Below are positions 1-54,612 of a stretch of DNA of 54,612 bases, piece by piece; position 1 is the first letter of the stretch; every line of letters begins with the position of its first letter. Source of the stretch: an uncultured Campylobacter sp. (lineage in GTDB: Bacteria > Campylobacterota > Campylobacteria > Campylobacterales > Campylobacteraceae); NCBI RefSeq assembly GCF_938045225.1, contig NZ_CALINL010000010.1, positions 1-54,612 of the forward strand. The letters run 5' to 3'. The notes under the pieces were generated by a model that did not search any database, was not told the origin of the DNA, and was given only the letters and a program-made list of their open reading frames with translations. Made by a program: the position numbers and the translations under genes.

Positions 1-195
1 TCTCGCCGTAAATTCGGCTAGGTGGTCTCTATATGCTTTATCGACGTCGCCGCCGCATCCAGGCACTATAAAAACTATGGCGTTAACCGGCTTATCGTCA
101 TCGTGGCACAGTTTGAAGTTTAATTTCGTAGAGCGTTTAACACCCAGCTCCATATCGTCGCAAGAGTTGATTTCGTAGATTTTACTGACTACCAT
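1..195 (-). CDS. DUF2920 family protein, N-terminal part (runs off the window)
   Basis: Manual translation from ATG at 195: MVVSKIYEINSCDDMELGVKRSTKLNFKLCHDDDKPVNAIVFIVPGCGGD..., matching the Campylobacter DUF2920 N-terminus pattern (EIxSCDDxELxxKRxxKL...AIVFI). Confidence 0.8.
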   Translation of the reverse strand, partial: MVVSKIYEINSCDDMELGVKRSTKLNFKLCHDDDKPVNAIVFIVPGCGGDVDKAYRDHLAEFTAR

Positions 196-364
196 TTTTT
201 GCCTTCCGTGATTTCTTGTATTATACCTCTGCCGAGCTAAATTTAGCTTTTTTGTCAAGTGTAATCGGTCGATCGTAAGCTATGCGGTGGTTATACTAAG
301 GATTATGGAATCGATTTTTGGTTTTGATAAATTTAAGCGTAAGATTTAAATTTTAACTGCGAGA

Positions 365-1327
365 TTAAAAATTATTTGCGGTTTTGCCGCCAAATTTAAG
401 TAGAGCCGAACCCCAAGTAAAGCCGCCACCGAATGCGTCCAGTAAAAGCAAATCGCCTTTTTTAAGTCTGCCCGCTTCGTATGCGTCATTCATCGCCATA
501 GGTATGGAAGCTGAGCTTGTGTTGCCGTATTTTCCAACTGTTACGACGCACTGCTCGTTTGTAAAATTTAAGCGTTGCTTGACTGCTTCAATGATGCGTA
601 AATTTGCCTGATGAGGTATAAAAAGATCGATTTTATCGCTTGAAATTTGATTTTTTTCCAGGATATCTACGACGTCTTTGGTTAGCGTCTGGACGGCGAT
701 TTTAAAGACTTCGTTGCCCGACATCTTGATAAATTTCTCTTCGCCACCTGGCGTTATGAGTAGGTTCGCGTAGTTGCCGTCGGCTGCGGTGTGAACGTCG
801 ATGATCTCGTTTTCTTCGGCTGCGCTTACGACCGCGGCACCTGCTCCGTCGCCAAATAGTATGCAAGTCGTTCTATCGGTCCAATCTACGATTTTACTTA
901 GCTTTTCGGCTCCGATTATCAATACGTTTTTTTTGCTTCCGCTTTCAATTAGCGATTTTGCAAGCTCGAGCAGATAAATAAAACCCGTACACGCCGCGCT
1001 TATGTCAAATGCCGTAATGGCATTTATACCTAAATTTTTAGCGATCTTGCACGCCGTCGAAGGCATACAAAAGTGATCGGGCGAGATAGTCGCGCAGATA
1101 ACCGCGTCGATATCTTTTGCGGTCAAATTTGCTCTTTCAAGCGCTATTTTTGCCGCTTTCGTGCCAAGATCGCTCGTATCTTCATTCTGCGCTATGCGTC
1201 TTTGGCTGATGCCGGTACGTTTAACTATCCATTCGTCGTTGGTTTCCACCATTTTTTCAAGGTCGAAATTTGTTAAAATTTTAGGCGGAGCATATGCGGC
1301 TATGGATATTAGCGAGGCTTTTGGCAT
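365..1327 (-). CDS. fabH: beta-ketoacyl-ACP synthase III
   Basis: AACTGF (catalytic Cys), PHQAN and GNTSSAS motifs. Start moved to MPKASL at 1327 to avoid overlap with plsX. Confidence 0.96.
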
Positions 1328-1346
1328 TAAATTTTTCTTTGTAATT

Positions 1347-2336
1347 TCATTTTGCGAAGTGCGAAAGCTCGTCTTCAATGACTTTATTTATATCGGAGTT
1401 TGCGAATTTTAGAGCTTGAAATATCGCATTTTTGATAGCTTTTGGTGTGCTTTTACCGTGGCTTATTATGACGCAGCCGTTCACGCCAAGTAGCGGCGCG
1501 CCGCCGTATTCGTCATAATCGACTTGCTGTTTTAGAGTTTTAAAAACTTTTTTCATGAGAAGCGAGCCTGCTATAGCGACCGGGGATTTTTTAACGTGTT
1601 TTTTGATGATTTTTGTTATAGCGTCGGCTACGCCTTCGCTTGTTTTTAGTAGGATATTTCCGACGAATCCATCGCAAATAACGACATCGACGCTTCCGTC
1701 AAAGACTTGATTTCCTTCGGCGTTACCCACGAAGCTGTCGAGTTTTGAGATCATTTCAAAGGCTTCTTTCGTCGCCTCGTTGCCTTTACTGCTCTCTTCA
1801 CCGTTAGACAAAAGTCCTAGTTTGGGGGATTTTATTTTTAAAATCTCTTTTGCGTAAGCTTCGCCCATTATCGCAAATTGAAATAGATGCTCGGGCCTGC
1901 AGTCTACGTTTGCGCCGACGTCCAAAACTAACGTATTGCCGCCGGTTACGTTTGGCATCAGCGTCGCTATCGCCGGACGAGAGACGTTTTTTAGTCGCCC
2001 GACTCGAAGCGTCGCAAGACTCATCGTAGCTCCGCTGTGTCCCGCCGAAACTACGGCCATAGTTTGTTTATTTTTAAGTAGCTCGATAGCCTTAAAAATA
2101 CTACTTTCTTTTCGCTTTAACGCATCGGTGGCGCCGTCGCCCATAGAAACGACCTCGTCGGCCTGAATAAATTTTACGTATTGTTTTAAATTTTGCGGAA
2201 CGAGGCTTTCTAAAATTTTCGTATCGCCTACCAAAACGGCTTCGAATTTTACTTCTTTTAAAGCCTCGATCACGCCGCCGATAATAGGTTGCGGACCGAA
2301 GTCGCCGCCCATCGCGTCAATGCAAATGCTGGTCAT
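1347..2336 (-). CDS. plsX: phosphate acyltransferase PlsX
   Basis: [18 protein letters not shown] and YGGAPLLG motifs; rpmF-plsX-fabH gene order. Confidence 0.97.
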
Positions 2337-2341
2337 TTGTA

Positions 2342-2488
2342 TTAATACTCTCCGGTAGTTTTATTTACGCGGTGAGGCATTTTCCATGAGCCGTCTTTAT
2401 CTTTTACGGGAACCGGAAGCGTTACTTTGTAGTGCGTTCTTCTCTTTGCCGCGCGAGTATGACTTACTCTTCGTTTAGGTACTGCCAT
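2342..2488 (-). CDS. rpmF: 50S ribosomal protein L32 (48 aa, missed by the ORF track)
   Basis: Manual translation [57 protein letters not shown] upstream. Confidence 0.97.
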
Positions 2489-2505
2489 TTTATTCTCCTT
2501 TATAT

Positions 2506-2862
2506 TTATAGATTTTTACATTTATCACAATAAAAATAATCGCTTTTAAAAGCTTCTATTTCGCTTGTCAATACTTCTTCTAAATTTATAAAACCGTCGA
2601 AAAACTCGACTACATCGTCGAGGTTTTCTTCTTTATCTTTATAAATTCCGTCGCTTAATATTAAATTTACGTCTTCATCAAGCTTTAAATTTATATCTTC
2701 GCCGCATCGGTCGCAGTTGTGAGCTATCTCGCCTACGATATTACCTTTGCAACTAACTAAATTTTGGTTTATTCTTTTGAGTTCGCCGTTAAAATTTAGC
2801 CCGTCCGAGTTTAGCTCGAACGGCATTTGATTATTTGTGATTTTGGCGAAAGATATTTTCAA
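2506..2862 (-). CDS. YceD/DUF177-like protein
   Basis: CDRC and C-terminal CDKC motifs; conserved position upstream of rpmF. Confidence 0.8.
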
Positions 2863-2876
2863 AATTTAACCTAAAT

Positions 2877-3290
2877 TTAGCAAATTTCTCTTGTTGCAAA
2901 GAAAAATGCGATCTCGTTTTTAGCGTTTTCTAGGCTGTCGCTACCGTGAACGGCATTTGCGTCGATGCTCTCTGCAAAGTCGGCTCTAATAGTGCCAGGT
3001 TTTGCTTCTTTTGGGTTTGTTGCGCCCATTAGATCGCGATTTTTAGCTACCGCATCGTCGCCCTCAAGAACCATAACTACGACCGGTCCGCTCACCATAA
3101 AATCAACCAAATCGTTGAAGAAAGGTCTGTCTTTGTGAACTGCATAGAAAGCTTTTGCGTCGCATGTGCTTAGTTTGACTTTTTTCATAGCGGCGATTCT
3201 TAGTCCGTTGCTTTCGAATCTATCCACGATTTTTCCGATAACGCCCTTTTTTACGGCATCAGGCTTAATAATAGAAAGCGTTTGCTGCAT
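2877..3290 (-). CDS. ndk: nucleoside diphosphate kinase
   Basis: IIKPDAV, GTIRADF and NAVHGSDS motifs. Confidence 0.98.
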
Positions 3291-3354
3291 AAAATTTCCT
3301 TTTTGTGGTTTTTATAAGGCGGTGATTATATCAAAAAAAAATTAAATTTCAAAA

Positions 3355-3375
3355 TAAGCCCCGCAAAAGGGCTTA
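3355..3375 (-). terminator. intrinsic terminator after the ferredoxin gene
   Basis: TAAGCCC/GGGCTTA stem followed by a T-run on the minus strand. Confidence 0.6.
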
Positions 3376-3385
3376 AGTGCGGAGT

Positions 3386-3670
3386 TTACGAGATGACGGC
3401 CGTGGCGCCAGTCCTCATATCGGCGGTTATCTCGGTGCGAGACGGCTGTCCTGCATAAGGAGCGTCCCAAACGATGCAGCCGTCGGTTGGGCAGGCTGAG
3501 GCGCATGCAGGCTCGTCGTTAAATCCTACGCACTCGACGCATTTATCGGCATAGACGTAGTATGCGTCCTCGCCAGTCGGGTTATCCGCGTCGTCTACGA
3601 TAGCGCTCGTCGGACACTCGTCGATGCATGAGCCGCAGCTTATGCAGATGTCTGTTATTTTTACTGCCAT
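3386..3670 (-). CDS. fdxA: 2x[4Fe-4S] ferredoxin
   Basis: CISCGSCIDECP and CVEC...CASACP motifs; divergent from ahpC as in C. jejuni. Confidence 0.88.
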   Translation of the reverse strand: MAVKITDICISCGSCIDECPTSAIVDDADNPTGEDAYYVYADKCVECVGFNDEPACASACPTDGCIVWDAPYAGQPSRTEITADMRTGATAVIS

Positions 3671-3793
3671 TTTTTATCCTTTTTGGTCAAAATTTTCGCA
3701 AGAATATCAAAAACTAAGTAAATTTGATATTAAATTTTTGTGTTAAATTTTAAAACGAAAACGTTAAATTTTTAGCTCTTTTTAATCTTTAGA

Positions 3794-3802
3794 TGATATA
3801 AT
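3794..3802 (+). promoter_or_regulatory. extended -10 (TGnTATAAT) promoter of ahpC
   Basis: TGATATAAT about 35 nt upstream of the ATG, with AT-rich upstream DNA and an AAGGAG RBS. Confidence 0.7.
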
Positions 3803-3835
3803 TTCGCTACAAATAAAAATTATTAAGGAGAAAAA

Positions 3836-4435
3836 ATGTTAGTAACAAAAAAAGCACCTGATTTTACAGCTGCAGCGGTTTTAGGAAGCAATCAGATCGT
3901 AAATGATTTCAACCTATATAAAAATATCGGCGAGAAGGGCGCAGTAGTATTTTTCTACCCTATGGACTTTACATTTGTTTGCCCTAGCGAGATCATCGCG
4001 TTTGATAAAAGATACGATGAGTTTAAAGCTCGCGGTATCGAAGTTATCGGCGTTTCGACAGATAACCAATTCTCTCACTTTGCGTGGAAAGAAACTCCGG
4101 TAAACAAGGGCGGTATCGGCCAAGTTCGCTTCCCGCTAGTAGCTGATATGACGAAGTCTATCGCTCGCGGTTTTGACGTACTTTTAGAAGACGCTGGCGT
4201 CGCTCTTCGCGGTAGCTTCTTACTTGATAAAGACGGCACCGTTCGCCATGCGGTTATCAACGACCTTCCGCTTGGCAGAAACATCGACGAGATGATAAGA
4301 ATGGTAGATACCATGCTATTTACGAACGAGAACGGAGAGGTTTGCCCTGCCGGCTGGAACAAAGGCGATAAAGGCATGAAAGCTGATACCGCAGGCGTCG
4401 CAGACTACCTATCTCACAACGCAGACAAACTATAA
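3836..4435 (+). CDS. ahpC: alkyl hydroperoxide reductase C (2-Cys peroxiredoxin)
   Basis: FFYPMDFTFVCPSE and GEVCPAGW motifs. Confidence 0.97.
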   Translation: MLVTKKAPDFTAAAVLGSNQIVNDFNLYKNIGEKGAVVFFYPMDFTFVCPSEIIAFDKRYDEFKARGIEVIGVSTDNQFSHFAWKETPVNKGGIGQVRFPLVADMTKSIARGFDVLLEDAGVALRGSFLLDKDGTVRHAVINDLPLGRNIDEMIRMVDTMLFTNENGEVCPAGWNKGDKGMKADTAGVADYLSHNADKL

Positions 4436-4447
4436 TCATCCAAATTT

Positions 4448-4470
4448 AAGGGCGAGCTCTCGCCCTTTTT
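4448..4470 (+). terminator. intrinsic terminator after ahpC
   Basis: AAGGGCGAG/CTCGCCCTT stem followed by a T-run. Confidence 0.8.
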
Positions 4471-4599
4471 CTTAGTTTATCTACATTAAAAATATCATAA
4501 AATTCAATATAAAATATCAATAATTAAATAAAAAAATAAGGATTTTTTACTATAATCTAACTTAAAATTTAAATTTATTCGGAAGGAATCAAATTTCAA

Positions 4600-5322
4600 A
4601 TGAATAATATCTATAACGATAGCTCTTTTATGCGCGAGGACGCTGTAAATGTATTTGCTAAAGTGTTAAAAGATAACCGTCAGGTGCACTTTTTAAATCT
4701 TTACAACGGCGTAAAAGTCGAGTGTATGGGCGAAATAGAGCACGCAGAGGATGATAGCGTCGTCTGTAAAGTAACGCTAGAGCAAATTTTGGCCATGAAA
4801 GAGGAAAAAAACGCCTATGTCGTACGCGATGAATATTTTTCCGAAAATTTAAGGGCTGATATCGTCGGCTTTGACCTTGCAAATTTGACCGTAACGCTAC
4901 AAAATTTCACGTATATGCAAAATTTACATGCAAATTTAAGAAAACATCAGCGCGTTTATCCCGATCGCTATACTAAGGTAATCTTGACGCAAAACGGTAG
5001 CGAAATACAGGGCAACCTATACGATATCTCAAGGGGCGGTCTTGCCGTCGTTAGTTTAGATGACGGCGGGTTTAAAGAGGGCGAGTCTATAAACGCCAAA
5101 TTTAAGCTATGTATATTAGACGAGGCAAGCGGTTCTCATAAAAACATAGACATAGATACGGATTTAAAATTAGTCGCTGCTTTAAGATACAAAGGCGCGA
5201 TGAGATACTGTTGTCAGCTAGCCGATAAAGACGGTGCAGGCGAAGATATCGCGAAATTTACCAAAAGACGCGTAAAAGAGACGCTCGAAGAGCTAAACGA
5301 ACAGCTAAAAACCTACCAATAA
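4600..5322 (+). CDS. PilZ domain-containing protein
   Basis: RKHQR (RxxxR) and DISRGG (DxSxxG) motifs; TATAAT at 4551-4556. Confidence 0.85.
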   Translation: MNNIYNDSSFMREDAVNVFAKVLKDNRQVHFLNLYNGVKVECMGEIEHAEDDSVVCKVTLEQILAMKEEKNAYVVRDEYFSENLRADIVGFDLANLTVTLQNFTYMQNLHANLRKHQRVYPDRYTKVILTQNGSEIQGNLYDISRGGLAVVSLDDGGFKEGESINAKFKLCILDEASGSHKNIDIDTDLKLVAALRYKGAMRYCCQLADKDGAGEDIAKFTKRRVKETLEELNEQLKTYQ

Positions 5323-5337
5323 ATTTAACGCAAAACT

Positions 5338-5366
5338 AAAAGGCGAGCTTTGTGCTTGCCTTTTTT
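5338..5366 (+). terminator. intrinsic terminator after the PilZ gene
   Basis: AAAAGGCGAGC/GCTTGCCTTTT stem followed by a T-run. Confidence 0.75.
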
Positions 5367-5461
5367 AAATTTTACCCGCTTCGATTTTAAATTTACCCCG
5401 TAGCTTCACCCGAAATTTAATCAAAAATCAGTAAAATAGCCCAAAATTTACAAGGAAGCAC

Positions 5462-7756
5462 ATGAAAACCATCCAAGAAAATTTAAAGCTATTTTACGTC
5501 GGACTCAAAGACAAAGAGCCGTTTTTTTATAAAAACAAAGACCTTACGACGCACGCGGCCATCATCGGCATGACCGGTAGCGGTAAAACCGGCCTTGGTA
5601 TCGGCATCCTAGAAGAAGCCTGCATCGACAACATCCCGACCTTTATCATCGATCCAAAGGGCGATATGACAAACCTTGCCTTGGCCTTCCCGCAGATGCG
5701 CGCGCAGGATTTTGCGCCGTACGTCGATGAAAACGAGGCGCAAAATAAAGGCATGAGCGTGGATGAATTTGCCGCTAGCGAAGCGCAGACGTGGACAAAA
5801 GGCATCGAAGGCTCGTTTCAAAGTTTAGAGCGCGTGGGACTTTTTAAAGATAGCGCCGAGCTAAAAATTTACACTCCAAAGAGCAGTAGCGGCGTCGGCG
5901 TGGCGCTGCTCGGGGATTTTGCCCGTCCGAGTTTAGACGTAGGCAGCGAGGAGTTTAGCGAGTACGTCGGCTCTCTGGCTAGCTCCGTGCTCTCGCTCGT
6001 TGGCATAGAAAACGACGTAAACTCAAAAGAACACCTGCTCATCTCAAACATTTTTATCGATAAATTTGGCCAGGGCGCGGACGTGAGCCTAGAGGAGCTC
6101 ATCGGCTTTATCGCGACGCCTCCGTTTGCTAAGATCGGCGTATTTGACGTGGAGAAATTTTACCCGAGCTCCGAGCGTATGAAACTAGCGGTCAAGATCA
6201 ACACGCTACTTGCAAGTCCAGATTTTCGCGCGTGGCTAAGCGGCGAGCGGCTAGACATCTCAAAGATGCTTTTTAACGCAAACGGCAAGGCAAAGTGCAA
6301 TATCTTTACGATCTCGCATCTAAAAGACGGCGAGAGAATGTTTTTCGTGACGCTGCTACTAAACGAGATCATCGCGTGGATGCGCAAGACCGAGGGTACG
6401 AGCTCGCTTCGCGCGGTGCTTTATATGGACGAGATTTTCGGATTTTTCCCGCCAAACGGCAACCCGCCGTCTAAAACCCCGATGCTAACTCTACTCAAGC
6501 AAGCCCGCGCGCACGGCCTTGGCGTGATACTGAGCACTCAAAACCCGGTCGATCTAGACTACAAAGGCCTTAGCAACATCGGCACGTGGTTCATCGGGCG
6601 CTTGCAAACCGCGCAGGACAAAGCGCGCGTGATCGACGGTATGACGGGGCTTGCGGGCTCTGCGATGGATAAAGGCGAGATAGAAAATCTCATCTCAAAT
6701 TTGCAAAAGCGCAACTTCCTACTAAAAAACATCCACGAGGACGGGCTATCCGTCATCTCGACGCGCTGGGCCCTGAGCTACCTAAAAGGACCGCTTAGCC
6801 GCGAGCAAATTTCAAATTTGATGAAAGAGCAAAAGAGCGGGTCAAGCCTGGCAAAAAGCTCAAATTTCGCCGCCAAACCGGTTCTGTCGCCCGATATCGC
6901 TCAACTTTACGCCGCAAGCTCAAATTTGCAGGAGGGCGGCGAGCTGGAGGGATATCTTTACGGTGAAGCCAAAGTGCGATTTTATGACGCTAAAAAGGGG
7001 CTTGACGAGGTTCGCGAGGTAAATTTCACGCTAAGGCTGGATGAAGCTCAAAAAAGCGCCGACTGGAGCGAAGCTAGCGAAAATATGCATTTTACCGCAG
7101 TTTCGGAGCCAAATTTCAAGCTCTCCTACGCGCCGCTACCGGGCTTTGTCGCGGGGGCTAAAAATTTCAAAGATCTAACCAAAAATTTCAAAGAATTTAT
7201 CTATAGAAACTACAAGCTTAGGCTCTTTAGTGCATTAAATTTAAGCTCGGCGCCGGGTGAGAGCAAGGAGGAGTTTTACGTCCGTTTGGCCGATAAATGC
7301 AACGAAATTTTAGAGGCACAAACGGCTAAGCTCACGGCGGAATTCGACAAGCAAAAAGCTCGGCTAGAAGAGAAGCTAAACCGCTCAGTCGCAAAGCTGG
7401 AAAAAGAGCAGCGAGACTTTAAAAGCAAAGGCATCGAGACGGCGATCTCGGTGGGCGCGAGCATTTTGGGCGCGATTTTTGGCAAAGGGCTGCTAAGTAG
7501 TGGCAACATCGGCAAGGTCGCGACCTCCGCGCGCTCGGCAAACAGCGTGCTAAAAGAGCGCAGCGACGTGAAACTAAGCGAGCAAGAAGTCGCCCAGCTA
7601 AACGCGCAGATCGAGGAGCTGATGGCGAAATTTGAAGAAGACGCCAGCGAGCTAAAAGCCAAAAACGATGTGCAAAACGTGGAAGTGACAGAGGTGGAGG
7701 TTAGTCCGAAGGGTAGCGATATATACGACGAAAAGCTCTATCTTCTTTGGAAATAG
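5462..7756 (+). CDS. HerA/FtsK-superfamily (DUF87-like) P-loop ATPase with C-terminal coiled coil
   Basis: Walker A GMTGSGKT, FIIDPKGD, Walker B LYMDE and the HerA-type QARAHGLGVILSTQNP motif. Confidence 0.82.
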   Translation: MKTIQENLKLFYVGLKDKEPFFYKNKDLTTHAAIIGMTGSGKTGLGIGILEEACIDNIPTFIIDPKGDMTNLALAFPQMRAQDFAPYVDENEAQNKGMSVDEFAASEAQTWTKGIEGSFQSLERVGLFKDSAELKIYTPKSSSGVGVALLGDFARPSLDVGSEEFSEYVGSLASSVLSLVGIENDVNSKEHLLISNIFIDKFGQGADVSLEELIGFIATPPFAKIGVFDVEKFYPSSERMKLAVKINTLLASPDFRAWLSGERLDISKMLFNANGKAKCNIFTISHLKDGERMFFVTLLLNEIIAWMRKTEGTSSLRAVLYMDEIFGFFPPNGNPPSKTPMLTLLKQARAHGLGVILSTQNPVDLDYKGLSNIGTWFIGRLQTAQDKARVIDGMTGLAGSAMDKGEIENLISNLQKRNFLLKNIHEDGLSVISTRWALSYLKGPLSREQISNLMKEQKSGSSLAKSSNFAAKPVLSPDIAQLYAASSNLQEGGELEGYLYGEAKVRFYDAKKGLDEVREVNFTLRLDEAQKSADWSEASENMHFTAVSEPNFKLSYAPLPGFVAGAKNFKDLTKNFKEFIYRNYKLRLFSALNLSSAPGESKEEFYVRLADKCNEILEAQTAKLTAEFDKQKARLEEKLNRSVAKLEKEQRDFKSKGIETAISVGASILGAIFGKGLLSSGNIGKVATSARSANSVLKERSDVKLSEQEVAQLNAQIEELMAKFEEDASELKAKNDVQNVEVTEVEVSPKGSDIYDEKLYLLWK

Positions 7757-7757
7757 T

Positions 7758-7897
7758 GGCTAGTCTTTTTGGTTTATACTTCGTTGGATTTAAATTTTAC
7801 TCGGTCACTACCGACCAGGTAGCTCCCGTTGTAAAATTTGAATCCGCCTCGTCTAAACGCAAAAATCCTGCACCTTATCCTTTTATATTCAAATTTG
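7758..7897 (+). repeat. dispersed ~140-bp palindromic repeat, copy 1 (REP/MITE-like or structured RNA)
   Basis: Aligns by eye with 20342-20480 with about 12 differences; arms GGATTTAAATTTTAC / GTAAAATTTGAATCC around an inner CTACC/GGTAG stem. Confidence 0.9.
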
Positions 7898-8068
7898 GAC
7901 TCAAAAACCCGCGACGCTTTGCGTCAGCAAAGCTGTGTCGTACCTTAAAGGTGCGGGTCTCGGCTAGCAAAATTTACAAATTTGTCGCCCTTTAAAACGA
8001 CCGATTTATCAAAAAATCAGCCGAATTTAATTAATATTGCGAAATCGAAACAAAAATCAGGATAAAAG

Positions 8069-8683
8069 ATGAACGAAAATTTAATAGCTTACGCCGCGGC
8101 GTATCTGCTAGGTGGTATCCCCTCGGGCGTGATTTTGGCTTATATCTTTGGCGGAGTAAACATCAGAAGCGAAGGCAGCGGCAGTATCGGCGCGACCAAC
8201 GTCTTGCGCGTGCTAAAGCAAAAAGATCCCAAACTCGCTAAAAAAATCGCGATTTTAACCATCGTTTGCGACGTTTTAAAGGGCGTTTTGCCGATACTGA
8301 TTGCGAAATTTTTAGGCCTTGCTCCTGCGACGCTTTGGGCGATGGCGGTACTTTCGGTGCTTGGTCACTGCTATTCGCCGTTTTTGAAATTTGAAGGCGG
8401 TAAGGGCATAGCCACGGGGGCTGGCGTTTTAGCGGTCTTTTTGCCGCTTGAGATCGCTATCGCGCTTGGGGTTTGGTTTGTCGTGGGCAAGCTGCTTAAG
8501 ATCTCCTCGCTAGCCTCGCTAGCCGCGCTTGTGGCGTTTATCGTAGCGACTTTTGCGCTTCAGCCGCAAATCCCTGATATCGACTCCTATGCGCCGATAT
8601 TTTTGATCGCGTTTTTGGTCGTTTATAAGCATTTGCCAAACATCAAACGCCTAATAACCGGGCAAGAAAAGCGCGTAATTTGA
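8069..8683 (+). CDS. plsY: glycerol-3-phosphate acyltransferase PlsY
   Basis: GSGSIGATNVLR, GHCYSPF, GGKGIAT and KHLPNIKRL motifs. Confidence 0.96.
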   Translation: MNENLIAYAAAYLLGGIPSGVILAYIFGGVNIRSEGSGSIGATNVLRVLKQKDPKLAKKIAILTIVCDVLKGVLPILIAKFLGLAPATLWAMAVLSVLGHCYSPFLKFEGGKGIATGAGVLAVFLPLEIAIALGVWFVVGKLLKISSLASLAALVAFIVATFALQPQIPDIDSYAPIFLIAFLVVYKHLPNIKRLITGQEKRVI

Positions 8684-8994
8684 CGACCATTATCAGAGAC
8701 TACGAATTTAGCACGATCATCGGGTTACTTGATTTTGAGCGCGTGACGCCGCAAAAGGTAAGAGTGAGCGCGGAATTTGAAAGCGGCGAGTTTATAGACT
8801 ACGTGGAAGTGATAAATTTGATCGAGGAAATTTACGCGCAAGAAAAATTTGGCACCGTAGAGAGCTCGCTTGAAATTTGCGCAAAAAAGTTGAAGGAAAA
8901 ATTTAACTCGCTTAGCTTTTTGAAAATGGAAATTTTAAAAATCGAGATCGCCAAAAATGCGACGGTTGGCGCAAGAGCTGAGTTTAAATATTAA
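8680..8994 (+). CDS. folB: dihydroneopterin aldolase (FolB domain)
   Basis: IIGLLDFER and IDY motifs; plsY-folB-cosR order as in C. jejuni. Confidence 0.82.
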   Translation: MTTIIRDYEFSTIIGLLDFERVTPQKVRVSAEFESGEFIDYVEVINLIEEIYAQEKFGTVESSLEICAKKLKEKFNSLSFLKMEILKIEIAKNATVGARAEFKY

Positions 8995-9031
8995 ATTTTT
9001 TTTAAAGTATCTTGAAATCTTGCTTAATTTA

Positions 9032-9040
9032 TGCTACAAT
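9032..9040 (+). promoter_or_regulatory. extended -10 (TGcTACAAT) promoter of cosR
   Basis: TGCTACAAT about 28 nt upstream of the ATG. Confidence 0.6.
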
Positions 9041-9067
9041 CCCAACAAATTTTACTGAAGGGAAAAA

Positions 9068-9739
9068 ATGAGAATTTTAATAGTTGAAGATGAGGTAACT
9101 CTAAACAAAACCATCGCCGAGGGCTTGCAAGAGTTCGGCTACCAGACCGACAGCTCGGAGAATTTCAAGGATGCCGAATACTACATCGGTATTAGAAATT
9201 ACGATTTGGTTTTGACCGATTGGATGCTGCCTGACGGCGACGGCGTGGATCTAATCAACATCATCAAACACAAATCCCCGCGCACCGCAGTAGTCGTACT
9301 ATCTGCTAAAGACGATAAAGATAGCGAAGTTAAAGCATTTAGAGCGGGTGCGGACGACTATATCAAAAAGCCGTTTGATTTTGACGTTTTGGTGGCTAGA
9401 ATCGAAGCAAGACTGCGCTTCGGCGGCACTAACGTTATCAAGATAGACGACCTTATCATCGATCCGGACGAGGAGAAAATCACCTATCTAGGTCAAGATA
9501 TCGAGCTAAAAGGTAAGCCGTTTGAGGTACTAACTCACCTTGCGCGCCACAGCGATCAAATCGTCAGCAAAGAGCAGCTACTAGACGCGATCTGGGAGGA
9601 GCCTGAGCTCGTAACTCCAAACGTAATCGAAGTAGCAATCAATCAAATCCGCCAAAAAATGGATAAACCGTTAAATATCTCGACTATCGAGACGGTCAGA
9701 AGACGCGGGTATAGGTTTTGCTTTCCCAAAAAAGCCTAA
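9068..9739 (+). CDS. cosR: OmpR-family response regulator CosR/HsrA
   Basis: Receiver domain with Asp51, winged-helix C-terminus (IETVRRRGYRF), 223 aa, conserved Campylobacter context. Confidence 0.92.
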   Translation: MRILIVEDEVTLNKTIAEGLQEFGYQTDSSENFKDAEYYIGIRNYDLVLTDWMLPDGDGVDLINIIKHKSPRTAVVVLSAKDDKDSEVKAFRAGADDYIKKPFDFDVLVARIEARLRFGGTNVIKIDDLIIDPDEEKITYLGQDIELKGKPFEVLTHLARHSDQIVSKEQLLDAIWEEPELVTPNVIEVAINQIRQKMDKPLNISTIETVRRRGYRFCFPKKA

Positions 9740-11007
9740 GATATAGGTTTATATTGCAATTAGCATCGGCTTCTACGATGCTAATTCTCATCATCTCCGT
9801 TCTTTTATATCAGTATATCAAGGTTACTATATACGAAAATATCTCACAGTCGCTAGCTTACGAAGCTAAAATTTTATCCACTAGCTCAAATTTATCTAAA
9901 ATAGAAAAACCTTTTGAGTATTTTACGCTAAACGACAGTCCGACTAAAGCAAAGCTCGTAAAGGGCAAGACCGTATCGCCTCATTTTGCAACTGAAAAAG
10001 TCGGACAAAAGACTCATTTGACGTTATTTTACCCGTATATGGAAGACATTAGTATCGCGCTAACCAAAGACACCACTCATCAAAGTAAACTTATAGATCA
10101 AATTTTAATCGACATCATCATAGTAAACGCTACGTCGATACTTCTGATTATTTTTTACGTGCTGTTTTTGTCGCGGATGCTGCTTGTGCCGATCAAAATT
10201 TTAAGCAGAAAAATGACGAATTTAAACGAGCGATTTTTGCAGGCGGTGAGCCTTGACGAGCTACCGCCCGAGTTTAAGCCGCTAGGCAAAAGCCTAAATC
10301 GCTTGATCGAGCGCATTCAGACGTTCGTACTCTATCAAAAGGAGCTTTTCGTCGGCGTCGCTCACGAGCTAAAAACGCCGCTTGCAGTGATGAAAACCAA
10401 AAACGAAGTTACGCTAATAAAACCACGTGAGAGCGAAAAATACATCGAAGCGCTCAAAAACAACAACGAAGCCATCAATCAAATGAACAAAATGATCGGC
10501 TCTATCCTGGAGATCGGGCGGCAGGAGGGCGCGCAGTTTGAGGAGGCCGTGCGCATCGATATCATCGAGTTTTTAAATCAATCTGCGAATAATTTTAAAA
10601 TTTTAGCTCGCGGCGAGGGCAAGGATATTGCGACCGATTTTGCTCCGAGCAGTCTTGAGATGACGCTACAAACGACGCTTTTAACGCACGTTATCCAAAA
10701 TTTCGTCCAAAATGCGATCAAATTTTCTCCTCGTGGCGCCGTGGTTACTCTACGCTCGCGCCTTAGCGAAAACGAATTTATCATCGAGGTCGTAGACGAG
10801 GGCTGCGGCATCGACGAGAGCAAGGACCTTTTTGCGCCGTTTAAGCGCTTCGGCGATAAGGGCGGAGCGGGACTCGGGCTATTTTTGGCCAAGGGCGCAG
10901 CTCAGGCTCTAGGCGGCTCGGTATCTATCAAAAACCGCACCGACGGCCGCAGCGGTGCGGTCTCAACCCTCACTCTAGCGATAAATAAAAATAATAAAGG
11001 CAAATAA
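9718..11007 (+). CDS. cosS: sensor histidine kinase (CosS-like)
   Basis: Two TM helices, AHELKTPL H-box, NAIKFS N-box, GAGLGL G2 box; overlaps the end of cosR. Confidence 0.85.
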   Translation: MLSQKSLRYRFILQLASASTMLILIISVLLYQYIKVTIYENISQSLAYEAKILSTSSNLSKIEKPFEYFTLNDSPTKAKLVKGKTVSPHFATEKVGQKTHLTLFYPYMEDISIALTKDTTHQSKLIDQILIDIIIVNATSILLIIFYVLFLSRMLLVPIKILSRKMTNLNERFLQAVSLDELPPEFKPLGKSLNRLIERIQTFVLYQKELFVGVAHELKTPLAVMKTKNEVTLIKPRESEKYIEALKNNNEAINQMNKMIGSILEIGRQEGAQFEEAVRIDIIEFLNQSANNFKILARGEGKDIATDFAPSSLEMTLQTTLLTHVIQNFVQNAIKFSPRGAVVTLRSRLSENEFIIEVVDEGCGIDESKDLFAPFKRFGDKGGAGLGLFLAKGAAQALGGSVSIKNRTDGRSGAVSTLTLAINKNNKGK

Positions 11008-12456
11008 ATGGCAAAACGAACCGCCGTCATAGATCTAGGCTCAAATTCGATGCGAATGGCGATTTTTGAGAAAACTTCGCGTTACGCGTTTCACATCATC
11101 GGCGAATTTAAGATGAAGGTGCGTCTGGGCGAGGGTGCGTACGAGCACGGCGGCGAGATAGCCCAAAAGTCGATGCAAAAGGCTTGCGAGGCGCTTAGCG
11201 AGTTTAAAAATATCGCACAAAAATACAAATGTTCGAAGATTTTCGCTATGGGTACCTCGGCTCTGCGTGACGCTCCGAATGCGGGCGAGCTCATAAGTAT
11301 GGCGCGCAAAGAGCTTGGGATAAATTTAAAGGTCGTTAGCGGCAAGGATGAAGCGACGTTTGGCGGCGTGGCGGCACTAAATTTGCTAGAACCCCTAGAG
11401 GAGTTCGTCACGCTTGATATCGGCGGAGGGTCTGCGGAGCTTGCGCTTGTTAGCGGCGGCAAGATAATAGATGCCGTGTCGTTAAATTTAGGCACCGTGC
11501 GGCTAAAAGAGCTGTTTTTCGATAAGAAAAATTTAAACGCCGCAGCGCCTTTTATCAAAGAGGCATTTAAAAGCTTGCCTAAAAACTTTAAAAGCAAAAA
11601 CCTAGTCGCCATCGGCGGTAGCCTGCGCGCGATATCTTCGGCCATCATGTCGGCGCAAGACTATCCGCTAAAAACCGTGCACAACTTTGCCTACAAATTT
11701 CAAAACCACAAAAACTTCATCGAAAATTTAGCCCGAGCGAGCGTGCTGGAGCTTGGGAAATTTGGCATAAAAAAAGATCGCTTCGATACGATTAGAGAAG
11801 GCGCGCTCATATTTTTGGGCGCAGTGGATGCTGTGGGTGCGCAAAACATCTATACTAGCGGCGCGGGCTTTAGAGAGGGCGTGTTTTTGAGCGATATCTT
11901 GCGCCCGACGCGTAAATTTCCGCCGAATTTTAACCCGAGTGTGAGGAGCTTGCAGGATAGATTTTTGCTAGATGACAACAAGATGATCGTAAAATACGCA
12001 AAAGACCTCTTTGCCGCGCTAGAGCCGCTGCATGGGCTTGAGGAGCGATACGAGAGCGAGCTGGCGGTCGCCGCTAGATTGCATAGCGTGGCGCAGTGTT
12101 TGGGATTTTACGGCGAGCACGCTAGCTCGGCGTTTTTTGTGTTAAATGCCCTAAACTACGGCTTTTCGCATGCGCAAAAATGTCTAGTCGCCGCGATCAT
12201 CGCACAAAATGGCAAGAAAACCTCGAGCGAATTTGAGCGATTTAAAAACCTGCTACCGAGCGAAGACGTCGTGCGCTGGCTAAGCTTCATCCTTGCGCTT
12301 GCTAAAAATCTCGATGCAAACTGCGCGCATAAGAAGCTGGAGTTTGAGTTTATTAACCACACTTTGCAAATTTGCGGCGCTAAGGAGCTGTTTATGGCAA
12401 AGGAAAATATAAAAAAGATGACCAAGCCGGATACTTTTGCGATCTGTTTTGCGTGA
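11008..12456 (+). CDS. ppx: Ppx/GppA exopolyphosphatase
   Basis: IDLGSNSMR, GTSALRDAPN and DIGGGSAE motifs. Confidence 0.93.
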   Translation: MAKRTAVIDLGSNSMRMAIFEKTSRYAFHIIGEFKMKVRLGEGAYEHGGEIAQKSMQKACEALSEFKNIAQKYKCSKIFAMGTSALRDAPNAGELISMARKELGINLKVVSGKDEATFGGVAALNLLEPLEEFVTLDIGGGSAELALVSGGKIIDAVSLNLGTVRLKELFFDKKNLNAAAPFIKEAFKSLPKNFKSKNLVAIGGSLRAISSAIMSAQDYPLKTVHNFAYKFQNHKNFIENLARASVLELGKFGIKKDRFDTIREGALIFLGAVDAVGAQNIYTSGAGFREGVFLSDILRPTRKFPPNFNPSVRSLQDRFLLDDNKMIVKYAKDLFAALEPLHGLEERYESELAVAARLHSVAQCLGFYGEHASSAFFVLNALNYGFSHAQKCLVAAIIAQNGKKTSSEFERFKNLLPSEDVVRWLSFILALAKNLDANCAHKKLEFEFINHTLQICGAKELFMAKENIKKMTKPDTFAICFA

Positions 12457-12469
12457 AATTTGTTGGAGG

Positions 12470-12504
12470 AATTTGATGAAATTTGCGGTAAATTTCATCA
12501 AATT
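12470..12504. terminator. 15-bp perfect inverted repeat between convergent genes
   Basis: AATTTGATGAAATTT-GCGGT-AAATTTCATCAAATT. Confidence 0.65.
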
Positions 12505-12518
12505 TTAAAAAGGCGAAT

Positions 12519-13457
12519 CTAGTCTATACTCGCCTTATCCTTGTACGCGTCTAGCGTTTGGCGGTTTTCGATGTAGGCGTTTAGCTTTTTTTGATTTTCC
12601 TCAAAAAAGCTCTGGAAATCCTGCTCGCTCGTCATCTGTTCTTCGCCGAATTTATCCAAAAGAACGTTTGAGGTACCCGTTAGCACGAGATAGCGTCTAT
12701 CAAGGTGCTGAAAAAGAACGACTTTATTCGTATCGTCAAGTGGTTTTTCGTAGATTATCTCCACGCCTTCGTCGCTTTTTACCTTCTCAAACCAGCCGTT
12801 CTCGCGTTTTGTTTTTCGTATTGTTTGCTTATTTTTTAGCTTTGCCTTGATGACCAAAAGCACGACTAAAAGTAGCGCCAAAACGCCCAAAACCGAGTAA
12901 TATCTATAATCGATCATGTCGCTCATACTCTGCGTCATAAAATTTACGTCGCCGTTTTGCGCGCCCAAATTTAGGCTAGCACCTTGAGCAGATGCGGTCA
13001 AATTTGATGCGTTTTGATCGCCGGATAAATTCGTCGCTTCGGTTATATTTTCTCTAGTTTCTTGCGGCGAGAGCACAGTTGCGGCGGCTGAGTTTGCCGC
13101 ATTTTCAGGCGTCACGCGTATGCGCAGGCCAAAGCCGTCGGTGGTTTTTGACGCGCTCACGGCCACCTGAGTGTCGCTTTTTATCACGAGGGCTAAATTT
13201 TGGCCTCTAGGCTCAAACAAAAGCTCTTGCAGTATGCTTGAATTTACGCTTTTTTCTATATTTTGATCGTTTTGTAGGTCTTTAAAGAGTAGGGTTATAG
13301 CGCCGTCCTTGCGCTCTTGCAGGATCGCTCCGCTATAAGGCGCATCAAAGCTAAGCATGATATCGACGCGGTCGCTACGCTCGTAGACGTTATATGTGGA
13401 TAAATTTGAACCCCAAAGCGCTATGAAAAGCAGCGAAAGCGCCGCGAAAATCCTCAT
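12519..13457 (-). CDS. flagella-associated membrane protein (FliO-like, Cj0352-like)
   Basis: N-terminal signal, central TM helix, FliO-like C-terminal region; directly downstream of fliN. Confidence 0.65.
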   Translation of the reverse strand: MRIFAALSLLFIALWGSNLSTYNVYERSDRVDIMLSFDAPYSGAILQERKDGAITLLFKDLQNDQNIEKSVNSSILQELLFEPRGQNLALVIKSDTQVAVSASKTTDGFGLRIRVTPENAANSAAATVLSPQETRENITEATNLSGDQNASNLTASAQGASLNLGAQNGDVNFMTQSMSDMIDYRYYSVLGVLALLLVVLLVIKAKLKNKQTIRKTKRENGWFEKVKSDEGVEIIYEKPLDDTNKVVLFQHLDRRYLVLTGTSNVLLDKFGEEQMTSEQDFQSFFEENQKKLNAYIENRQTLDAYKDKASID

Positions 13458-13810
13458 AGTTGCTCTCGTTTAAAGTACTGGATGACGGATTTTGAGTCGA
13501 GGATTTCATTTATCCTGATGGCGAGGTTTTTTTCGTAGACCATTACTTCGCCCTTGCCGAAAATTCGGTTGTTTATAAAAAGCTCCACGCTCTCGCCGGC
13601 AGGCTTTTCTAGGTCGATCACCGAGCCTACTTCAAGCTTTAAGAGCTGCTTTACGCTAATAGTCGTCGTGCCTAGCTCCGAGATAAAATCCACTCCGATA
13701 TCCATCAGCTCGTCGTAGCTTTTAAAAAGCCCGCCGCGCTCTCGCAACATCTCCTGAACCCCTTGCAACGCCGTTTCTACGGCATTTATCTCTTGTAGTT
13801 CTTCGCTCAT
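13454..13810 (-). CDS. fliN: flagellar motor switch protein FliN
   Basis: SpoA domain (ELGTT...LEVGSVIDLEKPAGESVELFIN...GKGEV). Confidence 0.93.
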   Translation of the reverse strand: MSEELQEINAVETALQGVQEMLRERGGLFKSYDELMDIGVDFISELGTTTISVKQLLKLEVGSVIDLEKPAGESVELFINNRIFGKGEVMVYEKNLAIRINEILDSKSVIQYFKREQL

Positions 13811-14226
13811 GCTTTTTTGTATCCTACTTGAAATGTTCTATTTTTGATCTTATAGACGCGTTTGTCATCTAGTTTGACGTGAAAGCTCGTCCTACCTAGA
13901 TACTCGGGAGTGCCTAGTTTATAGGCGTTTGCTTCGCGTTCGTTGAGTAGATTTTTAGCGTAGCCGATTGCGAGATTTGCCACCTCTTTGCAGATGTCGC
14001 TTAGCTCGTCTTCGGCTAGTTTATCGACGCCAAGGAGCACGCTAGCAAAGCGGTTTAGCGTATCTTTTTTAAAATAAAGATAAAAATGAAACTCCTCTTT
14101 GCTCTTAGAAATCGGTAAGCTCGAGCCATAAAATTCGCCTTCCGCGCTCTTTGCGCTCTCTACCTTGTAGCCCAGGGTATCCTCGCACAGATGCTTGATC
14201 CCAAGCTCCGCAACGTCCATCATCAC
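13807..14226 (-). CDS. CheX-like protein (Cj0350-like)
   Basis: KEVANLAIGYAK resembles the CheC/CheX ExxN motif; lies upstream of fliN. Confidence 0.6.
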   Translation of the reverse strand: MMMDVAELGIKHLCEDTLGYKVESAKSAEGEFYGSSLPISKSKEEFHFYLYFKKDTLNRFASVLLGVDKLAEDELSDICKEVANLAIGYAKNLLNEREANAYKLGTPEYLGRTSFHVKLDDKRVYKIKNRTFQVGYKKA

Positions 14227-14285
14227 GCCGTCCTTTAAACGAAATTTTTTGATTATACTTAAATTTAACGCAAACGCGGCTAAAT

Positions 14286-15027
14286 TTAAAAAAGTTTATT
14301 GATTTGCTTTATCAGCTCTTCGCCCTCAAATTTGGCCGTGAGCTTTACTATCTCGGTCCCGATTATCGCGCCGTCGGCATAGGTTTTTACCTCGTCGGCG
14401 TCGTTTTTATTTTTCACGCCAAAGCCCACCGCGACAGGCAGATCACTTCTTTTTTTTAGATCCTCTACGAGCGCTTTTAGTCTCTCCTCGCTAGCTCGCT
14501 GCGAGCCGCTCACGCCGATAGCGCCGAGCGCGTAGATAAAGCCCGAGCCGAATTTTAAAATTTTATCCGCTCGGTTTTGTGAGGTGACGCTGATTAGCGG
14601 GATGAGATCAAGGCCAAATTTAGCGCACAGTCCCGCTACCTCCTCGCTCTCCTCAAACGGCAGATCGGGGATGATAAAGCCAGCTATACCGACCTCTTTT
14701 GAGCGAGCGATAAAATTCTCTACGCCGTAAGCAAACACGATGTTAAAATACACTAAAAACACGACCGGTTTATTTATCTTGCCTTTGCACTCTTCTAGCA
14801 TGGAAAATACCGTGCCTGTATTTACGCCCTTTGCGGCGGTTTCAAAGCTAGCTTGCGCGATGAGTTTGCCGTCTGCTAGTGGATCGGAGTATGGGATACC
14901 AAGCTCTAGTAGATCCAGGCAGCTGCTGTCTAAATTTAATAAAAACTCCTTCGTCGCTTCTACGCTAGGATATCCCGCCACGACGTAGCCGATGTTTGCT
15001 TTTTTGCCCGCGAACGCGTCTTTTACC

Positions 15028-15035
<8 letters not shown>
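14286..15035 (-). CDS. trpA: tryptophan synthase alpha subunit
   Basis: [13 protein letters not shown] and VAVGFGV motifs. Confidence 0.97.
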
Positions 15036-16209
<1,174 letters not shown>

Positions 16210-16233
16210 CGGTATCCTTTAAATTTTCGTTCT

Positions 16234-16242
16234 ATTTTAGCA
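16234..16242 (-). promoter_or_regulatory. extended -10 (TGcTAAAAT) upstream of trpBA
   Basis: Minus strand reads TGCTAAAAT about 25 nt before the trpB ATG, followed by an AAGGA RBS. Confidence 0.55.
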
Positions 16243-16420
16243 TTTTAAGTTTTTATTAGGCTTATTTTACGGTATTTTTAGCGCGCGTAAATTTGAATTT
16301 AGGGTAAAAAACGATATGATTCCAAATATGTTACGGCGATATAAAAAAGCGGCTTTCGGTCAAATTTGGTAAGCGAGTCAAGAGGTATTTAAGACGAAAT
16401 AAAAACCAAAGGATAAAGTT

Positions 16421-18043
16421 ATGGGCGCCATAAAAGAAGCATTAAATAAAAATAAAATTTGGGCCGGCGGTTTGGCTGCCGTTTTCGGCGGTATTTCCGA
16501 CATTTGTCAGCCGATCGCTCTTTTTGCGAAGTATCTATTTTGTGCTAGCATAATTATCACTTGCGTCCTATTTTTGGCTTATATCGGGCTATCTAGATTA
16601 AGGCAAAGGGTTTTGCCGATCATGGTGTTTACGAGTCTAAGCATAATCGCCACCGGCTCCATGTACGGACTGCAAAGCGCGGAAGAAAAAGGTAGCGAAA
16701 ACGGCTACTTGGCAAGCATCATACCGCCGCTTGAAAAAATTTAAAATTCGCTCGGCATGATTAAAAAAGATACTGGCGAGATCAAGCAGACGGTAACCGA
16801 GATAAAAGAAGATAGCAAAAATATAAAATCCGCTATACAAAACGTTGATACGAAAATAGACAAGTTAAGCGAAAATATCGGCAACGGCGGCGGCATCATC
16901 GCAAATCCGAAAACGCAAGAGGATTATTATCATAATGCCAGGATTTACGAACTTGGCGGAGATTACGGAAATGCGAGAAAATCGTATGTAAAATATTTTT
17001 CGTTTAGCGAACGCAAACTAGATCCGCATTTAAGATTTCAGTCGTTTTTAAAGATCCAAGAGGGCAAAGCCGGCGCAAAAGAAATTTACAACGAAATGTT
17101 TAAAAACGATGACGTTTTGATCGATAGTTACGCCAAAATTCTACTCGAAGACGGAAAACAAAAAACAGAGAAACTAACAAATTTCGTTAAGCAAAATCCA
17201 GATTTTGCGCCGGCTTACTACGAGCTGGCGCGTGCATACTCAAAGGCCGTTTTAGGGGATCAAACGATGTCCGATAAAAAGCTGGAAAAAGAGTATGCGG
17301 ATAAATTTTTAAAGCTGAACGAAGAGGGAAAATTAGCGCGCTACTTTACCGATAAAGACGAGCTAAACGCCCAGATAAAATATATCTACGAGCGTAAAAC
17401 GGAGCTGGATAAAATCAGTCAAAGTATCTTTGAAAATCCGGTAACGATCGAGAGGATACATACCAATCAGGGCTATCAAATAGTAGCGAACATTTCAGAC
17501 AAACCGACTGAAATTTTTTACCGTATAGACGGGCAGGGGGAGTTTATCAGCACCGGGTATTTTGATATAGTTTACCAAGATAGCGGCGAAAAGAAGCCTA
17601 AAAACTGGTTTGGATTGCCGGACGACGCGCAAGTCGTAAAAGAGTATATAGAGTTTAAATACAAAGACCGAAACGGCAATATAAACGGCCCTTTTAAGTA
17701 CGAATGGTACAAAAAGCTACCAAGCGGCGAGATACTAGACCCAAAAGCCGAAAGCGATATAAAGATGCTCAAACAAACCTTGAGCTACTGGCTATCTAAC
17801 GGCGGCCGTAAAGATATAGTTTATTTCACGCACATCCTCTCGTACGGCGACGGCGTGGAAAAGATCGTTTACGGTATCAACAAAGACGTTCCCGATACCG
17901 AGCTACCAAAGCCGTACAATGTAAAAGCGGATGCTGATAATATATACAAAGAAGCGCCAAATATCCAAAAAGTATCCGTGCAAATTTATTTTAAGGACGA
18001 TACGAAAAGCGATGTGAAGATTTTTAATTTTAAAAGAGAGTAA
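16421..18043 (+). pseudogene. membrane-anchored coiled-coil/TPR-like protein broken by an in-frame TAA at 16742-16744
   Basis: ORFs 16421-16744 and 16757-18043 share a frame ([11 protein letters not shown]). N-terminal TM helices, heptad repeats and TPR-like segments ([14 protein letters not shown]). Confidence 0.75.
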
Positions 18044-18049
18044 AGCGGT

Positions 18050-18088
18050 AAAAGTCGGTTTTACGCGGTTGTTTTAAAGCCGACTTTT
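18050..18088. terminator. bidirectional terminator between the inserted gene and trpF
   Basis: AAAAGTCGGTTTTA / TAAAGCCGACTTTT stem. Confidence 0.7.
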
Positions 18089-18115
18089 TATTATCCTGCT
18101 TTTGCTTTTGAAAAT

Positions 18116-18715
18116 TTACGCCTTTATCAGCTCCAAAATTTTCTTTATTTTGTCGACCGATTTTATACCGTTTTCGTCCTCGACTTTTGAGTTTAGATCG
18201 AGCACTCGCGGGTTAAATTTGATTGCTTCGTGCGCGTTGTGCTCTCCGATACCGCCCGCCATGCCGAAATCAAATTTGACCGCACGCAAAATTTCCCAAT
18301 CAAAGCTAATACCGTTGCCGCCGGCATTTTCGCCTTTGCAGTCAAAAAGCGGCATATCGCAAAGCGCGGTATCTACTGTAGGAAGCGCATCTAGCACGCT
18401 ATAGACGCGCCAAACCTCTAGCCCCATCGCCTTTAAATTTTCGTACAAATTTGAGCTAACCTCGCCGTGGATCTGCGCGACGTCAAGCGAGACAAATTCG
18501 CAGATTTCCATTATCTCGCAGTCGCTTTGCCCGGCAAAAACGCCGACGCATTTTTTGCCGACCGCATGCACGATGTCCGCTATCTCGCGCGCCGTCTGAG
18601 TGCTTACTTGACGTTTGCTTTTAGCAAATATCGCGCCTAAAAAATCAACGTCCAAACTCGCCACGTCGCGCGCCTCAGCAGGCGTTTTGATACCGCAAAT
18701 TTTAACCAGCGTCAC
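18116..18715 (-). CDS. trpF: phosphoribosylanthranilate isomerase
   Basis: VKICGIK, QIHG, GGNGISFDW and AGGI motifs. Confidence 0.95.
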   Translation of the reverse strand: MTLVKICGIKTPAEARDVASLDVDFLGAIFAKSKRQVSTQTAREIADIVHAVGKKCVGVFAGQSDCEIMEICEFVSLDVAQIHGEVSSNLYENLKAMGLEVWRVYSVLDALPTVDTALCDMPLFDCKGENAGGNGISFDWEILRAVKFDFGMAGGIGEHNAHEAIKFNPRVLDLNSKVEDENGIKSVDKIKKILELIKA

Positions 18716-20325
18716 GCTTCGCCTCGTATGTAGTCCTCGAAGTAGCGATAAACTTTACCGCTTTTTATCGCGTTCAGGATGACCTCTTTTGCCTGCGCGG
18801 GGCTATCCGCGACGCCTGCCGCATATAGCGCAAACATCGCGTTTAGCACGACGACGTCAAATTTCGGTCCGTCCAGCTCGCCTTTTAAAATTTGCTTTAA
18901 AATTTCGGCGTTTTGCTCAGGCGTGCCGCCCTCGATCTCGCTGTGAAACGCCCGTTTGAAGCCAAACTGCTCGGGCGTGATGCTGTACTCGCTGATCTGT
19001 CCGCCTCGTAGCTCCACGACGCGCGTCTCATCGCATAGACTGATCTCGTCAAGTCCGTCCTCGCCGCGAACTACCAGCGCTCGCTCGCGTCCTAGTAGCT
19101 GTAGCGTCTCGGCGTAGAGGCGCAAAACGGGCTTATGATAGACGCCTACGAGCTGATTTTTGAGCGCTAAATTTGGATTTAGCAGCGGGCCAAGTACGTT
19201 AAAAACCGTGCGGATACCTAGGCGCTGGCGCACTTCGCCCACTTCGCCCACTAACGGATGGAAAAAGGGCGCATGGAAAAAGGCTAAATTTTTATCGTTT
19301 AGTAGCTCGCGCTGTCGCAGGAGCGAATTTGAGCTATGAACGCCCAAAATTTCCAGCACGTCCGAGCTGCCCGATTTGCTAGAAACGGCCTTATTGCCGT
19401 GCTTTGCGACTTTGACGCCAAGGCTTGCGAGGATAAACGCGACGGTCGTCGAGATATTTATCGTTTTAAAGCCGTCGCCGCCCGTGCCGCAAAGGTCGAT
19501 CATCGGCGAAGGATCGCGGTATGTTTGCGAGTATTTTAGGATGTTTTTAGCCAGGCTTGCTAGGCTTTGCGGATAGAGGCTTTTTTCGCTGATTAGCACC
19601 AAAAGTGCGGCTAGCTGCGTGATCTCGTACTCTTTGCTCGCGATGATTTCGCAAATTTGCTCAAAGTCGCGGTCGTCCAGGCGCTCGTTTTCTTGTAGTT
19701 TGATTAGAAACGGCTTGAGCGGGCGGATTTTAGGCTCTTTGGCGACTTCGGCCGCAGGCGTGGCTTCGTAGTTGATGAAATTTTCGATGATTTTTTTGCC
19801 GTACTGCGTGAAGTAGCTCTCTGGGTGAAACTGGATACCGAAAATCGGCCTGTCTCTCACGCTAAGCGCCATCACCACGCCGTCCTCGCTCACGGCTGTG
19901 GCCTGCAAATTTGACGGTAGCTCGTCCACGTAAAGCGAGTGGTAGCGCATGACCTCAAATTCGTCCGGCAGTCCCGTAAATAACGGCTCTTTGCGGCTGA
20001 CTTTTATGAGCGAAGTTTTGCCGTGATAGGGCTTTTCTAGGCGTTTGATCTTTGCGCCGTAAACGAGTCCGATCGCCTGATGTCCGAGGCAGATACCAAG
20101 GATCGGCGCGGCGATGTCGCTTCGTAAAATCTCTAAACAAATGCCGCTATCTTGCGGGTGTTTTGGGCCCGGGCTTAGCACGATTTTGCTCGGATTTAGC
20201 CTGCGGATCTCATCCAGGGTAATCTTGTCGTTGCGCACGCAGCGCACTTCCTCGTCGGTTAGTTCGCGTAGATACTGCTCTACGTTGAATACGAAACTGT
20301 CGTAGTTGTCTATCAATAAAATCAT
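18712..20325 (-). CDS. trpD: fused anthranilate synthase component II / anthranilate phosphoribosyltransferase (TrpG-TrpD)
   Basis: IDNYDSF, GICLGHQ and QFHPES (GATase), then DLCGTGGDG and KHGNKAVSSKSGS (TrpD). Confidence 0.95.
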   Translation of the reverse strand: MILLIDNYDSFVFNVEQYLRELTDEEVRCVRNDKITLDEIRRLNPSKIVLSPGPKHPQDSGICLEILRSDIAAPILGICLGHQAIGLVYGAKIKRLEKPYHGKTSLIKVSRKEPLFTGLPDEFEVMRYHSLYVDELPSNLQATAVSEDGVVMALSVRDRPIFGIQFHPESYFTQYGKKIIENFINYEATPAAEVAKEPKIRPLKPFLIKLQENERLDDRDFEQICEIIASKEYEITQLAALLVLISEKSLYPQSLASLAKNILKYSQTYRDPSPMIDLCGTGGDGFKTINISTTVAFILASLGVKVAKHGNKAVSSKSGSSDVLEILGVHSSNSLLRQRELLNDKNLAFFHAPFFHPLVGEVGEVRQRLGIRTVFNVLGPLLNPNLALKNQLVGVYHKPVLRLYAETLQLLGRERALVVRGEDGLDEISLCDETRVVELRGGQISEYSITPEQFGFKRAFHSEIEGGTPEQNAEILKQILKGELDGPKFDVVVLNAMFALYAAGVADSPAQAKEVILNAIKSGKVYRYFEDYIRGEA

Positions 20326-20341
20326 TTCTTTCCTTTTGTAC

Positions 20342-20480
20342 GGCTTGTCTTTTTCCTTTATACTTCGTTGGATTTAAATTTTACTCGGTCACTACCGACG
20401 AGGTAGCTCCCGTCGTAAAATTTAAATCCGCCTCGTCTAAAGGAAAAATACTTCGCCTTATCGTTTTATATTCAAATTTG
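20342..20480 (+). repeat. dispersed ~140-bp palindromic repeat, copy 2
   Basis: Near-identical to 7758-7897; perfect 15-bp arms GGATTTAAATTTTAC / GTAAAATTTAAATCC. Confidence 0.9.
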
Positions 20481-20537
20481 AAGCCAAATTTACCCACCGA
20501 GACCCGCACCTTGAAAATGTTAAATTTTGTCTCTAAA

Positions 20538-20772
20538 AAATTTTTAAAATTTTACGACCGAAAAGCTTTCGCCTCCAAATTTCGTGCTAAGCGTTAGCGA
20601 AGCCGAAATTTGGTAGGTAACCGCTTTGAGCGAGTAATATTTTAAAAATTTACTTTCTGTAAAACTGAATTTTTGGGAGAGGAAGGGGGTTCTACTTACG
20701 AAGCGTCGCCCCTTCCTCTCCCAAGCCCTCTCTAACACCACTGCACGTGAGAGGTTGCTGCACTACGTGCAG
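20538..20772. repeat. cluster of three further long palindromes (REP-like mosaic)
   Basis: 20538-20651: 18-bp arms with one mismatch and an inner CCAAATTTCG/CGAAATTTGG stem. 20673-20724: perfect 16-bp TTGGGAGAGGAAGGGG/CCCCTTCCTCTCCCAA. 20741-20772: CTGCACGT/ACGTGCAG. Confidence 0.8.
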
Positions 20773-20773
20773 G

Positions 20774-22141
20774 TCAAATTTCCCTTGCGTTTTTCGAAAA
20801 CACGTTTAGTACCGAGGCGCGTTTTTTGCAAATTTCTTTATATTCGTATTCCGGCACGCTATCTATCACGATGCCAGCTCCTGCCTGCACGAAAATTTCG
20901 GCGAAATTTCCACCAAGCTCGCCGCACGTTAAATTTGACTCGTTTGCGCCGTCAAGGTGCGGGTTATGCCGGCCAGCATCAAATTTAGCGTCAAATTTAC
21001 GCGCAAATATCGCGCTTCTAATTAAAATCGCCATTTGCGCGTCGCCGTTAAAGTGGAAAAATCCGATGCCGCCGCCGTAGGCGTTGCGCCTATAGGGCTC
21101 AAGCTCGGCGATGATCTCCATGGCGCGGATTTTCGGCGTACCGCTGAGCGTGCCTGCGGGAAAGATACTGCCGACCGCGTCAAATGCGTCTAGATCGTCC
21201 GCCTTCGCGCCGTAGACGTCGCTCACGATGTGCATCACGCTCTCGTAGCGCACTATGCGCATGGCGTTTTTGACCGCGACGCTTTTTGGCTTGCTGACGC
21301 GGCCGATGTCGTTGCGGGCGAGGTCGATGAGCATTTTGTGCTCGGCTAGCTCCTTTTCGTCGCTTAGCAGTTCGCTCTCGAGCGCAGCATCCTCCATCGC
21401 GTCCCTGCCGCGTCCGCGAGTGCCTGCGATAGGTGCGACGTAGATTTTGCCCTCTTTGATCTCGCAGACTAGCTCGGGGCTAGAGCCCGCGACGTCGCCG
21501 TAAGGTGTCGGAAAGTGAAACATATATGGGCTAGGATTTGCCTCGCTCAAGGCTCGGTAAAAATCCAAGCTATCCATGTCCGAGGCTAGTTTTAGCTGTT
21601 CGCTTAGCACGACTTGGAAGACGTCGCCGCTTTTTAGGTACTCTTTGGCGCGCTTTGCGATGTTTAGAAAATGCTCTTTTTCGCCGTCTAAATCGGTTAA
21701 AATTTTATATTTGTTCTGTCTTGTTGCGCGTTGTTCCTTGGCGGCTGCTTCGTCGTCTGCGCTAAATTTAACTAAAAAATCGTAATACCGCTCGCTATCG
21801 CCGTAAAAGCTGTAAATTTTGCTATTTTTATCAAAGTGCAGATAGGCGTGGGCGTTAGCGTAGAAAAAGTCGGGGAAATCGTACTGCGAGGCGTTAAATT
21901 CGGGTATTTTTTCAAAATATTTTATCCCGCCGTAGCCCAGCACTCCAAACAGTCCCGCAAAAGGGGCGTCAAATTTTTGAGCTTTAAAATAGCTCTTAAG
22001 CCCTGCAAAATCGGTCTGTTCGCTACTGATATACTCGCAGTCGATACCGACGATAGTCTGCGTCGTGTCCTCGGCGAGGTAGGAGTTGGCAAATCTCTCG
22101 CGGATCTTTTCGTAATAAAAAACGGGGCTCAAAAGTAACAT
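20774..22141 (-). CDS. trpE: anthranilate synthase component I
   Basis: NPSPYM, PIAGTR, EHKMLIDLARND, FPAGTLSGTPK and QAGAGIV motifs; TATAAT just upstream. Confidence 0.95.
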   Translation of the reverse strand: MLLLSPVFYYEKIRERFANSYLAEDTTQTIVGIDCEYISSEQTDFAGLKSYFKAQKFDAPFAGLFGVLGYGGIKYFEKIPEFNASQYDFPDFFYANAHAYLHFDKNSKIYSFYGDSERYYDFLVKFSADDEAAAKEQRATRQNKYKILTDLDGEKEHFLNIAKRAKEYLKSGDVFQVVLSEQLKLASDMDSLDFYRALSEANPSPYMFHFPTPYGDVAGSSPELVCEIKEGKIYVAPIAGTRGRGRDAMEDAALESELLSDEKELAEHKMLIDLARNDIGRVSKPKSVAVKNAMRIVRYESVMHIVSDVYGAKADDLDAFDAVGSIFPAGTLSGTPKIRAMEIIAELEPYRRNAYGGGIGFFHFNGDAQMAILIRSAIFARKFDAKFDAGRHNPHLDGANESNLTCGELGGNFAEIFVQAGAGIVIDSVPEYEYKEICKKRASVLNVFSKNAREI

Positions 22142-22639
22142 AAAATATCCTTTAATGAGCGTAGATTATATAAAAATTAAGCTTAATTTTCATTTGACGG
22201 TGGCGTCAAAAAGCTCGCGTTCTAGCCTCTGCGCCGTATCTGGCCGTGACGCTTTTTGGCTTTCTGGTACGCAATAGATACAGGCGCGGATGCGAAATCG
22301 ATGAATGTTTTGCGTTTGGATTGTTTTTCTCGCCGAGTAAATCGCTATTAAGTGCAGTATATTTATAGCGTTCTCGCTGTGGACGTAACGCAGATTTTCC
22401 TTCTTTGATCTTGGCAGATCGGCTCGGGACTATAGGGCCCGCTACGTAGCCGTAGTGGGCCGAAAATAGGGGCGCATTCGGGTCTTGTAACCAAACTAGA
22501 GCGTTTGTTGGTAGCAGTCGAGACTATTCACATGCGATTTTTAGATAATTTTGTCATCAATAAATCAGCTAAAATTTTTTGCGCATTGTTCACGATACGC
22601 GCCTTGCGAAAACAGACTATCAAGATAGCTAGAAAAGAT

Positions 22640-23080
22640 TTACTTTGTCATATCGTTTAGTAGATTTGCTTGCGCTGCGCTTAGTTTGCTCACCGCTTCG
22701 CACTCCTGCGCACCGTATCTAGTAGCGATATCTTTTACGTCCTCGTACGCGATCACGGTTTTGTCGCCATCTTTGTAAAACAAAAATTTAAGCGGCATCT
22801 CAAGCGCAATCTTGGGCTCACACTGCATCAAAAGCGTGCCGACTTTTGGCGAGCCTACTATCACCACCGTTGTATCGGCCATCTTAAGCCCCACTTTATC
22901 CGCTAGTTTTGAGTGTTCAATCACGTCAAATACCGTTATATTGCGAGACGCTACGACTTTTTCAAATTTTTTTACCGCTTCGTCCACGCTAAGATCGCTT
23001 TGTGCGGTGGTCAGGTGGGACGCGTTTAGTGCGCCAGCCAGTGCGGTAGCAGCCGCGAATGTAACTATAGATTTCTTCAT
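22640..23080 (-). CDS. exported DUF302 family protein
   Basis: Signal peptide; GSPKVGTLLMQ...IALEMPLK fits the DUF302 pattern. Confidence 0.85.
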   Translation of the reverse strand: MKKSIVTFAAATALAGALNASHLTTAQSDLSVDEAVKKFEKVVASRNITVFDVIEHSKLADKVGLKMADTTVVIVGSPKVGTLLMQCEPKIALEMPLKFLFYKDGDKTVIAYEDVKDIATRYGAQECEAVSKLSAAQANLLNDMTK

Positions 23081-23150
23081 ATTTTATCCTTTAAAAAACG
23101 ATAATTATAAATTAAAACAGTAAATGTTAAAGTCATGGCAAGGAAATAAA

Positions 23151-23426
23151 ATGCAAGAAATGATCTCTTTTTTGAGTTTACGATACATTCTTATCGGTGT
23201 GGCCGTAGGTTTTATCAGTGGATTTTTCGGTATCGGCGTCGGCATCGTCGTAGTGCCTACGGCGATGTTTTTTGGCTACGATATCAAATATGTTATCGGC
23301 GTTAGTATCATTCAGATGATCTTTAGTTTGATATTTGGTTCGTTCGTAAATTTTAAAAACAAAATTCTAGATGTCGCGCCTGCGCTGGGGATTTTTGCCT
23401 GCGGCGCGCTTAGTAGCGGCTTCTAG
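23151..23426 (+). pseudogene. truncated TSUP (TauE/SafE) transporter
   Basis: GFISGFFGIGVG...GYDIKYVIGVS parallels the N-terminal third of the next gene and then stops; AGGA RBS before ATG 23151. Confidence 0.75.
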
Positions 23427-23584
23427 CTCTAGCTCGCTTTGACCTGCCGTGACGCCGGCAAAGGCCAAATTTAACCCCGCAAAAATCATCAAAAACAATC
23501 TTTTCAATAACTTCCCTTTTTTAAATTTTAAAATTAATTTTACCCAAAAACGGCTAAAATCGGATTTTACTTTAAGGCGAGATT

Positions 23585-24337
23585 ATGGAAATTTTATCGG
23601 TTGCGTCGATCGGATACGTATGTTTGGGGCTATTTGTCGGCTTTTTGTCTGGATTTTTGGGCATCGGTGGCGGCGCGGCAGCCGTGCCGATACTCGTATT
23701 TTTGGGCTTTGACGTCAAATACGCAATCGGCGTAAGCGTCCTTCAGATGGTATTTAGCTCGGTTTACGGCTCGCTTTTAAATCTCAAAAACAAGACCGTC
23801 GATCTAAAGCCCGCCCTGGTGCTCGGCATCGGCGGCTTTTGCGGGGCGAGCGCGAGCGGCTTTATCGTAGCGAGCGTTCCGTCGAAATTTTTGCTGCTTA
23901 CGCTTATCTGCATTCAAACTTTTAACGTTATTAAGCTGTTTTTTAAAAATCCTGAGCCAAAAGGCGCGCAAAATCCCTCTCTCGTTCCGCTTTTTTTCGT
24001 CGGGCTTTTCGTCGGCGCGGTGGCTATCAGCGTGGGTATCGGCGGTTCGGTCATCATAATGCCTGTCTTGATAAATTTTCTTAATTACGATATAAAAAAG
24101 GCTGTCAGCACTGGACTATTTTTCGTGATATTTTCGTCGATTTCTGGTTTTATTAGCCTCGCCTCGCAAGGACTCGTGCAGTACGAAGTGGGCGTTTTGG
24201 TCGGTATCGGCTCGCTTATAAGCGTGAGATTTGGCGTAGCTTTAGCGCAAAAGATCGACCGCACCGTCCAAAAAAGATGCCTGCTTGCGCTTATCTCCAC
24301 GACGCTAATTATAATGATAAATAAGCTTTTTGCTTAA
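23585..24337 (+). CDS. sulfite exporter TauE/SafE (TSUP) family protein
   Basis: GFLGIGGG and VGIGGS repeats; about 8 TM segments; 250 aa. Confidence 0.9.
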   Translation: MEILSVASIGYVCLGLFVGFLSGFLGIGGGAAAVPILVFLGFDVKYAIGVSVLQMVFSSVYGSLLNLKNKTVDLKPALVLGIGGFCGASASGFIVASVPSKFLLLTLICIQTFNVIKLFFKNPEPKGAQNPSLVPLFFVGLFVGAVAISVGIGGSVIIMPVLINFLNYDIKKAVSTGLFFVIFSSISGFISLASQGLVQYEVGVLVGIGSLISVRFGVALAQKIDRTVQKRCLLALISTTLIIMINKLFA

Positions 24338-24390
24338 ATTTGAGTTTATGGATTTAAAACAATACGATTAAATTTGCGAGAAATAAGGGA

Positions 24391-24410
24391 GCGGGGCAAA
24401 TTTACCCCGC
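24391..24410. terminator. hairpin between convergent genes
   Basis: GCGGGG-CAAATTTA-CCCCGC. Confidence 0.5.
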
Positions 24411-24426
24411 CCGTCTTCAAGTAAAA

Positions 24427-26010
24427 TCAGAAATTTTCTAAAAATCCGCCGTCGATTAGCTTTAACTCAAGGTCTTTTACGTAGTTTTCGGCTGCTTTTT
24501 GGTATTCGTTTTTGCTGACGGTTTTTATTGCTTCGCCGTTTTTGAGGGCAAACTCCAGTTTACGATCTTGTGCGAATTTTGCCGTTTGCTTTACGATATT
24601 TTCGGGCGAGTTTTCGCCGTTAAATTTAAGAGCGATAAAGGCATCAAACTGAGAAAAATTTGCCGGTACGTTTAGTTCGTCAGCGATTTTGATCACCGGT
24701 TCATCTGCGGCACTAAAATACTCAAAATATCCGCGTACCCGCTCTTTTAGGCGGCTTTTACCTACTTCGTAAACGACTTTTGGTCGCTCGTAGGTCGTTA
24801 GCTTAGCGCAGTCTGCGGCTAAAATCTCCATAAAGCCAAAATACGCCGATTTTACCGCATTTTCGTCGTCTTTTAAAAGCGCTGCGACGTCGGCAAAATT
24901 TACGCTTGCCGGATAAACGTCGTTAAAGACTTGATAAAGCCAGTCGTACTCAGGCTTCATCGCGATATTTTTGATGTTTAGGTAGCCGTTTTTCGTTTTG
25001 CTAAAGTCTGCCGATATATGCAGCTTGCAAAGTTCGTCCACGCCGATATTTACGCTAAAATCGTTTGGAACGAGCTCTTTGTGCACTATCATACTGCGTC
25101 TGAAAATATTATTGGTTAAAAAATCAAGCATCTGCTCTTTTTCGATACGCGAGCTAAAATTTGCGTCTATATACGAGTCAAACTCTTCCAGCCCCAAATT
25201 TGACTGAAAAACATCCTCGAGTCCGACTTCGGCAAGATATGCTAGGTCATTTTTCTCTAGACTATTTGCAAAATCTTTAAAATAAATCGGATTATTAAAA
25301 GCTTCCAAATACTCGTGAGCTATGTATGAGTCGTTCATCGTTAGAATATAATCAATATGAAATTTTAGACTTTCGAAATTTACAAAAATTTGACTCGCAT
25401 TGCCGTCTTTTTGGCAAAATTTGGCGTATTCTCCCAGCACCTTTAAAAGCTCTCTAGCCTTAGCTACCTTTGCGGTTTCTCCCTTTATGTCCTTGGTGCC
25501 AAACATTAAAAAATCTCTGATCGTATCCTTGATCTTCCAGCCCGGGTAGACGTTGTAGCTCACGTAAGCGACGCCGTTAGGACTCAAAAATCGCTTGATG
25601 GTTTTTAGGATCGCGTCCTTTACGATGCCCGGCACCCAACTATAAACGCCGTGGCAGATGATGTAGTCAAATTTGCCGTAATCTCTCACATCCGCATCCG
25701 TAAAATCGCAGATATCTTTTGCTTTAAATTCGATATTATCCACGCGCATTTGTGCGGCTAGCTCTTTGGCTTTATTTATCTGCACTTCACTTAGATCTAT
25801 GCCTAGCACCTTTGCTCGCGGATTTGCGATGGCAAAAGGAAATAAATTTCCGCCGTAGCTGCAGCCGATTTCAAGCACTCTAGCCGTTTTGGACGGTGGC
25901 GGAGTTAGCGATAAAAACGAAGCCAAAGCCTCAAGTCGCGCAGGCGAAGTTTCGGGGAAAGCGGCCGAGATATATGGAAGCTCGTCTTAGGATTTTTGGA
26001 TGTCGTTCAT
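24427..26010 (-). pseudogene. class I SAM methyltransferase with methyltransferase regulatory domain; nonsense at codon 8
   Basis: ATG 26010 reads MNDIQKS*DELPYISAAFPETSPARLEALASF..., with TAA (25987-25989) where the family has YDELPY. VLEIGCSYG, FDYIICHGVYSWV and SYNVYPGW motifs follow. Confidence 0.82.
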
Positions 26011-26071
26011 TTTAAGGCCTTAGGTTAAAATATTTTTTACGATGATACAGCAACGCCTATTAAATAAGGGT

Positions 26072-26101
26072 AAATTCGGGCGGTCACAACAGCCCGAATT
26101 T
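26072..26101 (-). terminator. terminator after the DASS gene
   Basis: AAATTCGGGC/GCCCGAATTT stem. Confidence 0.65.
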
Positions 26102-26103
26102 GA

Positions 26104-27762
26104 TTAAAATTTAAGCCCGAAAACAGCCGAAGCGATAAAGACGACAGTTGCCGTGATAAGAAAAATGCCGATGATATTTAGCCAGATTCCAGCCTTTATC
26201 ATCGAGCTGATTTTTACGTAACCAGAGCCGTATGCGATGGCGTTTGGCGGCGTGGCGACGGGCAGCATAAATGCAAACGTAGCTGCCATAGCGACCGGGA
26301 TCGTAAATAGCATCACGTTTGCGCCGGTATAGCCAAGCCCCGCGCTAACACCTGCGATAACGGGCAAAAAGGCCGCTGCGGTGGCGGTGTTTGACGTGAT
26401 CTCGGTGAGGAAAATAACGAGCGTTACGACGGCCATGATGATCGCCGCGATAGGCAGCGCGCCGAGTGCTGAGACCTGATGTCCGATCCAAAGTGACAGT
26501 CCGCTGCTGCTAAACTGCGCCGATAGCGACAGTCCTCCGCCAAAGAGTATGAGGATATCCCAAGGTAGCTTTTTAGCGCTATCCCAGTCGATGAGACGCT
26601 CGCCGCTTTTGTTTGCGGGTACGATAAATAGCAAAATCGCCGCACTCATTGCGATTATCGCGTCTAAGCTGGCGATTTTTACGTCAAAGGACTTTAGGAT
26701 AAAACCTAGCGATATCCAGCACGCAGCCGCCGCTACAAATATGACTCCGACAAGCTTTTCGGGCGTGGTTATGGGGCCTAGTTTATCTAGCTCGTCTTGG
26801 ATCACTTTTTTGCCGTTTGGTATCTCGCCGATTTCTGATTTAAAGAGTACGTAGGTGAGCAAAAACCAGCACGCTGCAAGCATAACGACGCTAAGCGGCA
26901 CGCCCACTAGCATCCACTCAAAAAAACCGATCTCGATGCCAAATTCGTTTTTCATGTATGCGACTAGAAGGGCGTTTGGCGGAGTGCCGATGATGGTGCC
27001 AACCGAGCCGATAGAAGCGGCGTAGGCGATGCCTAGCATCAGCGAGGTGCCAAATTTGAGCTAAAGGTGCTCGTTTTTTCTTTTATCTCCTTTGCGATGT
27101 CGCGGCCTTTGTGGAATACCGTATTCATAAAGCCGCCTTGCACGCCTTTGCGTGAAATTTCGTCCAAATTTGCCACGTCCTCGATCGCCGTAAACGTCCA
27201 TTTCTGTGTCGTTAGGCGTCCGACCAAATGCAGTACGCTAAGACCCACAGGTAGCATCATTATGGCAGTTGCGGTATTGCTCACCCACATGGATAAAAAC
27301 CCTGTCGCCACCATAAATCCAGCCACCAGCCGTCTCGGGCTCGTGCCAACTAAAAGCACGATGCCAAGGGCGATTCTAGTGTGCAGATTCCACCTTTGCA
27401 TAGCAAGGGCTAGCACAAAGCCGCCCATAAAAAGATAGATAGTGTCCGAAGCATACGGCGCGGCGACTACCTTAAACGCATCGACGCCAAGCACCGGGAA
27501 GGCAACCATCGGCACCAGGGCGGTTGCGGGCAGGGCGATTGGCCTCGGTCATCCACCACGCCGCCATCAGTGCGGCTACTGCGGCAACGACGGGCATAGC
27601 TCCTACATGCAGCTTTTTGCCCTTGGCCGCAGCTAGAGCGATGTCTCCTGCGTTTGCGGGGAAGATTTTATAAACCCAAATCGCTAGCAAAACGCCTAGC
27701 ACCAGCCCGATGAGCTCGACACGGTTTGTTCTTCTGTCTATAGGAATGTTTGGATTTGCCAT
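26104..27762 (-). pseudogene. DASS/SLC13 di-/tricarboxylate:Na+ symporter with two frameshifts
   Basis: Three fragments rejoin as WWMTEA|IALPATALVPM (one extra base near 27539) and SSN|FGTSLMLGIA (one base missing near 27053). SNTAT and GTPPN motifs present. Confidence 0.88.
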
Positions 27763-27937
27763 GATAACTCCTATGCTTGGGATAATTTATAATACATCCA
27801 AAAAGCTTATAGCTTAAAAAATTCTTTTGCTTTAAAATTGATTTTTTACTAAAGTGTTGATAAAAGTAACAACGATTTTAGTTAAAGCGATTTTGGGTAT
27901 AATTACGGGTTAAAAATTTAAAATCACGGAAGCGAAA

Positions 27938-30793
27938 ATGAACGCAAACGACACCATAAAAATCACGGGCGCGCGCGAGCACAACCTGAAAAATTTAAAT
28001 TTAGAAATCCCAAAAAACAAGCTCGTAGTTTTCACCGGACTTAGCGGCAGCGGCAAGAGCACGCTAGCGTTTGACACGCTTTATGCCGAGGGACAGCGCA
28101 GATATATGGAGAGCCTTAGCAGCTACGCTAGGCAGTTTCTAGACCGCGTAGGCAAGCCCGACGTAGATAAGATCGAAGGCCTCACGCCAGCCATCGCGAT
28201 AGATCAAAAAACTACGTCCAAAAACCCGCGCTCGACCGTGGGTACGATAACGGAAATTTACGACTATCTGCGCCTTCTATACGCTCGCATCGGCATCCAG
28301 CACTGCCACAAATGCGGCAAACCGATCTCTAAAATGTCGGCTAGCGATATCATAAACGAGATCCAAAAGCTCCCCGAGGGCGCCAAAGTCGTCATCTACG
28401 CTCCGCTCGTGCGCGAGAAAAAGGGCACATGGGCGGATCTGATCGAAAATTTACGCGGCAAAGGCTACGTGCGAGCCCAGATAGACGGCGTGCAGGTGAG
28501 ATTAGACGAGGAGATCGAGCTAGCCAAAACCAAAAAACACACGATAAAGCTCATAGTAGACCGCATCGTGATAGACGCGGATAATGCGCAGCGCCTAGCC
28601 CAAGACGTAGAAAAAGCGCTGGGTGAAAGCTACGGCGAGGTCGAGATCGAGATCGCAAATGCGCAGGAACTCGGTCTAAAAGAGAGTTTCATCCACTACA
28701 GCGAGCACTCGGCGTGCTTTGATTGTAAAATTTCATTTACGCCGCTCGAGCCGCTTAGCTTTAGCTTTAACTCTCCAAAAGGCGCGTGCGAGAGGTGTGA
28801 TGGTCTTGGCATCAGATATAGCCTGGATCTCACCAAAGTGATCGACGAAGAAAAAAGCATCGAAGGCGGTGCGATAAAGCTTCTTTACGGCTACAACATG
28901 AGTTATTATTATAAATTTTTGCTAGCTTTTTGCGAGCAAAACGGTATCGACGTCAAGCGCCCGTACTGCGAGCTTAGCGAGGACGAGAAGCGCCTCGTAC
29001 TCTACGGCAACGTAAAAGAGGTCGAGTTTTTCTGGAAGAAAAACAAGCTACTGCGCAAATTTGAGGGCGCGCTAAAGATCACGCACGGACTGCTAAAGGA
29101 CTACAAGGACTTTGACGAATACATGAGCGAAAAGGTCTGCGACGACTGCGGCGGACACAGGCTAAAGCCTCAAAGCCTAGCCGTCAAGGTCGCAGGGCGC
29201 GGTATCGGCGAAATTTTAGATATGAGTATCGAAAATTGCACCGCGTTTTTCTCGGACGAGTCAAATTTCAGCTACCTTAGCGAATACGATAAAACGATCG
29301 CAAAGCCGATATTTAAGGAGATAAACGAGAGGCTGTTTTTCCTCTACGACGTGGGGCTTGGCTACCTATCGCTCGGACGCGACGCGCGCACGATCAGCGG
29401 CGGCGAAGCGCAAAGGATTCGCATAGCAAGCCAGATCGGATCGGGCCTTAGCGGCGTGATGTACGTGCTAGATGAGCCTAGCATCGGTCTGCACGAGCGA
29501 GATACGCTAAAGCTCATAAAAACCCTGCGAAATTTGCAAGCCAAAGGCAACTCGGTTATCGTCGTCGAGCACGATAAAAAGACGATCGAGGAGGCCGACT
29601 ACATCGTGGATATCGGGCCTGGAGCGGGGAAATTTGGCGGGCAGATAGTCTTTGCCGGCGACGTGAAAAGCCTGCTTGGCTCAAGTACGCAAACCGCGCT
29701 TTACATAAACGGCGAAAAGGAAATCGACTACCGAAAAGACCGAAAAATCGACACGTGGCTTGAAATCTCAAACGTAAATATCAACAACATATCAAATTTA
29801 AGCGCGCGCTTTCCGCTACGAAATTTAGTCGGTATCACGGGAGTTTCGGGCTCGGGCAAAAGCTCGCTCGTGTTGCAAACCCTGCTGCCTGAAGCCCAGG
29901 AACAGCTAAACCGAGCTAAAAAAGTAAAAAAGGTCGCGGGAGTAAATTTGAGCGGACTAGAAAATCTAGACAAAGTGATCTACCTCGATCAAAGCCCGAT
30001 CGGACGCACTCCGCGCAGTAATCCAGCCACCTACACGGGCGTGATGGACGAGATCAGAGGGCTTTTTGCGCAGACTAAAGAAGCCAAACTGCGAGGTTAC
30101 AAGATCGGCAGGTTTAGCTTTAACGTCAAGGGCGGACGCTGCGAAAAGTGCCAAGGCGAGGGCGAGATCACGATCGAGATGCACTTTTTGCCAGACGTAA
30201 ACGTCGTCTGCGACTCGTGCGGCGGCACCCGCTACAACGCGCAGACGCTAGAAATCCTCTACAAAGGCAAAAGCATCGCCGACGTGCTAAATATGAGCAT
30301 CGACGAGGCGGTGGAGTTTTTTAAATCCGTGCCCAAAATCGCTAGCAAACTAACGACGCTGCAAGACGTGGGACTAGGCTACATCACGCTGGGGCAAAAC
30401 GCCGTGACGCTAAGCGGCGGCGAGGCGCAGCGCGTAAAGCTCGCAAAGGAGCTCAGCCGCTCGGACACGGGAAATACGCTCTATATCCTCGACGAGCCGA
30501 CCACGGGGCTGCATTTTGCCGACGTCGATAGGCTCGTGCGCGTGCTGCACCACCTGGTCGATCTTGGCAACTCGGTCTTTGTAATCGAGCATAACCTAGA
30601 CGTCATCAAAAACTGCGACTACATCGTCGATATGGGGCCTGAGGGCGGCGCAAAGGGCGGTAAAATCATCGCCGAGGGTAGCGTAAAAGAGGTCGCTAAA
30701 AATCACGCAAAAACGGGCAGTTATACGGGTAAATTTTTGGCTGAGGAGCTGAAAAATATGAAAAACGCGGCAAAAAAGGCGAAGAAAAAATAA
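27938..30793 (+). CDS. uvrA: excinuclease ABC subunit A
   Basis: GAREHNLKN, two ABC cassettes ([23 protein letters not shown]) and zinc fingers; TATAAT at 27898-27903. Confidence 0.99.
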
Positions 30794-30908
30794 GCGACGT
30801 TATGAGATTTGCGGTAGGCAAATTTGCGGTATAAATTTGACGATTTGCGGGCTTAACCGCGCTAAATTTGGCTAACAAAAACTGCGGTAAATTTAACGAA
30901 AGGCAACA

Positions 30909-31349
30909 ATGAGGCTTTGGACGATAAGCTTTAAATATCTCGATGCAAAGGGGCTAGTCGCACTTTGGCGCGAGGCGCTGCTAGCTAAAAACGTGCTAGC
31001 TGGGCTAACTAGAGGCTATAAAAATCACCCGCAGCTTGACCGCTTTTATGCGCATGAAAATGCGTGTGAAGCGATAAATGCGTATCTGGCGGAGGTTTAT
31101 GCGCAGGCCTGTGCTCGCGGCTATAAATTTGACGCGGCAAAAGTGGGTGAATTTAACGAGCGAAATTTAGCCAAAATAGCCGTCTCTCGCGGGCAGATAG
31201 AGTACGAATTTGCATTTTTGCAAGAGAAGCTAAAATCGCGCGACGTCAAGGCTTATGAGCGAAATTTAAGCGTAAAAAATATAGAAATCGCGAGTATCTT
31301 TAAAGAGGTCGAGGGCGGGATAGAGTTGTGGGAAAAGGTGAAAATTTAG
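30909..31349 (+). CDS. pyrimidine dimer DNA glycosylase / endonuclease V family protein
   Basis: MRLW...YLDAKGLVALWREALLA...GYKNHPQLDRF family signature. Confidence 0.85.
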   Translation: MRLWTISFKYLDAKGLVALWREALLAKNVLAGLTRGYKNHPQLDRFYAHENACEAINAYLAEVYAQACARGYKFDAAKVGEFNERNLAKIAVSRGQIEYEFAFLQEKLKSRDVKAYERNLSVKNIEIASIFKEVEGGIELWEKVKI

Positions 31350-31797
31350 TGCCGTTTCGTGCGTAAATTTTGGCTTGCTTACGCAAATTTGATTAAAACG
31401 CCAAAATACATTACGCTGATTTTGCCAAGATTTGCGGCAAATTTTGAGCGTCAAATTTAGATATTTAAAACGCCGTAAAATATCGCAAATTTGGTACTAG
31501 ACCGATACGTTGCTTTGAGCGATTAAATTTGATTTTGCGTTTCGGCGACGTATGGACGGTAAGATAAAAATCTCGCATGAATAGCGCTGCGACAAAATAT
31601 AAAATTTACGAGCTAGCGCGGGCGTTTGTTAAATTTATCGTTTTAAATTTGACGGCAAATTTAAAGGACGAAATGGTCAAATTTAAAAAGGCGAACCTGA
31701 CGTAAAATCCCCGTCAAATTCGCCTTTGTTTTTCAGAAATCAAACTCCGCCGAGCCGCAAAATTCGCAATCAAATTTGACAAATCGGCGAGTTAAAT

Positions 31798-33426
31798 TTA
31801 CTCCGCTTTCATTTGCTCGGCAGCAGGCACTTTTGGTAGTCCCGGCATCAGCATAGTTGATCCGCTGACCGCCACGATAAAGCCCGCTCCGCCGCGGATC
31901 TCAAGCGCGCTAACCTCGAAGCTAAAGCCCTTCGGTCGGCCGAGTAGTTTGGCGTCCGAGCTAAAGCTATACTGCGTTTTTGCGACGCAAACTGGAAAGG
32001 CGTCAAAGCCTAGGCGCGAAATCTCGGCTAGATCAGCCTGCGCGCGCGGGCTAAAGACTACTTCTTTCGCGCCGTAAATTTTAGTCGCAATCTTTTCGAT
32101 CTTGGTTTTTACGGGGTCGGCGGGCTCATATGTGAAGTTTATCTCACGAGCCGGTTTTTCGCAGATTTGCGCGACTTTTTTAGCTAGATCCTCTGTGCCC
32201 ACGCTTCCTTTTAAAAAGCCCTCGCACACGCTAAACTCGGCCCCCGACTCCTCGCAAAGAGCGCGTACGTGGGCGATCTCCTCGTCCGTATCGGTTGCGA
32301 ATTTATTTAGTGCGACGATGACGTTTTGATTGAAATTTTTTAGATTTTCTATGTGGGCTTTTAGGTTTTCGCTGCCTAGTTTTAGCGCGTCTAAATTTGG
32401 CTGCGAGATGCTGTCTTTGTCGCAACCGCCGTTATATTTTAGCGAGCGGATAGTGCTTACTAGCACGACGCATTTTGGCGCAAGTCCTGCGGTGCGGCAC
32501 TTGATATCGAGGAACTTTTGCGCTCCAAGCTCTGCGCCAAACCCCGCCTCGGTCACGACGTAGCCCGCTAAATTTAGCGCGGTTTTGGTCGCGATCACGC
32601 TATTGCAGCCGTGCGCGATATTTGCAAACGGTCCGCCGTGGATGAGCACCGGCGTGCCCTCAAGCGTCTGCACGAGGTTTGGTTTTATCGCCTCTTTTAG
32701 CAGGACGCAGACGGCATCGGCGCAGTTTAGGGATTTTGCGCGCACGAGGCCGCCCTCTTTATCGTAGGCGACGACGATGTTTTCGACGCGCTCTTTTAGA
32801 TTTTTTAGGTCGGTCGCTAGGCACAGGATCGCCATTATTTCGCTAGCAGCCGTGATTACGAAGCCGTCCTTGCGAGTAAATTTATTGCTCTTTTCAAGGC
32901 CGATTTCGATCTCTCTTAGCGAGCGGTCGTTCATATCCATGCAGCGTTTGAAAACGACGCGTGCAGGGTTGATATTTAGCGCGTTGCCGTGGTGGATGTG
33001 ATTATCTAGCATCGCCGCGATGAGATTATTTGCCGAGGTGATAGCGTGAAAGTCGCCGTTAAAGTGCAGGTTGATATCCTCGCTCGGCGTCACCTGCGAG
33101 TATCCGCCGCCCGTCGCTCCGCCCTTTATGCCAAAAACCGGCCCCAGGCTCGGCTCTCTAAGCGCGGCGCACACGTGTTTGCCGATACGCGCTAAGCCGT
33201 CAGATAGCCCCACGGTCACGGTCGTTTTACCCTCGCCGTAGGGCGTCGGATTGGTCGCGGTAACTAGGATGAGGTTTGCGCCCGTCGCGTTACCTAGTCG
33301 CGGCTCGATCTTGGCTTTTAGCTTGCCGAAGGTGTCTAGCGCCTCTTCGCCTAGCCCCAGTTTTGCGCCGATTTTTACGATATTTTGCGGCTTTGCGCTC
33401 GCTTCTATTTCTCTGTCGCTTAGCAT
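31798..33426 (-). CDS. fhs: formate--tetrahydrofolate ligase
   Basis: PTPYGEGKTT, GIKGGATGGGY and HGGPFANIAHGCNS motifs. Confidence 0.97.
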   Translation of the reverse strand: MLSDREIEASAKPQNIVKIGAKLGLGEEALDTFGKLKAKIEPRLGNATGANLILVTATNPTPYGEGKTTVTVGLSDGLARIGKHVCAALREPSLGPVFGIKGGATGGGYSQVTPSEDINLHFNGDFHAITSANNLIAAMLDNHIHHGNALNINPARVVFKRCMDMNDRSLREIEIGLEKSNKFTRKDGFVITAASEIMAILCLATDLKNLKERVENIVVAYDKEGGLVRAKSLNCADAVCVLLKEAIKPNLVQTLEGTPVLIHGGPFANIAHGCNSVIATKTALNLAGYVVTEAGFGAELGAQKFLDIKCRTAGLAPKCVVLVSTIRSLKYNGGCDKDSISQPNLDALKLGSENLKAHIENLKNFNQNVIVALNKFATDTDEEIAHVRALCEESGAEFSVCEGFLKGSVGTEDLAKKVAQICEKPAREINFTYEPADPVKTKIEKIATKIYGAKEVVFSPRAQADLAEISRLGFDAFPVCVAKTQYSFSSDAKLLGRPKGFSFEVSALEIRGGAGFIVAVSGSTMLMPGLPKVPAAEQMKAE

Positions 33427-33560
33427 CGTCTTTCCTTAAGAATTTGATTTAAAATGATTTTGTAATTTTACCTCGTAAATGCGAAAAGTCTCATTAAATT
33501 TTAGCCGCTCGTAATCAAATTTGGGCTAAATTTGAAATTAAAATCAGCAAAGGGGCGACG

Positions 33561-34157
33561 ATGAAGGCGGTGAACGTTTTGCTTTTTGAGGGATTTACTA
33601 CTATGGACGCGCTGGGGCCAGCGGAGGCGCTATCTAGGGCGCTGGATGACGGGCGAAAGTGCTACGAGATAGAGTATTTTTCGGCTACTGGCGAACTCGT
33701 CGGCGGCAGTACTAACGCTAAAATTTGGACGCGAAAGCTAGATGAGATAGCTAAATTTGATATTTTGCTCGTGCCGGGCGGTTTTGCGGTTAGGGAGCTT
33801 GCGCATGAGAGCGAGTTTATCGCTATTTTGGGCGATCTAGCGGGCAGACACGATCACGTGATCACGGCGTGTACGGGCTCGGTTTTGCTAGCTAAAACAG
33901 GACTTTTGGACGGCATGGAGGCCACGAGTAACAAGCTATCGTGGCAGTGGGCGACCTCGGAGGCTCCTGGCGTGCGCTGGATACGCGGGGCTAGGTGGTG
34001 CGTTAGCGGGAAATTTTACACTAGCTCGGGCGTGAGTGCTGGTATCGACGCAGCTTTGGGTTTTATCGCGGATATGCACGGTCGGGACGAGGCGCAGCGT
34101 ATCGCTCGGACGATGGAGTATGTCTGGAATAGTGACAAAAACGCAGATCTGTTTTAA
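33561..34157 (+). CDS. DJ-1/PfpI family protein
   Basis: LLVPGG, ACTGS and TSSGVSAGID motifs. Confidence 0.9.
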   Translation: MKAVNVLLFEGFTTMDALGPAEALSRALDDGRKCYEIEYFSATGELVGGSTNAKIWTRKLDEIAKFDILLVPGGFAVRELAHESEFIAILGDLAGRHDHVITACTGSVLLAKTGLLDGMEATSNKLSWQWATSEAPGVRWIRGARWCVSGKFYTSSGVSAGIDAALGFIADMHGRDEAQRIARTMEYVWNSDKNADLF

Positions 34158-34271
34158 AATTTAGTTTGTGGCGGCCGCTAAAATTGAGCGCTAAATTTAA
34201 GCCTAGTCAAATTTACCGCGCCTCGCGCCAAAATCGTAAGTTTTAAAACAAACGGCTCGTATCCTGCCCCG

Positions 34272-34493
34272 CTACCACAGCTTTAGGCAGACTTGCCCTA
34301 TTATAACGGCGATGGGAGCTTTGTTTATGTCGTAGGTGTTGCTAGAGTTTGAACCAAAATCAGGCTTGACGACGTTGCCCTGTATCACCCAGGTGTTGCT
34401 TGAGTTTGCGCCGTATTTGGGCTTTAGCTCGTTGCTCTCGTATACCCAAGTGCCGTTGCCCGCAGACCTTCCGTCCCAGTTGATTTTCGGCAT
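34272..34493 (-). CDS. small hypothetical protein with an internal repeat
   Basis: AGGAGG RBS; repeated KPxxGxNSSNT units. Confidence 0.7.
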   Translation of the reverse strand: MPKINWDGRSAGNGTWVYESNELKPKYGANSSNTWVIQGNVVKPDFGSNSSNTYDINKAPIAVIIGQVCLKLW

Positions 34494-34522
34494 TTCATCC
34501 TCCTAAAATGAGATATAATCAA

Positions 34523-36439
34523 TCATTTTGCGCGGCTTGCTTCTTTTACTTTTACGGCTTCGTAAATTTCATCCGCGTTCGTCAAATTTGCGTCCAAAAA
34601 CTCCTGCGCCTTTTTTAGCGTGCGTGCGCCCATGATGCCGTCGGCCTTGACGCCGATAGCCTTTTGCACGTATAAAATTTTCTCTTTTTGCGTCATCTGC
34701 GGCGCGGTTTTAGCGGCGGCGGTGGAGTTTGCTTCGCGCTCTTGGTCGCTAGAGCCCTCAAATTTAGCCGTCATCTCGCGAAATTTGGCCTCCAGGCTAC
34801 GCGACGCCTCAAAACGCTCGTCAAGCTGCATAAGAGTCGGCGCGTAACCAAAGCCAGATATCGCGCCGTAGATCGCGCCGACTACTCCAAAGCCCGCTAA
34901 AATTTTAAAAAACAGCGAAAAAGCCTCTTTGTTTCGCATGCTTTGGCGGTACTCTTTAGGCACGGCACTACGGCGAATCAGCGTAACCAGCGCGCTAAGA
35001 GGCGCCAAGACGCACCAAGCAACGCCCGCGCAAAGGGCTAAAAATACAATCGTATAAATAGGCGCCATAATGTAGCGCTCGGCTAAATTTTCGCCTAAAA
35101 ATCCCGCCGTAAAAACTAGCGCAAGCAGCCAAAATAGCGAGCCCAGCCCAAACCAAACCGCAGGCGAGTAAACGGGGGAGATTTTATTTAGGCACTTTTT
35201 CATCGTTTCGCCCAATTTGCTCGCCGCGCCTCTTGATACGTAGCCTTCGCAGGCCTCTATCACGGCGTTTGCGGCCTCGGTTTGTGCGCCGTCCGTTTTA
35301 GCGATACGCTTTAGCGCGGAGTCTAGGGCGGGCTGCGAGCAGTAGCGCGTGAAAAATTTAAACGCCTCGCGCCTAGTTATCTTGCCGTCGGCGTCAATCT
35401 TTTCTAGCATAGATATCTCGTCTGCGAAAAGATCGTCGAAAAACGGCGGCCTGATAAATGCGTAGGGCGGGTTGCCAAAGCCCACCGCCTCGTACTCCTT
35501 GCCTAGCAGGATAAAATTTAGCCTCGTTATCGCGCTAGAACCCACGTAAGAAAACAGGTGCGAGCTCTCGTCGCCGCTCTCTTCGTCTTGATAAAACGGT
35601 ATCGTTTGCGAGATAAATTTGCAGGTGCGAGCGCATAAAAAGTCCAAAAGCTCGTCTGCATAAGCACGCGATTTTATGCGTAAATTTACGCTGGGTTTCG
35701 CGTAGGCGCCGATGTTTGCTACCGTGGTAAAGTATCCGTGTCCGCTACACTGGGCGCACTGCACATAGCCTGATCCCCCGCATCCGCCGCACCTAACCGT
35801 GCCAGATCCCGAGCAGCCGTAGCAGGTATTTGAGCCGCTGCCGCCGCATGATGAACAGCTCTCGTAGCGATACGTCACGTAGGTGCTACCGTCTGAGTTA
35901 TATTGCGTGTGAGGGCGATTTACGCCGCCGCTGCCTCCGCACGTGGAGCAGCTTTGTCGTCCGCGTCCGCCGCAGCTAGAGCAGGTTTTTTTACCGCGTC
36001 CGCCGCACTCGCCGCAGCGTGTCTGCCCGTCGCCTCCGCACTCGCCGCAGCGCTCGCTCATGCTAAATGGCTTAAAATCGTAATACCTAACCGCGCCGCC
36101 TGATTTTGCGACGGCCTCTTTTGCGTCTTGGCGTAGTTCGGTGAGTAAAATTTCACGCAGATCCGCGCTATCTCTGGCCTGCAACAAGCACTCTCTGGCG
36201 TGATTTTCGTAGCCGCGCGTATCGTCGCCGAAATGTATCTGCTCCTTTGCGCCGCCAGCGATTTTGCTCTCTTCGCGCTTGCCGTAAAACTCCCACGTCA
36301 CGGTCGCCGTCGCTTCAAAATCAAAAATTTCGTGCGAAATTTCTACCAAATCCTCAGGCTTAGCTTGGTTGCCGCTTACTAGATTTCGCAGCCCTTTTAA
36401 AAACGGCTCGTGTAAACTCAGCTCGTCAAATTCGCTCAT
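34523..36439 (-). CDS. membrane protein with 8 DnaJ-type CxxCxGxG motifs and a C-terminal peptidoglycan-binding-like motif
   Basis: Eight CxxCxGxG repeats (about 35740-36050), about three TM helices, VQKAIGVKADGIMGARTL; no HPD J-domain. Confidence 0.8.
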   Translation of the reverse strand: MSEFDELSLHEPFLKGLRNLVSGNQAKPEDLVEISHEIFDFEATATVTWEFYGKREESKIAGGAKEQIHFGDDTRGYENHARECLLQARDSADLREILLTELRQDAKEAVAKSGGAVRYYDFKPFSMSERCGECGGDGQTRCGECGGRGKKTCSSCGGRGRQSCSTCGGSGGVNRPHTQYNSDGSTYVTYRYESCSSCGGSGSNTCYGCSGSGTVRCGGCGGSGYVQCAQCSGHGYFTTVANIGAYAKPSVNLRIKSRAYADELLDFLCARTCKFISQTIPFYQDEESGDESSHLFSYVGSSAITRLNFILLGKEYEAVGFGNPPYAFIRPPFFDDLFADEISMLEKIDADGKITRREAFKFFTRYCSQPALDSALKRIAKTDGAQTEAANAVIEACEGYVSRGAASKLGETMKKCLNKISPVYSPAVWFGLGSLFWLLALVFTAGFLGENLAERYIMAPIYTIVFLALCAGVAWCVLAPLSALVTLIRRSAVPKEYRQSMRNKEAFSLFFKILAGFGVVGAIYGAISGFGYAPTLMQLDERFEASRSLEAKFREMTAKFEGSSDQEREANSTAAAKTAPQMTQKEKILYVQKAIGVKADGIMGARTLKKAQEFLDANLTNADEIYEAVKVKEASRAK

Positions 36440-36447
36440 TTTAAATC

Positions 36448-37029
36448 CTAAATTTGATTTTGCGCGTCTAGTCTCGCGCGCTTTTTTATCTCGCTTAAAA
36501 ACTCCGCCCCGCCGTCTGCGAAGGCCTCGCGCGGCACGGCATAGAACATGGAGTTTGCGATGATAATGACGACAAACTCGCCCACATATCGAGCGTCGCT
36601 GATGACGGCGTACCTGTATCTGCCCTCGCCAAATTTGCTCTTTTGCACGAAAAACTCATCCTCTAAGATCACGCTTTTTGGTCCGAATTCGCCGTAGTTT
36701 GCTTTATTTATCAGCGCGCGAGTAAGCAGCCAAGGCCGCAGCCCAGTAGCGTAAAGCAGAGTAAAAAACGCGGCCATCCACGATAGGTAGGCTAGATTTT
36801 CCACGCCGCTAAAACCGTAATCCCTAAGCAAGTCGCTAAGCTCCCTGAAGTAAAATTTGACGCACAAAAGCGTGATAAAAAACATGCCAAGAGCCGACGC
36901 CGTAAAGTCGCATATACGTATGTTTCGCATAAATTTATCGCCCTTATAGACTATCTTGCCCACCTCGCGCGTCATCGCTTTATAATCGGCGCTAGGCTTT
37001 AGCTCAAATTCGGCTTTCAAATTTGACAT
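36448..37029 (-). CDS. YcxB family membrane protein
   Basis: Two TM helices followed by a beta-rich region ending FYAVPREAF (YcxB-like IPKRAF). Confidence 0.7.
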   Translation of the reverse strand: MSNLKAEFELKPSADYKAMTREVGKIVYKGDKFMRNIRICDFTASALGMFFITLLCVKFYFRELSDLLRDYGFSGVENLAYLSWMAAFFTLLYATGLRPWLLTRALINKANYGEFGPKSVILEDEFFVQKSKFGEGRYRYAVISDARYVGEFVVIIIANSMFYAVPREAFADGGAEFLSEIKKRARLDAQNQI

Positions 37030-37253
37030 TTGCTTCCTTTAAATTTTGATGAGATATTATCAAATTTGGCCTAAATTTACGCTATTTTTAAAATCGCCTT
37101 TAAAACGATAATTAAGCCCAAATTTAGTAAAATCGCTACCAAGACGCGAGGTCGCGTAATACGATAAAAGGCAAACCATGCAAAACTCAACCACGTAAAT
37201 TCCGCTAAATTTAAACCGAGTCAACCAATCAAATTTAAATTTAAGGCAGAATC

Positions 37254-39707
37254 ATGAAAAGACGAGACTTTCTAAAACTAGGCGCGCTGGCGGCGGCATC
37301 GGCGCAGGCAAAACAATTTGACGCGGCGGCGCAGGCGATATTTGACGAGCAGATGGGGCTTTGCGCGAATAAATTCGGCGCGTTTTACGTCCAAACCATC
37401 GGCGGCAGGGTCGTTGGTACTGAGCCGTTTGAGGGCGACGCGATGCCAACGGTGCTAAACAACGCTCTAAGCGATCACATCCAAAACGAAACGCGCGTGA
37501 AATACCCCTACGTGCGCAAAAGCTTCCTGGCTAGTCCCGCAGATCCAAAACCCGAGCTTCGCGGTAAAGAGCCATTCGTACGCGTTAGCTGGGACGAGGC
37601 GATAAAGCTAAGCGCTAAAATTTTAAAAGAAAACTTCGATAAATACGGCTCTGAGGCCATTTACGGACAGCTTTATCAGTGGGGCAGCCTCGGTAAGGTC
37701 GGCCACTCGCAGCGCACCGCAAAGCGCATGCTAAACGCGCTAGGAGGCTACGTGAGCGAGCTTGGCGGCTACTCATACGGCGCGGCGACGGCGTTTTTGC
37801 CTCACGTGACGGGCTCTATCGATCCGACGCACGCTCCTACGCGCTGGGAAGGCGTGGTAAAGGAGGCCAAAACGATCGTGTTTTGGGGCACGAATCCCGT
37901 CGTCTCAAACAAGATCGCTATCGGCGTTCCGATGCACAACTCCTACGCCTACTACGAGATTATGAAAGATAAATTTAAAAAAGGCGAGATGAAAATTTAC
38001 AGCATAGACGTTTACCGCAACGAAACGGCGGAGTATTTCGGCGCAGATTATCTTGCCGTGCGCCCTTGCACCGATACGGCGATGCTGATCGGACTTTGCG
38101 ATTATCTCTACGAAAACGGACTTTACGACAAGGAATTTATAGAGCGCTACACGGTCGGGTTTGATAAATTTAAGGAGTATTTCACAGGCGCGAAAGACGG
38201 CGTGAAAAAGGATCTTGCGTGGGCGAGCAAAATTTGCGGCGTGAGCGAAAAGGAATTAAAAAACCTAGCGGGTACGCTAGCTAAAAAAGACACGCTCATC
38301 GTCACGGGCTACGCGATACAGCGTCAGCACCACGGCGAGATGGCGTACTGGGCGCTGATAACTCTAGCTGCGATGCTAGGCGACATCGGCAAGACGGGGC
38401 GCGGCTACGTGATGAACGATCAGATGCATAAAAACGCCGATATCAGCTTTGTTGCACCTAAGCTTCAGGCCTTTAACCCGGCGGTAAATGAAAAATACAT
38501 CGCCCCGCAAGGCAAGCTAGCCAAAGCCAAATACCACGAGATACCAAACAGCAGGCTCATAGACGCGATCATGGAGCCGGGCAAAGAGATCGAGCGCAAC
38601 GGCAAAAAGTACGTTATGCCGCACATTAGAGTGATGTTTAACGCCAACGGCTCGACCTTCACCCGCCATCCCGATACCAACCGCGCGGTCGAAGCGATGA
38701 AAAAGATCGAAGCGATCATCACCACCGAGCCCTTTTGGACGAGTACGGCGAGACTCAGCGACATCGTGCTACCGGCAGCTCTTGAGTGCGAGCGCACGGA
38801 TATCGAGTTTGCAAACTCGACTAGCGAATACCTTTTTGCGATTAAACCGCTAGTTAAGCCTGCTGGGGAAAGCAAAAGCGACTTTGAGATCGCGCGGCTC
38901 ATCTGCGCGCAGTGGGGCGAGGAGTACGAGCAGGCCTTTAGCGAGGGCAAAACGGAGCTTGAGTGGGTGCAGCAAATCTACGAAAACGCCGCAAAGCAAG
39001 CCGAGGGCATGGGCATAGCGATGCCTAAATTTGAGGAGTTTTGGCAAAAAGGATATGTTAAATTTGATAAGATCGACGAGAAAAAGCGCTACTTTACAAA
39101 CTACGCGGACTTCCGCGCCGATCCAGAGAAAAACGCGCTAAAAACCCCGTCGGGCAAGATCGAGCTCTACTCCGAAGCTGTCGAAAAGCTAGGTTACGCG
39201 GACTGCCCGCCGCACGTGACGTGGATGGAGCCATTTGAGTGGCTGGGCGGCGACGTGAGCAAGTACCCTATCGCCATCAGCGGCGCGCACTCTAAATTTA
39301 GACTCCACTCGCAACTAAACAGCTCGCTCATCCGCAACTACGCCGAGATAGCAAACCGCGAACCCGCGCTCATCAGCCCCGCCACGGCAAAAGCGCGCGG
39401 CATAAAAACGGGCGACGTGGTGAGGATATACAACGACCGAGGCGAGATCCTCTGCGGCGCGCTGGTGAGCGACACGGCGCAAGATAACGTCGTGATCGTA
39501 AGCGAAGGCGCGTGGTACGATCCTGCCGTCTGGGGCGAGAAAAGTCTTTGCAAGCACGGCAACATAAACGTGCTAACCAAGGACGTACCGAGCTCACAGC
39601 TCTCGCAAAGCAACACCGCGCACACGAGCATGGTGCAGGTCGAGAAATTTAAAGGAGAACTACCGAGTATAACGGCGTTTGATAGACCCGTGACGATAGA
39701 GGCTTAG
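37254..39707 (+). CDS. Tat-exported molybdopterin S/N-oxide reductase (TorA/DorA/BisC family)
   Basis: MKRRDFLK Tat motif; RVKYPYVRK, FVRVSWDEA, GGYSYGAA (Ser ligand) and RLHSQL motifs; no N-terminal Fe-S cluster. Confidence 0.92.
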   Translation: MKRRDFLKLGALAAASAQAKQFDAAAQAIFDEQMGLCANKFGAFYVQTIGGRVVGTEPFEGDAMPTVLNNALSDHIQNETRVKYPYVRKSFLASPADPKPELRGKEPFVRVSWDEAIKLSAKILKENFDKYGSEAIYGQLYQWGSLGKVGHSQRTAKRMLNALGGYVSELGGYSYGAATAFLPHVTGSIDPTHAPTRWEGVVKEAKTIVFWGTNPVVSNKIAIGVPMHNSYAYYEIMKDKFKKGEMKIYSIDVYRNETAEYFGADYLAVRPCTDTAMLIGLCDYLYENGLYDKEFIERYTVGFDKFKEYFTGAKDGVKKDLAWASKICGVSEKELKNLAGTLAKKDTLIVTGYAIQRQHHGEMAYWALITLAAMLGDIGKTGRGYVMNDQMHKNADISFVAPKLQAFNPAVNEKYIAPQGKLAKAKYHEIPNSRLIDAIMEPGKEIERNGKKYVMPHIRVMFNANGSTFTRHPDTNRAVEAMKKIEAIITTEPFWTSTARLSDIVLPAALECERTDIEFANSTSEYLFAIKPLVKPAGESKSDFEIARLICAQWGEEYEQAFSEGKTELEWVQQIYENAAKQAEGMGIAMPKFEEFWQKGYVKFDKIDEKKRYFTNYADFRADPEKNALKTPSGKIELYSEAVEKLGYADCPPHVTWMEPFEWLGGDVSKYPIAISGAHSKFRLHSQLNSSLIRNYAEIANREPALISPATAKARGIKTGDVVRIYNDRGEILCGALVSDTAQDNVVIVSEGAWYDPAVWGEKSLCKHGNINVLTKDVPSSQLSQSNTAHTSMVQVEKFKGELPSITAFDRPVTIEA

Positions 39708-39835
39708 GCTTTAAAGTAAAATAGTCGGCATGATATTTTGTCACATAAAATTACTAGCGACCTTATAAATTTAACATAAAAATTTGGTGATCAAAGATAT
39801 AATGTTTTTAAAAATTTATTGATTTAAAGACAGGT

Positions 39836-41011
39836 ATGGTTAAAGATATGAGTTCTGGTCAGGAAACGGACATTTTTAATTGTCCGACTATTTTATATAT
39901 TAAAAATCTTGGTTTAGAAAAATCGGATGCAAATTTAGAACATCTAATTTATCTATTCCATCAAGATTTGGGAATTGATTTAAAGCGTGAAATAGTATCT
40001 TCCATAGGAAGACAAACTAATAGCAAGAAAATATATGATTTTATATCTCAAGAGGTATTTAATAATCACTATATGGAAGTCGTTTATCAAATGTTTCGGA
40101 CGGTTCTTTATAGGTCTAAATCGGATATGGATTTTAAAAACCTAAAAGATAAAATTTTAGACTTTTATAAAAACGAAGTTATGTATAAAATGGTGGAATT
40201 TTACGAAAAAAAACAAAGGGGTAATTTAAAATTAAACTTTAATAGACAAATCACAAGGCCTACGATATTAGTCGGAGACAATAGACAAACTCTAAAAAAA
40301 ATCAAAGATAATCAAATCAATCTAATATTTACATCGCCTCCATATTATAATGCAAGAGAGTATTCAGACTATAAAAACTATAAAGAATATCTAGAATTTA
40401 TGTATGACACCTTAGAGCAGTGTCATAGAATCTTAGAGGACGGCAGATTTATTTTGATTAATGTTTCGCCCGTAATAACAAAAAGAGTCGGCAGAGAATT
40501 TGAATCGATTAGATATCCTATACATTTCGACTTTCATTCTATATTGATTAGAGCAGGTTTTTATTTTATAGATGAGATTATTTGGATAAAGCCGGAATAC
40601 AGCGTTCCAAATAGAATAGCAGGTTATATTCAAACAAGAAGACCCTTGAGTTATAAACCAAATTGCATTACAGAAAGCATAATGGTATATCGAAAAAAAG
40701 CCCCTTTTCTATTAGATAAAAATATTGCTATGTATGACAAAGGGTATAAAAACGATAATAATATAGATAGCACAAACTGTTGGTATATATCGCCCAAATC
40801 AGACAAAAAACATCCTGCGGTTTTTCCTGAAGAATTATGTGAAAAGGTGTTAAAGTATTATTCATTTGAAGGCGATACAGTGTGCGATCCTTTTGCCGGA
40901 AGCGGAACTTTCGGTAGAGTTGCAAAAAGGATGAACAGAATTCCATTGCTATGTGAGCAAAATCGTAATTACGTAGAAAATATAAAGAAAGGCGGTTTTT
41001 ATGACATTTGA
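39836..41011 (+). CDS. site-specific DNA methyltransferase (beta class, probably N4-cytosine)
   Basis: TSPPY motif IV precedes HPAVFP and DPFAGSGT motif I. Confidence 0.92.
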   Translation: MVKDMSSGQETDIFNCPTILYIKNLGLEKSDANLEHLIYLFHQDLGIDLKREIVSSIGRQTNSKKIYDFISQEVFNNHYMEVVYQMFRTVLYRSKSDMDFKNLKDKILDFYKNEVMYKMVEFYEKKQRGNLKLNFNRQITRPTILVGDNRQTLKKIKDNQINLIFTSPPYYNAREYSDYKNYKEYLEFMYDTLEQCHRILEDGRFILINVSPVITKRVGREFESIRYPIHFDFHSILIRAGFYFIDEIIWIKPEYSVPNRIAGYIQTRRPLSYKPNCITESIMVYRKKAPFLLDKNIAMYDKGYKNDNNIDSTNCWYISPKSDKKHPAVFPEELCEKVLKYYSFEGDTVCDPFAGSGTFGRVAKRMNRIPLLCEQNRNYVENIKKGGFYDI

Positions 41012-41867
41012 TGATTTAGTAGTTAACAATACGGTTGAAAAACTAATAAGAGGAGAGGATTATCGACAAGAAGTTGTAAATTTTATCAATAGTAGCTTTT
41101 TGGACTTTGCCTTAGTTTTTTTTAAAAGAATTTTAGACGCGAAAATGCATAATATAGGCATTAATATTGATTGGTATAAAAAATATTTTATCCAAGAAAA
41201 TAATTTTAGTGCTGATGAAGCCATTATATTTGCTGGAATAAACAAAAAAACTATAAGTAATATCTATGGAAGTGCAACCAGAGAAATTATGCTTAATGTT
41301 GCTAGTGAAAATATCGACTATTTGAAGTCTTTGCTAGATATGTTAGAAGACAACAATGATAGCATAGGTATTATTATAAAAATTTCATACAATAGTATTT
41401 CAATAGAGCTAAACCTTAATGAAAGCTTATTGGTTATAAATGCTTTAGCGACCAAAAAGATAGCATTGCGAGGTAGTGCATGGAGTAGCATTGGCAAAAG
41501 AGTAGAAAAACCATTAATGATCAAGCTTTGTGAGCTGTGCAAGGTGCCGAAAGATTTTATAAATTCTGAAGTTTTTAAAAAGAATAATAAAATGGATTTT
41601 GACAGAGAAGTGGATTTTAAGCTATATAACTCAAAAAAGGATAAGGAATTTAGGGTTGAAGTAAAACTTATGGGCAAAGGAAATCCCGAATCAGCGGATG
41701 CCGTTATCGCAAGAGAGTCTAAAATTTTTGTTGCCGATACGCTTAGCGAACAAAATAAAAATCAACTAAAGTCGCTAGGGGTTGAATTTTTGGAGCTAAA
41801 AAATAACGAGAACTGTGTAGATGATTTCAAGAAAATATTAAAAAAACTAGATATTCCATTCTCTTAA
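41001..41867 (+). CDS. type II restriction endonuclease, CfrBI family
   Basis: INALATKKIALRGSAWSSIGKRVEKPLM and EVDF...RVEVKLMGKGNPESAD (PD-(D/E)xK); overlaps the MTase. Family recognised from memory. Confidence 0.78.
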   Translation: MTFDDLVVNNTVEKLIRGEDYRQEVVNFINSSFLDFALVFFKRILDAKMHNIGINIDWYKKYFIQENNFSADEAIIFAGINKKTISNIYGSATREIMLNVASENIDYLKSLLDMLEDNNDSIGIIIKISYNSISIELNLNESLLVINALATKKIALRGSAWSSIGKRVEKPLMIKLCELCKVPKDFINSEVFKKNNKMDFDREVDFKLYNSKKDKEFRVEVKLMGKGNPESADAVIARESKIFVADTLSEQNKNQLKSLGVEFLELKNNENCVDDFKKILKKLDIPFS

Positions 41868-41877
41868 AGGACGGAAA

Positions 41878-44532
41878 ATGAGCCAAAAAACACTAACGAT
41901 CATCGACACTTTCGGATTTTTTTTCAGACTTTACTACGCGATGAGCGGACTAAAAAACCGCGAGGGCAAGCCAAGCGGCATGGTGAGCGGCTTTGCTAGC
42001 TTTATCATGAATTTGCGCCAGGAGTTTGCCAGCGACTATATCATCTTCGCGCTAGATAGCAAGGGCAAAACGCTGCGCCACGAGATCCTGGGCGAGTATA
42101 AAGCCAACCGCTCCGAGCCGCCCGCCGCGCTAAAAGAGCAGCTACCCGTGTGTATCGAGATGATAGAAAAAATGGGCCTAGCCGCCGTGAGCCGCGAAGG
42201 CTACGAGGCCGACGACATCATCGCTAGCGTCGTAAAGGAGTGCAAGCAGCGGGATATATTTGTACGTATCGTGACGCACGATAAGGATCTCTATCAGCTC
42301 ATCGAGGACGGCAAAGTAAGCATCTATAGCCCGCAAAGTAAGATCGACCACGATAGCGCGAGCTGCATAGAAAAATACGGCGTTCCGCCAAGCTGCATAC
42401 GAGATTTTCTCGCGATCGCGGGCGATAGCTCGGATAATATCCCAGGCGTCAAAGGCATCGGCGCGGTGGGTGCTAAAAAGCTACTAAACGAATTTGGCAG
42501 CCTCGAAGGCATCTACGAAACCCTGCCGCTAGTTCGAAACGAACGTATCCGCGGCATGCTAGCAGAGGGGCGAGAGAGCGCGTTTTTGAGCAAGCGCCTA
42601 ACCTCGCTCTTTGACGACGTGCCTGACGTGCTCGATCTAAAAAGGGCGGAATTTCCCGAGCAAAATCCGCTCGTAAAGGTCGCCGACACTCTGCGCGAAT
42701 ACGATCTAAACCGCCTCTTAAAAGCGCTACAAAACAGCGAAAACGCGGGCGAAAACGCGGAATTTAAGCTCGGCTTTAACGCTCGGCTCTTAACGGACGA
42801 GAGCGAGATCGAGCGACTGCTGGCAAATATGGACGCAGACACGCTCGTGGCCTTTGACACCGAGACCACGGACGTCGATACGCAAAACGCCCGTCTGGTC
42901 GGCTTTAGCTTTTGCTTTAACGACGAGGAGGCCTACTACGTGCCGGTGGCGCACGAGTATCTGGGCGCACCAAAGCAGGTGAGCGAGAAATTTGCCGCCT
43001 GGGCGATAGGGCAAATTTACAAAGGCTGCGTGATCGGGCAAAATTTGAAGTACGATTTTAAGGTCGTAAAGCGAAATCTAGGGCTTGAGCCGCCTGTAAA
43101 TTTTAAAGATACGATGATACTAGCGTGGCTCATGGATCCGGGCTCAAGCGTGGGTATGGACGCGCTAGCTAAGCGGCTCTACGACTACGACACGATCAAA
43201 TTTGAAGACGTGGTAAAGCGCGGCGAGACCTTCGCGTCCGTGGCACTGGAAAACGCGGCCAAATACGCCGCCGAGGATGCCTGGATAACGCTGAAGTTTT
43301 ACAAAAGCTTTTTAAATTTGCTCGATCCCGAGCTGCTCGCGCTTGCAGGTAGGCACGAGTTTCCTTTTATCCTCACGCTATTTGATATGGAGCGCGAGGG
43401 CATCGCGATAAACCAGGAGAAAATGCAAAATTTGATCCTGCGAAACGACGCTAAAATCAAGGCTTTAACGAGCGAAATTTACGAGCTAACGGGCGAAAAT
43501 TTTAATATCAACTCCGTTAAGCAGCTGGGCTCGGTACTGTTTGAACACCTAAAACTACCCGTAAAGAAAAAGACAAAAACGGGCTATAGCACCGACGAGG
43601 CCGTACTGGCCGAGCTCATAGAGGAGCATCCCGTCATCGAAAAGCTACTCGAGTACCGCGAGCTATATAAGCTGCAAAGCACATACTGCGAGCCGCTGCT
43701 AAATTTGGCTAAAAAAGACGCCGATAGCAGGATATACACGAACTTTATCCAGACGGGAACTAGCACCGGCAGGCTCTCATCTAAAAATCCGAACCTGCAA
43801 AATATCCCCGCTCGCGGTACGCTGGCAAAAGACGTGCGAGGCTGCTTTGAGGCTAAAAGCGGCTTTAGTTTCGTGGGGCTCGACTACTCGCAGATCGAGT
43901 TGCGACTGCTCGCGCATTTTAGCTGCGACGAGGCGCTTTTGCGGGCGTTTGCGAACGACGAGGACATTCACGCGCGCACGGCGATTAGTATATTCGGTAG
44001 TGCTGAGGGGCAAAACCGCGCGGTGGCAAAGAGCATAAATTTCGGCCTCATCTACGGCATGGGCTCGAGCAAGCTGGCAAATCAAGTAAGCATCACGCGC
44101 GCCGAGGCAAAGGAGTATATCGAGCGCTATTTTAAAGCTTTCCCTACGATAAAGGGCTTTTTAGAAGGGATAAAAACCGCCGCGAAAAGCGAGGGCTTCG
44201 TGCGCACGCTGCTGGGAAGAAAGCGGTTGTTTGACTTTACTACCGCGACGCCGATGCAAACGGCGATGTATGAGCGCGAGGCGGTAAATACGATATTTCA
44301 AGGCTCGGCTGCGGATATCATCAAGATGGCGATGGTAAAAATCCGCCCGCTTTTAAGTCCGCGCGCTAGGATGCTTTTGCAGATACACGACGAACTAATC
44401 TTCGAGGTGCAGGACGGTTATGCGCAGGAATTCGGCGTAGCGGCGCAAAAGATAATGCAAGAAATTTATAAACTAAACGTGCCGCTTAAAACGAGCCTAA
44501 ACGTGGCGAAGGATTGGGGCGAGCTGAAGTAA
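41878..44532 (+). CDS. polA: DNA polymerase I
   Basis: 5'-3' exonuclease (YEADD, GDSSDNIPGV), FDTETT, DYSQIELR, KSINFGLIYG and QIHDEL motifs. Confidence 0.99.
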   Translation: MSQKTLTIIDTFGFFFRLYYAMSGLKNREGKPSGMVSGFASFIMNLRQEFASDYIIFALDSKGKTLRHEILGEYKANRSEPPAALKEQLPVCIEMIEKMGLAAVSREGYEADDIIASVVKECKQRDIFVRIVTHDKDLYQLIEDGKVSIYSPQSKIDHDSASCIEKYGVPPSCIRDFLAIAGDSSDNIPGVKGIGAVGAKKLLNEFGSLEGIYETLPLVRNERIRGMLAEGRESAFLSKRLTSLFDDVPDVLDLKRAEFPEQNPLVKVADTLREYDLNRLLKALQNSENAGENAEFKLGFNARLLTDESEIERLLANMDADTLVAFDTETTDVDTQNARLVGFSFCFNDEEAYYVPVAHEYLGAPKQVSEKFAAWAIGQIYKGCVIGQNLKYDFKVVKRNLGLEPPVNFKDTMILAWLMDPGSSVGMDALAKRLYDYDTIKFEDVVKRGETFASVALENAAKYAAEDAWITLKFYKSFLNLLDPELLALAGRHEFPFILTLFDMEREGIAINQEKMQNLILRNDAKIKALTSEIYELTGENFNINSVKQLGSVLFEHLKLPVKKKTKTGYSTDEAVLAELIEEHPVIEKLLEYRELYKLQSTYCEPLLNLAKKDADSRIYTNFIQTGTSTGRLSSKNPNLQNIPARGTLAKDVRGCFEAKSGFSFVGLDYSQIELRLLAHFSCDEALLRAFANDEDIHARTAISIFGSAEGQNRAVAKSINFGLIYGMGSSKLANQVSITRAEAKEYIERYFKAFPTIKGFLEGIKTAAKSEGFVRTLLGRKRLFDFTTATPMQTAMYEREAVNTIFQGSAADIIKMAMVKIRPLLSPRARMLLQIHDELIFEVQDGYAQEFGVAAQKIMQEIYKLNVPLKTSLNVAKDWGELK

Positions 44533-44607
44533 AATAGGCAAATTTGAGCGTTTAGCCGAAGTCAAATTTGGCGGTTAAACTTGAGGGTCTAACGACGATA
44601 AGTTTTT

Positions 44608-44637
44608 AAATTTAACCGCTTGCGGGCGGTTAAATTT
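44608..44637. terminator. hairpin after polA (convergent region)
   Basis: AAATTTAACCGC/GCGGTTAAATTT 12-bp stem. Confidence 0.65.
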
Positions 44638-44724
44638 GAGATAAAATTGCAGAGTAAATTTAAAAAGACGGGATTAAATTTGTTTCTCGGCAAAGGCTAC
44701 TGCAAGTAGCATGATGTGTGGCGA

Positions 44725-45380
44725 CTACCGAGCCTCGGCACAAAAGTCTTCTTTTTTATACGGCGCTCGCTCACAAAGAGTAGAGTATAGTTTCTTTGGC
44801 TTTTTCATAAAATTCTTTAGTTTGTTTTCGTAAGCCATAGCCGCCATAAGGCAAGAAGAAATGTAGTATTTTTGGCTATAGCAGGATTTTTCTGCAGTTT
44901 TAAACGATTGTACGAATTTGTCTTCAAAATATAAGATACCTCCTAACAAAAGACACCTTTGTTTGTCTATTTCGCAGGCTTTGTTCGCATAAAAATACGC
45001 CTGTTTCGATCGTGTTTCGTAGTAATCGCCCAAGAGTTCGCAACTGAGCGCAGAGCCTTTGTTGCATGCCTACTTGTAAAGTTTTATTGCCTGCCGCGGC
45101 TTGTTATTTCCTTTTAAAACTTTTCCGTAAAGCGCGCAGGCATATTGGTTTCCGTCTTCGCACATCGGGCTTAAAATTTCAGCGGCTTTTTGTAGTCTTT
45201 GCTTTTCGTATGGATTCTGCCTTGTATCAAACAAGCGTCAAAATCGCCGTTTATACATAGTTTTCCTAGATTTTCTACAGCATTTTGCGCATCTTTTTCT
45301 CTGTTTTTCATTTTGTCGTTTTTGTTTAGGAAAAATACCATTTCGCAAGCTTGCGCGTCTTTTTGCTCGCAGCTATTTAA
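44725..45380 (-). pseudogene. degenerate Sel1-like (Hcp-type) repeat protein, paralog of the adjacent gene
   Basis: Manual translation CEQKDAQACE...KDYKK, frameshift at the T5 run 45187-45191, AAEILSPMCEDGNQYACALYG...KLYK*(TAG 45070-45072)ACNKGSALSCELLG; no intact start or signal peptide. Confidence 0.85.
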
Positions 45381-45387
45381 AGGGCTA

Positions 45388-46218
45388 TTACGGCTCTGTT
45401 ACCGGTAAAAAAGTACGCGAAGGCGGAGTATTTTTAGCCTTTTTGCAAAAGTCGTTTTTCATATAAGGCGCTTGTTTGCAAAGCTTAATATATAATTTTC
45501 TTGGCGCTTCAATAAGATTTGCTACTATGCTATGTTGATAGGTTGAATCCGCCATCAGGCAAGGGATAATATTATATTTTTGGTTATAGCAGGATTTCTC
45601 GAAAGCATAAAACGCGTCAATGTATTCGCCCGCTTCTCGTAGTACGAGTCCATACCCATAGCACATTTTCTCGTTCATTTCGCAAGCTTGTTTCATATAG
45701 AAATACGCCTGCTTCATATCTTCCCTGAAGTAGTAACGACCAAGAAGATCGCATCCGCGAGCGGAGCCTTTATCGCATGCTTGATTAAAAAGCTCCACGG
45801 CTCGCTTCGACTCTCCTTTTTCTCTAAATGCGCCTCCGTAAAGCGCGCAAGCGTCTTGGTTGCCGCTTTCGCACATCGGGCTTAAAATTTTAGCCGCTTT
45901 TTCAAAGTCTTTGTACTTTTTGTTTATTGAGTAGATGTTGCCTAGTATCAAGCAGGCGTTTAAATTTTTTTCGGCGCATAATTTATCTAGATTTTCCATT
46001 GATTCTTGCATAATTTTTTCGTCGTTTTCTATTTCGCCTTCTTTATGCATCGAAAAAATTTGTTCGCAGGCTAGGGCGTCTTTTTGTTGGCAGAGATTTG
46101 CATATTTGTTGAACTGCTTAGCAAAAAGCTCTTTTTGTTTGGCATCAAATTCCTCAGCTCGGCTAGCTGCCGTAAAAACAAGCAAAATAGCGAACGTTGC
46201 AGAAAATAAATTTTTCAT
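45388..46218 (-). CDS. secreted cysteine-rich Sel1-like repeat protein
   Basis: Signal peptide from ATG 46218 (AAGGA RBS); repeated paired-Cys units such as ACDKGSARGCDLLG. Confidence 0.88.
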   Translation of the reverse strand: MKNLFSATFAILLVFTAASRAEEFDAKQKELFAKQFNKYANLCQQKDALACEQIFSMHKEGEIENDEKIMQESMENLDKLCAEKNLNACLILGNIYSINKKYKDFEKAAKILSPMCESGNQDACALYGGAFREKGESKRAVELFNQACDKGSARGCDLLGRYYFREDMKQAYFYMKQACEMNEKMCYGYGLVLREAGEYIDAFYAFEKSCYNQKYNIIPCLMADSTYQHSIVANLIEAPRKLYIKLCKQAPYMKNDFCKKAKNTPPSRTFLPVTEP

Positions 46219-46364
46219 TTTTATCCTTTTAATTTTTATACTTTTATACTGCGGCTGAGTAAATTTTACCGAAAAAATCCGTTTTGGCATAAACTTTTCT
46301 AGACATACGCCAACAAACCATATCCAAAAGCTAGCTTTAGTGCTGACTTAAACGATACTACGCA

Positions 46365-46399
46365 TAATCCGTCTTGCGCCTCTAAGCCAAGACGGATTA
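46365..46399. terminator. 12-bp hairpin downstream of ttdB
   Basis: TAATCCGTCTTG/CAAGACGGATTA. Confidence 0.5.
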
Positions 46400-46568
46400 G
46401 CAAGCAATGCATGTAAAATAGCTCATCAAAGCTCGCTTTTTACAGTAAATTTATAAAACGCAAAACCGCGTACCTATAAATTTATGGTAAGTAGGAGAAA
46501 GACTCGCTATAGCTTATAAATTTAATTCAAATTTTTATGCGTGTTTTGCGCAAGTCGCTCAAATTTAA

Positions 46569-47189
46569 CTACTTTATAAACCCGACCTGCGGTAAAATTT
46601 CAGCCAGCGCCGCGTCCTTTTTCTCGTTAAATTTAACCTTGTTTTGCTCAAAAAGGTTGTTTCCGTGCGCATCTATCGAGACTATTAATGGGCCAAATTC
46701 CTTCACGCGGCACTTCCACAAGGTCTCTGGCATCCCAAGCTCCGTCCAGTCGGCACTCTCGATCTCCTCGACCTGCGTCGCGGCGACCACCGCGCAGCCT
46801 GCGGGAAATACGCAGTGTATCGCGCCAAACTCCTTGCAGCCGCTCATCGTGCCCTCGCCCATGCCGCCTTTGCCGACAATGAGGCGCACGCCCGTTTTGG
46901 CGATAAATTCGCGCTCGAATTTCTCCATCCTCATGCTAGTCGTCGGCCCGACCGAAACCATCTCAAAGCTTTCTTTGCCGCCGCCGTCCATTTTTCTGAT
47001 GATCGGCCCCGCGTGCAGGATCGCGCCGCCCCTGATGTCTAGCGGCAGCTCGCGACCCTCCTGCACGACGCGTCTGTGCGGCACGTCGCGACAGGTGACG
47101 ATGTGCCCGGTTAGATAGATCACGTCGCCGATTTTGATATCCGCTAGATCCTCGGGCGCGATCGGCGTGGTTAAAATTTTCTTACTCAT
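46569..47189 (-). CDS. ttdB: L(+)-tartrate dehydratase beta subunit
   Basis: KKILTTPI...[26 protein letters not shown] and ELGMPETLW closely follow E. coli TtdB. Confidence 0.9.
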
Positions 47190-48084
47190 AGCGCGAACTC
47201 CTTGTGCGATTTTACGGCAAAATTTAGCCCCGCGTCCCAGACGATGTGCCCTTTGCGGTGCGACCAGCAGCCCACGTTTACGGCGACGGCGATGACGCTT
47301 GGGTGGCGGGCGCAGTTTTGTATATGCACGCCCATGACCGAGCTTGCGCCGCTCATGCCTTGCGGGCCTAGGCCGATTTTATTGATGCCCTCTTCGAGCA
47401 GCTTTTCGGTTAGCGCGGCGCGCTCGTTTGGATTATGCGAGCCAAGAGGCCTCATCAGCGCTTTTTTGGATAGCAAGGATGCCACGTCGATCGAGGTGCC
47501 CACGCCTACGCCCACTAGCAGCGGCGGACAGGCGTTTATGCCGTAGCTTGTCATTATATCCATAGCAAATTTAACGACGCCCTCATAGCCCAGCCAGGCA
47601 TCAGCACGGTCGCCTTGCCAGGTAGGCTACAGCCGCCGCCTGCCATATATGTGTCTATCTCACACTCGCTGCTTTGCGGTACGATCTCCCAAAATACGCT
47701 AGGCGTGCCCTTGCCGACGTTTTTGCCGGTGTTGTACTCGTCAAAGGTCTCGACGCTGTTGTGACGCAGCGGAGCCTCGCGCGTCGCTCGCAGTACGGCC
47801 TCTCGCAGCAGCTCCTCAATCTCGCCGATGAGCGGGAAGTTCGCTCCGCAGCGCACGAAAAACTGGATCACGCCCGTATCCTGACAGGACGGACGATCTA
47901 GCTGCTTAGCTAGGCGCTGGTTTTCAAACATCGTTTTGTAGATTTCTCTCGCCAGCGGCTGCGTCTCGCGCTCGGCGAGCTCGCTTAGCTTCGCCGTCAC
48001 GTCGTCGGGCAGCACTTTGCCCGTGTAGCCGACGAATTTCGCCATGACCTCGGTCATCTTTTGCACGGCTTTTTCTTTATCCAT
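47186..48084 (-). pseudogene. ttdA: L(+)-tartrate dehydratase alpha subunit with a 1-nt frameshift
   Basis: Starts MDKEKAV (48084); CQDTG and AGGGCSLPG motifs. Restoring one base near 47592 gives LMPG(M)GYEGVVKFAMDIM, joining NACPP and GCWSHR. Confidence 0.88.
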
Positions 48085-48517
48085 CGCTTCTCCTTTGCCG
48101 GTTTTTACTTTCAAATTTTTCACTGATACCCGCCAGGATGCAGCCTGCGGCGTAGCAGAGCAGGTCGGCGAAATCAAACGTCCCGCCGATCATTACTTTT
48201 AAAATTTTATTTTCTATGCCTAAAATTTGCACGGCACCCAGATACTGCGCGAGCTCTAAAGCCGCCGCAAACGCGAAAATTTTAAGCGGTAAATTTGAAG
48301 GCGGCGCGCTAAATGTAGCCCTCGTCAAAACGTAAAGCAAGATAACCGCCAAAACATCGCCTGCGTAGTGGCGCACGAAGCCGCCCTTTATGCAGATCGC
48401 GATATAAATTTCGACCGCCAAAAGCACGCCAGCCGCGGCTAAAAACGCTAGCCTTGTTTGCGGCTTTTGCGCGAGCTTTGCGGCACTTTTTTGCTCGTTT
48501 AAATTCTCCCCTCGCAA
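48077..48517 (-). CDS. DUF2809 family membrane protein
   Basis: FVRHYAGDVLAVILLY, LELAQY and IGGTFDFADLLCY motifs. Start uncertain; TTG at 48517 follows an AGGA. Confidence 0.75.
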   Translation of the reverse strand: MRGENLNEQKSAAKLAQKPQTRLAFLAAAGVLLAVEIYIAICIKGGFVRHYAGDVLAVILLYVLTRATFSAPPSNLPLKIFAFAAALELAQYLGAVQILGIENKILKVMIGGTFDFADLLCYAAGCILAGISEKFESKNRQRRSDG

Positions 48518-48582
48518 CGCTTTCCTTTTAAATTTAGCCTTCAAATTTAGCCGTTAAATTTGCCTCGCGCGCGGGCGTAAAT

Positions 48583-49329
48583 TTAGAGATGATTTATCAG
48601 GCTCGCGTTGTACGCGGCGCCGAATCCGTTGTCGATATTTACGACGCTAACGCCGTTTGCGCAGCTGTTTAGCATCGCTAGCAGTGCCGCCAGCCCGCCA
48701 AAGCTCGCTCCGTATCCCACGCTGGTGGGCACCGCGATCACGGGCACGCTAACAAGACCAGCCAGCACGCTAGCTAACGCACCCTCCATGCCGGCTACCG
48801 CGATCACGACCTTTGCGCCGCGTATCTGATCTAAATTTGCGATCAACCTATGCAGTCCCGCCACGCCCGCGTCGCTAAATTTGCGCACGTCGTTGCCTAG
48901 AAATCTCGCCGTTTCGTACGCCTCCTCCACGACCGCGCCGTCTGCGGTGCCTGCGGAGACTATCGCGATGTAGCTTTGCGTGAGCGTGGGCTCTTTAAAT
49001 TTGACGCTGATGACGCGGCCGCGAGCATTAAACTCCGCCTGCGGCAACGTCTTGCGCACCAGCTTAAAAACCTGCTCGTTTGTGCGCGTGATCAGGATAT
49101 TTTGCCCTCTCGCGCCGATCGCACCGGCGATGCGTAAAATTTCATCATCAGTCTTGCCCTCGCCGTAGATCACCTCGCCCGCGCCGTTTCGCAGGGCGCG
49201 CTGGGTGTCGATCTTGGCGCAGCCCACGTCCTCGTAGGGGTAGTTTTTCAGGTATTTTAGCGCTTCTTGCTCGCTCACGCGGCCGCTTTTTATCCCCTCG
49301 AAAAGCTCTAAAATTTCACCCTCTCTCAT
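48583..49329 (-). CDS. larB: NPN cofactor biosynthesis carboxylase/hydrolase LarB
   Basis: EVIYGEGKT, SAGTAD, VAGMEGAL, VPTSVGYG and LNSCANGVSVVNIDNGFGA motifs. Confidence 0.95.
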   Translation of the reverse strand: MREGEILELFEGIKSGRVSEQEALKYLKNYPYEDVGCAKIDTQRALRNGAGEVIYGEGKTDDEILRIAGAIGARGQNILITRTNEQVFKLVRKTLPQAEFNARGRVISVKFKEPTLTQSYIAIVSAGTADGAVVEEAYETARFLGNDVRKFSDAGVAGLHRLIANLDQIRGAKVVIAVAGMEGALASVLAGLVSVPVIAVPTSVGYGASFGGLAALLAMLNSCANGVSVVNIDNGFGAAYNASLINHL

Positions 49330-50098
49330 GCAAAACATCCTCTCTAAGCCCCTTTAGATCGAGCGTCACCTCCGCTGCACCAAGCGAGACGAGCCGTCTA
49401 ACGACGCTTTTAAATTTTGCATCGTTTAGGAAGTCTCGCATGCTGGAAAAGGGCATTTGCAGCTTTATATTTTTGCGGTCGCACCGCGCGCGGACGTTTG
49501 CGTAGCCGCTTGCGATGAGTAGATTTTCCGCGGCTTCGATCAAATTTAGCTCGCTCTCATCGATCTCGCGCCCGTGCGGCAAGCGCGTTAGCAAGCACGC
49601 GTAGCCCGGTTTTTCGGCAGTGGGTAAATTTAACTCGCGCGAGAGCTCGCGGATCTCGGATTTGGTTAAATTTATCAGCGGCGAGAGCACGCCTAGCTCC
49701 TCTTTTGCTTTGAGCCCGGGGCGGTATTCGCCCAGATCGTCTCGGTTCGTGCCGTCTGCGACGCGGCTAAAGCCAAGCTCACGGGCGCGCTCTATCAGGC
49801 GCGAAAACACCGCCTTTTTGCACAGATAGCAGCGGTTTTCTGGATTGTCTTTGATCCCCTCCGCGACGCCGAGCTCTAAAATTTCGTGCCTGATGCTGTA
49901 GATGCGGGCAAATTCTACGGCTTCTGCGATCTCGCGCGAGGACATGTAGGGCGATCTGATCGTTATGCCGATCGCGCGCTCACCCAGCGCGTCGTATGCC
50001 GCACGCAGCAGCAGCGAGCTGTCCGCGCCGCCGCTAAATGCGACTGCGAGTTCGCCCAGCCCGCGCAGATCAGCCTTTAGTTTTTCTAGTTTCGTCAT
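49316..50098 (-). CDS. larE: ATP-dependent sulfur transferase LarE
   Basis: PP-loop AFSGGADS, RCYLCK, DGTNRDD..YRPG and ACLLTR motifs. Confidence 0.93.
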   Translation of the reverse strand: MTKLEKLKADLRGLGELAVAFSGGADSSLLLRAAYDALGERAIGITIRSPYMSSREIAEAVEFARIYSIRHEILELGVAEGIKDNPENRCYLCKKAVFSRLIERARELGFSRVADGTNRDDLGEYRPGLKAKEELGVLSPLINLTKSEIRELSRELNLPTAEKPGYACLLTRLPHGREIDESELNLIEAAENLLIASGYANVRARCDRKNIKLQMPFSSMRDFLNDAKFKSVVRRLVSLGAAEVTLDLKGLREDVLHERG

Positions 50099-51407
50099 AG
50101 ATTTCTAGCGCCTCTTTTCGCACCCGCTCGATCGTCGTGCCGTGCGCGAGCGCCGCGGCCTTGCAGTCCTCAAATTCGGGCTTTGCTTTTTGCGTTTGGC
50201 CGCTGCCTGAAATTTTGAGCCCTATCTCGCCGAATTTCGTCTGCACACGCACAAACTCGCGCTTTAGTTCGGTTTTAGCAACCTCTATCTCGCGGACGCC
50301 GATCGCCGTCGTGTGCGTAAATATCAGATCCTTTAAATTTTGTGCGTCCTGCTCGCGGCACAGCGCATTTAGCTCAAAGCCCGCGCGCCCCTTTTTCATA
50401 AAAATAGAGCGGCTAAATACGTCCAGCGCGCCGTTTTCGCGCAAAATTTCGCAGGCAAAGGCAAAGCTCTCGGCATCCATATCGTCGATGTTGGTGGAGA
50501 TTAAAATTTGCTTGCAAACCTCGCCGTAGCCAGCTCGCGCGCCTAAATTTGACTTGTCGCTTTCGCCGCTTAGATCCGCCTCGCAGATCATCGCGCGAAG
50601 CACGTTTGCAAAGCCAGCGGCGTCACGCTCGCCAGCGCCGTAGCCGATCTTTTCGATTTTAAAGCTCGCGCCGTCCGTAAACTCGTCCGCGCAGGCCTTT
50701 AAAATCGCCGCTCCCGTGGGCGTTGTCATCTCGAAATTTGCGCGCCCAAGGCTTACGGGCACGCCTTTTAAAATTTCGCAAACGGCGGGTGCCGGCACGC
50801 TAAGAGCGCCGTGATCGCAGATCGCTACGCCGCCGCCAAGCTCGATAGGCGAAGTAAAAATTTGCGGCGCGCCCAAAGCCTCCAAGCAGATAGCCGCGCC
50901 CACTACGTCCGCGATGCTGTCTGCGGCGCCAACTTCGTGAAAATGTACTTGCCCTACGCTAGTGCCGTGGATTTTGGCCTCGGCTCGCGCGATAACGCTA
51001 AAAATTTCGCTTGCCGTTTTTTTTACGAAAGTGCTTAGGCTAGAGCTCTCGATAAGCTCTAAAATTTGCGTGAAATTTCGCGGACGCGGATGGTTTTGGG
51101 CGGGCTTATCCGCTCTAAATTCGGCGCTGTGAATTTTGCCGTTTAAATTTTGACGCGGGCTAAATTTAGCGCCTAAGAGGCCAAGCGGAATTTGGCTCGG
51201 ATTTGCCGCGCAAACGACGTCGATTTTGGTCGCGGCGATGCCGTTTTTTAACACGTTTTTGCGCTCTAGCTTAAATTCGCCGGCTAAATTTAATTTCTCA
51301 AGCTCGGTGCAAAGATAGCCAAAATCCACTCCGAGCCCCACCAGCGCGCCTAAATTCATATCGCCGCTGATGCCGCAGCTCGCGTCGTAATATAAAATTT
51401 TAGCCAA
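50070..51407 (-). CDS. larC: NPN nickel insertase LarC (single ORF)
   Basis: GISGDMNLGAL, VHFHEVGAADSIAD, EMTTPTGAA, TNIDDM and KPEFEDC motifs. Confidence 0.94.
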   Translation of the reverse strand: MAKILYYDASCGISGDMNLGALVGLGVDFGYLCTELEKLNLAGEFKLERKNVLKNGIAATKIDVVCAANPSQIPLGLLGAKFSPRQNLNGKIHSAEFRADKPAQNHPRPRNFTQILELIESSSLSTFVKKTASEIFSVIARAEAKIHGTSVGQVHFHEVGAADSIADVVGAAICLEALGAPQIFTSPIELGGGVAICDHGALSVPAPAVCEILKGVPVSLGRANFEMTTPTGAAILKACADEFTDGASFKIEKIGYGAGERDAAGFANVLRAMICEADLSGESDKSNLGARAGYGEVCKQILISTNIDDMDAESFAFACEILRENGALDVFSRSIFMKKGRAGFELNALCREQDAQNLKDLIFTHTTAIGVREIEVAKTELKREFVRVQTKFGEIGLKISGSGQTQKAKPEFEDCKAAALAHGTTIERVRKEALEIYDETRKTKG

Positions 51408-51409
51408 AC

Positions 51410-52660
51410 TTACGCCTTAGGCACCGTCATCGAGCCAAACGGCAGGATGATGATTTTAGCGTCCGCACCCTTTTGCGCGAGCGCGTCGTCCACGGCCTTT
51501 TGGATGTCGTGGTATGGCTTTAGATGCACGGCTCGCATCTCATCATCGCTTAGATCAGTCACAGCCCAAGTCTGCGCCCAGAGCGAAATTTCAGCCATTT
51601 TAGCAGCCTTGTGGTAGCCAAGCTTAAAGCCAGAATTTATCTTTTCAAGCACCTTTTTTGGCGTGTCGGCCGATGCCATAAGGTCAAAAAAAGGTTTTGG
51701 ACCGATGCCTGTGCGGCATTTTGCGACCATTATTAAAATTCCATCCTTTGCAAGCGCTAATTTGCCGTTATCTAAAGCTTTTTGCGCCTGATAAAGATCG
51801 ACATCCATAGGATAGGGCGCTACCGAGATCACGATGTCGGCTTTTTGTGGGATATTTACACAAAAGACCTCATCGGCCTTTTTCACGCAGTCGTAAAAAC
51901 TATCATTTAGATCGCCAGCACTTGCGTAATAGACGCCATGTTCGCTATCAAGCACGGTTTGTATAGAAAATACGTCGATATTTGAAAGCACCTTCATCGC
52001 ATCGATCATATCTTCATGCACGGGGTTGCCCTCAAGGCGCAGAGCCTGAGCGTCAGGACTAAGGGCTAGTTTGTGGTTTTGCGTGATGCTCTCGTATGAG
52101 GCAGTGCCTGGTAAAAAGGCCTTTCTACCGCCGGTGTAGCCAGCAAAATAGTGCGGCTCGACTGAACCTATAACGATCACTTTTTTAGCTTCAGCTACGA
52201 TTTTGTTTAGATACATCTGCGTGCCGTTTTTGGACTCGCCTAAAAATACCATCTCATCGTGCTTTGAGTCGTGATCATGAACCTCGTTTTTGGCTCTGAT
52301 CTCTGAGTAAATTTCTTTAGAAAATATCATATTGTATTCATCTAGCGTCCCCTCTCTGTGGCAGCCAGTGGCGATGATGAAAATTTTATTTTTATCGCGA
52401 AGTTTTGGATAAATTTGCTTTAAAATTTTAGCAGTTGGCGTAGGCCTTGTGCCGTCATTTACGATGATAACGATCTTTTCATCGCCTGCGATAAACTCGT
52501 CAAAGCTTTTTTGGTTTATTGGATTTGCCAAAGCCTTTGCGATAAGCGCCGCTTCGTCAAATTTAGCGACTTTGTTTGGGTCAAAAATGCCAAGCAGATT
52601 TTTTTCGTCTATTTTTAAATTTATATGGTCATCTTTGCCATAAGCGATAGGGATTTGCAT
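51410..52660 (-). CDS. larA: LarA-superfamily NPN-dependent alpha-hydroxy-acid racemase/epimerase
   Basis: NDGTRPTP, ATGCHR (H101), EPHYFAGYTGGRK (H170, K180), NH196 and YQAQK motifs. Confidence 0.93.
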   Translation of the reverse strand: MQIPIAYGKDDHINLKIDEKNLLGIFDPNKVAKFDEAALIAKALANPINQKSFDEFIAGDEKIVIIVNDGTRPTPTAKILKQIYPKLRDKNKIFIIATGCHREGTLDEYNMIFSKEIYSEIRAKNEVHDHDSKHDEMVFLGESKNGTQMYLNKIVAEAKKVIVIGSVEPHYFAGYTGGRKAFLPGTASYESITQNHKLALSPDAQALRLEGNPVHEDMIDAMKVLSNIDVFSIQTVLDSEHGVYYASAGDLNDSFYDCVKKADEVFCVNIPQKADIVISVAPYPMDVDLYQAQKALDNGKLALAKDGILIMVAKCRTGIGPKPFFDLMASADTPKKVLEKINSGFKLGYHKAAKMAEISLWAQTWAVTDLSDDEMRAVHLKPYHDIQKAVDDALAQKGADAKIIILPFGSMTVPKA

Positions 52661-52700
52661 GTTTGCTCCTTAAGCAGATTTATTAATTTTTAGTCTTAGG

Positions 52701-52844
52701 ATTATATATCAAATTTTCTTTTAAATGCATTTAGATCGATTAAATTTGACTAGCGGCGCATCAAATTTGGTTAAATATATGATTAATACTTACAAATGTA
52801 TTTTTAATTTTTTTATTAGTATTTAATTTTAATATTTATATAAT
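52701..52844. promoter_or_regulatory. divergent promoters for the lar cluster and dcu
   Basis: Minus-strand TATAAT at 52701-52706 and plus-strand TATAAT at 52839-52844 in an AT-rich spacer. Confidence 0.55.
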
Positions 52845-52873
52845 CGCGGCGTAATTTCCAAAAAGGAGAAAAA

Positions 52874-54553
52874 ATGGAATTTCTAACCAGTTTGAGTGAA
52901 AGCACTCAGTTCACTCTCCAACTAATCGTAGTGCTCGGATGTCTGTTCTACGGCGCTAAAAAAGGCGGTATGGCGCTAGGTGTACTAGGCGGCATCGGTC
53001 TTGTTATCTTGGTATTTGCATTCGGTATGAAGCCTGGCAAACCGGCAGTAGACGTCATCCTAACGATCCTAGCCGTCGTCGTAGCATCTGCTACGCTTCA
53101 AGCAGCGGGCGGTCTTGATGTTATGCTTCAGATCGCTGAAAAAGCGCTTAGAAAGCATCCAAAACTAGTCTGTTATCTTGCGCCGATTTGCGGCTGGACA
53201 CTAACGGTGCTATGTGGTACTGGTCACACAGTTTATACACTTTTACCGATCATCTATGATGTATCAATGAAAAGCGGTATCCGTCCGGAAAGACCGCTGG
53301 CTGCGACTACGATCTCGTCTCAGCTAGCTATCATCGCTAGCCCGGTTTCGGTTGCGGGCGTATCTATGGTCGCGGTTTTGCTAGGCACGGGCACCGTTCA
53401 TATCGATGGCTTTACTAGCTATGTAGATTTGCTTAAAGTTACGATTCCGGCTACCTTCATAGGCGTGCTTTGTATTGGTACTTTTTCCGTATTTAGAGGA
53501 AAAGACCTCGATAAAGACCCTGAATTTCAAGAAAAAATTAAAGATCCGGAGCAAAGAAAATACATCTACGGCTCAGACGATTCTAAATCGCTAGTCGGCG
53601 TTCATCTGCCTAAAAAGCAATGGAATATAATGTGGATATTCCTAGCTACCATCGCTATCGTGGCGGTTCTAGGCTACTATAAACAGCTTCGCCCTAGCTG
53701 GACTAGCGATGTCCCAGGTAAATCTATCGAAATCGTAGTGGATAAAAAAGTAGTTAAAAACATTACCGTAAAAGACGGACAAGTAGTCTCTACCGTAGAT
53801 AGTAGCAAAGTCGTCTCAAACGTAAAAGACAGTAAAGTAAAAGATGCTACTAAATTTACTAACGTAGAAGTCCTAGATAAAGACAAAAAAGTAACTCAAA
53901 CCATCGTGCTTCAAGACGGCAACGTAGTTATTACTAAAGGCGACAAGACCGAAACCGTCGCAAACGCTAGCATCGTAGTAAAAGATACTATGAAAAAAAC
54001 CGCGCCTCTAGGCATGGTCGATACGATCCAAATTTTCATGCTACTAGCCGCATCAATCATGATGATCTACTCAGGCATCAAGGCTGCTAAGATCGCTCAA
54101 AACGAGATTTTCCACAGCGGTATGGTTGCGCTTGTCGCGATCTACGGTATCAGCTGGATGGCCGATACGATGTTCCACTCTCACATCGAGATGCTAAAAG
54201 GCTCGCTAGGAGAGGTGATGAGGGCCTATCCGTGGATGTATATCGTAGTAGGTATGCTGATTTCTAAGTTCCTAAACTCTCAAGCAGCAGCTGCTGCGAC
54301 ATTCGTACCGCTTGCGGTTCAGATCGGCGTGGATCCAGGTATCATCGTCGCGTTTGCTACGGCTTGCTACGGATACTTTATCCTTCCTACATATCCGAGC
54401 GACCTTGCGGCAATCCAGTTTGACCGCTCAGGTACGACTAAGATCGGTAAATACGTCATCAATCACAGCTTTATCATCCCTGGTCTTATCGGCGTGTTTA
54501 GTTCGTGCGCAGTGGGTTGGGTGCTAGCTAACCTGTACGGATTTATAAAATAA
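52874..54553 (+). CDS. dcuB: anaerobic C4-dicarboxylate transporter (DcuB-type) with a ~100-aa insertion
   Basis: LCGTGH, IRPERPL, IASPVS, NSQAA and [19 protein letters not shown] motifs. Confidence 0.88.
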
Positions 54554-54562
54554 TTTTGCCTT

Positions 54563-54588
54563 GCGAGACTTGCTTCGGCTCGTCTCGC
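54563..54588 (+). terminator. hairpin after dcu
   Basis: GCGAGAC...GTCTCGC stem 10 nt after the stop codon. Confidence 0.5.
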
Positions 54589-54612
54589 GAGCGCTTTTGA
54601 GAGAGATTTGAA

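Follow-up and report, generated by a model that had tools for sequence, protein, structure and literature searches.

A nickel-pincer enzyme of predicted malate-racemase type is linked to L-tartrate dehydratase and a Dcu transporter in Campylobacter

The lactate racemase LarA of Lactobacillus plantarum is encoded by larABCDE/larR, in which larA, larB, larC and larE share one operon, and the LarE of this organism is of a single-Cys sacrificial type, distinct from the [4Fe-4S] type defined by a CXXC-C motif (available text of PMC9283937). The LarA superfamily also includes malate racemases (MARs), such as Mar2, or LarAH6, of Thermoanaerobacterium thermosaccharolyticum (PDB 6d6z and 7s91). In the accessible part of PMC11770544, MARs carry H or Q followed by K at the positions of W358/T359 in LarA1, lactate racemases carry F-F/W-E/Q, and three characterised MARs are reported to epimerise tartrate; the H-K positions are also given in PMC7583248, where a neighbouring malic enzyme is a clue to malate racemase. 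L-tartrate is fermented in Escherichia coli and Salmonella by means of ttdAB-ttdT(U), with oxaloacetate passing to fumarate respiration and succinate being exchanged. In bioRxiv 10.1101/2023.06.17.545066, an AGGGC loop is described as the motif of L-tartrate dehydratases (L-TTDs), and the E. coli enzyme is said to accept two substrates only: (R,R)-tartrate and R-malate, the latter about 50-fold less well. Here, we describe a Campylobacter locus that, unlike the E. coli and Salmonella systems, adds a racemase and a full cofactor pathway to ttdAB. Its carrier is Dcu-type rather than TtdT/DASS type, and no TtdR-like regulator was seen at the locus. Salmonella, by contrast, has a separate D-tartrate dehydratase, dtuAB, with neither an epimerase nor meso-tartrate fermentation according to the part of bioRxiv 10.1101/2023.12.08.570695 consulted.

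The window is a contig of 54,612 nucleotides from an uncultured Campylobacter sp. (NZ_CALINL010000010.1, assembly GCF_938045225.1). Gene calls and Pfam and NCBIfam profiles bore out the gene content and order, lar-DUF2809-ttd, that the first-pass annotation had read from the letters. The genes larA-larC-larE-larB-DUF2809-ttdA-ttdB all lie on the minus strand (52660-46569) and dcu lies on the plus strand (52874-54553), as follows.

52874..54553, plus strand: dcu, long-form Dcu-type anaerobic C4-dicarboxylate transporter, 559 aa (Pfam PF03605, 432 bits; NCBIfam NF009136, 638.7 bits, cut-off 396)
52661..52873, no strand: divergent intergenic region between larA and dcu, 213 bp, AT-rich, with AGGAG-type ribosome-binding sites ahead of both genes
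51410..52660, minus strand: larA, NPN-dependent 2-hydroxyacid racemase/epimerase of predicted malate-racemase type, 416 aa (Pfam Lar_N and LarA_C)
50070..51407, minus strand: larC, nickel-inserting cyclometallase, 445 aa, TTG start (Pfam PF01969, 433 bits; NCBIfam LarC1, 208.6 bits, cut-off 90, and LarC2, 133.7 bits, cut-off 50)
49316..50098, minus strand: larE, ATP-dependent sulfur transferase (NCBIfam TIGR00268, 280 bits, cut-off 150)
48583..49338, minus strand: larB, NaAD carboxylase/hydrolase of NPN biosynthesis, 251 aa (NCBIfam NF033503, 280 bits, cut-off 175)
48077..48544, minus strand: DUF2809 gene, small hydrophobic protein, 155 aa (Pfam PF10990, 74 bits)
47186..48084, minus strand: ttdA, L(+)-tartrate dehydratase alpha subunit, AGGGC loop, frame broken by a 1-nt deletion (the two fragments align with NF006084 at 4-170 and 179-303)
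46569..47189, minus strand: ttdB, L(+)-tartrate dehydratase beta subunit, 206 aa (NCBIfam NF006082, 368 bits, cut-off 264)

The NPN biosynthesis set is thus complete, with LarB, both domains of LarC, and LarE all above their NCBIfam cut-offs. The minus-strand junctions, described beforehand as overlapping or short, comprise overlaps of 4, 8, 23 and 29 nt and gaps of 2 and 38 nt, and the spacer to the divergent dcu, put at about 210 bp, measures 213 bp. A consensus promoter scan of this spacer gave 8 sites against 8.5 expected, and promoter and terminator counts equalled those in shuffled sequence. The contig ends 59 bp beyond dcu, so that the flank of this gene is not visible. Among sequencing runs matched to sampled words the largest share was 0.21, and no RNA run was among those listed. 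The locus resembles the L. plantarum operon in its larA, larB, larC and larE but differs in gene order (A-C-E-B) and in that neither larD nor larR was seen; in keeping with the earlier remark that larD is absent nearby, no MIP/LarD match was found on the contig, and the sole MIP match of the genome lies on another (C59).

The LarA of the window belongs to the superfamily by its Lar_N and LarA_C domains, two catalytic His residues and NPN-binding Arg, Lys and His residues. R72, H101, H170, K180, H196 and K294 align with R75, H108, H174, K184, H200 and K298 of LarA1, and the catalytic and NPN residues that had been picked out by eye (H101, H170, K180, H196, YQxxK) are present and align with those of L. 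plantarum LarA. The protein contains the motifs Y290-Q291-x-x-K294, EPHYF (Y171) and GYHKA (K351). Of the L. plantarum counterparts that the first-pass annotation gave for the last two, DQW was right, whereas the PDB alignment shows ESHFF in place of EPHFF. Y171 and K351, suggested there to suit a second carboxylate, both fall on published specificity positions, and H350-K351, which align with LarA1 W358/T359, constitute the published malate-racemase signature. We therefore assign LarA, from its residues, to the malate-racemase type and not the lactate-racemase type, its public annotation as 'lactate racemase' notwithstanding. That it is a true lactate racemase, as close relatives named 'nickel-dependent lactate racemase' would have it, is compatible with its full complement of NPN-binding and catalytic residues. 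The specificity positions, however, read Y-F/H-K rather than F-F/W-E/Q, and the lactate racemase model NF033504 gives 294.5 bits against a cut-off of 460, below the score of the MAR model. Nor was a lactate permease found in the window genome (94% complete), larD is missing from the contig, and C. concisus is reported, in the available text of PMC7059363, to have neither ldh nor lutCBA; we regard a lactate racemase as exceedingly improbable.

The best NCBIfam model for LarA is NF052593 (MAR, LarAH6 family, equivalog) at 394.4 bits, under its cut-off of 500, and the protein reaches the cut-off of none of the NCBIfam LarA-type models. In the PDB it matches Mar2 best (6d6z, E 3.3e-63), with which it shares the fold, the NPN and catalytic residues, H-K at the alpha-14 positions, a Gln before the catalytic Lys (Q293 and K294) and a Tyr after the second catalytic His (Y171 and H170). 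It differs from Mar2 in a loop that reads Y-F rather than Y-K, and in its score below the LarAH6 cut-off. Nine of 10 sampled neighbours likewise fall below the NF052593 cut-off, and a distant protein, P0266, exceeds it at 545 bits. In a quick-version tree whose sole reference was an NCBIfam-defined LarAH6-type marker, in place of named characterised LarA enzymes (Mar1, LarAH62, L. zymae, L. plantarum), the branch of this marker was long and distant. Between the window LarA and the score level of Mar2 lie more than 150 clusters at 50% identity. The window LarA belongs to a compact clade that extends from lactobacilli to archaea, and for which an enzyme function can be predicted: the malate-racemase signature is present in the window LarA and in 81/81 clade members. 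Constancy of EPHYF is no finding here, this motif having been part of the search pattern that gathered the relatives. The Lactobacillaceae members (60-63% identity) carry G-x-H-K; that they correspond to group 4 of the LarAH proteins in Desguin et al. (2020) is a guess. The Lactobacillus zymae protein of group 4 was inactive after refolding in that study.

The gene neighbours of the clade differ between lineages. Sulfurospirillum-like loci (L022, L059, L061) read DASS-FHalpha-FHbeta-larACEB, with a class I FH, and Lactobacillaceae loci (L062, L065, L066) combine larA with fumC, a flavocytochrome-c-type soluble fumarate reductase, DASS and LysR. No fumarase lies within 6 kb in 36 of the 49 non-Campylobacter loci, and in three such loci that were inspected an FAD-linked GlcD-like oxidase adjoins larA. 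A true L-tartrate dehydratase partner occurs only in Campylobacter; partners elsewhere in the clade are fumarases, those of FH type bearing a KGGGS loop.

In Campylobacter, TtdB and the intact TtdA of a relative (L016; 543 bits, cut-off 365) exceed their equivalog cut-offs, and the AGGGC loop is found in four aligned Campylobacter TtdA proteins and in the window's own ttdA translation, so that the Campylobacter enzyme is classed as a true L-tartrate dehydratase on sequence grounds. In the window, ttdA is present at the place claimed for it by the first-pass annotation but is not one open frame in this draft assembly. One A is missing between positions 47593 and 47592 relative to 4/4 aligned relatives, leaving frames at 47554-48084 and 47186-47563 and hence no intact alpha subunit. 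This deletion may be a real mutation or an assembly error.

A survey of lar-ttd-dcu co-occurrence established that the linkage is conserved in the genus. Among 121 Campylobacter genomes, which as members of one genus are non-independent samples, 49 had TtdB over the cut-off, and LarA was matched in 46 of these. Of 30 named Campylobacter loci, 28 have dcu next to larA, with two dcu orientations kept, and ttdA follows larB in all 16 with a contig long enough. The complete set dcu, larACEB and ttdAB occurs in 8 of 15 loci retrieved; across these 15 the cluster is either kept or decays as a whole. Decayed copies are present in many genomes, and in one genome (G009) ttdAB lies far from larA.

These findings bear on two accounts of the locus. 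We favour, with moderate confidence, the joint reading that it forms an operon conserved among non-jejuni Campylobacter of mouth and gut, and that LarA inverts malate or tartrate stereoisomers at C2 to feed TtdAB and fumarate respiration. Under the alternative, LarA would be a plain malate racemase of general metabolism, supplying malate:quinone oxidoreductase or a fumarase with L-malate made from D-malate, and TtdAB an unrelated occupant of a shared C4-dicarboxylate island with no single pathway. This alternative draws on the clade's partners elsewhere, which are L-malate-specific fumarases (FH type with the KGGGS loop, and FumC), and on the window genome itself, where fumC and a separate FH-type two-subunit enzyme on contig C107 would make L-malate usable without TtdAB. 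One MAR, moreover, favours malate over tartrate roughly 60- to 180-fold (PMC11770544, available part), and mqo is reported in C. concisus in the accessible text of PMC7059363. Against it stand the larA-to-ttdB frames, overlapping or at most 38 nt apart, the co-occurrence of LarA with TtdB in the genus, and retention and decay of the cluster as a unit, and we consider it unlikely.

The proposed pathway builds on the gene identities, signature residues and linkage observed here and borrows its activities from published homologues; we infer how the steps are coupled, which substrate is native and in which direction flux would run. LarB, LarE and LarC would make the NPN cofactor in-house for LarA, which would invert C2 of four-carbon 2-hydroxy-dicarboxylates, interconverting D- and L-malate and, as in characterised MARs, L-, meso- and D-tartrate. 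The Fe-S enzyme TtdAB would convert L-tartrate to oxaloacetate and, by analogy with E. coli, D-malate to fumarate; oxaloacetate and fumarate would be reduced to succinate through fumarate respiration, as in L-tartrate fermentation by E. coli and Salmonella, and Dcu would swap substrate for succinate. The stereo-inversion first suggested for this locus is partly supported, by the malate-type LarA and the conserved linkage; an adaptation to tartrate is not visible in the residues. No tartrate-specific residue was found at 21 positions inspected in TTD-linked LarA proteins; at position 292, where Campylobacter has A and most others have S, some unlinked relatives have A as well. That the specificity positions are the same in TTD-linked LarA and in fumarase-linked or unlinked relatives counts against the proposed pathway, and means that Campylobacter LarA bears no mark of tartrate adaptation. 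Further evidence against the pathway is the sub-cut-off LarA score, the 36 non-Campylobacter loci that have no fumarase nearby, the distance of ttdAB from larA in G009, the genus-wide Dcu, the split ttdA and the many decayed clusters; in its favour are the fumarase and dicarboxylate-carrier neighbours of the clade in other lineages and the missing lactate partners. In agreement with the initial impression, no such pathway in Campylobacter was found in the literature searched; the supplementary tables of PMC7583248 and PMC11770544 may list fumarase or tartrate-dehydratase neighbours.

A fumarase bypass was also considered, in which LarA and TtdAB replace fumarase in species devoid of fumC by converting L-malate to D-malate and then to fumarate. 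The R-malate activity of E. coli L-TTD noted above provides a precedent, at 50-fold under the tartrate activity, and C. concisus, in the part of PMC7059363 available, lacks fumC and has 'fumarase' genes re-read as tartrate dehydratase. The distributions of fumC, LarA and TtdB do not fit this scheme, which we reject as quite improbable. When fumC and LarA were cross-tabulated by hand over the 121 genomes, LarA was present in 29/39 with fumC over the cut-off and 33/82 without, and is thus not complementary to fumC; the window genome itself carries fumC. The TtdB model matches 115/121 genomes at E <= 1e-10, of which 49 exceed the cut-off, and the listed sub-cut-off matches (about 100 bits, 189-aa frames) belong to a distinct FH-type beta subunit that the window genome also has, at C107.

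We know of no bacterial gene assigned to tartrate epimerase activity. As a tentative extension of the proposed pathway, which we think doubtful, LarA might act in the cell as such an epimerase and, with TtdAB, make all three tartrate stereoisomers usable as a source of electron acceptor, including the D- and meso-forms that reactive oxygen and nitrogen species generate non-enzymatically from sugars where tissue is inflamed, while removing meso-tartrate, a TtdAB inhibitor. If true, this would be the first physiological role for the tartrate side-activity of malate racemases and a new nickel-dependent trait in a host-associated pathogen group. D- and L-tartrate are reported to arise in the inflamed gut (bioRxiv 10.1101/2023.12.08.570695, in part) and an association of C. 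concisus with inflammatory bowel disease is described (PMC7059363, in part); the cluster could thus bear on how these bacteria profit from inflammation. What is new is the combination only, every part being from a known family. The analysis corrects a 'lactate racemase' annotation widespread in C. concisus and its relatives, and offers a physiological setting, open to testing, for a broadly distributed nickel-pincer clade, in which unusual malate and tartrate stereoisomers would supply fumarate or oxaloacetate for anaerobic respiration.

Other members of the cluster show features of their own. Dcu matches NF009136 over profile positions 1-443 of 444, with an additional stretch of about 115 aa inserted near residues 285-395. 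This long form occurs in 116/121 Campylobacter genomes, including those that lack LarA; being genus-wide it is not special to the cluster, and it may be a general carrier. LarE has a CXXC-C motif (C90, C93, C168), predicting the [4Fe-4S] type and not the single-Cys type of L. plantarum. The DUF2809 gene is a variable member, missing in loci L019 and L020 and encoding 443 aa in C. concisus. Locus L017 has a 3.4-kb insertion between larB and DUF2809 with opposite-strand genes that give weak GNAT matches only and offer no hint of function. Finally, a recent transfer of larA from C. concisus was considered but not adopted; 92% nucleotide identity and a low GC3 may point to a mosaic cluster.

The window makes up the whole of one contig (C10) of a 2.19-Mb draft genome that comprises 328 contigs and is 94% complete, and the sources of its close protein relatives name them Campylobacter. 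An open reading frame listing, combined with Pfam and NCBIfam family scans, bears out the layout proposed in the first-pass annotation, a lar-DUF2809-ttd cluster with a divergent dcu gene:

Genes of the cluster, in window coordinates
51410-52660, minus strand: larA, malate-racemase-type residues, matches to Mar2 and the LarAH6 model
50070-51407, minus strand: larC, both LarC domains present
49316-50098, minus strand: larE (NCBIfam TIGR00268)
48583-49338, minus strand: larB (NCBIfam NF033503)
48077-48544, minus strand: DUF2809 membrane protein (Pfam PF10990)
47186-48084, minus strand: ttdA (NF006084), in two pieces
46569-47189, minus strand: ttdB (NF006082, 368 bits against a cut-off of 264)
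52874-54553, plus strand: Dcu carrier, beyond a 213-bp AT-rich spacer from larA

The minus-strand genes overlap by 4 to 29 nucleotides or are separated by gaps of 2 or 38 nucleotides, the layout expected of a single operon. The polA gene lies on the far side of ttdB, and the contig ends 59 bp past dcu. Beside polA is a low-GC (0.31) two-gene island (39836-41867) that pairs a DNA methylase gene with one for a CfrBI-like restriction endonuclease and is probably an acquired restriction-modification system.

The ttdA gene, previously annotated as one gene, is split by a single-nucleotide deletion in this assembly. One piece corresponds to positions 4-170 of the TtdA model (NF006084) and the other to positions 179-303; in an alignment with four relatives, a single A is absent between positions 47593 and 47592 of the window, at a site that is not a homopolymer. 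The split may mean that the gene is a genuine pseudogene or that the assembly is wrong at this point; no public sequencing run contained more than 0.21 of the sampled words of the stretch. No second TtdB above the cut-off was found in the window's genome.

The catalytic and nickel-pincer cofactor (NPN)-binding residues of the window LarA all align with those of Lactobacillus plantarum LarA. Among PDB structures it matches the malate racemase Mar2 best (6d6z, E 3.3e-63), with lactate racemases ranking after it, and its top NCBIfam model is the LarAH6 malate racemase (394 bits, under the cut-off of 500), as against 294 bits with the lactate-racemase model (cut-off 460). Lactate racemases are reported to carry F, F, W and E/Q at four specificity positions, the last two of which are H/Q and K in malate racemases, where the lysine is the probable holder of the second carboxylate (PMC11770544). 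The corresponding residues in the window LarA are Y171, F172, H350 and K351, and Q293 precedes the catalytic lysine, as it does in Mar2 (PMC7583248). Together, these scores and residues uphold the earlier guess that Y171 and K351 accommodate a second carboxylate, inasmuch as both sit at published specificity positions, and they indicate that the public name "lactate racemase" for the relatives is most likely wrong. The same evidence speaks against the window LarA being a true lactate racemase, as do the failure to find a lactate permease in the window's 94%-complete genome and the reported lack of lactate dehydrogenases in C. concisus (PMC7059363).

A scan of 1.84 billion representatives returned at least 150 clusters scoring above 231 bits against the window LarA, a level that Mar2 (218 bits in the PDB search) does not reach. 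Nine of ten sampled representatives of this clade fall, like the query, under every LarA-type cut-off, with the LarAH6 model always on top; the tenth is a true LarAH6 member (33% identity). A quick 61-row tree, which retained 7 of about 35 near-identical Campylobacter rows and this LarAH6 member as a marker, puts the marker on a long, distant branch and unites the Campylobacteraceae proteins in a single clade (support 100%). They adjoin Sulfurospirillum-like, Lactobacillaceae and Desulfobacter proteins, groups among which the tree gives no firm order. The H-K pair is present in all 81 clade proteins taken from fetched loci; the constant EPHYF motif carries no weight, since it belonged to the search pattern. 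Because the Lactobacillaceae members are 60-63% identical to the window LarA, it is plausible from sequence that the clade is group 4 of Desguin et al., whose representative, a Lactobacillus zymae protein, showed no activity once refolded.

The proposed linkage of lar, ttd and dcu proved to be conserved within the genus. Among 15 loci fetched from 13 genomes, eight contain dcu, larA-C-E-B and intact ttdAB, one has the operon without an adjacent dcu, one combines dcu and larACEB but has its ttdAB at a different chromosomal site, and one comes from another family. The remaining four are second or decayed copies in which ttdB is cut to 30 residues, two of them with an internal deletion in larA. 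In 30 named loci from C. concisus and uncultured Campylobacter, larA adjoins dcu in 28 (divergently in 8, co-directionally in 20), and ttdA follows larB in all 16 whose contigs are long enough, the other 14 contigs ending earlier. Across 121 genomes of the genus, LarA is matched in 62 and TtdB exceeds its cut-off in 49, 46 of which also possess LarA; the completeness of the other three is 64%, 89% and 97%. TtdB is absent from genomes with only a truncated larA. Because the genomes are related to one another, these counts make the cases look more independent than they are.

Outside Campylobacter, neighbors within 6 kb were scored at 49 loci belonging to the clade of the window LarA. A class I fumarate-hydratase-type alpha subunit is present in 10 and FumC in 3, and no fumarase was found within 6 kb in the other 36; a DASS carrier occurs in 7, Dcu in 1, and a fumarate-reductase-like flavoprotein in 6 (3 strong and 3 weak matches). 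Three Sulfurospirillum-like loci share the order DASS-FHalpha-FHbeta-larA-larC-larE-larB, and three Lactobacillaceae loci place larA beside fumC, a flavocytochrome-c-type fumarate reductase, DASS and LysR. That fumarases, fumarate reductase and dicarboxylate carriers recur as partners in three separate lineages argues for malate-like C4 acids as the substrates of the clade. In Dehalococcoidia loci, LarA-type racemases were also seen beside dehydratases. Three inspected fumarase-free loci, from WOR-3, Desulfarculaceae and Desulfobacter relatives (L072:11266-13767, L080:11296-13815 and L069:1068-3536), carry beside larA an FAD-linked GlcD-like oxidase to which Fe-S/CCG domains are fused or next in order, a different, D-2-hydroxyacid-oxidizing context.

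Outside Campylobacter, the hydratases pass fumarate-hydratase models and contain a KGGGS or KGFGS loop; in Campylobacter, the enzymes pass tartrate-dehydratase models and the loop reads AGGGC. These loops are reported to mark two enzyme groups of mirror-image specificity, fumarase and L-tartrate dehydratase: an archaeal fumarase uses S-malate and (S,S)-tartrate, and the Escherichia coli L-tartrate dehydratase uses (R,R)-tartrate, and R-malate 50-fold less well, and is inhibited by S-malate and meso-tartrate (10.1101/2023.06.17.545066). Interconversion of L-/meso- and D-/meso-tartrate is a further activity of three characterized malate racemases; LarAH62 carries it out at 3.5e3 and 1.1e4 M-1 s-1, respectively, versus 6.3e5 for malate (PMC11770544). 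Given this tartrate activity and a true tartrate dehydratase as the Campylobacter partner, the operon is most likely a stereo-inversion module, whose coupling, native substrate and flux direction we infer. Dcu would exchange internal succinate for the external acid, LarA would equilibrate the C2 stereoisomers, and TtdAB would pull this equilibrium by dehydration, forming oxaloacetate from L-tartrate and possibly fumarate from D-malate. Fumarate respiration, documented for C. concisus (PMC7059363), would then take up these products. The cluster described in the first-pass annotation is real, with ttdA broken in this assembly, and the interpretation given there is partly supported.

It is possible that LarA is instead a malate racemase uncoupled from TtdAB, because the window's genome has fumC and, on another contig (C107:2102-3538), a distinct Fe-S hydro-lyase, which has two subunits and a KGFGS loop and is of the fumarate-hydratase type. 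That LarA and TtdAB together substitute for fumarase in species without fumC is not supported: LarA is found in 29 of 39 genomes with fumC versus 33 of 82 without. The TtdB model is matched in 115 of 121 genomes, and among the sub-cut-off matches listed, many are beta-like proteins of 189 residues scoring about 100 bits, which point to the C107-type enzyme across most of the genus. This enzyme may be the fumarase of the species said to lack fumC.

In the literature searched on malate or lactate racemase, tartrate epimerase and tartrate dehydratase with Campylobacter, we found no description of a lar-ttd-dcu cluster, in keeping with the earlier impression that no such pathway had been described in the genus; context tables of LarA superfamily papers may list fumarase-type neighbors. 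One paper only reinterprets the C. concisus "fumarase" as a tartrate dehydratase (PMC7059363). The parts all belong to known families; what is new is that they occur together and that a host-associated genus has conserved this arrangement.

Within Campylobacter, the cluster has been duplicated and eroded time and again. Second or decayed copies occur in many genomes (loci L015, L017, L026, L027, L038 and L068 among them), with a 30-residue ttdB, a frameshifted ttdA, or a larA lacking residues 295-394 or its C-terminal half. GC3 is 0.47-0.48 in larA and dcu versus 0.66-0.73 in larB, larE and ttdB; larA DNA is 92% identical to that of C. concisus and 87% to that of a relative (G004), and larC-ttdB DNA is closer to the latter (89% versus 74%). 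These differences suggest that the cluster is a mosaic produced by internal recombination. The DUF2809 protein, 155 residues in the window, has 443 in the C. concisus cluster (L028:13961-15292), with a long extra C-terminal part, and its gene is missing from the clusters of two other species. LarE (49316-50098) contains SGGADS and C90-x-x-C93 with C168, the CXXC-C motif that characterizes catalytic, [4Fe-4S]-dependent LarE, despite the "sacrificial" name of its NCBIfam model. A nickel supply would be expected in bacteria relying on NiFe hydrogenase. The Dcu fold is interrupted midway by an insert of about 115 residues (approximately 285-395) in which K, V, T and D are abundant; of the 121 genomes of the genus, 116 encode this long form at full length, whether or not they have larA.
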